DNA of 63,029 nt from an uncultured Nitrososphaerota archaeon (GTDB lineage: Archaea > Thermoproteota > EX4484-205 > JAAOZO01), in the NCBI GenBank assembly GCA_964408285.1, contig CAYOYV010000010.1:1813-64841 (forward strand), read 5' to 3'. Below the pieces are notes generated by a model. That model saw only the letters and a list, made by a program, of their open reading frames with translations, searched no databases and had not been told where the DNA came from. This document shows, one piece after another, positions 1 to 63,029 of this stretch. The position numbers were made by a program, and so were the translations under genes. The number at the start of each line of letters is the position of its first letter. Position 1 is the stretch's first letter.

Positions 1-380
1 TTGCTCGATCTGCTCATGACGAATGTATTCAGTATGGCGTTGTTACCTCCATGGCCGTTCACAAGGAGGAGCCTCTCGAAACCGTTTCTCGACACTTCAT
101 CACATATTTCATCTAACATCTCCATGAGCAGGGCGGGCGACATTGTGAATGTGCCAGGGAAATGCCTGTTCTCTGGAACATAGGCGAAGGGAAGAGGCGG
201 CAGCACGATAGCGTGCTCTTTTTCAGTAGCCAATTCAACTAGTCTCTGGACAACATACGTATCAGTTCCAAGAGGCAGATGCGGACCATGTATTTCTATC
301 GATCCGACTGCCATCATGGCTATCGTTCCTTTTTCGACCTCTTTTTGGAAATCAGGCGACGTGAGATCTAGCCATAGCAT
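1..380 (-). CDS. Creatininase (creatinine amidohydrolase) family protein, runs off the left edge
   Basis: Not in the ORF track. Manual translation from ATG at 380 gives MLWLDLTSPDFQKEVEKGTIAMMAVGSIEIHGPHLPLGTDT, containing the creatininase GSxExHGPHLPLGTD motif. Confidence 0.9.
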   Translation of the reverse strand, partial: MLWLDLTSPDFQKEVEKGTIAMMAVGSIEIHGPHLPLGTDTYVVQRLVELATEKEHAIVLPPLPFAYVPENRHFPGTFTMSPALLMEMLDEICDEVSRNGFERLLLVNGHGGNNAILNTFVMSRSS

Positions 381-515
381 GTCTATCAAGCGACAAGCCC
401 GGAGATTAAGTTTTCTCGATCAGTCCAGTCAAGCTATGGTGATTCAATCTCTCTCTTGACTAAGAGTTTCATTGTAGGCGGCATTCGCATGTCTCTTTAA
501 TAATCCGTCCAATAC

Positions 516-1670
516 ATGACAGGAATCATGAGAACAAGTTTCATCGTTCCGTGTCACTACATTCGAGGGAAAATCGAATACGTTAATCTCATAAAGGGGG
601 GAATGGGGTGGAGTCATCATCAAGGGCCCGGATTTACTCAATACACAGATGGCCGCCTGTGTATGCTCTGGAGTGCATATGACATCCACGAATGCAACAA
701 TGACAACGTAATACTTTACTCAATCTCCAGAGACAATGGTGAGACCTGGTCAGAGCCGGAGGTCTTCATGGCCGCCCCGGGAAGCAATGTCTCTCATGTC
801 ATCCAAGCACAATTAAGAGGAACGGAAGAGGCAATCATGATAAATCGGGAGACTAGCTTCCGAGGGGCAGAGATAGATCCTGTTACGAGAACGGTGACAA
901 AATGGGCTAACTATGGCATTAGTCCAAGTCGAATTCTAATCAGGAGGTCTTTAGACCTTGGGAAAACATGGGGCCTAGAACACGAACTGTCCCCTGAGCA
1001 GATTGTTCCTTCATATCGTCCACCATTCTATGGGGCGCCTGAGTCCCTGATGCAATTGGAAGGCGGAGAGTTGCTTCTGGGTATTTGCTTTCTGCCTCCT
1101 GAGAGGCGCGACTACCAGCACTATCACATAGCCTTCTTCCTGTCCGATGACAAGGGAGATACTTGGGACAGGACCTTCATTCTTACTGTTCCTGAAGAAC
1201 GTGGTGCGATGGAACCGACTGTCGTTGAGCTTGGCTCCAATGAATTGTATTGTCTTCTGCGCAACAAGAGCGGATTCCTCTATGAAACGATGTCCCACGA
1301 TGCTGGGAGAAGCTGGACGGACCCAACTAAAACGAGCATACCCTCTCCGGAAGCAATTTGCAGACTGCTTAGGCTCCGAAGTGGCAAGGTCATCCTGATC
1401 TGGAACAATCAATCATCAAGAACGCAAGCTCCGCGGTATCCTCTCGTGGTGACAATCTCCAACGATGGCTGCAAAAGCTGGAGCGCCCCGCGATTGATAG
1501 CCACTGAGTCAGGAAGGAATCAACTCTCCAATTTTGGTGTGGTCCAACTAAATGATGATCGAATATTGCTTGGCGTCTCACATTACAATGCGACCCGACC
1601 GACATCCAGCGATATCGACCTAGCCGTATTCGACGAGGAATGGATTACAAGCGGAGAAAGCTTGGGCTGA
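516..1670 (+). CDS. BNR/Asp-box beta-propeller, sialidase-like protein
   Basis: Five Asp-boxes (SRDNGETW, SLDLGKTW, SDDKGDTW, SHDAGRSW, SNDGCKSW), plus MEPTVVEL and RYPL motifs. The true start may be ATG 528 (TTTAATAA at 496-503). Confidence 0.85.
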   Translation: MTGIMRTSFIVPCHYIRGKIEYVNLIKGGMGWSHHQGPGFTQYTDGRLCMLWSAYDIHECNNDNVILYSISRDNGETWSEPEVFMAAPGSNVSHVIQAQLRGTEEAIMINRETSFRGAEIDPVTRTVTKWANYGISPSRILIRRSLDLGKTWGLEHELSPEQIVPSYRPPFYGAPESLMQLEGGELLLGICFLPPERRDYQHYHIAFFLSDDKGDTWDRTFILTVPEERGAMEPTVVELGSNELYCLLRNKSGFLYETMSHDAGRSWTDPTKTSIPSPEAICRLLRLRSGKVILIWNNQSSRTQAPRYPLVVTISNDGCKSWSAPRLIATESGRNQLSNFGVVQLNDDRILLGVSHYNATRPTSSDIDLAVFDEEWITSGESLG

Positions 1671-1720
1671 GACAGCGCATGAATCCGCGCGCCATTGGAT
1701 CCCGCGGTTTGAAATACGCT

Positions 1721-2566
1721 CTATGACATTAGAAGAGGGAACTCCCTCCTCATCCATCGGATCGTCTCGTACATTGCCCTATCCATCGGCAGTGAATGGC
1801 CAGAATCATGGACGACGAGGTCCTTCGGTTCCTTGGCTGCATTGAACAACTTCATTCCAGTTTCAAAAGGCACCACGTCATCATGCTTTCCAATCTGAAT
1901 CAAGACAGGCCTCGGGGAAATCTTGTCGATATAGTTGATTGGATCTATGCTGCCCAATTGGCTCGTGAGGATTCTGAGCAGAAGGGATGGTATTCCTTTT
2001 GTTGCCTGCATGACGGTTGACTCCTTGCTCTTTGCCATGATTTCCGCAAGATTACCCCCAGGTACATACAAGACAGCCCCTGCAATTCTCTTGTCGACGC
2101 CTGCCACGACGCCACCTAGGATTCCTCCCATGCTTGAGCCAACCAATATGATCTTTCCGTTCTCTGCCCAACCATTCCGAAGTGCCACATCTATGGCAAG
2201 CCGATTATCCGCGATTGTCCCGCTCAGACCTTCTATGATATCGGATGGCGAAATCGCTGTCAGACTCCGCCTTCTTTCCCCGTGTCGCCTTGCGTCAATT
2301 GCGAACAGTGAGAATTCGAATGCTTCGGCTATCTCCTTGAGAAGGATTAGGTCCTCCTTCATACCATTAAGGCCATGAAGGAAAAGCAACAGCTTTCCAG
2401 TAGGCCCCTTCAGTCTGTGGAGTAGAAGAGCCGAGATTGGTTCCTCCAATTGGCCATTGATCCTTAGCCATTTCAACGTGAATCCTTCCTTCTCCTCCTG
2501 CTTTACAATAAGAGCCTCCAAGGGTTTCTTGCTTTGGATTTCGTATCGCTGCTCGTGGGACTGCAT
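1721..2566 (-). CDS. Alpha/beta hydrolase (esterase/peptidase S9-like)
   Basis: LHG oxyanion motif, GSSMG nucleophile elbow, HDDVV Asp and SGH His. Start trimmed to MQSHEQ (ORF extends to 2599). Confidence 0.85.
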   Translation of the reverse strand: MQSHEQRYEIQSKKPLEALIVKQEEKEGFTLKWLRINGQLEEPISALLLHRLKGPTGKLLLFLHGLNGMKEDLILLKEIAEAFEFSLFAIDARRHGERRRSLTAISPSDIIEGLSGTIADNRLAIDVALRNGWAENGKIILVGSSMGGILGGVVAGVDKRIAGAVLYVPGGNLAEIMAKSKESTVMQATKGIPSLLLRILTSQLGSIDPINYIDKISPRPVLIQIGKHDDVVPFETGMKLFNAAKEPKDLVVHDSGHSLPMDRAMYETIRWMRREFPLLMS

Positions 2567-2645
2567 GGAACCATAATGGCACGTGCGCTTAAAAACCATT
2601 TTTCACTAAGTATCAAACTTCAGACGAATATCGCGAGACTCGCTA

Positions 2646-3530
2646 ATGCTTTTAACTTCGCCAGTCAATCGGCTTGTTCAGTCCTTGACGATAATTGACG
2701 TTCATACACATCTAGGTCGATGCAAGTCAGGTGCCAAAGGACTGATAGGCTGGGTCGAATCGTCTCCAGAGGATCTATTGGGCTACATGGATTCGTGTAG
2801 CATTTCAAGATCCGTTGTCCTGCCGATACAGAAAGTGCCGAATATAGGTGAGGACCTGTGGATGACCGAAAAGGTATTAGAAGGATGCAAATCCGAGCCG
2901 TCCAGGCTGATCCCATTCTGCGTCGTGAGTCCTGAGACTGAGGATATCAAAGGCAGAATCAAGGGATATGTTGAAGAAGGTTGCAGGGGATTCGGTGAAC
3001 ACAGAGTTCCAATCCAAGTGGATCATCCTGCGAATATTGAGATATATTCGTCCTGCGAGAACCTTGGCATACCCATCCTTATCGAGATCTCTGACTCGTA
3101 CAACTTCGGGTTTGATTCGTTCGCGAAAGTGGCTTCAGATTTCAAAGGGCTCATATTCATTGCCCATGGGCCTGGTTGGTGGAGAGAGATCTCCGCTGAC
3201 GCTGATAGATCTAAAGCTTACCCGACTGGTCCGATCATACCGGGGGGCCAAGTGGAACGGATTCTTCTGGATAATGAAAATGTCTACGCGGATATCTCCG
3301 CCTATTCTGGATACAATGCGTTGTCAAGAGACATTGAATTCTCGAAAAGCTTCGTGGAGAAAGTCGGCGACAAACTTGTCTTTGGAACAGATTTCCCATG
3401 CATAGATCTAAACGGCGTGCAATTTGGCCCAGGAAGAAGTCACCTTTCGCTGCTGGAAAAACTCAATGTCTCAAGTGATTCTCTTGGAAACATCCTCTCG
3501 GGCAACATATCCTCTATCCTTGGATTGTGA
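2646..3530 (+). CDS. Amidohydrolase_2 family metal-dependent hydrolase
   Basis: IIDVHTH, GFGE, AHG and FGTDFP motifs. Confidence 0.85.
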   Translation: MLLTSPVNRLVQSLTIIDVHTHLGRCKSGAKGLIGWVESSPEDLLGYMDSCSISRSVVLPIQKVPNIGEDLWMTEKVLEGCKSEPSRLIPFCVVSPETEDIKGRIKGYVEEGCRGFGEHRVPIQVDHPANIEIYSSCENLGIPILIEISDSYNFGFDSFAKVASDFKGLIFIAHGPGWWREISADADRSKAYPTGPIIPGGQVERILLDNENVYADISAYSGYNALSRDIEFSKSFVEKVGDKLVFGTDFPCIDLNGVQFGPGRSHLSLLEKLNVSSDSLGNILSGNISSILGL

Positions 3531-3630
3531 AGAAATGGCTTGATTCGAATGAATCTGACTAAGAGAAAGCAGAACTTGCCTCCTTTCTGTCACTTTTTCC
3601 AGAACCTCTCTCTTCATGCCGACTAAATGA

Positions 3631-4449
3631 ATGGATAAACGGGTGACCAGAGTGATCGAAACTTATGTGTCAGATGGCGAGTATCCAACCTTTTTCTCGA
3701 TCCTTAATGGCGTTCGCCAGGCAATAGCAAAGGACTTGCCGATAGAAGAGAATGCTAGGATTCTCGATCTTGCAACAGGATATGCCTATTTCGCCATCGA
3801 ACTGGCAAGATTGCGCCCCGATGTTGAGATAGTCGGCATTGACATATCTAAAGATGATGTTGAAATCGCCCGAGAGAACATTGCCAAATGCGGACTGACC
3901 AAAAGAGTACACGTAGTCCGCATGGATGCGACGCACATGGATTTCCCAGACGAGAGCTTTGACTCAGTCGTGAACTTCCTGGGCTTCGAGGACATCTACA
4001 TGACGAGAGGAAAGTCAGGGGTTGGGAAGACGTTCCTGGAAGTAGGTAGAATTCTTAAGCCAAATCGGGATTTCTGTCTCGTTGCAATGCCTCCGGAGGA
4101 GATGGAAACAGCGGCTCAGAAGCTTGAGGTGCGCGTCTTTTCATACATATGTGGGGCTGTCTGGCTCAGCTTTCGAGACTACTCGGACATGCTTCGGAAG
4201 GCAGGACTTCGTCCTGTCAGCAAAGAAAATTACTATACTGGAAAGAAGCTCACGGCAGGTCAAGCTAGACAGGAAATCATTTTTGCCTGCCAGAACGTTC
4301 CAACCATTTACGGCATAAAGACTCCGCCATTCGAGAGAATATGGGAGCTTTTCGGAAAGGAGATAGAGCAAGAAGGCCTAGGTCATTACTCGAAGGTGAC
4401 TCTCATAAGGGCGAAGAAGGACCCGTCTACATGTATTGCTTCTAGATAG
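3631..4449 (+). CDS. Class I SAM-dependent methyltransferase
   Basis: ILDLATGYAY motif I, GIDIS, MDAT..FPDESFD, RILKP. Confidence 0.88.
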   Translation: MDKRVTRVIETYVSDGEYPTFFSILNGVRQAIAKDLPIEENARILDLATGYAYFAIELARLRPDVEIVGIDISKDDVEIARENIAKCGLTKRVHVVRMDATHMDFPDESFDSVVNFLGFEDIYMTRGKSGVGKTFLEVGRILKPNRDFCLVAMPPEEMETAAQKLEVRVFSYICGAVWLSFRDYSDMLRKAGLRPVSKENYYTGKKLTAGQARQEIIFACQNVPTIYGIKTPPFERIWELFGKEIEQEGLGHYSKVTLIRAKKDPSTCIASR

Positions 4450-5731
4450 GTTTTGAGAAGCCCCATTTGTCTAGTGCAACTGTCAGCTCTTTGTGTGTCT
4501 TCGCATATTCTTGTACGTCCACGTTCTTTAAGAAGGCATCGATGGCTTGCCTAATGGCTTTCGCCCCTGCCTTGCCGCCCATAGGATGTCCCCATAGTCC
4601 TCCGCCCACCTGGACTATTATGTTGGTCGAGATGATGTTAAGGACGTCTTTCAGTATGCCCGGATGGAGCCCTCCAGAACAAACCGGGAATGTAGGCCTG
4701 ATCGAGTACCAAGATTGATCCAACGAGTTCTTGTTGCCCTTGAAATTCTCACTTGTCAGCTCAGAGTAGAGGATCTTGACTTCCTCCAATGGGCTTTCAA
4801 GTTTTCCAACCACTGTCCCTATGTGAATGTGGTCAACTCCAATCAATCTCGCCAATTTTGCGACCATCAACATTGACATGCCATGCTCTGGGCTTCTCGT
4901 GAAGGCGGCATGAAAAGCTCTATGAGCATGGATTGCCAAGCCTAGGTCCTCGCACTCTTCCCTGATAGTCTGAAGCGCAGACCATCCGACAGTCAATATG
5001 TCTACCATGACGAAGCTTCCCCCGAAGTCCCTAACGAGCTTAGCCCTTCTGGCCATCTCCTTCGTCTCCGCAGTTATGTTAATCAGGTAGTCCTTTCTTT
5101 CACCAGTTTCCTTCTCCGCCTGATCCCTTTTTCTGAAAGATAATCTCGCTCTCTCCTCGAATCTATTGAATGGTTGACTGCTGAGATTCTCATCATCCTT
5201 CAGCAGATCCAATCCGCCTGTCCAAGCTTCGTAACCCGCAGTGGAATGCTCCTCCGATGTCATTCCCACTTTGGGCTTTGGGACTGTAGCCAGCAGAGGC
5301 CTATCATAGACTTTGAATGCATCCCTTACACCGAGAATGCCTTTCGATGGCCCTCTGAGACCATCTATATACCACTTCGGGAATCGCAGATCAAGTAGTT
5401 TGAGGGTCTGAAGGGCTTTCATCCCGAATATGTTGCCAGCGACTGAACTGACCAATTGAGGCACGTTACCAGCCTCGAACAAATCCCTGGGATAGGCTAC
5501 CTTCACAAGCCCACTATCGAAGCTATACGCCTTCGCCATCAGGCGCCTCATGCCTGGGCTCATCGTAGTTAGGGTCGTCCAAGTTCCAATGGAGGACTCA
5601 CTTGCGACTCTGCCTGCAGCATCCTCCATACTTGTGCCAATCGAGGGACTCATCTTGAAGAGAGCAATCAACTCATCATCGCTAGGGGCATATGCTTTAT
5701 CAATGAAATCCAAATACCATTCGAAGCCCAT
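4442..5731 (-). CDS. rbcL: Ribulose-1,5-bisphosphate carboxylase large subunit, archaeal form III
   Basis: ESSIGTWT, AGNIFGMK, PKPKVG, GLDLLKDDEN, HAHRAFH, HIGTVVGKLE, SGGLH, QVGGG..GHP. Catalytic residues are intact; 429 aa. Confidence 0.96.
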   Translation of the reverse strand: MGFEWYLDFIDKAYAPSDDELIALFKMSPSIGTSMEDAAGRVASESSIGTWTTLTTMSPGMRRLMAKAYSFDSGLVKVAYPRDLFEAGNVPQLVSSVAGNIFGMKALQTLKLLDLRFPKWYIDGLRGPSKGILGVRDAFKVYDRPLLATVPKPKVGMTSEEHSTAGYEAWTGGLDLLKDDENLSSQPFNRFEERARLSFRKRDQAEKETGERKDYLINITAETKEMARRAKLVRDFGGSFVMVDILTVGWSALQTIREECEDLGLAIHAHRAFHAAFTRSPEHGMSMLMVAKLARLIGVDHIHIGTVVGKLESPLEEVKILYSELTSENFKGNKNSLDQSWYSIRPTFPVCSGGLHPGILKDVLNIISTNIIVQVGGGLWGHPMGGKAGAKAIRQAIDAFLKNVDVQEYAKTHKELTVALDKWGFSKPI

Positions 5732-5805
5732 ATCCTCAATAAGCGAGTGATGCCAGATAAAGATTTTCGGAATTCCTAGCCGGGACGAGCGACAAACGAA
5801 GTATT

Positions 5806-6315
5806 TCAGGTCAGCAAGCCGGATCGCTGGGACAGGACTTTTCTGATTTTCCGGATCTTTGCCCGATCCTCTCTTCTCCCTAGTTTCTGATATGACAGCA
5901 GTTGTTCACGAAGAGAAGAAATAGGGATCATAGATCGTCCCACCCTGACTCTTGTCCTTGATTCCAGTCTTCCAAGCAGGGAAGTCCACCTGCCCCCATA
6001 TCTTATCTTCATGTCTCCAGCAACTTGCACCTTGATCCCTTGTATCCTATATTCAGCGAAGTAGGACTGAAATCGGTCGGAACGCCTGAAAGCGAGTCGC
6101 CTTACCTGATATTTCTCCAAAAGCTTTGCTATCTTGAAGGCGCCTTCTCTATCGGTCAGAACATCTATATCATTCGGGGAGACTTTCACTCCCTGGATGG
6201 CAAGGCTTGTGCTTCCGATAAGGGCCCATTTTGTTCTGCCATATTTGAGTCTGCGACTCAGGAATTCTATGGCTCGGATGATTCTCCGGTCCATCGATTC
6301 TGGCGACCCGGACAT
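5806..6315 (-). CDS. Nucleotidyltransferase-fold protein (Pol beta superfamily), very basic
   Basis: WALIGSTSLAIQG...DIDVL (GS..DxD motif). Confidence 0.75.
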   Translation of the reverse strand: MSGSPESMDRRIIRAIEFLSRRLKYGRTKWALIGSTSLAIQGVKVSPNDIDVLTDREGAFKIAKLLEKYQVRRLAFRRSDRFQSYFAEYRIQGIKVQVAGDMKIRYGGRWTSLLGRLESRTRVRVGRSMIPISSLREQLLSYQKLGRREDRAKIRKIRKVLSQRSGLLT

Positions 6316-6347
6316 TGGGCCCTATTAGAGTTTGCCATTGAATGGGC

Positions 6348-6815
6348 CTATGGTATCCCCAAGCTGCCGGCAATGATCGTGAAAAGACTTTGAGTGATTA
6401 AGCTCAATCCAGCTACGACTACAAACCAACCAAGGAAGGTAAGCCATTCAAGTAAACCCATCGAGAGCATATTAAGGATCCAAGCCGAACCCCCCCAGAA
6501 GACCACTCCTGACAATGACGAGGCTTTCTTCGAGATGCCTTCGTTCAATACGAATCTTGCCAGAAGAGCGAATATCTCGAAAATAAGCATGGCCAGAGAG
6601 AAATCAAAGACTATGCCATACAGAGCAGGGTGATTAGTTCTGGGGACGGGTATGCCCAGAGCTCCAACTCGCCTCAACTCGAAGTCACTGAGGAATTCCC
6701 TGAGGAGGTCTGGGATGTCAGGCCTGAGAATGAGAAAGGAACCGATCAATATCAGGAAGAATCCGAATCCTGCAAGATCCAATAGGTCAGTTCGATCTGT
6801 CCTTCTTTCAGTCAA
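6348..6815 (-). CDS. Hypothetical multi-pass membrane protein
   Basis: About four hydrophobic segments; co-oriented with the NTase gene and rbcL. Confidence 0.7.
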   Translation of the reverse strand: MTERRTDRTDLLDLAGFGFFLILIGSFLILRPDIPDLLREFLSDFELRRVGALGIPVPRTNHPALYGIVFDFSLAMLIFEIFALLARFVLNEGISKKASSLSGVVFWGGSAWILNMLSMGLLEWLTFLGWFVVVAGLSLITQSLFTIIAGSLGIP

Positions 6816-6903
6816 TCGTACCCACCAACCAAGCGCCTTTGGCCGTTCTAGGCGAGAATAGACTTAAATCCGTTTTGGTTGAGTGAACAAAAAAGAAGAA
6901 TTC

Positions 6904-8340
6904 ATGAAGATCCTGTTTGTTGAGCCGCCGAAGGATTATTGGTTCATTATGGGAGAATACCTTCCTCCTCCCTTGGGCATATTGGCCTTAGCTGCCTATC
7001 TTGAGTCCAAACATAATGATCTTGAGGTCGAAGTGCTGGATTGCCAAGCTGAAAAGGTCAATTGGGATGGGCTGAAAAGAAGGATAGAATCCATCCGGCC
7101 TGAAATCATCGCCCCGAGTGGTCTAGCCACATGCAACGCCTACTCCGTCTTGAGAACAGTGGAAACCGCCAAGAATGCGAATTCCCAGATAAGGACAATC
7201 GTTGGTGGGCAGCATTTCACAGCAACAGCAGAGCCAAGTCTTCAGGCCTTTCCAGAGATTGACTTCGTGGTAAGGGGAGAAGGAGAAGAGACATTGTCAG
7301 ATCTGATCAAGGCCTTGTCCGCCGGACAATCGCTCTCAGATGTCAGAGGCATATCGTTCAGGCACAACGGCAAGATCATTCACAATCCTGACAGGGAATT
7401 GATCGATAATCTGGACACACTTCCATTTCCCGGCTATCACTTTGTGGAAAAGCAAATGAGCAAGTACCATTTCAAGATGATGGCCGGAGAGGACAATGGC
7501 TATGCTCTTATCGAGGGCTCACGTGGTTGCCAACACAGGTGCCTTTTCTGTTCGCAATGGAAGCATTGGAATGGCACATGGCGGGTCAAATCGCCGAGAA
7601 GGATAGTAGATGAAATCGAAGATTGCTACGAAAAATACGGACCCAAGTTCTTCTGGCTCACCGACGACAATTTTGGCCCGAGGAAGAGGGTTGAGGCCCT
7701 TTGCGATGAGATAATACGAAGAGGGCTTGGAAAAGAGATTGCTTGGTTCGTACAAACAAGATGCGACGATGTCATCAACTATGGCAACTTACTGCCTAAG
7801 ATAAGGAGCGCGGGCTGCGCCTGGATGCTATTGGGAATAGAAAGGCACGATCAGGGATCTCTGGAATACCTAAGAAAGGGGACAAATCCTTCCCAAGCCA
7901 GACCTGCGATAGACCAGTTGAAGAAGAATGACATTTTCGCTCAGGTTATGTTCATCATCGGACAAAGAACTGACTCACATAGGTCAATAAAGGAACTAAG
8001 GGAGTTCGCATCTGAGATTGATCCGGATCTGGCCATTTTCTCGGTATTGACTCCACTTCCTGGGACTGATTTGTACGAGATCGCAAGCAAGAACGGGTGG
8101 ATAGAAGACAAAAATTGGGCGAATTATGATATGATCCATGCCATCATGCCGACGGAGCATCTCTCCAGAAACGATGTCCAAGAGGAACTCTACGACTGCT
8201 ATGAAGCATTCTACGGAAGCCTAAGACGGCGCATCACGGGCATATTTTCATCGAATGCCATAAAAAGGAGGACATTCAGTTACATGGCAGGGCAAACCGC
8301 ACTACAAGGCCTGAGGAACCTTTTTAGTCATGTCCGGTGA
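6904..8340 (+). CDS. Cobalamin-binding radical SAM protein (class B / BchE-like)
   Basis: N-terminal B12-binding domain (PPLGILALAAYL, VGGQHFT, VRGEGE), SRGCQHRCLFC CxxxCxxC motif, TDDNF, TPLPGT. ORF extends to 6883. Confidence 0.92.
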   Translation: MKILFVEPPKDYWFIMGEYLPPPLGILALAAYLESKHNDLEVEVLDCQAEKVNWDGLKRRIESIRPEIIAPSGLATCNAYSVLRTVETAKNANSQIRTIVGGQHFTATAEPSLQAFPEIDFVVRGEGEETLSDLIKALSAGQSLSDVRGISFRHNGKIIHNPDRELIDNLDTLPFPGYHFVEKQMSKYHFKMMAGEDNGYALIEGSRGCQHRCLFCSQWKHWNGTWRVKSPRRIVDEIEDCYEKYGPKFFWLTDDNFGPRKRVEALCDEIIRRGLGKEIAWFVQTRCDDVINYGNLLPKIRSAGCAWMLLGIERHDQGSLEYLRKGTNPSQARPAIDQLKKNDIFAQVMFIIGQRTDSHRSIKELREFASEIDPDLAIFSVLTPLPGTDLYEIASKNGWIEDKNWANYDMIHAIMPTEHLSRNDVQEELYDCYEAFYGSLRRRITGIFSSNAIKRRTFSYMAGQTALQGLRNLFSHVR

Positions 8341-9055
8341 GAGCGGCGCAATACAAGGATCGCGCTTCCTGGTCCTGTCGATAACAGGTCTAGCAGTCCT
8401 TGCTATACTGACCTTCTTTACGGCGCCTCCGGCGAGCGCAAGTCCACTACAGAGGCCAATCGCGGGTCTGGTCTTTGTTCTGATCTGCGCTTCGGGAACC
8501 CTAGCTGCCATCTACCCGTCAAGATGTTCCAATGTGATAGGTGGTGGGAGGAAAATCAAGGAAGAGAATTCGCCGCCATCAATTGAGCAGAAGGCCCTAG
8601 TCAGTATGAGTGGACACCATCCCAATTGTGGCAAGTTCCTTGCACACACCTTTCAGATCGGAGACAAGCTCTATTGTGCGGGATGTACTGGTCTCGTCAT
8701 AGGAGCGCTTGTCTCAATCATTGGTACGGTCGGATATCTGGTGATTGTCCCCCAGATCGGAACGACGAGCACATTGATTTTTTGCCTCGGATTCTTCGCC
8801 GTTTGTCTCGCCTTACTCCAACATATTCTTCTTCAAGTCAGGAGGAATCATGCTCATTTGCTTCTTAGCATTGGCTTCGTTATTGGGGATTTTCTCATTC
8901 TGATAGCAGTGATGGAGATGAACAATTCAATCTTCGTTGAGGCTTACTTCCTGACGTTGACTGTCCTTCTCATCCTCACACGCGTGATTCTTTCACAAAT
9001 GGAGCATGAAAGGGTATGTCGGGAATGCAATCTAAATGATTGCGGCCTGAGATGA
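8330..9055 (+). CDS. Membrane protein with Cys/His metal motif (DUF2085-like)
   Basis: About six TM segments, GHHPNC...YCAGCTG, and C-terminal CRECNLNDC. Overlaps the radical SAM gene end. Confidence 0.7.
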   Translation: MSGESGAIQGSRFLVLSITGLAVLAILTFFTAPPASASPLQRPIAGLVFVLICASGTLAAIYPSRCSNVIGGGRKIKEENSPPSIEQKALVSMSGHHPNCGKFLAHTFQIGDKLYCAGCTGLVIGALVSIIGTVGYLVIVPQIGTTSTLIFCLGFFAVCLALLQHILLQVRRNHAHLLLSIGFVIGDFLILIAVMEMNNSIFVEAYFLTLTVLLILTRVILSQMEHERVCRECNLNDCGLR

Positions 9056-9066
9056 CTTCTGGACTA

Positions 9067-9390
9067 CTACCGTCCGGACCTTCTCAGATACCCAAGCAAA
9101 GCAGCTATGACAATAAGCAATCCGATCACGATCATGATGATAGGGCCGATATATCGCTCGACCTCAAACCCTAGAGCCTGTCCCAATCCCAATACTATGA
9201 GTATTGATCCGATAAGCAAGCCAATGATCGCTCCGACATAGGGATTCGGCCTTAGATCTATGCCAAAACAATCGTCTTTGGATCTGCTGACTGGTCTGAA
9301 CTGAGGTCCGCCTTTGAGCGATGCCCCACATTTCCTGCAATATTCAGAACCCTCCTCATTCTGGGTTCCGCACTTGTCACAATATACCAT
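9067..9390 (-). CDS. Zinc-ribbon membrane protein
   Basis: YCDKCG...YCRKCG, followed by two TM helices. Confidence 0.85.
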   Translation of the reverse strand: MVYCDKCGTQNEEGSEYCRKCGASLKGGPQFRPVSRSKDDCFGIDLRPNPYVGAIIGLLIGSILIVLGLGQALGFEVERYIGPIIMIVIGLLIVIAALLGYLRRSGR

Positions 9391-9550
9391 TATTTCTCGC
9401 CTTCAGTGGCGTCTCATCGCTCGAATACTATTAAGGATTATGGTACGCGCTGGCGTATGCGAGTCCATAACAACAGTGGCACACCAACACATTCGTGAAT
9501 TCCTCGAGCACTAGGGTTATATATGTAGGCCTTCGGGGGAATCAATCATT

Positions 9551-9892
9551 ATGGCCGGTGAGCAGACATACTGTGCTAGATGTGGTAGGAAGACGACCGA
9601 GGACATGGACTACTGCCCTTCCTGTGGAGCTTACTTGGGAAAAAAGGAACAAGAGCAATATTCAGTCTCTTCGGATGAGCTTGTGAAGCGGATCAAAGAA
9701 CTTATTCACGAGGGAAATGTGACAAGGATAATCGTGAAGGACGATAGGGGAGAGACTCTTCTTGAGATGCCCGTCACTATAGGGGTCGTTGGCGCGTTGC
9801 TCGCTCCTTGGATGGCCGCGCTAGGCGTGATCGCGGCAATCGCAACTCGGTGCAATATCATCGTAATCAGGAAAGAAGAAAGAAAGCCCTAG
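9551..9892 (+). CDS. Zinc-ribbon plus DUF4342-like protein
   Basis: YCARCG..YCPSCG, then IKELIHEGNVTRIIVK...LLEMPVTIG. TATA-like TTATATAT at about 9517. Confidence 0.85.
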   Translation: MAGEQTYCARCGRKTTEDMDYCPSCGAYLGKKEQEQYSVSSDELVKRIKELIHEGNVTRIIVKDDRGETLLEMPVTIGVVGALLAPWMAALGVIAAIATRCNIIVIRKEERKP

Positions 9893-10000
9893 CAGAGACC
9901 TTGACAATTCGATAGCATATAAGACTGCTGCCACTAGCTTCTAAGGGCCGATGGGGCATTCTTCTATCACAGCAGAAGACGGAAGCTGGTGAGGCAATGC

Positions 10001-10774
10001 CTATTGGTTCCTTCTCAAGAATCCTTGAAGTTCGTTCAGCGTTTCAACGGCGGCACTTTCCATGAATCCCATGTCGGACCCAACGTTGACGAGCTTGAAG
10101 CCCATCTCAATGTGCTTCCTTGCATCCTGAGGACTAGACGCGATCCCAGGTGAGACGCTCGATCCAGTATGCCTTTTCAAGATATCCTTGATGGCGCTTT
10201 GCACCACTGAATTATCAGGGTGCCCCGGAAATCCTAGAGATGCAGACAGGTCGGCAGGACCTATCATTGTGCCATTCACACCGGAAACAGACAGAATCCT
10301 TCCTAGATTCGCCATTGCTTTGCGGCTTTCCAACTGAACTATCACCGTCACATTCTCGTTTGCTCTTTCTACGTATTCAGAAAATCCAGTCCCCCACGAG
10401 GCTCTCCTTGGGCCACATCCCCTGATACCCTTTGGTGGGTACATGCAGGCTCTAACTGCTGCCTTTGCCTCTGCCTCACTATTGACCCAAGGTACTATGA
10501 CTCCTGCTGGCCCTAGGTCCAAAACTCTTTTCAGATGAATTGGATCATTCCAAGGGACCCTCACTATTGGGGCCGTCTCGGACTTACCCATGGCCTGCAG
10601 TATTGTCTGCACTTCTTTTATCTCCAGTGGGGCGTGTTCCATGTCTATCCAAAACCAATCGAAGCCAAACATGCCCATGAGCTCAGCTATGTCTGGCTCC
10701 GGAGTCTCTATCGCGGCACCTATGAGGACTTCGCCTTTTCGGAGTCTCTCCCTGAAGCTGTTCCACGTAGGCAT
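10001..10774 (-). CDS. HpcH/HpaI family class II pyruvate aldolase (2-keto-3-deoxy sugar acid aldolase-like)
   Basis: WIDMEHAP, IVRVP, YPPKGIRG, QLES and IGPADLS motifs. Start trimmed to MPTWNS (ORF extends to 10888). Confidence 0.9.
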   Translation of the reverse strand: MPTWNSFRERLRKGEVLIGAAIETPEPDIAELMGMFGFDWFWIDMEHAPLEIKEVQTILQAMGKSETAPIVRVPWNDPIHLKRVLDLGPAGVIVPWVNSEAEAKAAVRACMYPPKGIRGCGPRRASWGTGFSEYVERANENVTVIVQLESRKAMANLGRILSVSGVNGTMIGPADLSASLGFPGHPDNSVVQSAIKDILKRHTGSSVSPGIASSPQDARKHIEMGFKLVNVGSDMGFMESAAVETLNELQGFLRRNQ

Positions 10775-11045
10775 CACCAAGTCTCCCTGCCCAATCACTA
10801 ATATGCGTTTCGTGATATGATCTAGGCATACCGAGCTTCCTAGTGAGCTCTGAGATCCAATCCTCAAGGGGTACCCGGGCGCATCCATCTAATCCAAGCA
10901 ATAGACGCGCGGGGCTTGCGTGATTTCGGCTGGACAAAAATGGCATTGCCAAATCAAGGATCATGCGTTTGATCCATTGCGGAATTCAGATTACGTCAAT
11001 CCTCGTCTAAGCAATAAATAATCCTGCGAGGAAGGAGGTTCAGGA

Positions 11046-12086
11046 ATGGATCCGATCGTCAGGGTTGGGATAGCAGGCTTGGGCCGAAGTGGATGGGGAA
11101 TTCATGCCAGAATATTCGAGAAGATTCCAGAGATGTATAGAGTGGTGGCAGTCTTTGATCAACTTGAAGAAAGATTGGACGAGGCCAAGGGCAAATTCGG
11201 ATGCAGGATTTATTCAGATCTCGATCCATTCATGGCGGATGATTCGTTCGAACTCGCAGTGATTGCAATGCCCAGCTATCTTCATGCTGCTCACACTATC
11301 GAGGCCCTGAAGTCGGGCAAGAATGTTGTCTGCGAGAAACCCATGGCCACGAGCCTTGCTGAAGCTGATGCGATGATCGAGACAGCGAATCAAACAGGGA
11401 GGCTGCTTACAGTCTTTCATAACAGGAGGTATTCCCCGGACTTCCTCAAGGTCAAGGAAGTAATCAATTCCGGAAGGCTTGGGCGCTTGGTCCTAGTGAG
11501 GATCTGCCTGCACTCGTTCGGCAGACGGTGGGATTGGCAAACGCTAAGCAAGTTTGGTGGCGGCGAACTCAGGAACACCGGTGCTCATGCCATAGACCAG
11601 GCACTTCAGATAATCGGCGATTCGGAGCCCAAGGTCTCTTGTGACCTGCAACGTACACTAACATTGGGCGATGCCGAAGATCATGTGAAGATAATCCTCA
11701 ATGCCCCTAGGTCTCCAGTTGTAGACATTGAGATCACCCATGCTTGTGCCTTCCCTCAGGACTACTGGCTTGTGATGGGGACAGCAGGTGGATTAACCGG
11801 GGGCGGTAACCTTCTGCGCTGGAAATACATCGATCCGAACGATTTCTCTCTCAGAGAGGTCGATGTCAGCCCTACTCCTGACAGAAGCTACAATCGGGAG
11901 GAACTGAGGTGGATTGAGGAAACCTGGCAACAGGATGAGAGCCATGTGCCCGCTGAGTTTACGTTCTATAAAGAGTTATACGGAGCATTGCGATACGGAA
12001 GGCCACTCGCGGTCACTCCCGAAAGTGCTCGCAAAGTGATGGCAATCATAGAAGAATGTGCAACCCAATGCAGGGCAAACCGATAG
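11046..12086 (+). CDS. Gfo/Idh/MocA oxidoreductase
   Basis: GLGRSG, CEKP, HNRR, GGELRNTGAHAID. Confidence 0.92.
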   Translation: MDPIVRVGIAGLGRSGWGIHARIFEKIPEMYRVVAVFDQLEERLDEAKGKFGCRIYSDLDPFMADDSFELAVIAMPSYLHAAHTIEALKSGKNVVCEKPMATSLAEADAMIETANQTGRLLTVFHNRRYSPDFLKVKEVINSGRLGRLVLVRICLHSFGRRWDWQTLSKFGGGELRNTGAHAIDQALQIIGDSEPKVSCDLQRTLTLGDAEDHVKIILNAPRSPVVDIEITHACAFPQDYWLVMGTAGGLTGGGNLLRWKYIDPNDFSLREVDVSPTPDRSYNREELRWIEETWQQDESHVPAEFTFYKELYGALRYGRPLAVTPESARKVMAIIEECATQCRANR

Positions 12087-12188
12087 CGTACGATTTGGGC
12101 ATGGAGGTGGTCCTTTGACCTATATCGGACTCCAGCGAAACAGGCATATGCATCAATCTTATAGCCAACCTTAGCCCTCTGTACGCGC

Positions 12189-13190
12189 ATGGAGTTCAAG
12201 CTCGGCTTCATTGGATGCGGAGGTATAGCCGGAGCCCACGTGTCAAGATTGAGTCAAATGCCAGACGTGAAACTCGTAGCTTTCTGTGACATCCTGAAGG
12301 ACAAGGCCCAGGACCTTGCATCAAAGCATGGCGGCACTGCCTACGATGACTTCCATCAGATGATAAATCATGAGCCGCTTGATATTGTATATATTTGCAT
12401 TCCCCCCTTTGCGCATACCGACGAGGTCCAAGCTGCGGCGGAGAACGGGATGCACATTTTCATAGAGAAGCCGATAGCGCTGAAAACCGATTTGGGCCAA
12501 GACATGGTTCGTGCCGTTCGGAAGGCCGGCGTGAAGAGCCAGGTGGGATATTTGCTCCGGTTCGGGGCGGGCGTGGAAAGAGCCAAGGAGCTAATCGACT
12601 CCGGAAAGGCAGGAGATGTCTCAGTGGTTCAGGGGAGGTACTTCTGCAACTTCATCGGAGGTGCGTGGTGGAGAGACAAGAAGAAGAGCGGAGGCCAATT
12701 GGTCGAGCAATCGACCCATCTCTATGACATTGTGCGATATCTTTGCGGTGATGTGGAAAGGGTTTACACGGAAATGGCAAAGCGGTTCTGGGTCGAGGCC
12801 TCAGATATGACTTCAGAGGACACAAGTTCAACCACCTTGCGCTTCAAGAGCGGGGCCATAGGATCTCTGGCAGCATCGACCGGCGCTTACTCAGGGGACA
12901 GATGGGAGGCAGGCTGGATAATAGCGACTAAGAATCTCACTTTCGTTTTCGAGAATGCGAATTCGCTGACAATACATTCAACTACGGCCCCTTCAGTCGT
13001 CGAGAGCGTCTCATCTCCTCAAAGGGATATGTTCAAACTGGAGTCGAGGGATCTATTCAGCTGCATTAGGAGCGGAAACGAAACACGGACTCCGATTGAG
13101 GAAGGATTGAAAACGCTTGAACTTACTCTTGCTGCGGTGAAGTCTGCAGAGGGAGGCCAAGTCGTGCGGCTTCCCTTGTCAGAGGACTAG
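12189..13190 (+). CDS. Gfo/Idh/MocA oxidoreductase
   Basis: GCGGIA, IEKP, SGGQLVEQSTHLYD. Confidence 0.92.
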   Translation: MEFKLGFIGCGGIAGAHVSRLSQMPDVKLVAFCDILKDKAQDLASKHGGTAYDDFHQMINHEPLDIVYICIPPFAHTDEVQAAAENGMHIFIEKPIALKTDLGQDMVRAVRKAGVKSQVGYLLRFGAGVERAKELIDSGKAGDVSVVQGRYFCNFIGGAWWRDKKKSGGQLVEQSTHLYDIVRYLCGDVERVYTEMAKRFWVEASDMTSEDTSSTTLRFKSGAIGSLAASTGAYSGDRWEAGWIIATKNLTFVFENANSLTIHSTTAPSVVESVSSPQRDMFKLESRDLFSCIRSGNETRTPIEEGLKTLELTLAAVKSAEGGQVVRLPLSED

Positions 13191-13325
13191 TGCGATTTGC
13201 ACTGTGATTTGCTGAGGCAAGAACAAAGAGGTGAGAGTCCTAGGGCGAGCAGTGCCACTATGTGAGATAGTCTCAGTTCTGCAAAATCCCAGAGCGCGTT
13301 TATATTTTGACCAGACTGGAATGCA

Positions 13326-14363
13326 ATGGTGGGGAAGATCTTGAGGAGGACATACAGAGTTGGACTGATTGGAGTTGCACACCCGCATATATGGGGAATT
13401 CTGAAATCGCTTCGGGAGAGTGATCTTGGAGAGCTTTCTGCCGCATCATTCCCAGAACCGTCTTCTCAATCTGACAAGGACGCCATCGAAAGGGCACACG
13501 GGCAAGTCAACTTATATGGCGACTACCGTGAGATGCTAGGTAAGGAGAGTCTCGACTTAGTCTTCAATTACACCGACCACATTCTACGAGCGCCTGTCAC
13601 GGAATTGGCTGCCTCGAAAGGTCTGCACGTTATGGTGGAAAAACCAATGGCCTATAACTTGGCGGATGCGGAGAGAATGCTTGAAGCCAGCAGGAAGAAC
13701 AATGTCAAGCTCATGGTGAATTGGCCTCCTATGTGGTCTCCTGTCTACCATAGCGTGCATCAAATGGTCGAGAATGGGGAATTAGGAAGCATCTTCCACA
13801 TAAGGACAAGAGCAGGACATAACTCGTGTGAGAAGGAGAATTTCATCGGATCTTGCTTCGAGTGGATGGGGCAAAAGGAAGCCAAGGGGGCATACATGGA
13901 TTTCTGCTGTTATGGCGTTGCGCTCGCAATCTGGCTAAAGGGGATGCCGAAAAGCGTATCTGCAATTGCTGGCAATTTCGTGAAGGACTTCATCCCAAGC
14001 TATGATAACGGTACGGTCATCATGATTTATGGTGATGGCACGGCAATCGCAGAAGGCACTTGGAGTCAGGTGGGCAATCCTCCTGCACCGCCCCTCATCT
14101 ATGGAACTAAAGGCACGATTCTCCTGGGATTCAGCGGAGCTACCATCTTCTCCAAGGAAAAGGAGGATGGGCAGATTCTGAAAGGGGGGCCGTTTCCGAG
14201 TCGTGAAAAGAATGCTGTGGAATATTTCCTCAACAGGATCAAAGAAGGCCGCCCCATCGACGGGATGAGTACCCCTGATTTCTCCAGAGATGTCCAAGAG
14301 GTACTCGAGGCGGGATTGATATCTAACAGCACTGGGCGAGTGGTTCCGATCCCTCTTCGGTAG
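13326..14363 (+). CDS. Gfo/Idh/MocA oxidoreductase
   Basis: Rossmann N-terminus, VEKPMA, GAYMDFCCYG. Confidence 0.9.
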   Translation: MVGKILRRTYRVGLIGVAHPHIWGILKSLRESDLGELSAASFPEPSSQSDKDAIERAHGQVNLYGDYREMLGKESLDLVFNYTDHILRAPVTELAASKGLHVMVEKPMAYNLADAERMLEASRKNNVKLMVNWPPMWSPVYHSVHQMVENGELGSIFHIRTRAGHNSCEKENFIGSCFEWMGQKEAKGAYMDFCCYGVALAIWLKGMPKSVSAIAGNFVKDFIPSYDNGTVIMIYGDGTAIAEGTWSQVGNPPAPPLIYGTKGTILLGFSGATIFSKEKEDGQILKGGPFPSREKNAVEYFLNRIKEGRPIDGMSTPDFSRDVQEVLEAGLISNSTGRVVPIPLR

Positions 14364-14613
14364 GAGGGACCAAGGAAGGACAAACGCTTTGAGCCCTCGG
14401 CAAATCGACAGGAATGGATAAATGTGAAGACGAACTGGCATAAGTAAAAGATCAACTGGGGGGCTGGGAGCATTCTGAGCAGGATCCGACTGCATGCACG
14501 AGCGAAGTGGGGGTAAAGGTGGGCTCTCAAGGGGTTTTTGGAGCCTCCGGGCAAATGACACTTTGGCCTATCATCTGCCAAATAAGTGAAGAGATTTGTC
14601 GTTCTGCGCCTGC

Positions 14614-14643
14614 CTATAAATAGTTTAAATACTTCATTTATAG
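14614..14643 (+). promoter_or_regulatory. tbp promoter: central TTTAAATA flanked by an inverted repeat CTATAAAT/ATTTATAG
   Basis: CTATAAAT at 14614-21, TTTAAATA at 14624-31, ATTTATAG at 14636-43, ATG at 14655. Confidence 0.6.
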
Positions 14644-14654
14644 CGCTTTCGGTG

Positions 14655-15254
14655 ATGTCGCTACCCATACCCTCGATATCGCTACCCTTCGGCGCCAAGA
14701 GGCCAGTCGTGAATGTCGAAAATGTCGTGGCCTCTGCAGTCTTGAACCAAAGGATCAATCTGTTCGACATTGTGAACGCATTTGATGAGACGACAGTCGA
14801 ATACAACCCAGAGCAATTCCCCGGTCTTGTGTTCAGATTGAAGAAACCAAAGACCGCGACGTTAATCTTCAGTAGCGGAAAAATGGTCTGTACAGGATCC
14901 AAGTCTGAAAAGGCCGCTGTAAAGGCTGTGCATCGCGTTGTTGACGAATTAAAAGGCCGTGGAATCAATATATACAATCAACCTGAGATAACTATCCAGA
15001 ATATTGTCTCATCCGGTTCTTTGCCCGGGAAGATCGATCTGGAAAAATGCGCGTACGGCTTAGAGAGGACGATGTATGAGCCGGAGCAGTTCCCCGGTCT
15101 CATATACAGGATGAATCAACCAAAGGTAGTACTGTTGCTATTTGCATCAGGCAAGTTTGTGTGCACGGGCGCTAGAAAGGAAGAGCAAGTGCACGAGGCC
15201 GTAAACAATCTCCACAAGCAGTTAACGGACCTTAAGCTGCTATACCAGCCTTAG
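14655..15254 (+). CDS. tbp: TATA-box-binding protein
   Basis: Two TBP repeats: ENVVAS..YNPEQFPGLVFRL..LIFSSGKMVCTG and QNIVSS..YEPEQFPGLIYRM..LLFASGKFVCTG. Start trimmed from 14586. Confidence 0.97.
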   Translation: MSLPIPSISLPFGAKRPVVNVENVVASAVLNQRINLFDIVNAFDETTVEYNPEQFPGLVFRLKKPKTATLIFSSGKMVCTGSKSEKAAVKAVHRVVDELKGRGINIYNQPEITIQNIVSSGSLPGKIDLEKCAYGLERTMYEPEQFPGLIYRMNQPKVVLLLFASGKFVCTGARKEEQVHEAVNNLHKQLTDLKLLYQP

Positions 15255-15324
15255 ATAATGGCGGGGCATTGAAGCAAATAGCGCTACCGCGATCCATGCG
15301 CTCTGCTGGGCATCGGCTATCTTG

Positions 15325-16212
15325 TCATCCTGTTACTAATGCGTCGAATGAAAGTAGAATGTAGAAATGCGTCTTGATCACCTCGAAACCGAACTTCCTA
15401 TACAACCTGAGAGCAGGAAGGTTATTCCCGTCTACTCCGAGATTTACCACCTTAGCACCTTCAATTTTCAATTGCAGCAGAGCCCTGGCCATCAGAGCTG
15501 TCCCAAATCCTTTCCTCCTATGCGCGGGCTCTATTTGGATGCCGATCTCCGTTTCCCCGTCCTCAATTGGATCCCACATTATCTTCCCCACAAGCTCTCT
15601 TCCTTCGCGGATCTCTATGCCTCTGTCTCGCGAACAAAAAACTCCCTTAGAGGTTGCTGATTCGTTCTGATGTTCATATCGATCCAAGCCCAATCTCATG
15701 CTGTAATAACATTCGTCGATCTTGAACCCGACTTCTCTGAACGTGATGATGGAATCGAGGTTGTCTGTCGTGAGGACGTCTGTTCCTGTGGTCAGACAGA
15801 CATTTCCCAGAGTTGGATACTCGATACTGCGAATGTCGCTCCTTGAGAGTAATTCTGCGGTTGCGGTAGTGAGTGCCTTCAGTACATCCGCCCGTCTTTG
15901 TGACAAAGCAATTCCGAGAATATGCGCTCGCCTTTCAATCGGATATCCATACCTCTCTGTCAATTCCTTGACCCATTCAGGATTGTACACGGCAACGAGG
16001 AATCCCGCTATTTTGCTGCCTTCCTCAGCTATGAGAAAGCACTTCGATTGAAATGACTTGAAGTAGTCTAGGAATTCGTTGAATTTGGCGAGGTCCGCTC
16101 GAAGATAACGCCCCTTCCTGCCCCAGAAATCCAGATCTGGAAGCGTCTTCGAGAATTCAAAGAATCGTGCTTCTTCGCCCTCTTCTAGGGAGGAGACCAG
16201 AACATCATTCAT
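15325..16212 (-). CDS. GNAT N-acetyltransferase (tandem domain)
   Basis: HRRKGFGTALM acetyl-CoA motif and NLPALRLYRKFGF. Confidence 0.85.
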   Translation of the reverse strand: MNDVLVSSLEEGEEARFFEFSKTLPDLDFWGRKGRYLRADLAKFNEFLDYFKSFQSKCFLIAEEGSKIAGFLVAVYNPEWVKELTERYGYPIERRAHILGIALSQRRADVLKALTTATAELLSRSDIRSIEYPTLGNVCLTTGTDVLTTDNLDSIITFREVGFKIDECYYSMRLGLDRYEHQNESATSKGVFCSRDRGIEIREGRELVGKIMWDPIEDGETEIGIQIEPAHRRKGFGTALMARALLQLKIEGAKVVNLGVDGNNLPALRLYRKFGFEVIKTHFYILLSFDALVTG

Positions 16213-16299
16213 GATTCTCTATGGAATGGATTTTGATTTATGCTTTTGACATCGCGTAGGCTATCGCTTGCCTTTAGGATCATAAGAAACGTTGGCGGA

Positions 16300-16545
16300 T
16301 TAGGGCAGCCTGGGCAATTCCGCAGCAAGCTTGGCATTTTCCTGCTCTCTATCCCTTTTCCAAGATAGAAGAATTAGCATCCCGCAGACGATCATCACAA
16401 CGACTAGCATTATTGTCAACGTCGGGGAGTCGACTATCATTCCAATACCCTTCGACATAGTATACAGGAAAAAAGTCACTATCACCACCAGTGCGCTCAA
16501 AAGGACCAAGTTCACGACGATTTCCCTAGTTGAAACTCGCCTCAA
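16300..16545 (-). CDS. Small two-TM membrane protein
   Basis: Two hydrophobic helices and a charged tail. Confidence 0.6.
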   Translation of the reverse strand: MRRVSTREIVVNLVLLSALVVIVTFFLYTMSKGIGMIVDSPTLTIMLVVVMIVCGMLILLSWKRDREQENAKLAAELPRLP

Positions 16546-16776
16546 CCTCGCGTTTCTATCGAGAAAATCAAAGGATGCAATATAAGCTTAGCCACTTGAG
16601 CAGGTCTTCTATGAAGTGAAATACGGGGACCAAACAACCTACAAGAGGGTCCATGGCTTTGCTGCTAGAAACGGATGAATCGGCATGCTTGATGAAGTCC
16701 ACGAACCGCAGTTCTACGCGTCCACCGGAGGCAAAGGTAAAACGGTTATCTTCCAGCTCAGGCCCCTCATGCCATA

Positions 16777-18210
16777 ATGCAGGAGAAAGCAATCGTCTAT
16801 CGGCAGATCGAGAAAGATATCGATGAGCACGTGAGTGATCTAGTAGCGTTGATCAGGCAACCGTCGGTCTCTCCCCAGAACATTGGCGTCGTCGAGACTG
16901 CGAAGCTGCTTCGAAGTATGCTTGGGGAAGTAGGTTTCAGTGGAACGCGACTGGTAGAAACCTCTGGGAATCCGGTCGTGTATGGGCGCATGGACACGGG
17001 AGCCCGAACGACGGTCTTGCTGTATGGAATGTATGACACTATGCCTGCGGATGAGCAAGGCTGGAATGTGGACCCATTCGCTGGGACGATCATGGAAATG
17101 GAACCCTTTGGCCGCACACTAGTCGCTAGAGGTGCAATCAATACAAAGGGTCCGTTGATGGGCTTCCTCAACTCGGTAAGCTCAATTCTCAAAAGCGGGC
17201 AGGATCTTCCCGTTAACATCATATTCGTTGCAGAAGGAGAGGAAGAGCTGGGGAGCAGACACCTTCCTGAATTCATCAAGTCAATGGAGGACGAACTGAA
17301 AGAGGCTGACGTCCTTTTCTTTCCTGCGGCCAGCCAAAACTCCAGGGGAAAGGCAGTAATCTCTCTGGGCGTGAAGGGAATTGTATATTTTGAATTGGAA
17401 GTCGATGGGGCGAATTGCAGGAAAGGCCCCGTAGAATTTGGGATCCACGGAAGCAACAAGGCTTGGGTAGACAGTCCTACATGGAGACTGTTGAAGGCCC
17501 TCTCATCGATGGTCGATGAGACGGGAAACAGAGTGATGATAGAGGGGTTCTACGACAATGTATCAGTTCCAACGCTCGAAGACGAGCTGCTGGTCCAAAA
17601 ACTCAGCAAGACATTCGATGAAGAGGAGATAAAGGAAAGGATGAGAGTAGACCGATTCATCGATGACCTTCATGGAGTTGATGCTTTGAGGAAATACCTG
17701 TTCTCACCAACCCTCAACATAAACGGAATATGGTCGGGCTATACAGGACCCGGCACCAAAACCCTACTTCCCAGCAAGATAACCGCAAAGGTGGACGTTC
17801 GTCTTGTACCGAACATGCGGGTTGAGGAAGTAATACCGATGATACGCGGGCACTTGGATAAGTTTGGATTTGAAGAAGTCGAGATCAGGGAACTCGAGAG
17901 TGGATACTCATGGGCTAGGATGAACGCGAATTCTACCTATGCTCAGGCCTTGATTAATTCACTTGCGGAGTTCGTAACAGACTCGGAGATCTGGCCGACC
18001 ACAGCAGGAAGTGCGCCGTTCTCGATGTTTGCCGCTCCCCCCTTGAAGCTGCCTTTCATAACAGGTGGGATGGGTCACGGGGGACGAGCCCACTCTCCAA
18101 ACGAATATCTTGTGATAGGAGAAGGAGGTCCGACGGGAGGTTTCGTCACAATGGAGAAATCCTTTGTTTCCATCCTCTACAACTTGTCAGACATCAAAGG
18201 CAAGGACTGA
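16777..18210 (+). CDS. M20/M25/M40 metallopeptidase (dipeptidase-like)
   Basis: YGMYDT (His site replaced by Met), ARGAINTKG, EGEEELGS, AHSPNE. Confidence 0.9.
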   Translation: MQEKAIVYRQIEKDIDEHVSDLVALIRQPSVSPQNIGVVETAKLLRSMLGEVGFSGTRLVETSGNPVVYGRMDTGARTTVLLYGMYDTMPADEQGWNVDPFAGTIMEMEPFGRTLVARGAINTKGPLMGFLNSVSSILKSGQDLPVNIIFVAEGEEELGSRHLPEFIKSMEDELKEADVLFFPAASQNSRGKAVISLGVKGIVYFELEVDGANCRKGPVEFGIHGSNKAWVDSPTWRLLKALSSMVDETGNRVMIEGFYDNVSVPTLEDELLVQKLSKTFDEEEIKERMRVDRFIDDLHGVDALRKYLFSPTLNINGIWSGYTGPGTKTLLPSKITAKVDVRLVPNMRVEEVIPMIRGHLDKFGFEEVEIRELESGYSWARMNANSTYAQALINSLAEFVTDSEIWPTTAGSAPFSMFAAPPLKLPFITGGMGHGGRAHSPNEYLVIGEGGPTGGFVTMEKSFVSILYNLSDIKGKD

Positions 18211-18342
18211 ACTGGCTAATCATGAAGACCCAGAAACATTACACTGCTTATGCTTGGTGTGAACGCGCACGTGCATTAAGATTCTTGAAAGCAAGAATCG
18301 CCATACTGTGAGTGCGGATGCCTGCATCCCCGCCATAGCTCT

Positions 18343-19401
18343 TCATTCCGTCAGGAATTTCTTGAAGAATTGTGGGGCGCGCCTCCCCGAATAAGAGTGC
18401 TCTCCTGGAAAAGCCTCGATCCAGAGGTTCTCTGCATGACCACTGGCTTGATATGCCCTCCTCACCTTGTCATGAGCGGCGAGGGCAGAGTGGGACCAGA
18501 AACAAGTATCTGAGGCACCGGATTCAATTAGCAGAGGCTTTGGCGCAATTGCTGAGATGACATCAGGAACATCCGCGTATCTATACAGAAATGGAACCAA
18601 TTGAGAACCACAGAAGTTCGGCCTGGAAATGGCATAGTGCTCCGTGGTTGTAGCATAGCAAATTATGTCGGCCGCCTTGACCCTGTCATCTAGCAAAGCC
18701 AGGTAGGTCGTCATTGTGCCCCCGAAGGAAAGCCCCATGCATCCTATTCTCTCGGGATCCACCTCCTTCCTCGCAGAAAGGAATTCCAGGACGCGCTTTG
18801 CGTCGAAGATGTTCGCGCCCAAAAGGGTTCTTCCTAGGATAAGGTGTTGCAGAAAGTGGATGTTGCATATGTCCCTTCCTTCGTATGGATTACGGTATGC
18901 TATTCTCTCTCCGAAACTCCGCCAGTCAGGTATGGCTGTAACGAATCCAACCTGTGCCATCTGCTCACCGTAGTTATAGTTCAACTGAGCCATATTCGCC
19001 CTCCTATTTGGATCATTGAAATGCACACCTGCGACCGGATCTTTACCGTACGGACCGTGCCCATGTGCACACAATATTCCCGCCGATTTGCCCTTCCTCT
19101 CGTTTGGGATCATGATATACAGAGGAACCCAGCAATCCTCTTCCGATTGTATCACCCACTTTTCCCTAGTGTAAAGCTTAGTCTCCTCCGTGGACAGCAT
19201 CTGGGCATTTAGGGGGCTTGGTTCCGGGAACTCTCCAAGGAGTGCCTTGATCTTGTTTTTCAGTTTTTCCTTCCATTCAAGGAAATCACCCTTCTCCATC
19301 TCGACAAAAGCGAGGGAGGGTTTCACTTTCCGGTGCCATTTCGTTATGAAATTGTCAGTAACTTGGGGCGCATCCACAATCTCGACCATTGTTCCCTCCA
19401 A
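18343..19401 (-). CDS. Alpha/beta hydrolase (dienelactone hydrolase / acetylxylan esterase-like)
   Basis: CAHGHG, DWRSFGER, GLSFGG nucleophile, APKPL, GEHSY. Confidence 0.85.
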   Translation of the reverse strand: MEGTMVEIVDAPQVTDNFITKWHRKVKPSLAFVEMEKGDFLEWKEKLKNKIKALLGEFPEPSPLNAQMLSTEETKLYTREKWVIQSEEDCWVPLYIMIPNERKGKSAGILCAHGHGPYGKDPVAGVHFNDPNRRANMAQLNYNYGEQMAQVGFVTAIPDWRSFGERIAYRNPYEGRDICNIHFLQHLILGRTLLGANIFDAKRVLEFLSARKEVDPERIGCMGLSFGGTMTTYLALLDDRVKAADIICYATTTEHYAISRPNFCGSQLVPFLYRYADVPDVISAIAPKPLLIESGASDTCFWSHSALAAHDKVRRAYQASGHAENLWIEAFPGEHSYSGRRAPQFFKKFLTE

Positions 19402-19651
19402 TAATCGCCGACTTCAAACGATTATAAGCCTAATCCAGCGAAATCCTATATCTGCAAGATCTGGTGCCGCGCGTGTCCCGGCTCATTTGCTCCCTACTGG
19501 ATGCAGACCTCGCATGCGGGGGGAGCAGCATGCTATGTCCCTTTCATATGTCTCATTGGAGAGCGTGCTTCGGACACCGCAGGACTTGCTTATGCTCAGG
19601 GAGGGCCATTGGAAGCGCTCTTGCTTAACAGGCAGACAGGCACGATTGATG

Positions 19652-20065
19652 CTATTCATCTTCCAGCTCATAGAGTTTCTCTGACTTCTTGCCCTTCGAT
19701 TGACGTACGATGCCCCTCCTAGACAGTTCTTCGAGTTTCTTGGAGACGGTCCGTCTCGATGCTCTCCCAGCCACTTGTCTCAGGGTCTCTGTGAGTTGGG
19801 AGACATTCTTCGGTCCCATTTCAATGAGCGTCTCAACTATTCGCCTAGCCACCTCGCCAGATCTTAGTGAGGCGGAAACCAGAGCGATTCGTCTTGATGT
19901 TCCGGCGATCTCGCTGCTTGTCTGAACGACTTCTTTGACTATAGATAACTCCCTTGCCAGCTCAGCGGTCAACCGCCTCTCTTTTCTCAGTTGGGATTCA
20001 AGCTGCTCAATCTTCTTGGCGATTTTCTTCAGTCTATCTTCTGTCTCTCCTGAGTTCGCTGACAA
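19652..20065 (-). CDS. Coiled-coil plus winged-helix DNA-binding protein
   Basis: Heptad N-terminus; IVETL...NVSQLTE..ASRRTVSKKLEELSRRGIV wHTH. Confidence 0.82.
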   Translation of the reverse strand: MSANSGETEDRLKKIAKKIEQLESQLRKERRLTAELARELSIVKEVVQTSSEIAGTSRRIALVSASLRSGEVARRIVETLIEMGPKNVSQLTETLRQVAGRASRRTVSKKLEELSRRGIVRQSKGKKSEKLYELEDE

Positions 20066-20324
20066 GGCTCGAGATTGTCCGCACGCTAAACAAATACTTA
20101 ACTGGTGAGTACAGTGTATCAGCTATCCTGCTCGCGTATTCCGGTTCAACGCCTTGCCTAACAAGTTCGCTTCTCAGAGCTGATATCCCTCTCTCTATGT
20201 TCAATTTGATCGGAACGAAAACAAAAAACAGAAGGTAGATGCCGGCATAGAGCAACGTCGCCGTTAGCCACACAGCCTCTATCGCATAGACCACATGGCT
20301 CCAGATGTCTGTCCAGAACCCCAT
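20034..20324 (-). CDS. Small membrane-anchored hypothetical protein
   Basis: N-terminal TM, then LRSELVRQGVEPEYASRIADTLYSP. Overlaps the wHTH gene. Confidence 0.7.
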   Translation of the reverse strand: MGFWTDIWSHVVYAIEAVWLTATLLYAGIYLLFFVFVPIKLNIERGISALRSELVRQGVEPEYASRIADTLYSPVKYLFSVRTISSLVSELRRDRR

Positions 20325-20353
20325 GCCGACCAGACCCTGAATTGTTTTCTCTT

Positions 20354-20686
20354 CTACTCGCCAGCTTCTTTTTCTTTCACTTCGATTTCTCTTTGCGCGC
20401 GGGAGCCCAGGACGACCTTGGCCAATTCCATTGGAGATGCGAACTGCTCTTGAGTGATCCTCTGGGCCTGTTCCTTGTCTATGCCTGAGGCTATCAGCTC
20501 CTTGTAGAACGTTGCAATTGCCTTAGCCTTGTCCTTTGCCTGTTCTTCTGTCACGGTGAAGGCCATCAATTCCTTTATCAGAGGTAGAATATCCTTGAGC
20601 AGTCCCGGAATTTCCTCTCGCACTGTCCTGAGCACTCCCCTCAATTCCTCAACGTCTGAACTCTCCACTTCCTTCTTTTCACTCAT
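20354..20686 (-). CDS. Small acidic helical hypothetical protein
   Basis: KAIATFYKELIASGIDKEQAQRITQEQFASP; first gene of a three-gene operon. Confidence 0.8.
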   Translation of the reverse strand: MSEKKEVESSDVEELRGVLRTVREEIPGLLKDILPLIKELMAFTVTEEQAKDKAKAIATFYKELIASGIDKEQAQRITQEQFASPMELAKVVLGSRAQREIEVKEKEAGE

Positions 20687-20703
20687 CCATAGTTCACCGT
20701 TGA

Positions 20704-20732
20704 TAGGAATTGGTCAATCATATTTAGGAATT
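20704..20732 (-). promoter_or_regulatory. Direct repeat AATTCCTA x2 (21 bp spacing) around a TATA-like element; putative operator
   Basis: Plus-strand TAGGAATT at 20704-11 and 20725-32. Minus-strand CCTAAATA overlaps the upstream copy. Confidence 0.45.
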
Positions 20733-20758
20733 ATGCGAAAAAGTAATCAGAAAATTGC

Positions 20759-21553
20759 TCAAGATGGCAAAACGGGCGCCGAACTGCAATAGAGGGAATC
20801 ATAGCCTGACCCATCGCTCATCCCCCTTTCAAAATGTGTCGCTTCATCGGCTTTCGCCTCATGGATCAGCCTCAAAGCGGATGCGCGCCATAATATGTCC
20901 TCAACCGACAACCCCTCTATCTCGAGATAGTTCAGCGGGAGAGCAATACGCCTCGTTGAAAGAACTAGAGTATTCGGGCACTTCATGACCCTCAGAGGGT
21001 CAATAGTGGCGTGATAGTGCCAGGCATCGAGTATCTCGGGGATATCCCCTGCAAGTACACCAGCATACCTGATCTTCGAATGTGCTATGCTTCTTATTGG
21101 ATCGGCCGCATCGAACATTGCCCAATCCCTCATCTCCCAGTCAAGTATCCAAATATGGAAGCCCTTGTTCCCGGAATAGACAGTCAAGACCCGTTCGTAG
21201 TTTTGCTTGACGCGATCTAGAACTGTCAGGGCGAGATACTTGCAACAACGAAGACATGTCAGGCATGCCCTTCCATGGTGTTCATGTTGACGCAGCCAAG
21301 GCCCCACCATCCTAGAGTCGATGTCGACGACGAAGTCCGAGGCGACAGGATAGGCGAATCTTGAGTGAATTCTGTCTCCAACTCGTTCCGGGAATGTCCA
21401 TCTAGTGACAGATATATATACTGATTCTGGAATCAGGGCAACTAGAGCTTTCCGAAGGCCACGAAGGTGAGTCCTTCCTCTATTGAGCTTCACCCACGAC
21501 TTCTTTGGAAGAAGTTTCGCCCTGAAATGCCTCTGGGTCTCATGTGCCCTCAT
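20759..21553 (-). CDS. Archaeo-eukaryotic primase (PriS-like) catalytic domain protein
   Basis: Motif I DFVVDID, Zn-knuckle-like HEHHGRACLTC, motif II YSGNKGFH, motif III IDPLRVMKCPNTL. Start uncertain (ORF extends to 21733). Confidence 0.85.
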   Translation of the reverse strand: MRAHETQRHFRAKLLPKKSWVKLNRGRTHLRGLRKALVALIPESVYISVTRWTFPERVGDRIHSRFAYPVASDFVVDIDSRMVGPWLRQHEHHGRACLTCLRCCKYLALTVLDRVKQNYERVLTVYSGNKGFHIWILDWEMRDWAMFDAADPIRSIAHSKIRYAGVLAGDIPEILDAWHYHATIDPLRVMKCPNTLVLSTRRIALPLNYLEIEGLSVEDILWRASALRLIHEAKADEATHFERGMSDGSGYDSLYCSSAPVLPS

Positions 21554-21686
21554 TTCCCCAGGTAGTTCAAGTCTGGCGGAGGAATAGAATAGCTTGGACA
21601 GTGGGAACAACTTCCACGAACATGGCTTTGCAGGTGGATTTAGGCAGAGACAATGAGAATGATCGGAGAGACACGGGCCTCTGAAA

Positions 21687-22280
21687 GTGAAAGCAGATCC
21701 AGCGAATATCCTGAGCGACCCATGCAAGATCAAGGACCAGAAGGATTTCTGGTTGCCAACAATCCTCTTGCCGACAGGGACTGTTCGGTGCTTTACATTG
21801 CCATCCCTTAAGTCAATGGTTCGTCAGGGAATTCCGGTCATAGTTCTACAGAAGGCTTCCAAGTCGAACCCTTATGGACATTACAAGGTAGTTGTAGGAT
21901 GTGACGAACAGTTAGGGCAATTGAGAACGTATGACCCGGCTCTGGGCATGAATTACGGCATAACCTACGGACTGTTTGCTGATCTCTGGCTCCCGGGGTC
22001 AACTTTCTCTGCTGTGAATTGGAGCTTGGTGATCAGAGGCGAAACCGATGAGACAGTAATCCTAACGGGAAGGTTGCAGCCACTGATACACCAATACAAC
22101 AGTTCCCTCTCCTCATGTAGCTCAGAGCTCAATAGGACACGCTTGACATTGGGGGAGATTACGTTGCAGAGGAATACCTTTGCAGTTCTATCGGCTTGCA
22201 TCCCCCCATTGATCTTGATGCATTCTCACTGGCGAGGCCGGAGAAATGTGGGCCAACCAGAAGACCAGATAGACGCATAG
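21687..22280 (+). pseudogene. Papain-fold C39-like peptidase, N-terminally truncated, with coiled coil and C-terminal membrane anchor
   Basis: LKSMVRQGIPVIV..YGHYKVVVG.D....YDPALG supplies the His/Asp half. No catalytic-Cys motif (Q..CGP) was found upstream. Confidence 0.6.
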
Positions 22281-22461
22281 CTGATGCCATGGGACTTAGC
22301 CCGCGCCGACGCCAGGCTGCAAGCTAGGCTCCACGCGCGCCAGAACGTTCAATATAGGCAGCGGTCTCTCGGGATCTGTACACCTGACCGGCGGTCCACC
22401 TCAGCAGCCCTAAGGTTTGAAGCCCATCATCTTGAGGCCACGATGTCTTTGAGGATAGATG

Positions 22462-24720
22462 TCAGAAGCTGACACTACCCTCCCACGAATCCCACTTTGT
22501 CTTGAGCTCGTAGTCCCAGCTTTCGGTGGGGGTCCTGAAAGCCCCGGTTCGGACCATATCAGGCCTGTGGCTTAGATCGTAGATCGAAGGTTTCTCCGAA
22601 TCAAAGACTTCCTTTCCCTTATAGTATAGCTTCATCCCATCAATGAATGCGAATTCCAGGAGATCGCCAGAGAATCTCGTGTATACGTATGCCGCATCGC
22701 TGATTATTCCTCCATATCTGATTTTCCCTGCCTCATACGTGTAGGTCGGCCTGGCGTTTGGTCTAACCAAACCAAGGGATAGGTCATGCTTCGCACATAT
22801 GGATGCTGACGCGCCAAGATGATTCAATCGGATCGCGGTCGCCCGGGGATATTGGTCTGTTTGCAGCACCTCAATTCCATCGATGAACTCCTCAATCCGT
22901 TCTAGATCGTTGTGGGGAAAAAGGAGGGTCGTGAAGGAAATGAAGTCTCCTGGTTTGAAGGTCCTCGAACTGGATTGGTGCATGCATTTCTCCGGCAGGT
23001 AACAACGCATAGCCTCACTGGTGCCTATTGTCTTGTCAGCGTCAGGACTGAAGTATATCAGGAGCCTCTGCCCCTTTCTATTGGTGTAAGCGTAGCGTTT
23101 CCGTTCCTCAACGGCTATCCTTGGATTCCCCATGGCCCCGACAAGTCCAATGAGGTCCAACGAAGTATCGAAGTAATTTTCTTCTGAAACATGGATCTGT
23201 CGAGTCCAGAAGAGATTGCCGATCGTGAGCTCTCCGCTCCCAAGAATCCTCAAGCCATCTTGCACTACGAAGCAGTCAAGCCGCTTAAGGTAGGTAATGA
23301 TTCGATCCCAATGATAGCCATTCCTCTCGTCTATGACCTCGGTTCTGCTCACATCGATATCCTTGAAGACTTTGAAGTGGATCTTCCTCGTCTTCACCGG
23401 TTGATAGGCGCCAAGGTTATGCATGAAATCGAACAAGGTCTGTTTCTTCGGCTTTCCTTTGCGCACTACTATCCGGTTGTGATACACATCTGAACGATAT
23501 GCTCCATTTGGCAATGCCTCCCTGTAACCACCATCATGAAGCAAGAACGAACCATTCTTGATTAATGTAGCTATCGAATTCTCATCTGCGTGTCCATGAT
23601 GCATTTTCTCCGCGGTCACGACGATTGTGTTCCTAAGATGCTCCTTGTAATACCATCCAATGTCCCCCTCGTCCATGTAGTTGAGCAGCAAATAGGTAGC
23701 ATCTCCCTCCCAACCGTTTCGAAAGACTATCTTCTTCCCGATGACCTCATCCACTACCTCAGCGCTGATGGCGTCCGGAACTCTTGATTCGACCTTATCG
23801 TCCGCCCAGAGATATGCAAAGATGCTGTAGATTCCGAATTTCCCCTCTTGACGAGCCTGTCTGAATATCCGATCCGCGACATATTTCATGTATGGGTTTT
23901 GATAGACTGTTGCCCCCTTCTCCATCAAAATCATGCACAAGTCCCAAGCAGATCCCCAATTGGAGTCTCCGTAATCAGGGACCATACCCAAAGGACAGAA
24001 TAGGTTCGTGAAATAGTCGAAGTAGTACTTCATCATTGGCGACTCGAAGATGGTGGGGTCGCCCGCGAAATCGAGATATATCATCAGATCTGCCAGCCAG
24101 ATCAGACAATACATTGATGCATCTTCCAAGGACCAATGGCGAAGGCTGCTGTCGATCATGAGCTTACCGAGGCTTGACCATGTCGGGGCCCTAGCGTGGT
24201 CTGGGAACAGCTGAGCTGCATAGGCCAATGAAAGTCCGCTTTTTGCCGCACGGTTGTGAGCCCCCCATTCGGGGAACTGAAAGTAGGACTCAGCGGTGTT
24301 CGCTATTATGGTTTTGAGAATCTCCCTATCTTTGCGTCGCATTTGACGGCTATCCTTGATGAACTCATATGCCCTGAGAAAAAGACTCATACCGCCAAAG
24401 GTTGGTGTCACGGGATAGATTCCCTTGGAATATCTCTGCGACCGCTTGAGAGAATCCGGGGCTTCATTCGGGAATTCGGCGTAAGATAGCAGGGCTTCCT
24501 TGGCACGATGCGCGTGCTTCTCATCCTTGGTCGCATGGAAAAGTAAACCTTCGACCAATGCGGCATACAGCGGAGGCCCCGGAGCAGCATATTCGTTTGA
24601 GGATTCTAGATGCCTTCTCCAGTCTTCCAAGATCATGTCGTAGCTTTTTTGAGTTCTGTTCCACCATTCGACAATGTAATCCAGATATTCCTTCTTGGTG
24701 GTCAAGGTATTCCTCATCAT
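22462..24720 (-). CDS. Heparinase II/III-like (alpha/alpha toroid plus beta-sandwich) putative oligosaccharide lyase
   Basis: 752 aa; HNRA, E..SMY, PDYGDS, FRNGW, HHGHADENS..L, DGGY and HNRI motifs. No signal peptide. Confidence 0.65.
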   Translation of the reverse strand: MMRNTLTTKKEYLDYIVEWWNRTQKSYDMILEDWRRHLESSNEYAAPGPPLYAALVEGLLFHATKDEKHAHRAKEALLSYAEFPNEAPDSLKRSQRYSKGIYPVTPTFGGMSLFLRAYEFIKDSRQMRRKDREILKTIIANTAESYFQFPEWGAHNRAAKSGLSLAYAAQLFPDHARAPTWSSLGKLMIDSSLRHWSLEDASMYCLIWLADLMIYLDFAGDPTIFESPMMKYYFDYFTNLFCPLGMVPDYGDSNWGSAWDLCMILMEKGATVYQNPYMKYVADRIFRQARQEGKFGIYSIFAYLWADDKVESRVPDAISAEVVDEVIGKKIVFRNGWEGDATYLLLNYMDEGDIGWYYKEHLRNTIVVTAEKMHHGHADENSIATLIKNGSFLLHDGGYREALPNGAYRSDVYHNRIVVRKGKPKKQTLFDFMHNLGAYQPVKTRKIHFKVFKDIDVSRTEVIDERNGYHWDRIITYLKRLDCFVVQDGLRILGSGELTIGNLFWTRQIHVSEENYFDTSLDLIGLVGAMGNPRIAVEERKRYAYTNRKGQRLLIYFSPDADKTIGTSEAMRCYLPEKCMHQSSSRTFKPGDFISFTTLLFPHNDLERIEEFIDGIEVLQTDQYPRATAIRLNHLGASASICAKHDLSLGLVRPNARPTYTYEAGKIRYGGIISDAAYVYTRFSGDLLEFAFIDGMKLYYKGKEVFDSEKPSIYDLSHRPDMVRTGAFRTPTESWDYELKTKWDSWEGSVSF

Positions 24721-24913
24721 TAGGCCCGGTCACTTATACCTTAACGTTTCGGCGTGCGGTCCAAGCTTCTGATGCATATGACAAACAGAAGATGTCTCAC
24801 TGTGGCAAATCGAGGTGATCCAATCACCCATCTGGAGAGCCAAGCTTCGTTTCACTCTTTGATTCACTCTTATCTACTACGATTGGCGTCAAAAGCCCCG
24901 AGGAGAAGCTGAG

Positions 24914-25315
24914 TTGATCAGGACAGTCTGGAGCGTCACTTTCCTCGTTTCTGACATGAACAGGAGCAAGAGATTCTACGAGAAGACGTTAGGGATGGAA
25001 AAGAAGTATGAATATTCGACCTATGTTGGCTTTGAATGCGGCGGAGTGGAAATCGGCCTTTCCTCAAGGGGAAAGGCTGTTACTGAACCCAATCCGATGT
25101 CTCCCCGTGTTGAGCTTCTAGTCGACGATGTAGGAGAGTTCTATAGAGAGCTAAGGAAAAAGGGGGTCAAGTTCAAGAAGAAACTTCATAATGAGCAATG
25201 GGGCGGGAAGGAAGCGACTCTTCTGGACCCAGACGGCAATGCTCTTTCAATAGTGCAGATAGACTGGGAAAAATACTATCAAGTGTCAAAGGAAGGAGCG
25301 AGGAAGAGGAACTGA
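24914..25315 (+). CDS. VOC/glyoxalase family protein
   Basis: VSDMNRSKRFYEKTLG...VDDV...WGG....DPDGN. Confidence 0.9.
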   Translation: MIRTVWSVTFLVSDMNRSKRFYEKTLGMEKKYEYSTYVGFECGGVEIGLSSRGKAVTEPNPMSPRVELLVDDVGEFYRELRKKGVKFKKKLHNEQWGGKEATLLDPDGNALSIVQIDWEKYYQVSKEGARKRN

Positions 25316-25448
25316 AAGGTATAGTGTTCGAGACTTCACATGTCTTGCTAGGCACACATTTGCCGATTTCTTAGAGATCTCCCAGCCCAAATCCGAATTC
25401 AGCCCATCCTTTTATGTGGCGCTACTTGAACAACGCCGAAAAGCTCTG

Positions 25449-25595
25449 ATGGACTGGAGAGGCCTCTTATGTAGGATGGGGATCCATGACTGGAGCGAGG
25501 TCAGATTCACCTACCTCTATGGATCCAATGTGAGGGAGTGCGCCAAGTATTGCAGGAGGTGCCACAAATCCACGAACTGGACTGAGGCAGTCTGA
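25449..25595 (+). CDS. 48-aa Cys/His microprotein (putative zinc finger)
   Basis: Manual translation: MDWRGLLCRMGIHDWSEVRFTYLYGSNVRECAKYCRRCHKSTNWTEAV*. Below the ORF-track cutoff. Confidence 0.65.
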   Translation: MDWRGLLCRMGIHDWSEVRFTYLYGSNVRECAKYCRRCHKSTNWTEAV

Positions 25596-25818
25596 CGCGG
25601 CACATGTTTCGACGGCCCAGGGCATGAGGCACACGATACAATATCAGTTCGACGGATGGCCTCTAGTTTCGGCAATGAACGTCTTTCCGGATTCTGCCAG
25701 CGTTGGATATCGAACAATTAATCATACTGCGAAAATCACGAAGATCATTACAGCATGTCGCGGTGTAGCCTCAGGACCACTCTATTTTCCGGACTTCTTC
25801 CTCTTTGCAGGAGAGACC

Positions 25819-26730
25819 TCACTTAGGAATGAGGGCTCCAAGTCTCTCCGTTATGTCATTTGGTTCATGGGTTAGTTGTCCGACATCAAAGATGCTCCAA
25901 TATTCTGCATGTTCTATGCTTCCTGAGGGTTCTATGACCTTCAACGGGCCTATTGTTTCCAGTTCCAACATGTCCGCGTTGGTGTAGACCTCAACATTGC
26001 ATCCGAAATCGGGATATTCGCCTTCTTCGACTAGGAACTGCTTGACGAACGCGATCCCATCAACATGGTAAGCAACCCATGTCGGCCTTGACATCGCTCC
26101 TATCTTGAACGGATCCTTGACGGACGGATCCTGATCTACAAGGATGTATTGGTCGGCCAATCTCAATCTCCGATCTGAGAGGTCGTCATAAGGCCAGATG
26201 GAAAAATGCCTGTCCGGCAGCAAACCTCTTCCTTCGTCCTTCGAGGACTCAACTGGAATGATGGCGAAGCCATTCTGCCTCATGACAGATAACGCCCAGC
26301 ATGCCAGCCGAACGGGCCATCTTCCTATGTTCCTTATTGTGTGAATGACCTGGATGCGACCCTGCGAAAATGCCCTGATCCTAATCTCTTTCTGGATGGA
26401 ATTCTCTACCTCAGGATTACCGATGATGGAAATGGCTCCTCGTACCATCTCCAGCCCAATCGGCTTGTCATCTGGCGAATACGACCTAGGCATAGCCTCC
26501 GGGGAACTCCACAGCCTATGTCCTCCAAAGGTCCTCCAGAAGCCCTGTGAAGTCTGAACTCCTGAATTTGGTAGAATTCCGAATAGATTGAACCCTGCTC
26601 TCTTTCTACCTGCAAGATAGAGGATCCTGGGCCCAATGTCCGAGGGAATCCCTACCGAAATATCTCCTATGGACACAATCTTCATCTTGAATCCCTGGAG
26701 TTCCTTTTCCTCGATCTCCAAGCCTTCCAC
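25819..26730 (-). CDS. Hypothetical protein (DUF4380 / aldose epimerase-like beta-sandwich)
   Basis: GPRI, GGHRLW.SPE, YPDFGCNVEVYT, MLELET.GP. Confidence 0.7.
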   Translation of the reverse strand: MEGLEIEEKELQGFKMKIVSIGDISVGIPSDIGPRILYLAGRKRAGFNLFGILPNSGVQTSQGFWRTFGGHRLWSSPEAMPRSYSPDDKPIGLEMVRGAISIIGNPEVENSIQKEIRIRAFSQGRIQVIHTIRNIGRWPVRLACWALSVMRQNGFAIIPVESSKDEGRGLLPDRHFSIWPYDDLSDRRLRLADQYILVDQDPSVKDPFKIGAMSRPTWVAYHVDGIAFVKQFLVEEGEYPDFGCNVEVYTNADMLELETIGPLKVIEPSGSIEHAEYWSIFDVGQLTHEPNDITERLGALIPK

Positions 26731-26849
26731 CTGTGGAGTAAACCAGCTGTACAGAATATAGAGGTATGCCCGTCAAAATGGACTTATGGCGCACATGTAT
26801 CAGTTCAATCAAAGAACGATTTCATCATTCTTCGCTTGGGGGAAAACGA

Positions 26850-27329
26850 TCACCTTCGCTGTTGACATACTCGTGAATCAGTGGAATCGTGTTTCATAAG
26901 ATCCGCTGCGATTCTCACAGCGCCTTCCACATATCTCATGCATTTCCTTTCCTTTACCCCTAATTCTCCATATTTCCTCCTTCCCTCTTGAGTGGATATA
27001 TCACACTGAATCAGCGCACGGCATGAAATATGTCCAAATTCCTTCTTGAATCTGTCGAAACACTCCGAGGTTCTTGCGATGCAGAGCTTGTATTCACTTT
27101 GATCACCAACCTTGTCCCTGCCGTACTCGATTCCAAGGGACATCACGGCACCAACAAGTGCTCCACATACCGAGCCCCTTCTTCCAATCCCGCCTGCAAA
27201 GGGAGTGGCAATCCTCGGAATGATTTCGCTGCTTATGCCATTGGCCTCGGCTAGGCCCATAAGAACAGACTCAGAACAAGCATATCCTTCCCTGAAGTGA
27301 GAAATCGCTATATTGATAGGATTCCGCAA
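26850..27329 (-). CDS. C-GCAxxG-C-C family putative redox protein
   Basis: YACSESV, FAGGIG..GSVCGALVG, SCRAL, KCMRYV. Confidence 0.88.
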   Translation of the reverse strand: MRNPINIAISHFREGYACSESVLMGLAEANGISSEIIPRIATPFAGGIGRRGSVCGALVGAVMSLGIEYGRDKVGDQSEYKLCIARTSECFDRFKKEFGHISCRALIQCDISTQEGRRKYGELGVKERKCMRYVEGAVRIAADLMKHDSTDSRVCQQRR

Positions 27330-27460
27330 TTAGATCTGAGAGCTACTTCTGAATACAAATATTAAAGGATGTCCTTGACCACCAGTTGGGTTTGCGTGAA
27401 GTAGTCGATTACAGGGATCTCGGCAATCTATAAAAACGTTCCAGCGCTCTCACTGACTTC

Positions 27461-28525
27461 ATGAAAGCGAAGACCAGGATCGGCATAATAGGCTGCGGCG
27501 GAATTGCAAGGGCAACTCATATCCCAAATTACAGGAAGATCCCTGGCGTTGAGATAGTTGCCTGTGCCGATATAAAGGAGGACGCCGCAAGGAAAACGGC
27601 CAAGGAATTCGAGATCAAGAGCTACTACACTGATTACGAAGAACTGCTGGAAAAAGAAACAATGGACGGCGTCAGCGTATGCACTCCGAACGTCCTCCAC
27701 AAGGGGCCTGCAATATCCTCAATGAAGCACGGATTTCATGTTCTCGTTGAGAAGCCCATGGCCGGGAATCTGAGAGATGCAAAGGCGATGTACTATGCCT
27801 CAAGGAAGTATGAACGAATGCTCATTGTCGGCTTTCAAACGAGATTCAGTCCAGATATAGCCGCCTTGAAGCACATAGTCGAATCGCGTGAGTTGGGGGA
27901 GATCTACTACACCCGGGCGATTCATTTGAGAAGATGGGGGATTCCTGCGAGCCCCACTTTCCTTGATAAGGCCTTGTCAGGAGGAGGGCCCTTACTCGAC
28001 ATAGGGTGCTATTCGATCGATTCCGTCATGCATGTACTGGGATATCCGAGGCCGAAGTCAGTACTCGGTGTAACCTATACCAAGTTCGGCAAGAATAGAG
28101 AGCTGGCTAGAAAGGGAAGCTGGGGCGGACCTTGGAAAGTCGATGACTTCGGGGTGGAGGACAATGCCTTCGCCTTTGTAAGATATGGGGATGGATCGAG
28201 CATGTCATTCGAGGTGAACTGGGCTTCTTTCGTCAAGGAGGAAGGGCTGAATCTAACCTTCTTCGGCACAAAGGGGGGCGCCCAATTGAGACCTCTCGAA
28301 ATGTACAAGGATATCGCAGGTGCTAGGGTAAGGATCACTCCCCAAGATGAATTCCCGAAAGTAGATATCTATGAGAAGAGAATTTCAGCTTTCGTGGAGT
28401 CCATAAGGAAAGGCAAAGCCCTCCTGTGTCCTGCAATAGAAGGACTGAAGGATCAGGCAATCTTGGAGGCCATATACCGATCATCAGAGCTAGGACGCGA
28501 GGTTCGAATCGAGTGGGACTTTTGA
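27461..28525 (+). CDS. Gfo/Idh/MocA oxidoreductase
   Basis: GCGGIA, VEKPMA, GGGPLLDIGCYSID. Confidence 0.93.
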   Translation: MKAKTRIGIIGCGGIARATHIPNYRKIPGVEIVACADIKEDAARKTAKEFEIKSYYTDYEELLEKETMDGVSVCTPNVLHKGPAISSMKHGFHVLVEKPMAGNLRDAKAMYYASRKYERMLIVGFQTRFSPDIAALKHIVESRELGEIYYTRAIHLRRWGIPASPTFLDKALSGGGPLLDIGCYSIDSVMHVLGYPRPKSVLGVTYTKFGKNRELARKGSWGGPWKVDDFGVEDNAFAFVRYGDGSSMSFEVNWASFVKEEGLNLTFFGTKGGAQLRPLEMYKDIAGARVRITPQDEFPKVDIYEKRISAFVESIRKGKALLCPAIEGLKDQAILEAIYRSSELGREVRIEWDF

Positions 28526-28611
28526 AGAGCTTGACACATGTTTCAGGACTAGACGAAGCGGTTTCTCAATTGCACATCTGCATCAACACCGCATGTGCCT
28601 TCTCCTCGCTG

Positions 28612-29436
28612 CTATGGCACGAATTGCTCAAGAAACTTCCTAGCCAGAATAAGCCCTTCCTCATACTTGAAGAAAGGATCTTCGTGTTCTATGCTTAGAG
28701 CATTGTCGTAATTGTGCTTTTTCAGGACGGAGATGAAGTCTGCCCATCTAAGATCCCCAAATCCGGGAAGTCTAAACGGACACCAACCCCCGCTTCTTAT
28801 GCCATTTCTCTTTACCTTCCCCCAAAGGATCTGGGTGTCCTTCATGTGTGTATGATGAATCCTGCTTCCGAATTCATCTGCGATCGAAATTGGATCTATC
28901 ATCTGACAGATCAAGTGGCTGGGATCAAACTCAAGGCCGAAATTCCTGGAAGGTAGGACTTCAAACATCCTTTCCCAGATGTCTGGTCTATACGCTATGT
29001 TCCCTGCGCAATTCTCTATTGCTATCTTTATGTTTCTGTCCTCTGCCTTATGCACTATTTCTGGCCACACTTGTGCTATCTCTCTGATGTTCTCATCGAC
29101 TTTTTCAGAGTACATGCCGACCCAACCTGTCACAACCATTATGTCCAATCTGTAGGCCACATCTATGAGATCTATGAAGAATTTCCGGTGCTGTTCTCTC
29201 GTTCTTGAATCAGGACTTATGGGATTCCCATAGAATCCAACTCCTGAGACGATTACGGCTGAATCCTTCAGTATGTCCTTCGTGGGCTTTGGGTTGCTAA
29301 GGATGGAATCAACGTCGAAGAACGCGTTGCCAGGACTGGTTGCAACCGAGATAGACTTGAACTGCTTCTCCTGGGCCCACCTGAGAGACTTCTGCAGATC
29401 GCCCAATTGCCCTCCTGTAAGGAAACCGACGAACAT
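28612..29436 (-). CDS. Sugar phosphate isomerase/epimerase TIM barrel (AP-endonuclease-2 fold), possible 3-keto-glycoside eliminase
   Basis: IAIENC, GLEFDPSHL, HTHMKD, FRLPGFG, SIEHED. Start trimmed from 29514. Confidence 0.85.
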   Translation of the reverse strand: MFVGFLTGGQLGDLQKSLRWAQEKQFKSISVATSPGNAFFDVDSILSNPKPTKDILKDSAVIVSGVGFYGNPISPDSRTREQHRKFFIDLIDVAYRLDIMVVTGWVGMYSEKVDENIREIAQVWPEIVHKAEDRNIKIAIENCAGNIAYRPDIWERMFEVLPSRNFGLEFDPSHLICQMIDPISIADEFGSRIHHTHMKDTQILWGKVKRNGIRSGGWCPFRLPGFGDLRWADFISVLKKHNYDNALSIEHEDPFFKYEEGLILARKFLEQFVP

Positions 29437-29593
29437 CGATCTCACCCCACTTCGTTCTCTCGGGAATTCTATTAGATATAAGAGTTTGACCACGCCTGCC
29501 CGCGCGCAGAGCACCTTCGCGCTCTGCCCGCCTCATGCTCAAGCACTGATGCCCATGAGAGCCGGATTCCGGCAATTGAAGAGGGGAGGAATA

Positions 29594-30490
29594 TCACGAT
29601 ATATCTAGATTCAATGCCCTTTTGGCATTTAGCCACATGACCTTGTCATATGTGGCTTTTGATATCTTTCCTTCTTCATTAAGACGACGGAGGTACTTCA
29701 CCTGCTGCACTTCTTGGTCTGGAAAATCAATATCAGTGCCAAAGAGTAACCTGTCCTGGAATTCTTCAATGAACTGAACGCCGAATTCAGGATCTCTCGA
29801 GATGGCATTGTAACCACTGCCGGCCGAAAGATCTCCGTACAGATTTGGATAATCCCTGAGAAATTGCACGACCTTTCCACCCGGTAGAACCTTGCCGGTG
29901 GGGTACCCATTTCTCTCCTCCGGCTTCAGGTCACCGGAGATCTCAGCCCAGAATGGTTGAGAATGTCCTATGAAGGTGAGATTCGGGAATGCTTTGAGGC
30001 AGCCCTCCAGCCTAGGCAGATTCGGGTCGTCCACAAGACCATAGCAGCCTCCTTCCTTGGGTCCGATGTGAAACAGGACTGGCAAGGCCATATCCTGGCA
30101 TGCTCTAAACAGACTGAGAATTCTTGTATCATCGAAGTAAAGGTTGCAGGTAAGCTCTCCAACACCCTTGCATCCCTCCTTCTTGTATTCCTCCAATATG
30201 AAGGCAAGTTCCCTTTCAGATCCCATACTTATCCTAGGATCTGGATTGCAGAATGGAATCAGTCTCGCGCCGTTGAGCCTACACATAGCAATCGCTTCAC
30301 GGGTCGTGACTTGTTCGATGGAACTCTCTGGACTACTGAGTGGAAGTATTACTGCCTTGTCAATGGTCTCTTGATCCATCTTCTTTACGAGTTCGGCGGC
30401 GGTTATGAACCGCACATATTGCTTCTTGATTGGATCGTATGAAAGCCAATCTGGCCTCGGAGAGCAATGCATGTGAATGTCGATTATCAT
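29594..30490 (-). CDS. Amidohydrolase_2 family protein (paralog of 2646..3530)
   Basis: IIDIHMH, GVGE, LFH, GHS, GDLSAGSG, FGTD. Start trimmed from 30553. Confidence 0.88.
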   Translation of the reverse strand: MIIDIHMHCSPRPDWLSYDPIKKQYVRFITAAELVKKMDQETIDKAVILPLSSPESSIEQVTTREAIAMCRLNGARLIPFCNPDPRISMGSERELAFILEEYKKEGCKGVGELTCNLYFDDTRILSLFRACQDMALPVLFHIGPKEGGCYGLVDDPNLPRLEGCLKAFPNLTFIGHSQPFWAEISGDLKPEERNGYPTGKVLPGGKVVQFLRDYPNLYGDLSAGSGYNAISRDPEFGVQFIEEFQDRLLFGTDIDFPDQEVQQVKYLRRLNEEGKISKATYDKVMWLNAKRALNLDIS

Positions 30491-30668
30491 GGACCCTGGC
30501 GATTCTCTTATTGTGCGATTTAAATATTCTGAAGATGCACCCCCAATTCCCATAGCGAACCCAACGATAGCGGAAACACGAAGCCATCACAAGCACCCAG
30601 GCTCGTGCGATTGACATTAAAACTATGCATTGGATGGACTTTGTGCGGCGAAATATCTTATGAGGTCT

Positions 30669-32177
30669 CTAGATTTCCTCGGGGCCTACCGAACCATAGT
30701 CCCACGGAGTACCTGGTTTTCCCGCCTGTAGTTGCCTTGGTATACTTCCAGGACTCAAAGTCCGTATCAGATCAACGCACTCCCTTGTGATTATTCTTCC
30801 TGCAGAGGGAACCAAGAAACTGTGCATGCCCATCCTCGTTTCGTAGCCACCACCTGATGCACTCATGGCATCTTCAGTTGGTACGTAACCAATGCATCCA
30901 TTCGCCAGTTCCACGACGAAGGTGTAGGGAAAGGGTGAAGCCGACTTTATGTCCAAGCCCAACTGACAGAACAGCTCTCCAGGATTGGAAACAAGTACCA
31001 AAGGGCCGATTTGTATTGCCTGTATCTCACATTTGGTGTACTGCTCGAACTTACTCCTTTCGTTGAGCAGGAAAATGTCTCTAGCGAAAACCCAATTCGG
31101 ATTCTCCTCTGGAGTCTTCGTCTTGAGAAGCGTCAGGGCTCGTCTCAATCTCTCCGGGGACACTCTCCTGTTTTGAATCTCTAGAATCTTCTGCACTGCT
31201 CTAATCGGCTGCAAGTCGCCTGGGTCAAAATCCACAATGACTCTAAGTGCCTCAGCTCCGATTCTTTGCCCTATCCTCTGGGCCCACTTCCCTCCAACCT
31301 CCGATTCCCTCATCGACTGATTATCTACTTGGGTTACATCGCCGCAGGCCCCATTCAGAAATATGACCGTCGAATTCTCACCCATCACGCCTCTGATGGT
31401 CTTGTCAAGATAGAATGGCCAGTCTCCCGAGAATCCACCGGGATACCATGTTGTGCCATGACAGGCGAAATTGACGACACAACCCATGAATCCTCCATTT
31501 GTGTCCCAAACACTAAGAACACCCACGTCTGGGTCGACAGGCCCGGCTGGTCCGATAGTTTCTGGATTGCCCTTGCCCGGATGAGTAATTTGCCCTCCCC
31601 CTTTCATCCTGAAACGTCTGTTGAATGTCACGCTTGCTTCATTCCCGACGCCCACGGTGCACCTCACCTCCGCCTTGCGTTTGTCAGCCAGAGCGACGGC
31701 GGATCCTATTCTCTCTCCTACTAGGTGCAGATACCTAGGATCGGCAGATGGGCATGTCTCCAAGAGCTTCTGGACAAACATCGGATCTGAAGATGATGAA
31801 ATCAGCTTCTGTTGGTCGCCACCCCAGCTCACGACGGGGCCGCCGCTATGGGTATGGGATGCGGCCACCATGATATTGGCCGGGGGTATTCCTGTCAAAT
31901 CCATGGCAAGCTCCCTTCCGATCCTCACAGTCGACGCTTTTATCGAGAGCGAGTCTATGCACACTATTGCCACGCGATATCCCTCGTGATCGAAGACCGC
32001 GGCTTTAACATGGAGGGGATCGTTCACATCGAAGAGAAATCGCTTCAAGAAGCCCCCGGGATTCTCGGATCCAGGGCGAGGGGTAACGTCTAGGCTCGCG
32101 AATCCGGCCTTCATTTCATTAAGCTCATCAATCCACGCTCTTAAGCGATTTTCTTCCCTAGCCGAAGTGAGGGACAT
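30669..32177 (-). CDS. Neutral/alkaline ceramidase-like metallohydrolase
   Basis: SHTHSG, FNRR, NFACH, GACGD, PGELF, ANGCIGYVPT..GGYE. Confidence 0.82.
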   Translation of the reverse strand: MSLTSAREENRLRAWIDELNEMKAGFASLDVTPRPGSENPGGFLKRFLFDVNDPLHVKAAVFDHEGYRVAIVCIDSLSIKASTVRIGRELAMDLTGIPPANIMVAASHTHSGGPVVSWGGDQQKLISSSSDPMFVQKLLETCPSADPRYLHLVGERIGSAVALADKRKAEVRCTVGVGNEASVTFNRRFRMKGGGQITHPGKGNPETIGPAGPVDPDVGVLSVWDTNGGFMGCVVNFACHGTTWYPGGFSGDWPFYLDKTIRGVMGENSTVIFLNGACGDVTQVDNQSMRESEVGGKWAQRIGQRIGAEALRVIVDFDPGDLQPIRAVQKILEIQNRRVSPERLRRALTLLKTKTPEENPNWVFARDIFLLNERSKFEQYTKCEIQAIQIGPLVLVSNPGELFCQLGLDIKSASPFPYTFVVELANGCIGYVPTEDAMSASGGGYETRMGMHSFLVPSAGRIITRECVDLIRTLSPGSIPRQLQAGKPGTPWDYGSVGPEEI

Positions 32178-33237
32178 CTAACCAGACATTTCCCTTCATG
32201 GCTGCTTGATGCGCTATCAAGCCCGGGAGGGTGATGTCTGTCCCCAACACAACATCGATTGGTGGCTTAGTATCATTGTCTATTGACTCGATGAAGTCTT
32301 TAACGATGTAATATTCACAGGTACCATGTCCCCCCACTTTCGTTTCCTCGGAAAGCTCCGGGTCAGAGAGCACACACTCTGTCTTCCTCACAGTCTTGTC
32401 ATGCCCTTCCACGTAGATCAGCCCCTCATTTGTTCCACTTCGGAATCCCGTATTCTCCAGACAGCCCTTGGAGCCATAGATGCTGTAGTAGTGGAACGGT
32501 GGCTCCCTAGAAACGGTCGAGCTTCTGAGGAGTTTGATGACTACTCCCTCCTTGGTTTCAAACAGAGCCACCTGCATGTCTATGGCTCCAACTCCACCAG
32601 CTGGCATGATATGCTTCGATTTCCCAGCGCCAGTTGCCTTCACGACACGGTCTCCAAGAATCATGAGGAGGGGCCCTAGACTGTGAGAGCAATAATGAAG
32701 AGGGGCGCGGAGTGCTCTCCACATCAATTCTCCCGTCTCAGGGTCTCTGAGAAGATCCCTTATTTGATGAATATACTCTGCCTCAGCATAGAAAATCTCT
32801 CCAATACTTCCTCCTTGTACGATCTCCTTCCATTTCCTGACGAAATGAACGTAGCACATATTCTCTGCCAACATGTACTTCATACCGGTCTTTCTCACTG
32901 CTCTCACAAGTGTCCGGCAACCCTCGACGGTGCTGGCAGCCGTCACCTCCGAGAGAACGTGCTTTCCACTTTCCAGCGCCTTTATCGATTGCTCTGCGTG
33001 GAATGGTATTGGGCTAGCTATGAAGACCATGTCAAGATCCATCTTGAGGAAATCATCATAGTTGCAGAAACACTCAGACTCGCTCAGGCCAAGGGCGCTC
33101 CTGGACCTCTCCAAGGCCCTTGGGTCCAGATCACATAACGCGACCGTCTGAGTCCTTGGATGGCCGTTGAAAAGCCGTGCATATCCTAGTCTTCCGCCAA
33201 CGTGCCCAACCCTCAGCTTCCGCATCATGACTTGCAT
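32158..33237 (-). CDS. Gfo/Idh/MocA oxidoreductase (GH109-like variant)
   Basis: HVLSEV in place of EKP, AENMCY, EAEYIH, YCSHSLGP, GGHG. Confidence 0.85.
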   Translation of the reverse strand: MQVMMRKLRVGHVGGRLGYARLFNGHPRTQTVALCDLDPRALERSRSALGLSESECFCNYDDFLKMDLDMVFIASPIPFHAEQSIKALESGKHVLSEVTAASTVEGCRTLVRAVRKTGMKYMLAENMCYVHFVRKWKEIVQGGSIGEIFYAEAEYIHQIRDLLRDPETGELMWRALRAPLHYCSHSLGPLLMILGDRVVKATGAGKSKHIMPAGGVGAIDMQVALFETKEGVVIKLLRSSTVSREPPFHYYSIYGSKGCLENTGFRSGTNEGLIYVEGHDKTVRKTECVLSDPELSEETKVGGHGTCEYYIVKDFIESIDNDTKPPIDVVLGTDITLPGLIAHQAAMKGNVWLDVPHFG

Positions 33238-33299
33238 TGTATTTCTTGATTAGCAGTGATAATAAATTTTCTATTAGGCAGTGTGAACAGACATTTGTT

Positions 33300-35741
33300 T
33301 TAGAACTGGTTCAGTTGCTCCCTTCGGATCTTGATGGTTGCGATCTCGTATTGGTGCAAGGAGAACCTGAGGTCGTGTTTGTGGATCATGACGGTACTTA
33401 TTTCGTCCTCGAGCAAGTCTGCAATGTAGGCATTTTGGACCGGTCCATTCAAGTCGAGCTTTATGCATGCCTCGGAATTCAGGCCCTCAGTCTCATACAA
33501 CCTGAGGATAAAGTCATCCGAGCGTTCAGCTTTCTTCGCGGTGGTGATCAAAACGTTCTTTGGTTGTACCGAGATAAATGATTTCATCTTGGGCAAGATT
33601 CCACCATGTCCTCCCTCGCTCACGGCAATTAGGGGGTTATTGAATTCGTATCCTCTCTTCACCACGTCCGCCTCTCTCCAGTCTCCTTTGTGAGGATAGA
33701 TTGAATATGAGAATTCCCTAATGCCTTCGTCAGTGTTACACGACGGTTCATCTGGGCTTCGCAGAAGACTGAGACCTACAACGCTCTGCTTCAGATTGCA
33801 AGCATATACCGAGTCATTGAGTATTGCCACACCGCAATGTCCGTCGGATTGCGATATGTCAACCCACCGCTGCATTGGCTGTTCTTCTCCGCTGGAGGTG
33901 CGACTTACACTCCCATATTGACTGTGGAATGTGACGATCGGGTCAGGCATCTTCACAGGAAACAACACTTTCAGTGCCCTGTTAGTCTCATGCCAATCGA
34001 CAATGAGGTGCATGTCCAAGCGCTTTGTCTTAGCATAGAGCATGACTTCCTGGACATATTTGGAGCTGCCGAAGGAACCAGTTGCCCTGATTCTGGCCCT
34101 GACAGGTCCCGCTTCAATGACTTGGAGGTTTGCCTTAGTTTCTATGTCAATAGAGGAACCAACAAACTCGTTTGAGCGGTCAACTTTGGGCACCAGCCTG
34201 CCTTCAGAATCACCCTGATCCTCAATCAGCCTTAATTGGTTTCCCTTCCCTGGTTGAAGAATTATGTCTCTTTGAATCTCCTTGTCGTAGATGCTCTCGA
34301 GATATCCCGTTCCAGGTGATATCTTGACACTGAAGAACCGATTCTCGATTGCTCTGTCCTCTATTCTGGGCGAATCTACCTGAGCCTGCTGCCTGCCCCT
34401 TGAGACGGTGTAGCTCCTATAGCCAATTGGTGGAATCATTTCCCCCTCGAATAGAATCCTAATTCGAACGTTGTTACCCTGTCTAGACCTCTCCAGAACT
34501 TGGAATGGAATTGCGTTTCCGTCGTGATCCATTATTTCGATGTCCTCCCAGACGGCGGGGAATTCGATCAGTGCATTGACGATATCGGTCCTCTCCCAAG
34601 AAAGGCTGTTGAATACGACAATGTTGATTGACCCATCCGCGGTGCTGATAAGGCCTGCAATTCCTGTGAGTGCAGATTTGATGATCTCTTTCGCTTTACC
34701 ATCAATCCGCCGATAAGCTTTGAGTGTCTCTTCCTGGACAGATGGAATCGCGCTGCCGCCTATGATGTCGTGGAATTGACTGAACAACAGCCTTTCCCAC
34801 AAGTCTTTCAGTTCACCTTGAGGATAGTCCAGGAGTCCTAAACTGGAGGCCAGTAGACAGAATTTCTCTGCGGCCAACAACGACTCCTCGTTTTCGCGGT
34901 TCCCCTTCTTCAATTCATGGCAGTTGATCAGGTCTCCCACGAGCTCAAAGTCCAACTCCTCTTGGAATTTCCGCAATTCGCTTGCTTCGCGCTCCACCTC
35001 ATTGAAGAAATCGCTTGGCCTACTGAATCGTATGATGAGCTGGGGCTCAACCAGAGCAGAAACATCTTTGATATTCTGCAGCTCCTGATAGGTAGGGCCT
35101 CCTCCATGATCTCCACTTCCGACGAGAACTAGCATGTTTGTAACTCCATACTCTTCTTCCAACCTTGAGGCCAGACTGTCCAAATCGGGGAAAGGTCGCG
35201 CCCTGAAGCTCAGGACTTCTGGGCGACAGGCCAAGACCGATGACCCATCCGGGGACGTCCACCAGAATAGGGCCTTTCCTTTGGCCCCTCTCCGGAAAAC
35301 AAGATAGTCGACACCACTCTTTTTCAGGATCTGCGGCAATTGCCAAGGGTGTGTCCAATTGTCTGGCAACCATCCTACTCTTGCTCTCTCTCCAAATTTA
35401 TCCCTGAAGTAGTTCTGTCCCATGACACATTGCCTAACCAGAGATTCACCGCATGGTTCGCCTCCCTCGGCTTCCACGAACATCCCTCCAACGATCGACC
35501 AACTGCCGTCTCGAACATGTTTCCTTATCTTTTCAAATAGGTCCGGGAAATTCTCTTCAACTGACTTGTATAGCGGGACTTGATCCTGAGCGAATACATA
35601 TTCCGGATCTCTTTCCAGATTGTCTGTCGCCCTCATGAATGTCAGTCTGCAGCAGTCGTATATCGTTTCAGGATAGTAGGGCCAGAGCCATGCCAGATCT
35701 ATATGAGACTGTCCGACTATATGAACGGTTCGCTTCCTCAA
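33300..35741 (-). CDS. Alpha-mannosidase, glycoside hydrolase family 38
   Basis: QSHIDLAWLW, GESLVRQ, WLPDNW (nucleophile Asp), GDHGGGP, QFHDII.G, LSLLRSP. Confidence 0.92.
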   Translation of the reverse strand: MRKRTVHIVGQSHIDLAWLWPYYPETIYDCCRLTFMRATDNLERDPEYVFAQDQVPLYKSVEENFPDLFEKIRKHVRDGSWSIVGGMFVEAEGGEPCGESLVRQCVMGQNYFRDKFGERARVGWLPDNWTHPWQLPQILKKSGVDYLVFRRGAKGKALFWWTSPDGSSVLACRPEVLSFRARPFPDLDSLASRLEEEYGVTNMLVLVGSGDHGGGPTYQELQNIKDVSALVEPQLIIRFSRPSDFFNEVEREASELRKFQEELDFELVGDLINCHELKKGNRENEESLLAAEKFCLLASSLGLLDYPQGELKDLWERLLFSQFHDIIGGSAIPSVQEETLKAYRRIDGKAKEIIKSALTGIAGLISTADGSINIVVFNSLSWERTDIVNALIEFPAVWEDIEIMDHDGNAIPFQVLERSRQGNNVRIRILFEGEMIPPIGYRSYTVSRGRQQAQVDSPRIEDRAIENRFFSVKISPGTGYLESIYDKEIQRDIILQPGKGNQLRLIEDQGDSEGRLVPKVDRSNEFVGSSIDIETKANLQVIEAGPVRARIRATGSFGSSKYVQEVMLYAKTKRLDMHLIVDWHETNRALKVLFPVKMPDPIVTFHSQYGSVSRTSSGEEQPMQRWVDISQSDGHCGVAILNDSVYACNLKQSVVGLSLLRSPDEPSCNTDEGIREFSYSIYPHKGDWREADVVKRGYEFNNPLIAVSEGGHGGILPKMKSFISVQPKNVLITTAKKAERSDDFILRLYETEGLNSEACIKLDLNGPVQNAYIADLLEDEISTVMIHKHDLRFSLHQYEIATIKIRREQLNQF

Positions 35742-35746
35742 AGGTA

Positions 35747-37051
35747 TCAGCTTCCTCCATTTCCATTCTCGTGAGTCGGTCCTCTCTTGTAGAGATCATG
35801 TAGCATCTGAGTCGCCTTGGCGACGACGGATTCGCCTGTTCCTTTCTCCACGAAGCTGTGAAGGCCTGTCCAAACCTGATACCCACCTAGATCAAAGGCT
35901 TGCTGATCTGGTATGTAACCGATATAGTCATTGGCAAGTCCAATGACATAAGTGTGACGAAATGGCGATCGTTGCTTTATCTGCAACCCAAGTTCTGTGA
36001 AGAATTCCCCGGGGACGCCCACAAGAGCTATGTCCCCTAGAAGAATCAGATGCAGCCATGATTTCCTAGTCTCCCCCTGATGTTCAAATAGAAGTCGGCG
36101 CATTCTTCTGAACGTCTCTATCGTAGTTTCTGGATCTCCAAGCCGCGTCCTGCAGTACCTAGAAACTGCCTCGTCCTCTGCTTCCTCATCGAATCGCCTT
36201 ACCCTGTATTCGAGCTCGCTCTTGATGGAGACGATAGTTGAGGGTTCGATCTGCTTGGATTCTGATAGCGTCTTTTCTATTGTCTTTCTTATCCTCGATA
36301 TCATATCACATGGCCTGAGGATGAGATTGTGCGTCGACCCAAAGCTGCCGGGCAGGAAAAGGACCGTCCCGCCCAGAGTTCTCTCTAATTCCTGTGCTGC
36401 CAGTCCATAGAATCCAGGGGATCGCGCACCGCCGATTCTGGTTCCGATGTTATGAGCGGAATGACAGAATAACAGAGCTTCCAGCCTTCCCCTGCTCCCT
36501 TCAAAGGAGATCACGGGCAGTCCTGGATCCACCGGTCCAGTGGGCTTCAGCGCATCTTCCCTTGTGCCAACCCAATATATTGTTCCGTCCCTAAGAAGGA
36601 GACGACTGTTCTGACCGACGGTGTCCTCTTGTCCCAATCCGAAACGCATGCGGATTCCGTCTGCAAAGTCCAATCTTCGCGCAGCTTCCGAGGCTGCAGC
36701 AATAGCAGAGTTTCTTAGATTCTCACAGAATCCATTATCTCTCTCGTATCCGTGGACTGAGACCGTTGTGGGGGCATGATGGGTATGAGTGGCAGTAACG
36801 AGTATGTTCTCATGAGGTATTCCTGTTTCTTCCTCAATTTCCTCACATAAGTCGTCAACAATGTCCTTCTGAAGCGCCAAGACATCACAAGAGACTAGAG
36901 CGATCTTGATGTCCGTCTCGACGACAAGGACTGAGGCCCTCAACTCACCTTCTTCTGTCTTGGCGAATCGAGCTTGAATGCTTCCTCCAATGACCATGGA
37001 GTTGTCCGCAGGAATCCGCGCAGCAGAGGCTGCAGCTCTCAAAGACATCAT
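35747..37051 (-). CDS. Neutral/alkaline ceramidase-like metallohydrolase
   Basis: ATHTHHAP, GPVDP, PGEFF, ANDYIGYIP..GGYQ. Confidence 0.8.
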   Translation of the reverse strand: MMSLRAAASAARIPADNSMVIGGSIQARFAKTEEGELRASVLVVETDIKIALVSCDVLALQKDIVDDLCEEIEEETGIPHENILVTATHTHHAPTTVSVHGYERDNGFCENLRNSAIAAASEAARRLDFADGIRMRFGLGQEDTVGQNSRLLLRDGTIYWVGTREDALKPTGPVDPGLPVISFEGSRGRLEALLFCHSAHNIGTRIGGARSPGFYGLAAQELERTLGGTVLFLPGSFGSTHNLILRPCDMISRIRKTIEKTLSESKQIEPSTIVSIKSELEYRVRRFDEEAEDEAVSRYCRTRLGDPETTIETFRRMRRLLFEHQGETRKSWLHLILLGDIALVGVPGEFFTELGLQIKQRSPFRHTYVIGLANDYIGYIPDQQAFDLGGYQVWTGLHSFVEKGTGESVVAKATQMLHDLYKRGPTHENGNGGS

Positions 37052-37124
37052 CCGTTCTGTTCATTATCCTCCCATTCCCCGCTTTTATCTGATTTCTCAG
37101 TCTGGCCATCCGGGCCTCATCAGT

Positions 37125-38858
37125 TCACCGATTCACCTTGCGGGAACCATTGAAGCGTAGATAGAAGGAATATGCTACAGCAGCGATTAGAGAAAGAAGG
37201 CCTCCAGATTCCACTTTGTGGAAGAGTTCGGTGCCCGCCTGCGTCTCGGCAAGTTTCCGGTTCAAATCGCGAAGGAGTTTCGCTGATTCCTCGTACTGAG
37301 CATGATCAAACAAGAGCGTCGCGTTTCCAAGTGTATCTACTATCAAGGAGTATCTAAGCTGTTTGGCAAATGGGTCAACTGAAAGCTGGCCGAGCATCTC
37401 CTCAATGGTGCGACGCAGCGCCATGCACTCGCGCATCAAGGCGATCTGTTCTCCGGTAGATTGAAAGGCCGGCAGATCGGAACCGACGACCCATGAAAGC
37501 TGAGCGACGAACCGATCCTTATCTCCCGGCTTGAAGGTTATTCTGTTCACCATGATGTAGTCGAAGAACTTGGTTATTGAACCGATGCCATGATTGTTCA
37601 CTAGATAATCTGCCATGAAATATGCAACTAGATAGTTATTGTGACTGATTGTTGGATCAAGCTGTAGCCAAGTCCACTGCCAAGCGTGATTCGCAAACTC
37701 CCTCTTGATCTGAGAGAATTCGAGATTCCTTCTTAGAGTCAACTCCCTAGCATACCCGAGGTCACTGAGGACCTTGACGGAGATGACTTCAGCAACACCT
37801 TCAGTCCAAGCTGATGGATATCCGATTGGATCCGTCTTTCTTTCTGGTGTCAAAGCGTGGGCCAGCTCATGTACCAGAACAATCGCTTCTTCCGAGGTTT
37901 CATTGAACTCCCTGAGGAGGATCGTGTATCTGATCTGAATGGGCCCTCCACCAATGGATGTGTGGCCGTCAAAGTAATATAGCTCGGGGTAAGGCACGAA
38001 GCTGACGTTGATCTTCTGACTTGCGTGGAATCCGGTTATGGATGAAATAATGGGGGCTGTTCTGTCGAACAATGTCTTCAGCAATTCGATGTTCCTTCTT
38101 GCCAGAGCGCATTCCCGAAGCGCAGAATGTAAGATGAAAAGACCATAATCCGTCTCTTCGTGTACGAGCACTATTCTGAGAGTGTCGGCAGAACCGAGCA
38201 AGAGAGGATCTAACAAGACAGTTTTTTCGATGCTCTTATCCAAGATAGCCGTGCCGTTCACGAAGGATGTTTCGTACCCCGGTACGCCTGAACCAAACAA
38301 GAACCCCTCTGTAGGGGTTTTGATTCTGATCGTTCCGGGCCCATTCATGGGAAGAAACGCCTCGCCATAGGACAGTATGTACCCAGAGCTTGTGGCAAGT
38401 ATGCCGTCAGGCCAACTGTACTCCAGACTGACAGACTTTCCACTGGGGAACTCGAAAGCAATCTTGTAGCAATAATACCTAGTGCTGCTCCCGCTGATCT
38501 CCAGATGTGCTCCACTGACATTGAAGAGAGCACTCCTCAGAGTAATGTTGGCGGCAGTCAGTGGTAAAGCAAAAATAATCGTCGTGTTTCCATTTTTCAT
38601 CGACGTGCAGACGCAAGACACTCTCACATTTCCCGTAGAAGGCTCTAATGCAAGCGACCAATCGAAACGCTCCCTGGGCGAGTCAATACCCAAAGCTGTT
38701 CCCCCATATGCCTGCAGGGCATGGAATGCCAGAATAAACAGAGCCGCTGTGGCAAAAAGCCATTGTGCGCCACGCCCTGCCCGGGTCCGATCAGAAGGTA
38801 CCAAAGCTGATTCCGGCAATTGTAGCAGAGACAAGACTGACATGAAATCAGAGTGCAT
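37125..38858 (-). CDS. Membrane-anchored gluzincin zinc metallopeptidase
   Basis: N-terminal signal/TM, VHELAH followed by WTEGVAE, C-terminal TM with basic tail. Confidence 0.8.
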   Translation of the reverse strand: MHSDFMSVLSLLQLPESALVPSDRTRAGRGAQWLFATAALFILAFHALQAYGGTALGIDSPRERFDWSLALEPSTGNVRVSCVCTSMKNGNTTIIFALPLTAANITLRSALFNVSGAHLEISGSSTRYYCYKIAFEFPSGKSVSLEYSWPDGILATSSGYILSYGEAFLPMNGPGTIRIKTPTEGFLFGSGVPGYETSFVNGTAILDKSIEKTVLLDPLLLGSADTLRIVLVHEETDYGLFILHSALRECALARRNIELLKTLFDRTAPIISSITGFHASQKINVSFVPYPELYYFDGHTSIGGGPIQIRYTILLREFNETSEEAIVLVHELAHALTPERKTDPIGYPSAWTEGVAEVISVKVLSDLGYARELTLRRNLEFSQIKREFANHAWQWTWLQLDPTISHNNYLVAYFMADYLVNNHGIGSITKFFDYIMVNRITFKPGDKDRFVAQLSWVVGSDLPAFQSTGEQIALMRECMALRRTIEEMLGQLSVDPFAKQLRYSLIVDTLGNATLLFDHAQYEESAKLLRDLNRKLAETQAGTELFHKVESGGLLSLIAAVAYSFYLRFNGSRKVNR

Positions 38859-39026
38859 TTCTCTCGTTTGGAAGGTATATAGATATTTCGACTTGGACTG
38901 CCAGAATGATTATTGCAGACATGCCGTCTAGGTCCTCCTGCAATTCATTGAGCTGAGAAAGCGGGCCATGGAACAGACCGGACAGCCAATGGGCGAGCAG
39001 CTCTCAATATTCCTAGAAGAACAACT

Positions 39027-39476
39027 TTACCAACTGGATGGAAGGAAACGGTCAATCTCTCCCATAAATCTCTGCCTCGTTTTGGCTATCTTATCGGTTT
39101 CTGTGAGGATGAAAAGAAAGAGCACCGTCGTGATAGCTAGTCCATCCCTCACTGGATTGAGAAGCTCGGGTTTGAATCCCCACAGAATGAGCTGGACGAG
39201 AAGAAAAGAGAATATTGCTACTGCTACTAGGATCACATAAGTCATCCTGAAGTTGAAGACAAATGCAACATGTGTCTTGCCCTCGCTTCGCGATATATCC
39301 ACGGTGACCTCTGCTCTTCCGATGCCTATTGGGTTCTGTCCAGAGAAGCCGCCCATGCTCGCGACAATGAGGTTTGGCTGATTGCAACGCTTGACATTCG
39401 CACCAAGATTCGGCAAGTTGTCAATCATCAGGCGGAAAGTGGCCTGTGTCGAGAGATCTGTCTCTCTTGCACTCAT
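39027..39476 (-). CDS. Hypothetical membrane protein
   Basis: Soluble N-terminal domain plus two TM helices. Confidence 0.6.
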   Translation of the reverse strand: MSARETDLSTQATFRLMIDNLPNLGANVKRCNQPNLIVASMGGFSGQNPIGIGRAEVTVDISRSEGKTHVAFVFNFRMTYVILVAVAIFSFLLVQLILWGFKPELLNPVRDGLAITTVLFLFILTETDKIAKTRQRFMGEIDRFLPSSW

Positions 39477-39678
39477 CGTCTTGGCTAGCTGTGAGTCTGC
39501 TTCTGTTCCTTATTTAAGTCTGAAATGACCAAGTCCTTGCATCCGAGAAGCCGCTTCCTAGATCCAAAAGATGTCAAATCGCCAGAGTGAGAATAGTTCG
39601 GTTACGCTTATTCCACTCAGAATCCAAGGAGGTTAGAGATATAAGCAAAACGTCATCACTTTTCGAAGGGAAAAGAAA

Positions 39679-39906
39679 ATGAAAGCCTGCATCCTGATGA
39701 GGGTTAATCCAGGAAAGCACAACGAAGTGACGGCTCAAGTGAGGAAATTGGAGGGAGTGAAATCTGCCTTCCCGACTTTGGGAAGGCAGGATGTAGTCGG
39801 CGACCTGGAATACGAGAGCATTCGAGATCTATCCCTTCTGATCTCCAGAATTCAGGCAATAGATCATGTTCGAGGCACTGAGACCCTGATAGCGATGGAG
39901 GGATAG
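39679..39906 (+). CDS. Stand-alone Lrp/AsnC ligand-binding (RAM) domain
   Basis: ACILMRV.PG...LEGV..A....GRQDVV...GTETLI. Confidence 0.88.
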   Translation: MKACILMRVNPGKHNEVTAQVRKLEGVKSAFPTLGRQDVVGDLEYESIRDLSLLISRIQAIDHVRGTETLIAMEG

Positions 39907-39909
39907 TGA

Positions 39910-40137
39910 ATGTTCAGAGCACTCATTCTCGTTAAATGCTCCTACGGGGCGTCAGTTGCCATATCATCGGAAGCGAAAAAAGTTCTTGGAGTCACAGACT
40001 GCTATCCGGTATTCGGAAGATATGATGTAGTCATCTTCGTTGAGGGAGAGGACTACAGGGCTGTGAAGGCCATTGCCGACAAGATCTCCGGTCTCGAGGG
40101 GGTCAGAAGCACAGAAACACTTCCAGAGGGCGACTAG
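39910..40137 (+). CDS. Stand-alone Lrp/AsnC ligand-binding (RAM) domain
   Basis: ALILVK...GV.....FGRYDVV...GVRSTETL. Confidence 0.88.
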   Translation: MFRALILVKCSYGASVAISSEAKKVLGVTDCYPVFGRYDVVIFVEGEDYRAVKAIADKISGLEGVRSTETLPEGD

Positions 40138-40571
40138 CGCCCTCAATGATCCTTTTTCCGGTTCGTGCTACCGTTTCTTGCGGCTAGACTCCGAGTGGAA
40201 ATCCTGAAGCATGCGAAGGTCCCGCTGCGACCGCGATTGAAGTCAGATATATGAAGGCAGATATGGCAGCAAGCGCAGATGACTCTACAGTACTTCGACG
40301 GAGGATATTTCAGATCAGCACGCAACGCGCTTGCGAGAATATTCTACGCAAGCCAGATCGAAGTGATTCTCAGAGATACTGAAGCTGAATTGGCCGAGCG
40401 CTTGGGCGTAGAGAAATGCTAACGTGAGGAGCAGTTCCATGTGATTTCCGCTTCTATCTGTTGAATTCGTGAGCATAAGTCACTCGCTGAGCTTGGGTGA
40501 TGTGGGGAGCGTAGTGGTCACACGCCGGCACTATGTCGAATTGTCACGCAATATGCCCTCTCAGCCAAAAG

Positions 40572-41162
40572 CTATGGGTATCTGGGCTTTGCAAGGATTT
40601 CTCTTATCTCAATCGCTTCGAAGCTTCTCGGATATGCAGGCTTGACGACAATGGCTGTATCAGCGCCTTCGCCAGTGCCAGCAATCGATATCACTTCTCT
40701 ATCTGTACTTATGAGGCCTGCATCGGCAGCCATCAGAACGATCTCAACACTCACTTTCATTCCTTGGCTGAACCGGTACAGAACCTCTCTAACGATTTGT
40801 TCCATTGATATCCCGCCGTGCTTCTCAGCTAAGGAGCCTGCGACTCCGTCCCCAAGAGCATGGGTGCAAGTCAGGACTTTGATCCCTGCAGCCTGAAGTT
40901 TTCTCCTCTCGCTACGGGTCATCGTCCATCCCTCCTTGCTGAATCCTTCGCTGATTGTGACAGCAACAAGATTGACCTTCATTCCTTTGAACGCCTTGGC
41001 AGCCTTGAGGGCAGTTCCGCCATGGGTTGACGCTATGACAACATCCTTGATGCGGAGCTGTTGTGCTCTCTTCCTTGCGATGTTCAATGTCCTTTCAGTG
41101 TTAGTTGCTCCCTGCCTAGCGAAGTAGACAGCTTCTACCTCCCTATCGCTCACACGCCTCAT
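40572..41162 (-). CDS. Pyruvate kinase C-terminal-like stand-alone protein (MTH1675-like)
   Basis: YF...G..NT..TL, VIASTHGGTA, FSQGMKV..EI.LMAADAG, GTGEGADTA. Start trimmed from 41297. Confidence 0.85.
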   Translation of the reverse strand: MRRVSDREVEAVYFARQGATNTERTLNIARKRAQQLRIKDVVIASTHGGTALKAAKAFKGMKVNLVAVTISEGFSKEGWTMTRSERRKLQAAGIKVLTCTHALGDGVAGSLAEKHGGISMEQIVREVLYRFSQGMKVSVEIVLMAADAGLISTDREVISIAGTGEGADTAIVVKPAYPRSFEAIEIREILAKPRYP

Positions 41163-41247
41163 GCTAAGTACTACTTCAGGTGAATCTCCCCCTTGCGGAA
41201 TATAAGATTTGGCGAATTCGCGCACAGAAATGGCTCCGATAATCGAC

Positions 41248-42102
41248 TCATGTGCCCGTGGAATTCGTCGGCACGTAGATGAATGGTATTGCTTCACCGC
41301 CTAGGAAGTATGGTAGCTTGCCGTCCCATTTCTCAAGCGCTATCCATTGGAGAATCAATGGGTCAAGTTGTTCCTTGCGCAGTCTGAAGGCTTCCGCGTC
41401 TCCCTTCGCCCTAATGACTGTGGCGTTGTAGTATGCCTCCGCTTGTATTATCTGCTGTTGGGCCTCATATCTGATCTGTTCCAGCTTATTCTTTGCTTCT
41501 AGGGCCCTCTGCTCAGCGGTGACCTTTGCTTCAATGGCCGCCGTGAATTGGCTGGAGAACTCGTAGTTCCTTATCTGAACGCTAACGACTTCTATGTTGA
41601 AAGCGCCCAATCTTTGCTTCAGAATGCGCTCGAATTCCAACTTCACCTCAGATCTCTTTGTTATGAGTTCCTCCGCTCTGAATAGCGCAGTGGTCGCCTT
41701 TATTGATTCATCGATGTTGGGAATGACTATTCTGTCCTTATAGTCTTGCTTGAAGTTCACATATATTTCCTTAAGGTAGGAGGGATTCAGCCGGTAATTG
41801 ACTGCTATCGTCGCCGTAACTTCCTGCAGGTCTTGGGAGGCAACGCTCTCCGTGGCCTCAGCTTTCTGGATCGTTACATCCATGAGTTCAACACGTTGCA
41901 TTATTGGAATGACGAAACTCAGACCCTCGCTTCTGACGTCAGTTACCTCTCCCCAAGTCAGCACAATACCCCTACTTCCAGCGGGGACAACCACGGCTGA
42001 TCCGATTACTATCAATACCACGATGATTGCGACTGCTATAATGCCGGCTATCCTTACTGCTCCGGATATTGCGGTTCTCAACTCCGCTCCTTCTGCTCTC
42101 AT
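41248..42102 (-). CDS. SPFH/prohibitin family membrane protein
   Basis: TM, VPAG.RG, EGL.F.IP, SQDLQ, AIEAKVTAEQ, IEKWDG-like (LEKWDGKLP). Start trimmed from 42231. Confidence 0.92.
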   Translation of the reverse strand: MRAEGAELRTAISGAVRIAGIIAVAIIVVLIVIGSAVVVPAGSRGIVLTWGEVTDVRSEGLSFVIPIMQRVELMDVTIQKAEATESVASQDLQEVTATIAVNYRLNPSYLKEIYVNFKQDYKDRIVIPNIDESIKATTALFRAEELITKRSEVKLEFERILKQRLGAFNIEVVSVQIRNYEFSSQFTAAIEAKVTAEQRALEAKNKLEQIRYEAQQQIIQAEAYYNATVIRAKGDAEAFRLRKEQLDPLILQWIALEKWDGKLPYFLGGEAIPFIYVPTNSTGT

Positions 42103-42380
42103 CTTTTTCCTCACCTCTTCTTTCTGAGACACCTCGCTCTCTTCTCGACAGGTAGTCTCCACCTCCTGCTCATCATCTCGAACAGGTTTGTAATCGGACC
42201 GCAGATTCAGCCACAGTGCCCGAATGCCCATCGATATAGGTCTTTACCTGTATCATCATCAGAAAGCACAAGCTAGGCAACGTAGGATCTGCCATTCCGC
42301 TTTTTCTATGAATCAACGCACTGAGGTCTGATATTCCTTCTAACATCTGGAATCTGCGGCCGAGTTGTATGAGTTCCTGA

Positions 42381-42752
42381 ATCCGCGCGGGCGCGCTTCC
42401 GCAGACTTGGTATGATGATGATCCATTGGATGCCATTGTCCTTTCCTATGAGCGAACGGAAGTGGGTTGTGTGATAGAGTCAAGGCCGATTGCAGTGTTG
42501 ATAATGGAGGATGAGGGAGGCACAGATCCGAAGATACTATCCATTCCAATAAGAGATCCCCGATTCGATGGTATATCAGACATCAAGGATGTCCATCCCC
42601 ACAAGCTAAAGGAGATACAGGAGTTCTTCGAGACATACAAAAGACTTGAGCCTCACAAATTCGTGAAGTTCAGGGAATGGACGGACGCACAGAGAGCTCA
42701 GAAGATAATCAGGTATGGCATCGACCTTTTCGCCAAAAAGAAATCAAGTTGA
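42381..42752 (+). pseudogene. ppa: Family I inorganic pyrophosphatase, 5'-truncated
   Basis: The frame reads *IRAGALPQTWYDDDPLDAIVL...MEDEGGTDPKI...FFETYKRLE. In-frame TGA at 42378; the N-terminal ~55 aa are missing. Confidence 0.8.
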
Positions 42753-42765
42753 TGGTGACAGAAAG

Positions 42766-45318
42766 CTAGACCTCGTAGCGGCTGAAGAAGATATGTTTGA
42801 GGACCTCAACCAGCAGGAAGTAGGCTGCAAGTATTCCGAGCATCAACGCGAAGAACCAAAGAGGTGGCTTCGCAAACTCAAATAGGCTGCCTATAGGCGA
42901 GAAGATGACTAGCACTGTAATCGAAGAAACGGCAATAGCAGCAATTATCATCAGATTACTCGGCTTTGACTCATAGAACTTCCTCTTTGTCCTTATGGAG
43001 AACGTCACAAAGATCTCTGAGAGAACCGATTCCATGAACCATCCTGTCCTGAAAATCTCCTGATCCGCGTGAAGGACGTATATGAGTGAACTGATCGTAG
43101 CCATGTCGAATATGGAACTGATAAGGCCGAAGAAGCCGATGAAACGCGCTATCGAACCGATCTGCCATTTCCTTGGCTTCAGAAGGCCTTCTTGGTCGAG
43201 GTTGTCCGTGGATATGGACAGAAGAGGAGCATCCGAGAGCAGGTTGATCAACAAGATCTGTGAAGGAAGAAGAGGGATGAATGGAAGAAATAAGGATCCA
43301 ACGGCCACAGTGAACATATTTCCAAAATTCGCGCTTGTAGTATTCATGATGTACTTTGTCATGTTGCCGAATGCTCTTCTTCCTTCGACGACCCCGTCAG
43401 CAATGACATCAAGGCTCTTCTCAAGAAGTAGTATGGAGGAAGCCTCCTTTGCGACCTGAACTCCCGAGTCAACTGAGATTCCTGCGTCAGCGAGTCTGAG
43501 TGCCGGGGCATCATTGACCCCATCTCCGAGGAATCCGACAACATGGCCATTCTTCCTAAGGGCATCGACAATGGCTGACTTCTGCTCGGGTGTTACTCGT
43601 CCATACACATCGTGTTCATCGACCACCTTTCGGAATTCCTCCTCTTTCATGTCTTCGAGTTCCATGCCTGTGATGACCTTTCCCTGTATGTCCATCCCCA
43701 GACGACGACAGATTTCGGTAGTAACCACGGGATCATCTCCGCTCAGAATCTTCAGCCTTATGCGAAGTGACTTCAGTCTGGCTATGGCCTTCGCAGCATC
43801 TTCCTTCGGAGGATCTGACAAGACTATCAAGCCTATGAAAGTCAACCCAGTCTCATCGGCCACCGAGTAGTCGGGCTTGGATTCGATTTCCTTGTAGCCT
43901 ATGCCAATCAGTCTAAGTCCAAGGCGAGTGTATTCTGACATCAGTGAATCCAAATCCCTCCTCGCCTCAAGCAAGGACCTCGTTTTTCCATCAATAGACA
44001 CACTAGTGGATACCGCAAGGATAGCCTCTGGCGCACCCTTTGAGATCAAGGTCCTCCAGTCATCCATTTCAACGACATAACTCATCCTCCTTCTATTGAA
44101 TCCGAATGGTATCTCATGGACTTGCTTGCAGTCCTTCAGACTTGCTTCTTCAATCCCTGTTTTCCGGGCATAATTCCAGATAGCAACATCGATGGGATTT
44201 CCTATGACTCTCTCGCCCTCTAGAACCGCAGAGTTACATAGCAGAAAATACTTCATGAGCTCCGGCTTCGGATGGCCCTCAGGATCGACCATATTCTCAA
44301 CACTCATTTCGTTCTGCGTCAGAGTTCCTGTCTTGTCAGTGCAGAGCACATCCACATTACCAAGGTCTTCTATGGCCTCAAGCCTCTTGACGACAACCTT
44401 CTTCTTTACTAACCTTAACGCGCCATCCGACAATCCCACCGTTATTATGACTGGCAAAGCCTCCGGTATGATCCCCACCGCAAGGGCCAATGAGAAAAGC
44501 AATGAGTCGAAGATTCCGCGACCCAGAATGGAATTCACCAGGAATACGAAAGTTGTCAGCAACAGAATGACCTTAACCAGAAAGCTTCCGAAACTTGCTA
44601 TGTTCTTCTGAAAGTCTGTCCTTGGTGGCAGGAGGGAAAGGCTGGTCGCTACTCGGCCGAAATATGTCATTTTGCCCGTGCTCACAACTACTCCCATGCC
44701 GGTGCCATTTGTCACCTCAGATCCCATAAGGAGGGTGTTGGACAGTTGATGAGGCAGAGGCTTCTCATAAAAGATCGGCTGGATTCCTTTTTCAACCGAG
44801 GTTGATTCCCCCGTCAGAACTGATTCATTCGTTTGTAGCTCGTCGGCTTCCATCAACCGGATGTCTGCAGGAACAACATCACCAATCGCAAGGTAGACAA
44901 CATCCCCCGGAACCAGTTCCCTAGTATCAATCGCTTGTCTCTTTCCGTCCCTCAGAACGAACGCCCTGTATGATATATACCTCCTCAATTCGTCGACAGC
45001 TTTCTCCGATCTGTATTGCTGTGCAAATCCCAGCAAGGCATTCACGAAGACTATGATGACTATGATTATTGCCTCCGTTGTCTCTCCTAGAAGGCCGGCG
45101 ATCGCAGCAGCGAAAACCAACACATAAACAAGTGGATTCGTCAGCTGGGAAATGAGGAGATCAAGAGTCGTTCTGCGTCCCACTACCGCTACCTCATTGC
45201 GGCCATAGTCTCTAAGCCTGCGGGCCGCCTCGGCTACATCGAGCCCTTCTGCGGAAGCATCGAGCGATCTAAGGACTTCCTGTGCGTCCACTCTCCAGTA
45301 CTCGATATCCTTCCGCAT
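42766..45318 (-). CDS. mgtA: Magnesium-translocating P-type ATPase (P3B)
   Basis: TGES, PEALP, DKTGTLT, KGAPE, DPPK, GDGVND, TSANFGNMF, PFIPLLPSQIL. Confidence 0.9.
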   Translation of the reverse strand: MRKDIEYWRVDAQEVLRSLDASAEGLDVAEAARRLRDYGRNEVAVVGRRTTLDLLISQLTNPLVYVLVFAAAIAGLLGETTEAIIIVIIVFVNALLGFAQQYRSEKAVDELRRYISYRAFVLRDGKRQAIDTRELVPGDVVYLAIGDVVPADIRLMEADELQTNESVLTGESTSVEKGIQPIFYEKPLPHQLSNTLLMGSEVTNGTGMGVVVSTGKMTYFGRVATSLSLLPPRTDFQKNIASFGSFLVKVILLLTTFVFLVNSILGRGIFDSLLFSLALAVGIIPEALPVIITVGLSDGALRLVKKKVVVKRLEAIEDLGNVDVLCTDKTGTLTQNEMSVENMVDPEGHPKPELMKYFLLCNSAVLEGERVIGNPIDVAIWNYARKTGIEEASLKDCKQVHEIPFGFNRRRMSYVVEMDDWRTLISKGAPEAILAVSTSVSIDGKTRSLLEARRDLDSLMSEYTRLGLRLIGIGYKEIESKPDYSVADETGLTFIGLIVLSDPPKEDAAKAIARLKSLRIRLKILSGDDPVVTTEICRRLGMDIQGKVITGMELEDMKEEEFRKVVDEHDVYGRVTPEQKSAIVDALRKNGHVVGFLGDGVNDAPALRLADAGISVDSGVQVAKEASSILLLEKSLDVIADGVVEGRRAFGNMTKYIMNTTSANFGNMFTVAVGSLFLPFIPLLPSQILLINLLSDAPLLSISTDNLDQEGLLKPRKWQIGSIARFIGFFGLISSIFDMATISSLIYVLHADQEIFRTGWFMESVLSEIFVTFSIRTKRKFYESKPSNLMIIAAIAVSSITVLVIFSPIGSLFEFAKPPLWFFALMLGILAAYFLLVEVLKHIFFSRYEV

Positions 45319-45371
45319 GGGCTTCGGCTGCCCCTCGGGCCCTTATACGCTTGTCGTCGAGTTGGTCGTGG

Positions 45372-45725
45372 ATGGAAGCGATTCTGGGACTCCTTGTAGG
45401 ATGCGCCGCGTTCCGTCAGGAAGGAGAATGTGGGGGTATCCCATACTCCGAGGATCATGGGGCCACGAAGGCGATCTCGATAGAGCTTGATGGTAGAATA
45501 CCAATCTACAAGGACCTGCACATATGCAACTCCTTCGAGGAGGAGATCCTCGGGGTTCTGGATTCCTATGATCAATGGAAGATACCGGAAGCAAGGGGAT
45601 TGTTCGGAAAGCGAGCAAGGGGACCAATAGATTGGGCAAGAACCAAGGGAATAGGGCCCGATCCGAAAGGCTATTTCAGAATCTCCGATCTATCCCTTGA
45701 TGTTCCTAGGAGGGCAGGATGCTAA
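45372..45725 (+). CDS. Hypothetical protein or gene remnant
   Basis: Open frame between mgtA and the DUF362 gene; no recognisable motif. Confidence 0.3.
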   Translation: MEAILGLLVGCAAFRQEGECGGIPYSEDHGATKAISIELDGRIPIYKDLHICNSFEEEILGVLDSYDQWKIPEARGLFGKRARGPIDWARTKGIGPDPKGYFRISDLSLDVPRRAGC

Positions 45726-45830
45726 AGCCGTTGACTCACTCGAATCCTCAGATCAAGGACGAATAGAATCATGTTAGGGCTGATTGTCGGAAAAGGATAA
45801 AAGAGGCACGGCCGGTTCCGACGAGCGATC

Positions 45831-46628
45831 TTGGCTTCTAAGGTTGCCATCGTTAGGCTGGGAAATGATATTGAGGGCTCGGTCAAGCAAGCAATCGATC
45901 TAATAGGAGGAATCGATGACATCAACGTCAGGCAAAGGCAGGTTGTCGTCAAACCTGGAATCTTCGATCATAGGAGGAAGAATTATCCAACTGTCAAGGT
46001 CATAGACGCGATTGTGCGTAGGTTCGGCAAGGCCCAAAAGATATTCCTTGCAGAGTCCGACAACTATAGGGGCACAGGATCTGAACGTCTCAAGGTCTAC
46101 GAGAAGCTCTTCTCAAGGAAAGTCGTACCTTTCAATCTTTCTGAGGATCTGGATGTCAGTGAGATGCAGATAGCAGGGGAAAAAATGGCACTATCCCATA
46201 TTCTATTCAAGCCAAATGTCATAGTGAGTGTTCACGTGCCGCGGTCCTTCGAGAAAGGGGCAGTCCTGAAGAATCTCTTTGGCTTCGTCCCGGATAGAAA
46301 GAAGCTCAGGTTCCATAAAAAGCTGTCGGACGTCATCTTGGACATATACGGAGCAATAGGCGGAATTGATTTGGCTGTCTTGGACGGCACTGTGATCTAT
46401 CCGTCTCCTTCATCTTCAAAAGGCAGGAAGGCAGACCTCTTTCTGGTTGGTAGGGATGCAGTCGCAGTCGAGACAATAGGAGCGAAGCTCGCTGGATTAG
46501 ATCCGTCCGCCATGGACATAATACAGAAGGCTTCGAAAAGGGGCTTCGGTGAAGGTAACATTAGAAGGATAGAAGTTGTAGGAAGCGATCTCAGCGAGAT
46601 CGAAGAGGACATCATCAAGAGGAAATAG
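45831..46628 (+). CDS. DUF362 family protein
   Basis: VVVKP, LKNLFG, FH, LDG, DAVAV motifs. Confidence 0.8.
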   Translation: MASKVAIVRLGNDIEGSVKQAIDLIGGIDDINVRQRQVVVKPGIFDHRRKNYPTVKVIDAIVRRFGKAQKIFLAESDNYRGTGSERLKVYEKLFSRKVVPFNLSEDLDVSEMQIAGEKMALSHILFKPNVIVSVHVPRSFEKGAVLKNLFGFVPDRKKLRFHKKLSDVILDIYGAIGGIDLAVLDGTVIYPSPSSSKGRKADLFLVGRDAVAVETIGAKLAGLDPSAMDIIQKASKRGFGEGNIRRIEVVGSDLSEIEEDIIKRK

Positions 46629-46738
46629 ATGGCATATCGACACCATGACGCGTGCCTCAGCTCTGTAGCTCCATCACACAATGCCAGAATGAGTGATAGG
46701 TGTTAGGCACTGATCTTTCTAATGGGGGTCTTTCCCAG

Positions 46739-46855
46739 TCATCGCAACTTGACAATCTGTTCGTCAAAGCCAAAGCCCTTTCTTCCATTGCAGATGAAGC
46801 AGACATGAGCCTCGTGCAGTCTGAGCAGCTGCTCGGGCGTTTCCCTATAACCCAT
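46739..46855 (-). CDS. Possible 38-aa His/Cys microprotein
   Basis: MGYRETPEQLLRLHEAHVCFICNGRKGFGFDEQIVKLR*, with purine-rich AAAGAAGGAAACAGG upstream. Confidence 0.35.
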   Translation of the reverse strand: MGYRETPEQLLRLHEAHVCFICNGRKGFGFDEQIVKLR

Positions 46856-47175
46856 GATCCTGTTTCCTTCTTTGTTGACTTGTTCAGTGAAGTAATCTCC
46901 TAGCACTTCAAAAAAAGAAAAGAGGAGTGGTCGAGTCGCACCAATCGTCGTCACCGTATCCCCTTGTCCAGACAGTCTCGCTTGCGCCAGCTCCACGCGA
47001 ACTCGGCAATGACATCTGACGGGTCAACCTCTGATGGTTAATGAGTCTTTCATGCGTAAAATAAGTGCTGTCGGAGTGAGGGTCTGGGCTTTGAGAGTGC
47101 AGGTGCGATCTCATGGTGTTGGAGAGTACCTCGATCTCAGGTGGCACATTCGAATTGGCCGTCTCAAGACGTAGT

Positions 47176-48738
47176 TCATTCCGGATATGAATAGATCGAG
47201 TATGCATTCACGACGGAATCGTAGATCCTCTCGTATTGATTATAGATTGCTGAGTAGACCTCATGGCGTTCTTCGTTCGGAAGATAGCTCTTTCTCACCT
47301 TGACCAGATCCTGCGCTGCCTTGTGTAAGTCAGAATACTGTCCGGTCCCGGCGCCTGCTAGCAAGGCGGCTCCCAGCGCCGCGGCATCCTCAACCTTCGG
47401 AATCGATATCGTCATTCCAAGGATGTCCGCCTTCATCTGATTCCAGATTTCGCTTTTCGTTTCGCCCCCAACCATATTAATCCTTCTCACCTGTATGCCA
47501 AGATCACTGAGAAGTCCGAAAGACTCCAGATACTGGAACGTTACACCTTCGAGTAAGGCCCTAACGAAGTGCGCTTTGGAATGTGAAAGACTAATCCCGA
47601 AATAGATACCTCGGGCCTTCCTGTCGAACTTCCGGGAAAAGACTCCTGCCAAATATGGGTAGAAGAAGAGTCCATCTGCGCCGGGACCGATCTCCTCAGC
47701 CTGTCTAACCAGAAGATCGTAGGAACTAATCGAGGTCCTGTCAGCCCTCTCTTTCTCCTCTTTTCCGAACACATCCCTGAACCAACGGAGAGATGCGCCA
47801 GTTGTTGCCATTATGATCTCATATTCCCAGGCGTTGGGGATAACATGGCAGCAACAGTCTATCCTGCCTTGCTTATCAATGGATGGTTGTCGTAACGGCA
47901 CCTCGATGACGGAACCAGTTCCAGTTCCTATGTTCACCAGACCTTCAAGCGTTACGCCCGCTCCCAAGCATTCACAAGGACGGTCTCCTCCTCCGTTCAC
48001 AACGGGGAGGCCCTTGGGAAGTAGGGTCTCCTTCGAGGCTAAGGATGAGATCTCCCCGACCACAGCTGATGATTCCTTTGCGTCAGGTAACTTGTCGATT
48101 GGGACTCCAATTGCAGAGCAGATCTCCTCTGACCATTCCCTCCTCTTTATGTCGAACAACATGGTTCTGGAGGCCATAGAGTAGTCCGTGACCTTCTCTC
48201 CGGTCAATTTGTGAACGATGTAGTCCTTCGCGCAAAGAAGGGCTGAGGCCCGGTCGAATGCTTCTGGAACATTTTCCTTCAGCCAGAGGATTTTTGATGC
48301 AGAGAAAATGGGATCGATTCCAACACCGGCGATCGAAAGTACCCTTTCTTCGTTGATATTCTGCTTGATCTTCTCGGCTTGAGCTCCGGTCCTTTGGTCG
48401 AGCCATATGATGCTATTATACAACTCTGCACCATTCTTACCTATGGGAACAATCGCCTCCCTTTGGGAATCGACCGAAAGACCAACAATGGAATTGGTCT
48501 CTATGCCTGATTTAGTCAGGCATTCCCTGACGGTCTCGACGACAGCACTCCACCATTCGGTCGGACATTGTTCAGCCCATCTTGGCTTCGGATGATAGAC
48601 AGGATATTCCCTGAATGCCTCGACCGCCTTCTCCCCCTCTAGATTGAACGCAACCGTTTTGCAACCAGAGGTGCCAAGATCTATGCCTATGAGGTACGGG
48701 GCCATAGGTCTTGTTTTCTCTTCTCTATCTATCGACAT
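47176..48738 (-). CDS. xylB: Xylulokinase (FGGY carbohydrate kinase)
   Basis: GIDLGTSGCK, WAEQ.P, IWLDQRT, GGGD, GTG, RALLEGV, LGAALLAG. Directly downstream of xylose isomerase. Confidence 0.85.
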   Translation of the reverse strand: MSIDREEKTRPMAPYLIGIDLGTSGCKTVAFNLEGEKAVEAFREYPVYHPKPRWAEQCPTEWWSAVVETVRECLTKSGIETNSIVGLSVDSQREAIVPIGKNGAELYNSIIWLDQRTGAQAEKIKQNINEERVLSIAGVGIDPIFSASKILWLKENVPEAFDRASALLCAKDYIVHKLTGEKVTDYSMASRTMLFDIKRREWSEEICSAIGVPIDKLPDAKESSAVVGEISSLASKETLLPKGLPVVNGGGDRPCECLGAGVTLEGLVNIGTGTGSVIEVPLRQPSIDKQGRIDCCCHVIPNAWEYEIIMATTGASLRWFRDVFGKEEKERADRTSISSYDLLVRQAEEIGPGADGLFFYPYLAGVFSRKFDRKARGIYFGISLSHSKAHFVRALLEGVTFQYLESFGLLSDLGIQVRRINMVGGETKSEIWNQMKADILGMTISIPKVEDAAALGAALLAGAGTGQYSDLHKAAQDLVKVRKSYLPNEERHEVYSAIYNQYERIYDSVVNAYSIYSYPE

Positions 48739-48809
48739 AAGGGTTTCCCGATCGAGACTTGTCGGATTCGCCCAACCCCCAATCAGATTGTGTATTGCTT
48801 GTGAGAAAT

Positions 48810-49964
48810 CTAGCCCTGCAGGATTACTCTCTTCACCAGGTCCAGTATGTCTGCTTGATCGCCCAGTTGTCTTGCCTTCTCAAGCTCATTCTTCTTCGAA
48901 TATATGAGTAGAGCCTTCTTGGCCAGATTCGCGAATATCTCCTTGGACAGATACATCGCCTTCACAGGATCCATCCTGTAGGTAAACTGATCCTCGCCAA
49001 ACCATCCGTCGTATCCAGTATCTATTGCTGCATAAATGAAGTCAACCATTCTCCAAATGTCGCCCGTCCCAACCACCCTGTCTTCATCATTGCTATGGAG
49101 CTTTGCGGTATTGATGTGGAAGTTGACCAATGGAACTCCAAATGCCCTCAGAGCATAGACTGTTGCTGCTGGCTCAACTGCATACATCTGCTCATGGCCA
49201 TAGTCTATGCAGACCCCCATATTCCGTCCTCCTGTATTCTCATTCACAGTCCTAGCGACCAAGGCAGAGAGATGGGTAGTGGGTACAACCATGTTTCCTT
49301 CTCTTGGTTCATGAAGCTTAGCCTCAATCCCAAAAACCAGACCTGCCTTCTTTGCTCGCTTGTTGATTTTCTCGCAGCCCTCGATGAACAGCCTCAGTTG
49401 CTTTCCATAGTTGACCTCGAAGTTGTAGTCCCACCCATCGGCTCCCGGCCATAGCGCGACGCTCCTGCAATTCATGTCTTTTGCGATTTCAACTGCTTGG
49501 AACGCGATCTCAAGCGCATCTTCCCTGGTCTTACGAGAAGGATTAGTGATACCTCCCATCTTCCATTTTGGATCAGTCCAAAGGTTCGTATTCATGTTAG
49601 TCGGGATAAGGCCGAGTTCCTCAATCGTGTTCTTCACCTGCAGCATCATACTTCCGTTCTTGTGGCACTTCGCATCTATGAATAACGAGTCGTGCAATTC
49701 CACTCCCTTGATTCTGGCCCTCTTCACCCTCTTCAGTTGAGATACTATGTCGCTCTTGAAATCCGGATTGTTGATGTTGTATCCCCCGGTAGCGAATCTA
49801 TCTAGGAAGTCGCCGGATGCCCAATGTCCGGCTGCAAACCTTATCCCGAAATCTTCAAAGAACTCGTCGATCATAGGTCCCTCAAGATATCCCGAATATT
49901 CTGGACCCAATTTGTTCAGGGCCTTTGTGTCTGTTCGCATTTTCTCCGCAGTCACCTTTTCCAC
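48810..49964 (-). CDS. xylA: Xylose isomerase (class I-like)
   Basis: VELHD, TNLWTDP....GGIT, WPGADG, EAKLHEPR, GHEQM, DEDR and EDQF align with class I XI metal/substrate motifs. True start may be ATG 49940. Confidence 0.8.
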   Translation of the reverse strand: MEKVTAEKMRTDTKALNKLGPEYSGYLEGPMIDEFFEDFGIRFAAGHWASGDFLDRFATGGYNINNPDFKSDIVSQLKRVKRARIKGVELHDSLFIDAKCHKNGSMMLQVKNTIEELGLIPTNMNTNLWTDPKWKMGGITNPSRKTREDALEIAFQAVEIAKDMNCRSVALWPGADGWDYNFEVNYGKQLRLFIEGCEKINKRAKKAGLVFGIEAKLHEPREGNMVVPTTHLSALVARTVNENTGGRNMGVCIDYGHEQMYAVEPAATVYALRAFGVPLVNFHINTAKLHSNDEDRVVGTGDIWRMVDFIYAAIDTGYDGWFGEDQFTYRMDPVKAMYLSKEIFANLAKKALLIYSKKNELEKARQLGDQADILDLVKRVILQG

Positions 49965-50133
49965 TCAAAATTATTAAGCCTTGGCACGCGGCAGGGCTTT
50001 GTTTCGGATTCCCGCCGGCCGGGGATAAACAAGAACGATGGAGGCCATGCTAGAGCTCTCTCTGCGCCGTGCACTTCTGATCATTTCGGCGAAATGACAA
50101 ATCCTTGGCTCAAGGAGTAAAGCTTCGACCCAG

Positions 50134-50892
50134 CTACATGATGAGATCTACTTTCTTGAAGGCAATAGTATCAACTAATCCCTTGTCGGTTATTCTAAGT
50201 TCCGGAATCACCGATAGCGAGAGGAGGGACATCGTCATGAATGCATTGTGGAGATTGCAGCCCAGCGTCTTCCAGGCGCCGGTCAGCTTGGCGACGGAGT
50301 CGCTCACCCTTCCAGCGCTTGCGGTTGACATAAGCCCGGCAATCGGCAGTGGAAGAATAGCAAGAACCTTCTGATGGTTGACAGCTATCATTCCCCCCTT
50401 TGCTGATGACAACTTGCGTGCCGCAAAAACCATGTCTTCGTCGTTCGTGCCAATTACTAATAGATTGTGACTATCATGGGCGACTGTTGAGGCAACCGCA
50501 CCTTCTCTGAATCCAAATCCTCTTACGAATCCGAGTCCGATGTTTCCGGTTCCCCTATGCCTCTCGATAACCGCGACTTTTGACAAGTCCAGATCCGGAC
50601 TCGCCTTTATCTGCTTGTCCGTGACCTTGACTTCCTCGATGATGTGTCTCGTCATCGTACTCCCTTCTATTATCTGGATAACCCTTATTGTGGCGGATTC
50701 TCTCTGAGATCTGATTCTTAGATCATCGCATCCGGGTAGACTCCCTAGCTTCATGGTGTTCATTGACCAATCGGGATAAGTTGTTTTCGTCAATCGGACT
50801 ATGATCTTCCCCTGTCTTGCAACCAATCGTCCATCAGCAATCACCTCGTTTGCTTTCGCCCAATTCAAATCGTCGAAGAGAACAATGTCAGC
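50134..50892 (-). pseudogene. ade: Adenine deaminase, C-terminal fragment
   Basis: ADIVLFDDL.., VIERHRGTG, VAHDSHN, LPIAGLMS, LSVIPELRITDKGL. The N-terminal catalytic HxH barrel is absent. Confidence 0.88.
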
Positions 50893-51455
50893 GCACCCGC
50901 CATGAGGCCATTCAGGAAGTATATGGGATAGAAATCAGCGAAATAGGTCCCAAGGTTTTTCTCTCTCTTGAACCCACTGCAGTGGAAGAACAACTTGTCG
51001 GGGTATTTCTGAGCCTCCTGCACAGTCTGATCCATGAAATCGAAGCTAGTTGTGAAGACAACATCAACCTTCTGTTGGTTTATCAGTCCATCTATCACTC
51101 CGGGCGCATCAGCCGCTGATACGCTCTCTACATAGATTGTGTCCACCCAGGGGAAAAGGCCTTGGACGTATTTCCTGCCCACGTCGTGGGCATGACTCCA
51201 TCCATAATCGCCTATCGGTCCGACATAGATAAATGCCACCTTTATCTTCTTCGCGTAGATCGTCAAGTTGGCAGTGAGAGCTTCATTTTTCTGTTGGATC
51301 GTATTGTAATTCTGCTGCAAAGCTTTGTATTCGCTCTCTGCGATTTTTCCCAGACCCCCTGCCAGATAACCGGCCAAAAGAGCCACTATTATTCCCACGA
51401 TCAAAATGATGTTCAGGCTGCCGGAACTTCGACCACTCGCGGAATTCTCGCTCAT
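50865..51455 (-). pseudogene. BMP family (purine nucleoside) ABC substrate-binding protein, 3'-truncated
   Basis: TM plus coiled coil, KVAFIYVGPIGDYGWSHAHD.GR, FTTSFDF, HCSG, LMAGALT, then an abrupt stop; the second lobe is missing. Confidence 0.88.
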
Positions 51456-51642
51456 ATATAACTAGCTTTTCTTTGCCTTATCAAGGCTTGGAATCGAAAA
51501 TGAGGTAAAATTTATGCAAACACGTAACCGGCTTCGAGATTCTCATGAGGCATGAGCGCATCGAGAAGCTCGTGAGAGACCTCCAGGACGAGACCCATTG
51601 ACCAGGAGCTTATATCCTAGATCGACATGAGCGTTCCGAGGT

Positions 51643-52770
51643 ATGTGCTACGAGAGGGGACTGTCTGCGATTCATCTCGAGGAGGCCGATCGCATAGCAC
51701 AGATAGAGTTCATCCAGCACACTGATTTTGTCTCTAGGAAATCCGGCATCGATCCGTTTAAGGATCGCGATAGAGCAGTCAGGGATACATACGATTCCCT
51801 CGACTTGGATATGATATGGGCCACTTGGGATCCAATTCACCCTTGGGACTTGGTGGGCAAGGAAGCTAGTGATCTTCCAATCTCTCCGCCAAAGAGATTC
51901 TTTGGCGTTCCTTCGACTGCTCGAAATAATCAACGCATTGCGGAGAGAACTGATTCATGGTCGAAAGCCTTCCCAACGACATGGAGAACGGAATTCAATA
52001 TCAGATCCGTGGAGGATGTCTTGGATTTTGATCCCGAGAACTTCTGGGAAATCCCAAATCAACAAGAGCTTGAGGAGTATTTCAGGGAGGAGCACACGAA
52101 GGTCCAGTCGTTCTACAGGAATCAGCTGGTTCCAGGCGGCAAATACCAGACCTGCTTCATGTGGCTGATCATGGCGTTCGGACTGGAACTCGCGGTGAAA
52201 GCGACATATAGGGATCCGAAGGGATTCGAGAAGTTGCTGAAAAGGTTTGGCAGCCTTTCTCACATGGAGTTCAAAGCATGGGCCCAGACTGAAATAAGGG
52301 CATTCATCAGCCATGACGACATCTGCTCCACATCAGGGCCATTCTTCTCACCAAAATGGCTACGCAGGAACGTTTTCCCCTGGTATGAGCGTCTGTGGAG
52401 CGAGCTCAGGTCAAAAGGAATAGCAGTCCTCTTCTGCTCTGATGGCAACATGACAACCATCGTTGATGAAATTGCTGAGGCAGGAGCGGATGGCTTCATA
52501 CTCGAGGAATGCTGCGACTTAGCTCGCATAGCTGAAAAATACGGAAAAAGCAAAGTCATAGTTGGAGGAGTCGACATAGGCGTCTTGACCTATGGCACCG
52601 AACGTGACGTTGAGGAGGAGGTGAAAAGATGCATAAGATCATCAGGCAAGTATCCTGGTTATTTCATGAACGTCTCTGGTTCGATCCCCGACAATGTGCC
52701 TCTCGGGAATCTTGAAGCCTACTTCGACACCTGTAAGAAGTACTGCAAGCGACCCATTGGAAGACTATGA
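51643..52770 (+). CDS. Uroporphyrinogen decarboxylase / MtaA-CmuA family TIM barrel
   Basis: ER..AI.LE..DR, HDDIC, SP...R...PWY, FCSDG, GGVD, SIPDNVP..N..AY. Confidence 0.82.
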   Translation: MCYERGLSAIHLEEADRIAQIEFIQHTDFVSRKSGIDPFKDRDRAVRDTYDSLDLDMIWATWDPIHPWDLVGKEASDLPISPPKRFFGVPSTARNNQRIAERTDSWSKAFPTTWRTEFNIRSVEDVLDFDPENFWEIPNQQELEEYFREEHTKVQSFYRNQLVPGGKYQTCFMWLIMAFGLELAVKATYRDPKGFEKLLKRFGSLSHMEFKAWAQTEIRAFISHDDICSTSGPFFSPKWLRRNVFPWYERLWSELRSKGIAVLFCSDGNMTTIVDEIAEAGADGFILEECCDLARIAEKYGKSKVIVGGVDIGVLTYGTERDVEEEVKRCIRSSGKYPGYFMNVSGSIPDNVPLGNLEAYFDTCKKYCKRPIGRL

Positions 52771-52854
52771 AGACTCCGGCCAGTCAGACTGCTATGCGGC
52801 TTTATGTATCATCTCTCCAGTATGACCAGATCGCGGATGACCATGCGGTGATCG

Positions 52855-53493
52855 CTAAACAATGATGTGATTCAGAACTAGGGCGGAAGCGTTCAGGAGT
52901 GAATGTGATAAGATACACCCGACTGTATTTCTCGTTCTTAAGAACAACGTGCCATTCAGGAAACCAAGTAGGAATACAGGTATCAATATCAAAGGATGAC
53001 CTGACGACAAGTGTTTGTGGTGTAAAGACAGGAACAATATGGATTGAATGAGATTAGCGAGCATTGGCTTGCTCGAGAAGGTGGGATCGCCAAAGCTAGT
53101 GTAATGGCCAAGTAGAAATCCCCTGTAAGCAATCTCTTCGTACAACGGATACCAAATGACATCAGTGAATATCGTATATGGGTCGAATAAGTAGATGGAT
53201 TGAAATGTCGGTTTATAGTAGAAGAATATCGGAAGATATATCAGGAGATCTGCAGCGAAGACGAAAAGGGCTACGCGCGTCGATGGCCAGAGATCTCTCG
53301 TTGTGAGGCCAATTGATTCCAGTGGCTTCTTCTCAACAAGAAGCACATAGAGAATGGGGAGCAATATCAGAGGATAGAACCAACCATCAAGCCAAAGTAC
53401 AAAGATGATAAAGGCCGGAATGATTTTGGTTAGCATAAACTGCTTCCATTCTCCGGGCATACTTCTCCGAGGAAACGATGCAGAAATCGGCAC
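52855..53493 (-). CDS. CPBP/CAAX (Abi) intramembrane glutamic protease
   Basis: EEIAYRG, F.SLHH, SHSLLN; multi-TM. Confidence 0.88.
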   Translation of the reverse strand: MPISASFPRRSMPGEWKQFMLTKIIPAFIIFVLWLDGWFYPLILLPILYVLLVEKKPLESIGLTTRDLWPSTRVALFVFAADLLIYLPIFFYYKPTFQSIYLFDPYTIFTDVIWYPLYEEIAYRGFLLGHYTSFGDPTFSSKPMLANLIQSILFLSLHHKHLSSGHPLILIPVFLLGFLNGTLFLRTRNTVGCILSHSLLNASALVLNHIIV

Positions 53494-53593
53494 TTAAGGC
53501 TGACGGGGCATCATGAGTCCATGAGAGAGATTCTCGCCCGCACGTTTTTTGGGTCCACGCAATAGGCTTATATCCAATTTTGCATAGGTTAGA

Positions 53594-55549
53594 ATGAGAT
53601 GGTCATGTTTTTTGGAACATGCCTATGCGAAAAAGACTGACGACGAAATATCCGTTGGGAATGATTTTCTTGAGAGGGTAATATCTGTCAAGGACAACGT
53701 CGCCAGAACTGTATGCCTCTATAATAAGATAGATGGAAGAAGAGAATTCCTAGAGAGTGTCGAATTTGAATTGGGCATCGAAGACAACAAGATACTTACA
53801 ACCTACGACTTCACGTACGTGGGCCATGGAATTGAGGATGCAGTTCATGGAGGCAAGAAGCTGACCGTCCATCTGATGAACGAAGCTCTGTTCTTGGATA
53901 TAGTATACGAGCTCTCGGACGGTGACTTCTACATGAGGAAGCACCTCGTTATCAGCAGGAACAACAGTGTTGGGTGCAGTATTGATCATGTTGATGTTGA
54001 ACGGCTTGGTGGGGAATCTTTCCTTTGGCGTGGAGATGTTCTTGTTCCAGAAGGGCTCGGACAGCCGATCTATATAGGGAATATGTTCTTCGGTCTGGAA
54101 TATCCTGGAGCGGAATCCACTTTCCCTCCACTCAGATTACGTCATTACCCAAAGGCAAGAATCAATGACTGCGTGCAAAGCAAGGTGGCAGTCTTCGGAG
54201 TAGCGCCGAAAGGCAAGGTGTCAGATTGGTTCCTTCATCGATATCTTCCGAGAATCCGGATCCGGCCCGCGAAACCATTCATCATCTACAATGCATGGCA
54301 TATCGGCCACTTGGATCTCAGCATAGAGAGATTGGACGGCGAGATTGAAGTATTCAGAAAGATCTTCTATGAGAAGCACGGACTTTCACTAGATTCGTTT
54401 GCGTTGGATCATGGTTGGCATGACTATGCGAGCATATGGAGTGTTGACAGCAGGAAATTCCCAGAAGGCTTTGAACCCCTCGTCAGTAGGCTCGATGGGA
54501 TTCATACTCATCTTGGGCTCTGGCTGAGCTTACCAGGTTACCTGAACAGCCTTTGGGGCAAGAAGGAAGGCTTGGAGGTTATCAGAGAAGATGAACTATA
54601 TGGCCGCTACTGCATTGCTGGTCCAAAATACCGCTCCAGATTGAAAGAGATCCTCGGCTATTATATCAAGGAACTGAAGGTTAATTACTTCAAGTGCGAC
54701 TACAATGATTTCGATTGCCAAGACCCCAATCATGGTCATCCGGTGGGTAGACCCGCAAGAGATGCTGTAATCGATGCCTACATTGACGTTCTGGAATTCA
54801 TTAACTCATGCAACCTTTCGATTTTTGTCGCCTTAACTAGCGGGGCGTTCCTAAGTCCATGGTGGTTGATGTATGTAGATTCTCTATGGCTGGGAGGCCG
54901 TGATTGGCAGGCCCTTACAGAATTGAGATCGCCCCATCCTAGAGACCTAGCGATCAGCTACCGGGACAAGATCATGTATGACAATTTCGTTGACAAGAAA
55001 TATCAGTTCCCCACTTCAGCCCTAATGACTCATGGGATTACCAAGGGAGCAGACAGTCTCCTTGGAGCAGGAGAGCCGTTGCAGAAGTTCTGTGATGATG
55101 TCATGATGACTTTATGCCGTGGAATAGCCAAGTGGGAAATGCTAATTGATCCACACGTGCTGACAGATCAGGAATGGGATTTTCTCGCCAGGGCATTCAA
55201 GTGGGCAAAGAGGAATTGGAACCTTCTGTCCAGAACGACAATGTTCGGGGGCACACCTGAGAAGGCAGAGATCTACGGATACGCCCACTTTCAGGGCGAA
55301 TGTGGAATCATTTGCATTAGAAATCCGTCATTGGGAACCATGAAGGCTGAGGTCCGAATTGACGAAAACATGGGATTGGAGGAGAAGAAAAAAGAGGATT
55401 ATGGAGTCAAGCTCATTTACCCCCGCGGAATGTCTCTGGAGAATATTTACCACTATGAAGAACAGGTCGAATTGGAGCTTGAGGGATGTCAGGTGATAGT
55501 AGCTTATGTGGGTCCTCGCGAGCAGATTCAGAAATGGCAAGGACTATAG
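53594..55549 (+). CDS. Alpha-galactosidase-like glycoside hydrolase (GH27/GH36 clan D TIM barrel)
   Basis: YNAW, LDHGW, KFPEG, LGLWLS, YFKCD. Confidence 0.75.
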   Translation: MRWSCFLEHAYAKKTDDEISVGNDFLERVISVKDNVARTVCLYNKIDGRREFLESVEFELGIEDNKILTTYDFTYVGHGIEDAVHGGKKLTVHLMNEALFLDIVYELSDGDFYMRKHLVISRNNSVGCSIDHVDVERLGGESFLWRGDVLVPEGLGQPIYIGNMFFGLEYPGAESTFPPLRLRHYPKARINDCVQSKVAVFGVAPKGKVSDWFLHRYLPRIRIRPAKPFIIYNAWHIGHLDLSIERLDGEIEVFRKIFYEKHGLSLDSFALDHGWHDYASIWSVDSRKFPEGFEPLVSRLDGIHTHLGLWLSLPGYLNSLWGKKEGLEVIREDELYGRYCIAGPKYRSRLKEILGYYIKELKVNYFKCDYNDFDCQDPNHGHPVGRPARDAVIDAYIDVLEFINSCNLSIFVALTSGAFLSPWWLMYVDSLWLGGRDWQALTELRSPHPRDLAISYRDKIMYDNFVDKKYQFPTSALMTHGITKGADSLLGAGEPLQKFCDDVMMTLCRGIAKWEMLIDPHVLTDQEWDFLARAFKWAKRNWNLLSRTTMFGGTPEKAEIYGYAHFQGECGIICIRNPSLGTMKAEVRIDENMGLEEKKKEDYGVKLIYPRGMSLENIYHYEEQVELELEGCQVIVAYVGPREQIQKWQGL

Positions 55550-55724
55550 AGAGAGAACGAGGATGCACCAGACGCCGGCCTGCCTGAAGACTACTATCTG
55601 CCTGATCTGATTAAGTGCAGGAGATCCAGAGACATATTGCCAGAGAACCGATCCGCCTTGGCCAATTCCTAATAGATCAATCTGCTATTATGCTTAAAAC
55701 TTTCCTCAATGGAATGTGGACTGA

Positions 55725-57221
55725 ATGACAATGAGTGGAAATGACTTCCTAGCCTTTGATCTAGGAGCTGAGAGTGGAAGGGCCCTAGTGGGGAGTTTGG
55801 TGGCCGACAAGGTGCATGTACAGGAGATACATAGGTTCACAAACATTCCTGTCAGAATGGGAGGTAGCGTGTTCTGGGATGTTCCGCGTCTGTGGAACGA
55901 ACTGAAACCAGCGATTTCACTTGCTCAGACCAAGTGCTCGGGGTCATTGACCTCAATTGGAGTCGACACCTGGGGGGTGGATTTCGCCCTAATAGACAAT
56001 TACGGGGAGCTGCTCGGGAATCCTCATCACTACAGGGATGCCAGAACAGAAGGCGTGATGGAGCAGCTATTCAAAGTCGTCCCGAAGGATGAGGTATACA
56101 GCAGAACTGGGATCCAGTTCATGAGACTGAACACCTTGTATCAATTATATTCCATGGTTCTTAGGAAATCCAAGATACTCGCATCAGCATCCCGGTTCCT
56201 TATGATGCCAGATCTGTTCAATTTCTGGCTGTCGGAATTGGCTATTTCAGAGTTTACGGATGCGACTACGACCCAGTTCCACAATCCAAGAAAGGGGCAA
56301 TGGGATTTCGAATTGCTTCAGAAACTGAATATCAGAACGGACATATTCCCGGAGATAGTGAGCCCTGGGACTCTGCTCGGCAAGATATCAAGTGGCTTGG
56401 CAGCTGAGTTGAACATCGACAAGGAGATCTCCGTTGCGGCAACAGCCTGTCATGACACGGCTGCTGCTGTCGCGGCAGCTCCTCTTCAAAAGAGCAGTTC
56501 AGCCTACATAAGCTCAGGAACCTGGTCACTTGTGGGTGCTGAAGTTGAAAAGCCCGTGATAACGGAGAGATCTCTTCAGCACAATTTCACAAACGAAGGA
56601 GGAGTCTTCGGCAAATATAGATTGCTGCGCAATGTTCAAGGCATGTGGTTGGTTCAGGAGTGCAGGAGGATCTGGGCTTCGCAGGGCAAGGACTTCTCCT
56701 ATGAAGAACTAGTCCAACTTGCCACTAGATCCAGGCCCTTCACCTCGTTCATTGACCCAGACGATCAACGGTTCATCGCACCTGCAAATATGGTTGAAGA
56801 GATCTTGGCGTACTTGGTCAATACAAACCAAGACAGGCCAAAGAACGAGGGCGAACTTATCAGGACAATACTAGACAGCCTAGCCTTGAAATACAGAAAG
56901 ATCATCTCTCATCTTGAGGATCTGACCGGCTCGAAAGTCGATCAGATTAGCATTGTGGGGGGAGGATCTAGGAACGCTTTGCTGAATCAGATCACAGCTG
57001 ATGTATGCGATGTTGATATCATAGCAGGACCAGCCGAGGCCACCTCGGTCGGGAATGTCCTCATGCAGGCTGTGGCGTCGAAGGTCATATCAACCCACAA
57101 GGAACTCAGGTCCACGGTGAGAAATTCGACCGAGCTCAGGAAACACGAACCAAATCCAAAGATCGAAGTGGATGATGTCTATAACAGATTCATGAAAGTC
57201 ACTGAAGGGGGAGCGCCCTGA
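55725..57221 (+). CDS. rhaB: Rhamnulokinase (or fuculokinase), FGGY family
   Basis: LAFDLGAESGR, IHRF.N, DTWGVDF, HYRD.RT, TGIQ...NTLYQL, HDTA, SSGTWSL.G.E, FTNEGG. Confidence 0.88.
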   Translation: MTMSGNDFLAFDLGAESGRALVGSLVADKVHVQEIHRFTNIPVRMGGSVFWDVPRLWNELKPAISLAQTKCSGSLTSIGVDTWGVDFALIDNYGELLGNPHHYRDARTEGVMEQLFKVVPKDEVYSRTGIQFMRLNTLYQLYSMVLRKSKILASASRFLMMPDLFNFWLSELAISEFTDATTTQFHNPRKGQWDFELLQKLNIRTDIFPEIVSPGTLLGKISSGLAAELNIDKEISVAATACHDTAAAVAAAPLQKSSSAYISSGTWSLVGAEVEKPVITERSLQHNFTNEGGVFGKYRLLRNVQGMWLVQECRRIWASQGKDFSYEELVQLATRSRPFTSFIDPDDQRFIAPANMVEEILAYLVNTNQDRPKNEGELIRTILDSLALKYRKIISHLEDLTGSKVDQISIVGGGSRNALLNQITADVCDVDIIAGPAEATSVGNVLMQAVASKVISTHKELRSTVRNSTELRKHEPNPKIEVDDVYNRFMKVTEGGAP

Positions 57222-57296
57222 CCTATCGGGGAATCAATGGTGGGCTTCAGCCTCCGATTCTCTTCGTCAAAAAAGCCGCCTAGTGAGCCAGAATAC

Positions 57297-57629
57297 CTAG
57301 TCAATTGTGCGAAATCCATTGAAATAGCGGCTGCCGAAATCCACTATTCTACCTCCCTTCACTTGCACGCCTTCCCTCCTCAGGACCAGGATCTTGCGAC
57401 TGATACCTTTCACTCCTCCATAGCCGCCCAGTCTTCCATCGCTGTAGACAACTCTGTGACATGGCACGACTGGAGCGCAAGGATTGCTTCGCATCAATGC
57501 ACCTATGGCCCTCGGTGAATCAGGATGGCCCGCTGCCTTGGCCAAAGCCCCGTATGTTGTGACTCTTCCCTTCGGAACTTGTTTCAGTAACCTATAGACG
57601 AGGATTCGGTCAATATGCGAACCTTTCAT
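57297..57629 (-). CDS. ogt: Methylated-DNA-protein-cysteine methyltransferase (MGMT), C-terminal domain only
   Basis: VPKGRVTTYG.LA, RAIG, NP...VPCHRVV, K..LL..EG. Start trimmed from 58094. Confidence 0.88.
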   Translation of the reverse strand: MKGSHIDRILVYRLLKQVPKGRVTTYGALAKAAGHPDSPRAIGALMRSNPCAPVVPCHRVVYSDGRLGGYGGVKGISRKILVLRREGVQVKGGRIVDFGSRYFNGFRTID

Positions 57630-57729
57630 CGGCAGTCGATGATCTCGCCAACGGTATTTAATCTTGTTTGGGCAAGGACGCATCCGGTTATTGCTTTGCT
57701 TAAAAGCACAAGTTGAATGGGGTGTGTTG

Positions 57730-59259
57730 ATGAAGTGGCCCAAGGGCATTCCATGGTTACCGTTGGTCGCATGTCTGGTCCTCCTCATCATTCTGACGGC
57801 ATTTGCTTGGCATGCTTTCCAAGATGGAGGGATATTGACAATTAGAGACCTAAGATTCAGGACAAGGTTGATGAAAGGAGAGAAGCAAGAAATAACGGTG
57901 GCAGTAGTCTCCAAAAATATCTCCACCGTCACTCTAAGACTGAACAGCTCCATAGTAGATCTAGAGAAACTACAGGATCTTAAGAACGGCACGCTAATAT
58001 ACGGACTTACATTCGATCCATCTTCGATCTCCAAAAAGGAAGGCAGATTCCAAGCAGATCTGATCGCGAGGGATGGAACCGGAAATGAAGCCAAGTCTCA
58101 GCTGGCGTTTGACGCAAATCTTGAGCCACCGAAGGTGGGGGATCTAAAGACCGAGAGGATTTCTGCCGGGAAGTTCTCAATCTCTGTGACGGTTCAGGAT
58201 GACAATCCTGCGAAGGCATTTCTACAATTTCAGAATGGAAGCCGAATTGCGATGGCCAATTCAGATAATCGATATTACGCCGAGCTTCTGACATTTCGCA
58301 CATTGGACTTCGTCCTGATTGCCTACGACAAGTACAACTTGACTTCTTCCATAGCTGGAAAGGTGGTTTCATTTAGAAAGGGGGTAAGCCTGTCTCCGAG
58401 GAGTTTCCAATCGGAGGATTTCAATGATTTTCTGGGAAAGGTAGGTCAGGTTGGATCAATCCTGAGCTGGGTTGGTGACTGGAGCGAGTTAGTGAATGTC
58501 GAAAAAGGGGCCCCCTGGGTCTTGGCTCGCCTAGCAGAAGTCTATGGTTACATCCCTTTGATCGTTGTGCAATTCTTCAGGCAATCTGATGGCCATCTTC
58601 TAAGACCTCTCGATGAAACGACGAAACAGAGCTACAAGACAAGTGCTTCCGCCTTTGCTGAAAGATACAGACCTCAATATCTGGGAATCGGGGTGGAGAT
58701 TAACATACTCCATGAAAGATCGCCTGCTGACTTTGAGGCTTTTGCCAAGTTCTTCGGAGAAGTTAGCAAAGCCGTCAAGGAAAAATCGCCGACCACGCGT
58801 GTTTTTACTGTTTTTCAGCTTGAGAAAATGAAGGGGATGGGGGGTGGACTATTCGGCGGAGAGAACGACCCTAAGAAAGCGGAATGGCATCTATTGGAGG
58901 ATTTCGCTGGCTATTCGGATGTTGTTGCCTTCACGACGTATCCAGACTTGATATACAAGGATCCGTCAGATATCCCCAATGATTACTATTCTGAAATCAG
59001 GATGCGAACATCGAAGCCAATTATATTCACAGAAATCGGGTGGCACGCTGATGCAAGCCCATTGGGATGGGAAAGCAGCGAAGAAGAGCAGGAAAGATAC
59101 GTATGGCGTTTCTTCAGTCTCACAAGTAGTCTGAACATGGAGGTCTCAATCTGGAGTTTCGTATACGACCAGAATGTGAGTGAACCCTTTTGCAGCATGG
59201 GCCTGCTCAAGGCAGACGGATATCAAAGACCTGCTTGGAATGCATGGGTAAAGGCGTGA
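57730..59259 (+). CDS. Membrane-anchored clan GH-A glycoside hydrolase with Ig-like stalk
   Basis: N-terminal TM, beta-rich repeats (ARDGTGN, AYDKYN), GIGVEIN acid/base, AFTTYP, FTEIGW nucleophile, MGLL. Confidence 0.72.
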   Translation: MKWPKGIPWLPLVACLVLLIILTAFAWHAFQDGGILTIRDLRFRTRLMKGEKQEITVAVVSKNISTVTLRLNSSIVDLEKLQDLKNGTLIYGLTFDPSSISKKEGRFQADLIARDGTGNEAKSQLAFDANLEPPKVGDLKTERISAGKFSISVTVQDDNPAKAFLQFQNGSRIAMANSDNRYYAELLTFRTLDFVLIAYDKYNLTSSIAGKVVSFRKGVSLSPRSFQSEDFNDFLGKVGQVGSILSWVGDWSELVNVEKGAPWVLARLAEVYGYIPLIVVQFFRQSDGHLLRPLDETTKQSYKTSASAFAERYRPQYLGIGVEINILHERSPADFEAFAKFFGEVSKAVKEKSPTTRVFTVFQLEKMKGMGGGLFGGENDPKKAEWHLLEDFAGYSDVVAFTTYPDLIYKDPSDIPNDYYSEIRMRTSKPIIFTEIGWHADASPLGWESSEEEQERYVWRFFSLTSSLNMEVSIWSFVYDQNVSEPFCSMGLLKADGYQRPAWNAWVKA

Positions 59260-59531
59260 TGCTAGATCCGATGAGAATATCTACCTTGCGAATATATCCG
59301 GCCTGCGTAACTTGGCCACAACGAATCCCTCAAGTAGCGGTCGGTCGATGAATATCTGGGTCCCGACCCAGGCAATCAAGACAGTAGGAAAGGAGAAGTG
59401 CTTGGACTAGCAAAGGAATGTTGTGGATCGGTGCGCATGTCCGTCTAGGAGCCGCGAATCCAAGAGTAAACTCGGAATCGTGCGTTCCGCCGATAGATAG
59501 ATAAGGGCTGTCATCGGTCCACGAATACCTT

Positions 59532-60152
59532 ATGACTGGAGAGCAATCAGATCCAAGGGGGTCACCGAACGAAGACATTACAGTTCTGGAGTTGACAACT
59601 GGGATTCTCAATGATTTCTTGGAGTTCTTTGACCATAGTGCCTTCTGCGATAATCCCTCCTGGTCTGGCTGCTATTGCGTCTACTATCACACAGACAATC
59701 AGGAGGAATGGGAAAAGAGGACCGCATCTGAAAATCGTGATGTGGCCATTAGACTGATCAAGGAGGGAAGGCTACAAGGGCTATTGGCATATCTGAATAA
59801 GAAGCCCGTGGGCTGGTGTAATGCGGCTTCCAGGAATTCCCTACCGAGGCTCGCGATTTCCCGGGATCTTCGCGTCGAAGATGCTGAAAGGATTGGCTCG
59901 ATTGTCTGCTTTGTGGTGGCGAAGCCACATCGCGACAGGGGGATTGCAAGCCGTCTTCTGGAGGCTGCTTGTGACTCATTTTCAGCAAGGGGATTCCCTT
60001 TTGCAGAAGCATATCCTCTGAAGCATGCGGAATCAGATGCTGCCAACTTCCCAGGGCCACTTCGAATGTATCTCAAGCAAGGATTCTCGGTCTTCCGTGA
60101 ACTCGATCGATATCTGATTGTCCGCAAGCCCCTTCGGAAAGATGGCACCTAG
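59532..60152 (+). CDS. GNAT N-acetyltransferase
   Basis: CYC..Y, PVGWC, CFVV...HRDRGIA..LL, EAYP, Y..QGF. Confidence 0.88.
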   Translation: MTGEQSDPRGSPNEDITVLELTTGILNDFLEFFDHSAFCDNPSWSGCYCVYYHTDNQEEWEKRTASENRDVAIRLIKEGRLQGLLAYLNKKPVGWCNAASRNSLPRLAISRDLRVEDAERIGSIVCFVVAKPHRDRGIASRLLEAACDSFSARGFPFAEAYPLKHAESDAANFPGPLRMYLKQGFSVFRELDRYLIVRKPLRKDGT

Positions 60153-60302
60153 GGCCTGGCTCGGGGCCGTCCAATAGCAAATGCCCTCCGCTTCTAATCC
60201 GGATCCCGACTCGCGCGATTGCGTGATCTCGCGCGGGCAATAGTTATTTCGTTCGTACGCGCGAACCATTCACAAGATTTATTATGCCAAGATGGATTCT
60301 TC

Positions 60303-60749
60303 ATGGAAATGGGCGCCCAAGGCACGCCTGAAGATGAGGCAATGCATGGCAGACCATGCCCTTTGTGCAAGAACCTGATGTCTGTTGAAATGGCTGACGT
60401 GCAGGGATTAGCAAAAATCGCAATGTGCAAGTCTTGCGGAGCGAAATGGAAACTTTCAAGGGCTTCGCCGCCCGGCCCGATAGCTCTCAGACCAAGGTTG
60501 AGATGGCAGGCTGGGCGACAAAAAATGCTGATTGCGCAACTGATCGAACCTGGGAGCACCCAAGAGGGCAATCGATTGTTGGGCACAGCCAGGCCATTGC
60601 GATTCTGGAGTCAGATGTCTGGAACAGGACTCACCCGACCTGATTCACCCCAGATCATAAGAGAGGTCATAAAGATCAGGTGCAAATATTGCGACAACAT
60701 ATATGACATGAACCTAGGCAAGTGCCCGAACTGCGGAGCTCCCTCTTGA
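60303..60749 (+). CDS. Double zinc-ribbon protein
   Basis: CPLC..CKSC and C-terminal CKYC..CPNCGA. Start trimmed from 60219. Confidence 0.7.
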   Translation: MEMGAQGTPEDEAMHGRPCPLCKNLMSVEMADVQGLAKIAMCKSCGAKWKLSRASPPGPIALRPRLRWQAGRQKMLIAQLIEPGSTQEGNRLLGTARPLRFWSQMSGTGLTRPDSPQIIREVIKIRCKYCDNIYDMNLGKCPNCGAPS

Positions 60750-60770
60750 TATCTCAAGTGACTCTGAACA

Positions 60771-61778
60771 TTGGCTCCCAATGACGGTCGATTCAGACTG
60801 GTTCCGGTCATAGCTCTCTATTTTCTTGCACCGATGATCGGAGAGCTACTATCTGGATCCTCTCCTCCTTCCGAATTCTTCGCAATATCAGGTCTGATAA
60901 TACTACCCGCTCTCTATGGAGCGGGGGCCATAATCGTGAGGGAGCTTACAATCTCTTGGAACAAAGGTTGGGGAACCATCTGGCTTCTGGGCGCCGCGTA
61001 TGGGGTCATTGAGGAGGGTGTAATGGTCAAAAGCTGGTTCGACCCGAATTGGGTGGACCTCGGAATCCTCGGATCATATGGAAGGTGGCTTGGCGTGAAC
61101 TGGATCTGGGCATTCATGCTCACCCTCTACCATGCATCCGTAAGCATTTCCATTCCCATCTTGCTTCTTGATCTCATCCAACCAGAGTTGAGGGGCATCA
61201 GGATCACAGGAAAGTGGTCACTCAGGGTAATAGGAATCATATTCCTTGCTGACGTGATTCTGGGTTTTGTCCTCTTCCCCTACCATGCGCCCCCGGTATT
61301 GATTGGATTTGCGTTAATCATTGTAGTTCTCCTATTCATGCTCGCTAGAACTTGGCCTGCAGATCCGTCCAAGGGTTGGATTCTCAGGCGCGCTTCTACT
61401 TATTTCTTCTTTGGCTTTGTCTCGATGGTCACCTTCTACGTCATATATGGTGCTCTGCCGCACATTTTGCCCTGGCCTCTCCTCGTCTTGGCGATCGCTA
61501 TAGTGTATGTGCTGATCGTGAGATGGTTCCTGAAGAGCAGCCTGATAGGAAGCGCCAATGCATCAAGAGATTTCTGGCTCGTGGCAGGAGTCCTGGGCTT
61601 CTTCATTTTCCTGTCGCCCTTCCAGGAAATTGACAAGAACAGGATAGATAACCCTGCGGGAATGACGGTTGTCGGGTTGGCCTTCCTTGTCTTCCTTGCT
61701 TTGGTTTACCTGAAGCTCAGGAGAATAGCAGAGAACAGGCCAATCGCACTTCTGCCTCCGCCGCCACCTCCGCCATAA
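60771..61778 (+). CDS. Multi-pass membrane protein with poly-Pro C-terminus
   Basis: About nine TM segments, ELLSGSSP, AAYGVIEEG, H.S.SI..P; ends in PPPPPPP. Confidence 0.8.
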   Translation: MAPNDGRFRLVPVIALYFLAPMIGELLSGSSPPSEFFAISGLIILPALYGAGAIIVRELTISWNKGWGTIWLLGAAYGVIEEGVMVKSWFDPNWVDLGILGSYGRWLGVNWIWAFMLTLYHASVSISIPILLLDLIQPELRGIRITGKWSLRVIGIIFLADVILGFVLFPYHAPPVLIGFALIIVVLLFMLARTWPADPSKGWILRRASTYFFFGFVSMVTFYVIYGALPHILPWPLLVLAIAIVYVLIVRWFLKSSLIGSANASRDFWLVAGVLGFFIFLSPFQEIDKNRIDNPAGMTVVGLAFLVFLALVYLKLRRIAENRPIALLPPPPPPP

Positions 61779-62178
61779 TGCGGTTCTCCTCCCGACAAAG
61801 GCGCATCAAAGGAATCGGAGTAGATCCTAGGGCTCATACGAGCTCGCGCTGATCAGATTACACGCCTTTGCCAGCTATCTCTTTGTCAAGGATAACGCGA
61901 ACGACTCTTTGTATACCGTTTCGTCTTGACTTGAGCGTTGGGAATCATGTCAGGCATTTATATTGTGCCGCTACATTGTACTCTGGTACAAACCTTCTGA
62001 ATCGAGCGGTGCATCCTCATCGAAGACTTTTGGCGCGTAGAGGCCCTCGGTCCATTCAATGCTGGAATCACAAGGCTCGATTCATCTAATCGGAGTCGTT
62101 CGAGGAGAAGCTAGAGAGAGTCATTTCTCTGGCGCCTTGTTCCAAGAATTTAAATACCCTTCGCAAAATTCGAAGGCA

Positions 62179-63029
62179 ATGCTTGACGAAGCAGTCAAAA
62201 AAGCGAGAAGAACAACAGGGCTGGCGGTTGTTTTCGTCAAGGAGCATCCGGCCTCGTTCTTCCTGCTCTTGTTCGCCGTTTCACTGCTCGTAGCAATAAT
62301 TCACTTGGTGATGGGAGATAGCGCTGCCGCGAACGGTGCGGCGACGTATGGCTACTGCTTTCTGGTTCTGGCCGTGATATTTCAGGCGCTCCCAAACACC
62401 TTGATGAGCGTGTCCCTGCTGATCGCAGCGGTCGCTTCGCTTTCTGTGTTCGGGGTTCTCAGTTTGGATGTGTTGTCGTATCCGTCTTTCTTACTTTCCA
62501 CAGCAACCATACTCTCTCTCTACTACGCGCTATTCCATGAGACTCGTCCGTTGGGATCCATCTCCTTCAGGGGCACCGCGATACCGACTGTCAAGTTAAT
62601 CATCGAAGTCATGGTAATCCTCAGTCCTTTGGTTTCTCTAACCCTGGATCCAAACTCGATATTCGGACCGGTAAGAATGCTTCTCCTCTTTGTTACATTC
62701 ACCTTCTCTATAGGTTATGTCGTACTGGAATTGATCGGTGGTAATATGCTTCTATCCCTCGATGATTTTTGCGTGGCCACAGGACTCGGAATATCCTTGA
62801 CGGCGCTTGTCTCGATCCTCTTCTCCGCTGTTCGATTGCCAGTGGGTCTGTCAGTGTCACTAGTCTACGCGCTCATTGGCTGTATCTCGTTGACGAGAAG
62901 GTCGATCTCAGGTAGGTCCTTTGTGGAAAGGAATGCAGGTTTGGATTACAGTGCGTCTTCTATATCCTTGCTCATCTTGGTTCTTCTTTTCTTTCTTCTG
63001 GGCACAATCCTCGTCACGGGCAAGTCAGT
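62179..63029 (+). CDS. Multi-pass membrane protein, runs off the right edge
   Basis: Not in the ORF track. ATG at 62179 opens MLDEAVKKARRTTGLAVVFVKEHPASFFLLLFAVSLL..., hydrophobic and open to the window end. TTTAAATA at 62149-56. Confidence 0.75.
   Translation, partial: MLDEAVKKARRTTGLAVVFVKEHPASFFLLLFAVSLLVAIIHLVMGDSAAANGAATYGYCFLVLAVIFQALPNTLMSVSLLIAAVASLSVFGVLSLDVLSYPSFLLSTATILSLYYALFHETRPLGSISFRGTAIPTVKLIIEVMVILSPLVSLTLDPNSIFGPVRMLLLFVTFTFSIGYVVLELIGGNMLLSLDDFCVATGLGISLTALVSILFSAVRLPVGLSVSLVYALIGCISLTRRSISGRSFVERNAGLDYSASSISLLILVLLFFLLGTILVTGKS

Follow-up and report, generated by a model that had tools for sequence, protein, structure and literature searches.

Three small genes packed together on the minus strand of an archaeal contig raise the question of whether they form one functional unit and, if so, what that unit does. 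The stretch of DNA that was analysed, referred to here as the window, comprises 63,029 nucleotides from an uncultured Nitrososphaerota archaeon. The original prediction placed three open reading frames (ORFs) at this site, with an overlap of 32 nt between the second and the third. The coordinates were confirmed, the overlap measured exactly 32 nt, and the peptides quoted for the first two products, A and B, were found in the sequence. The genes and the elements upstream of them are as follows.

19652..20065, minus strand: gene C, 137 aa, start codon TTG; a long helix followed by a winged helix-turn-helix (wHTH)
20034..20324, minus strand: gene B, 96 aa; a hydrophobic N-terminal anchor (approximately residues 11-43) followed by a predicted cytoplasmic domain
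20354..20686, minus strand: gene A, 110 aa, from the ORF call; soluble and all-helical
20694..20698, minus strand: Shine-Dalgarno-like GGTGA, 7 nt upstream of the start codon of A
20704..20732, minus strand: direct repeat AATTCCTA, with copies at 20725..20732 and 20704..20711
20721..20728, minus strand: TATA-like box CCTAAATA, read from the sequence, 34 nt away from the start codon of A, on its upstream side
20743..20761, minus strand: candidate operator TGAGCA-N6-TGATTA(C), two repeat units 12 nt apart, just upstream of the factor B recognition element (BRE) and TATA-like box

Our analysis indicates that the A/B/C triad is an uncharacterised module which is kept across a phylum, and that it is most likely a self-regulating switch leading from the membrane to gene expression.

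The first element of this reading is the relationship between A and B. These had been proposed to carry paralogous domains, one of them membrane-tethered, with a shared motif EL..xG[IV]..E.A.RI....SP. The core of the motif holds, as EL...G[IV]..E.A.RI fits both proteins, which are also its only two matches in a six-frame translation of the whole window. The "....SP" spacing fits neither: RI and SP are separated by six residues in A and by five in B. Compared as a pair, the two proteins gave a BLASTP E-value of 0.003 with 10 of 33 residues identical, which by itself is weak evidence of homology. The strong case for homology comes from the families, because their profiles, and not a single pair, align: the diverse A-family and B-family profiles were matched by hhalign with a probability of 95.3% (E 2.2e-8, 52 columns), against 0.6% for C versus B and 0.2% for C versus A in the controls. 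This comparison supersedes that of narrow alignments restricted to the Brockarchaeota-like class (17.9%, E 0.0013, 25 columns). In seven genomes, moreover, the A profile matched an adjacent small ORF (E 1.3e-4 to 6.7e-3). The shared motif reflects homology between the C-terminal half of A and the cytoplasmic domain of B, and the proposal of paralogous domains, one of them tethered, is upheld by the profile match and the B anchor together. The common domain is helical, comprises approximately 50 residues (about residues 49-97 in A) and contains a conserved G-[ILMV]-[PSK], which is G-I-D in the A and G-V-E in the B of the window.

The membrane anchor claimed for B was borne out by a hydrophobic N-terminus with a 19-residue Kyte-Doolittle maximum of 2.03. 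Hydropathy reached at least 1.6 in all 12 B proteins, a value reached by none of 32 A-family sequences (maximum 1.44). The 15 residues following the anchor include 5-8 Lys/Arg and at most one Asp/Glu in 10 of the 12 B proteins, the exceptions being that of locus L011, with four Lys/Arg, and that of the window, with three Lys/Arg and two Asp/Glu. These features show that B has a hydrophobic anchor and, directly after it, a stretch rich in basic residues, an arrangement predicted to place its domain at the cytoplasmic face. A word-based homologue search with B returned B itself only; its relatives were recovered first by gene position, all 11 relatives having an equivalent gene at this site, and later by profile.

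With regard to A, 35 homologues were found at E<=0.001, and the family comprises 542 representatives at 50% identity. Its AlphaFold2 model consists of helices only and is confident solely for residues 50-80 (mean pLDDT 66.7). Foldseek retrieved nothing for this model from the PDB at E<=0.001, and the top hit of a wide VIA-align fold search (Z 6.4) lies in the noise range for helical models; the absence of a family from the fold-search lists of the A model carries no evidential weight. An Atlas search returned unnamed archaeal clusters only (0.83-0.86) in addition to weak structural rows, and a second query, with homologue P0049 against named clusters, gave no usable match. Neither A nor B matched a family in Pfam, NCBIfam, PADLOC or PHROGs, and the two single PADLOC matches of A homologues (DruH3 0.0033, mad1 0.0011) were weak and unrelated.

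The third gene had been read as encoding a coiled-coil wHTH protein, and AlphaFold2, Foldseek and Pfam agree on a long-helix winged HTH. In the model of C (mean pLDDT 90.7), a helix of 64 residues (4-67) precedes helices 71-83, 88-99 and 104-116 and wing strands 120-124 and 130-134; these three helices and the beta-hairpin wing correspond, in the predicted structure, to the winged helix-turn-helix DNA-binding fold. Foldseek gave a probability of 1.00 to the DNA-binding domains of Fur, MarR, CadC, BigR and CzrA (best E 3.5e-3), and the PadR-type chains 3elk, 1xma and 6fuu appeared only alongside many other wHTH families with comparable E-values. The Pfam matches of C include HTH_20, FUR, Penicillinase_R and TrmB. 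For HTH_20, C scores 21.2 bits and does not reach the cut-off of 27, which is exceeded by the Pyrodictium homologue P0064 (30.4 bits) and missed by homologues P0038, P0041 and P0047; for NCBIfam HTH_metalloreg, C scores 20.2 bits against a cut-off of 55. The recognition helix carries the signature RG.ASR, in which G100, S103 and R104 are invariant and R99 and A102 occur in at least 90% of 36 sequences. In defence and phage libraries, C matched only the wHTH parts of Csa3 (2.1e-6) and of a phage regulator (1.7e-4).

Conservation of the triad, which the original prediction had left to a neighbourhood search, extends far beyond the source genome and across Thermoproteota. Among 401 genomes of this phylum, A is present in 84, C in 85 (full-length matches, best E 1.0e-46 to 1.5e-22) and both in 80. 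In four of the five genomes that seemed to have C only, a broader profile detects A adjoining C, and in the fifth the contig stops 71 nt past C. Across 72 non-identical loci, A and C occur together in 64 and B is found in 56, in the orders ABC (24), ACB (19), AC (9), CAB (8), CA (4), AB (4), A (3) and CB (1). Since the orders vary yet the genes stay together, rearrangement has not split the cluster. A and C occur without a detected B in 13 of the 72 loci, where B may be dispensable or may have been missed. The B and C ORFs overlap at 22 of 24 B-then-C junctions and at 16 of 20 C-then-B junctions, which suits coupled translation of the two genes. In the loci with CAB order and in those where a methyltransferase gene separates C from A-B, B is uncoupled from C, so that the overlap argument is not valid everywhere. 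A and B adjoin in 36 junctions, with short gaps.

No further neighbour is broadly common to the module loci, and the module is restricted to Thermoproteota as far as organism names show. Its cultured members include Aeropyrum, Staphylothermus, Pyrodictium and Thermosphaera, and the proteins of cultured species, among them APE_0299.1/APE_0297 of Aeropyrum, are annotated merely as hypothetical or ArsR-family. The claim that the system has no known functional description stands, as no described family or paper was found; in the limited literature collection that was searched, APE_0297, APE_0299.1, APE0297/APE0299, Q9YFE4, Q9YFE2 and four WP_ accessions occur in no paper. In the window, a primase-like ORF lies upstream of the module. 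A mobile element was considered and rejected: this ORF is not beside the module in relatives, composition is flat, the window is tRNA-free, and a search of viral contigs with A-family patterns found no relative.

The TATA-like box of the window aligns with CTTATAAA in 11 relatives and probably works as the promoter, and GGTGA or GGTGG likewise precedes the start codon in most relatives. A direct repeat of AATTCCTA, 21 bp apart, had been put forward as an operator-like element bracketing the promoter. The repeat is present, its copies lying 21 nt apart start to start, the first overlapping the TATA-like box and the second between TATA and the start codon, but an operator role for it is not supported. 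It is missing from the equivalent promoters of 11 relatives, and such repeats are common in the window, with 43 exact direct repeats of an 8-mer at distances of 9-30 nt, compared with 15-25 in five shuffles; the AATTCCTA repeat is window-specific and not beyond chance. The pair is unique in the genome, which is uninformative because this is expected for any 16 specified bases.

The conserved element is a different one and lies just upstream. In five of five genomes of one genus, a tandem GRGTAAAAA-N3-GRGTAAAAA is found directly upstream of A and at no other genomic site, and its units sit where the window has TGAGCA-N6-TGATTA. Upstream of 39 loci from other lineages, the six most enriched of 1639 6-mers were TGACCA, TGAGCA, GTGAGC, TGAACA, GTGAAC and TGATCA, with p-values of 5.8e-8 to 6.7e-5 that are overstated because the loci are mutually related. 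The pattern TGNNCAC, used for a further count, was set after inspecting those regions, and a relaxed repeat pattern recovered the site in the window together with a single unrelated position, which is uninformative. Judged by sequence conservation, TGnnCA-type repeats are an upstream element of the module. This conserved motif makes self-regulation plausible, although self-regulation is still something that we infer.

The mechanism that we tentatively favour is that of an autoregulated module in which C controls its own cluster and is itself controlled by binding A and/or B. C would probably dimerise via its long N-terminal helix and bind the TGnnCA-type repeats that immediately precede the BRE/TATA; the position of the motif alone does not indicate repression. 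A and B would be protein partners of C, with B tethering or silencing C at the membrane and A acting as a soluble competitor or relay, and a membrane-linked signal would change the amount of free C at the promoter. In favour of such a mechanism are the linkage of A and C across genomes, the frequent B/C overlap, the domain common to A and B, the topology of B, the fold and recognition-helix signature of C and the conserved cis element. Against it are the A/B-C and C-DNA contacts, which are predicted, the uncoupling of B in the CAB and methyltransferase loci, the 13 loci in which B was not detected and the low-confidence model of A. A complex prediction for C and A, made without control runs, scored 0.00 against a mark of 0.32 and carries no weight either way. 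Two variants, each seen in one genome, fit a regulator with membrane partners. In the first, C is divergent from A-B and fused to a KaiC-like domain (44.6 bits); in the second, a multi-pass membrane protein of 424 aa contains an A-type domain.

The strongest competitor, which we consider rather unlikely, is that C is a mere transcription factor for A and B and is bound by neither, while A is recruited to the membrane via A-B domain pairing and has a structural or stress-protective role. Homologous domains often pair, and the homology found between A and B would suit this explanation, as would the fact that the two genes stay adjacent when C moves upstream, turns divergent or is separated from them by a methyltransferase gene; in locus L105, regulator and targets are arranged divergently. 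However, C lies between A and B and overlaps B in the 19 ACB loci, an order that is unusual for a mere regulator, and C and A co-occur almost one to one in the 401 genomes. Moreover, A shows no similarity to PspA/ESCRT-III or other membrane-remodelling families, none of which was found among the Pfam matches of 32 A proteins at E<=10.

It is considerably less probable that A and B belong, as very distant relatives, to the HAAS superfamily (DUF1700/HAAS_TM, DUF1048) and that the module is an archaeal counterpart of HAAS-PadR. Bacterial HAAS-PadR dyads are described as predicted signalling systems in which the helical domain is always encoded beside a stand-alone winged-HTH regulator, which it is proposed to hold or reconfigure on a membrane signal; the HAAS core has three helices, the third kinked at a conserved GxP (PMC11237479). 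The architecture given there, with a small helical domain, free or membrane-joined, beside a stand-alone wHTH, parallels that of the module (PMC11237479), and the G-[ILMV]-[PSK] of the A/B domain recalls the GxP. In the A model, however, this G-x-P forms the turn between helices 47-66 and 71-82 and does not lie inside a kinked helix. DUF1048 makes up 20% of one structural neighbour cluster in Atlas (TM 0.50), and the DUF1048 structure 2o3l_B aligns to the A model with Z 4.8 (VIA-align, rmsd 4.7, 71 aligned), but at rank 47 of 50 listed, this is in the noise range for helical models. None of 32 A and 32 B proteins matched PF08006, PF06304 or any recurrent family at E<=10, a range in which the HMMER filters drop most matches above approximately 0.1. 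PF06304 was not found in the genome of the window; PF08006 was not matched there, but neither was it in any control genome, which makes this result uninformative. In HAAS_TM proteins, the domain comes first and the membrane segments follow, whereas in B the anchor precedes the domain. Of the 27 Pfam families that C matched at E<=1, the 25 listed do not include PadR, and the long helix of C precedes its wHTH. Neither a HAAS profile match nor, by Pfam, a PadR-like neighbour was found, and membership of A and B in this superfamily is improbable.

Finally, it is very improbable that C and B form a DNA-to-membrane tether for chromosome or plasmid anchoring or segregation, modulated by A and without a transcription switch. 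In favour of a tether are the co-production of a wHTH of DNA-binding type with a partner anchored in the membrane, and the wide conservation of the module, essentially as a single copy. Against it, the conserved DNA motif is located at the promoter of the module itself, each of the five genomes has just one full tandem site, which argues against many anchoring sites, and no linked partition ATPase was found.

How Thermoproteota transduce signals is poorly understood, and they have few classical two-component systems. Approximately one fifth of the sampled genomes of this phylum (84-85 of 401) carry the module. If the membrane tethering of C by its partner is true, the module would be a simple and widespread means by which archaea couple transcription to the state of the membrane, and would give names to three families now annotated as "hypothetical" or "ArsR family" only. 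The cultured hyperthermophiles could supply proteins for bench tests, for which the predicted operator is a direct EMSA target.

The favoured reading, that of a self-regulating switch, can be set beside four known systems. With HAAS-PadR, the module shares a small all-helical domain, a neighbouring wHTH and the proposed logic of a regulator controlled by that domain, and its conserved G-[ILMV]-[PSK] resembles the Gly-x-Pro motif. It differs in that the helical domain occurs as two paralogues, a soluble and an anchored one, in a regulator that by Pfam is ArsR/MarR-like and not PadR, with its long helix at the N-terminus, and in being archaeal. ArsR/SmtB regulators (HTH_20 PF12840, HTH_5 PF01022) share the wHTH fold of C, and several members are named "ArsR family" in databases; in C, however, a 64-residue helix at the N-terminus stands in place of the dimer interface usual in ArsR proteins, and the RG.ASR signature is particular to its family. 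In the phage-shock system PspF-PspA-PspBC of Proteobacteria, a transcription factor can be bound by a soluble helical protein, and small membrane proteins make the latter change its partner under membrane stress. The three-part logic is similar, but A is not PspA-like, C is a small wHTH and not an AAA+ enhancer-binding protein, and A and B are homologous, unlike PspA and PspB/C. In membrane anti-sigma/ECF sigma pairs, the helical cytoplasmic domain of a single-pass protein sequesters a co-transcribed and often translationally coupled partner. In contrast, C is of the DNA-binding repressor or activator type and not an RNA polymerase subunit, there is no sequence relation, and archaea are not known to have sigma factors. 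The most far-reaching interpretation, which we hold to be doubtful as yet, is that the module represents a hitherto undescribed form of one-step membrane-to-promoter signalling native to Thermoproteota, evolved independently of HAAS-PadR and anti-sigma systems, in which a wHTH autoregulator would be switched between an anchored partner and the soluble paralogue of that partner, acting as decoy or relay.

This analysis revealed that the window carries a genuine three-gene module, which is phylum-wide and uncharacterised. It comprises the following genes:

20354..20686, minus strand: gene A, ORF of 110 aa with an ATG start
20034..20324, minus strand: gene B, ORF of 96 aa with an ATG start
19652..20065, minus strand: gene C, ORF of 137 aa with a TTG start, overlapping B by 32 nt

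Both A and B peptides quoted in the original prediction were found in the window. The core of the proposed motif, EL...G[IV]..E.A.RI, matches A and B, which are its sole matches when the window is translated in all six frames, whereas the version extended to ....SP matches neither exactly. The TTG of C is the earliest start codon past the preceding stop, and the next in-frame start-type codon would cost the first ~30 residues of its long helix. Base composition near the locus is ordinary, and the window holds no tRNA genes. Directly upstream lies a primase-like ORF (20759..21733, minus strand) with the archaeo-eukaryotic primase signatures VVDIDS and SGNKGFHIW and a weak resemblance to PriS (TIGR00335 at 1.7e-6; PF01896 at 15.7 bits, under the cut-off). 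Its first ~60 N-terminal residues seem unlike protein, so the real start may be later. The regular PriS of this genome is on a different contig (53.3 bits), making this a second primase-like gene, and it does not adjoin the module in relatives. Two genes upstream, a 752-aa ORF (22462..24720, minus strand) showed no Pfam family at E<=0.001.

The assembly of the window's genome totals 1.82 Mb in 46 contigs, and the class to which this genome belongs is represented by 26 genomes in the collection. The order A-B-C was observed in 11/11 loci of the relatives first looked at. In a profile search, A matched 84 of 401 genomes and 55 of 161 genera, across the phylum. Matches to C were bimodal: full-length matches (best E 1.0e-46 to 1.5e-22) in 85 of the 401 genomes and, apart from these, generic winged HTH (wHTH) proteins at ~1e-6. 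Both A and C were present in 80 genomes. Among five genomes with seemingly C only, a broader profile, A4, places A beside C in four, and the contig of the fifth stops 71 nt past C. The four seemingly A-only genomes include one marginal A match (E 0.002), one locus with little sequence past A, and two loci (L103 and L104) with no C within 6-7 kb. Pooling gave 87 loci, reduced to 72 when identical ones were dropped, with the orders ABC (24), ACB (19), AC (9), CAB (8), CA (4), AB (4), A (3) and CB (1). A and C occur as a cluster at 64 of these 72 loci. The triad is conserved, as had been predicted. B was detected in 56 loci, by a criterion (B-profile E<0.05, hydropathy of at least 1.6, length <130 aa) that can miss weakly hydrophobic B proteins such as that of Bathyarchaeum. 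The ORFs overlap at 22 of 24 B-then-C junctions and at 16 of 20 C-then-B junctions.

Across lineages, no further gene family travels with the module; the runner-up neighbour, an ABC ATPase, occurs in 11 of 50 loci, mostly in Desulfurococcales. Cultured carriers are Thermosphaera, Staphylothermus hellenicus, S. marinus, Aeropyrum pernix (APE_0299.1, APE_0297), Pyrodictium abyssi and Ca. Bathyarchaeum tardum, in which the members are annotated just as 'hypothetical protein' or 'ArsR family transcriptional regulator'. The complete genome of P. abyssi has two separate A-C copies, with B after C in one. The A family comprises 542 representatives (50% identity; E<=0.001), and its matches with names come from Thermoproteota-type archaea throughout. 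One JGI record of this family bears the automatic name 'RanGAP', which nothing in the analysis backs.

With regard to A and B, comparison of their profiles shows that the two are homologous, as had been proposed. The window's own pair is weakly similar (BLASTP E 0.003, 10/33 identical), and alignments from its class gave 17.9% in hhalign (E 0.0013). When A4 (32 A proteins) was compared with A6 (32 B proteins), both from diverse lineages, the probability was 95.3% (E 2.2e-8, 52 columns), pairing A residues 49-97 with B residues 39-92, versus 0.6% and 0.2% in controls with the C family. Independently of this, the A profile matched the small ORF adjoining A in seven genomes (per-genome E 1.3e-4 to 6.7e-3), and it outscores the B profile on the Ca. 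Bathyarchaeum B-equivalent. The signature common to both families consists, in this order, of an aromatic residue, L, G-[ILMV]-[PSK], A, [LIM] and an aromatic residue.

No Pfam or NCBIfam family was found for the window's A and B, for 32 proteins of each of the two families scanned one by one at E<=10, or for further members; PADLOC and PHROGs gave no family match to A and B. B has a hydrophobic N-terminal stretch, with a 19-residue hydropathy maximum of at least 1.6 in 12/12 proteins, a value that none of 32 A proteins reaches (maximum 1.44). In 10 of 12 B proteins, the 15 residues past this stretch contain 5-8 Lys/Arg and no more than one Asp/Glu, the exceptions being the B of locus L011 (four) and that of the window (three Lys/Arg, two Asp/Glu). 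Because of this basic stretch, the domain shared with A would face the cytoplasm by the positive-inside rule. The AlphaFold2 model of A contains helices only (mean pLDDT 66.7) and is confident at residues 50-80, the shared hairpin. Thermotoga ThyX chains appear in its Foldseek list (E 3.6-9, 48 columns, 25-29% identity), and a weak A-profile match (E 4.5e-4) lies inside a ThyX gene of another genome (PF02511, 2e-70; L032 1222..1941, minus strand); this is probably a chance resemblance of one helical hairpin.

C is confidently modelled (pLDDT 90.7) as a single helix (residues 4-67) that leads into a classical winged HTH. The latter aligns in Foldseek with Fur, MarR, ArsR/SmtB and PadR-type DNA-binding domains (probability 1.00, best E 3.5e-3), no single regulator family being favoured, and C scores 21.2 bits against Pfam HTH_20, under the cut-off of 27. 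Its RG.ASR recognition helix is conserved. Upstream of A, the following elements are present:

20725..20732 and 20704..20711, minus strand: direct repeat of AATTCCTA
20721..20728, minus strand: TATA-like CCTAAATA, overlapped by the first AATTCCTA copy
20743..20761, minus strand: TGAGCA-N6-TGATTA(C), at the counterpart position of the relatives' tandem unit

The AATTCCTA repeat had been taken for an operator, a role that must be discarded: it is absent from 11 relatives, and the window contains 43 such 8-mer repeats versus 15-25 in shuffles. In the relatives, the conserved feature is a tandem unit lying immediately upstream of CACAAGTCTTATAAA. Read as GRGTAAAAA-N3-GRGTAAAAA, this unit occurs in 5/5 genomes of one genus, in each case just upstream of A and as one copy per genome; uniqueness is expected at such length, and the information lies in the conserved position. 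In 39 loci, all distinct and none from the class of the window, we tested every 6-mer for enrichment in the 120 nt preceding the module's first gene relative to the remaining sequence of these loci. The top six of 1639 (TGACCA, TGAGCA, GTGAGC, TGAACA, GTGAAC, TGATCA) occur in 7-12 loci each versus 1.0-2.6 expected, with p values of 5.8e-8 to 6.7e-5 that are overstated, the loci being related. All six are forms of a single short, palindrome-like site, TGnnCA(C), frequently in two copies 11-14 nt apart; an earlier count, carried out once these sequences had already been viewed, gave 11-fold enrichment of TGNNCAC. The conserved recognition helix of C suits a conserved DNA target, and we infer that C binds this site.

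Several loci depart from the common architecture. In L105 (1420..2604, minus strand), C ends in a KaiC-like domain (PF06745, 44.6 bits), and its gene and A-B are transcribed divergently; the Walker A glycine-lysine motif of this domain is, by eye, seemingly replaced. A gene for a SAM-dependent methyltransferase separates C from A-B in two genomes (L107 1882..2427, plus strand; L108 2150..2677, minus strand). A genome of the window's order, which also has a normal triad, encodes a 424-aa multi-pass membrane protein (L031 673..1947, minus strand) with a near-copy of the A-type domain (residues 89-149, A-profile E 1.2e-24) flanked by hydrophobic segments and with a non-membrane C-terminal part. 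This protein resembles a natural fusion between the A-type domain and a membrane sensor-like protein.

We tentatively favour a reading, which the data fit, in which C would be the output, binding DNA and controlling its own module, while A and B, as two forms of one helical domain, would be its protein partners, one of them located at the membrane. The main rival, which we consider somewhat less likely, is that C just regulates A-B, and that A and B would work jointly at the membrane with no contact with C. The mechanism put forward for the module is a reasonable hypothesis. The module is like the partner-switch of the Psp system, and like anti-sigma factors, in logic only.

According to PMC11237479, the bacterial HAAS is a domain of three helices, kinked at a GxP, that occurs alone or joined to membrane domains and is always encoded beside a PadR-like wHTH, and it was put forward as an alternative to two-component systems. 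C is a non-PadR regulator, no HAAS profile match was obtained among the 32 A and 32 B proteins at E<=10, and the HAAS fold (2o3l) aligned with the A model at Z 4.8, which is noise level. Membership is thus not established; on paper, nevertheless, the module is like the proposed logic of the HAAS-PadR dyad, which is the closest idea described.
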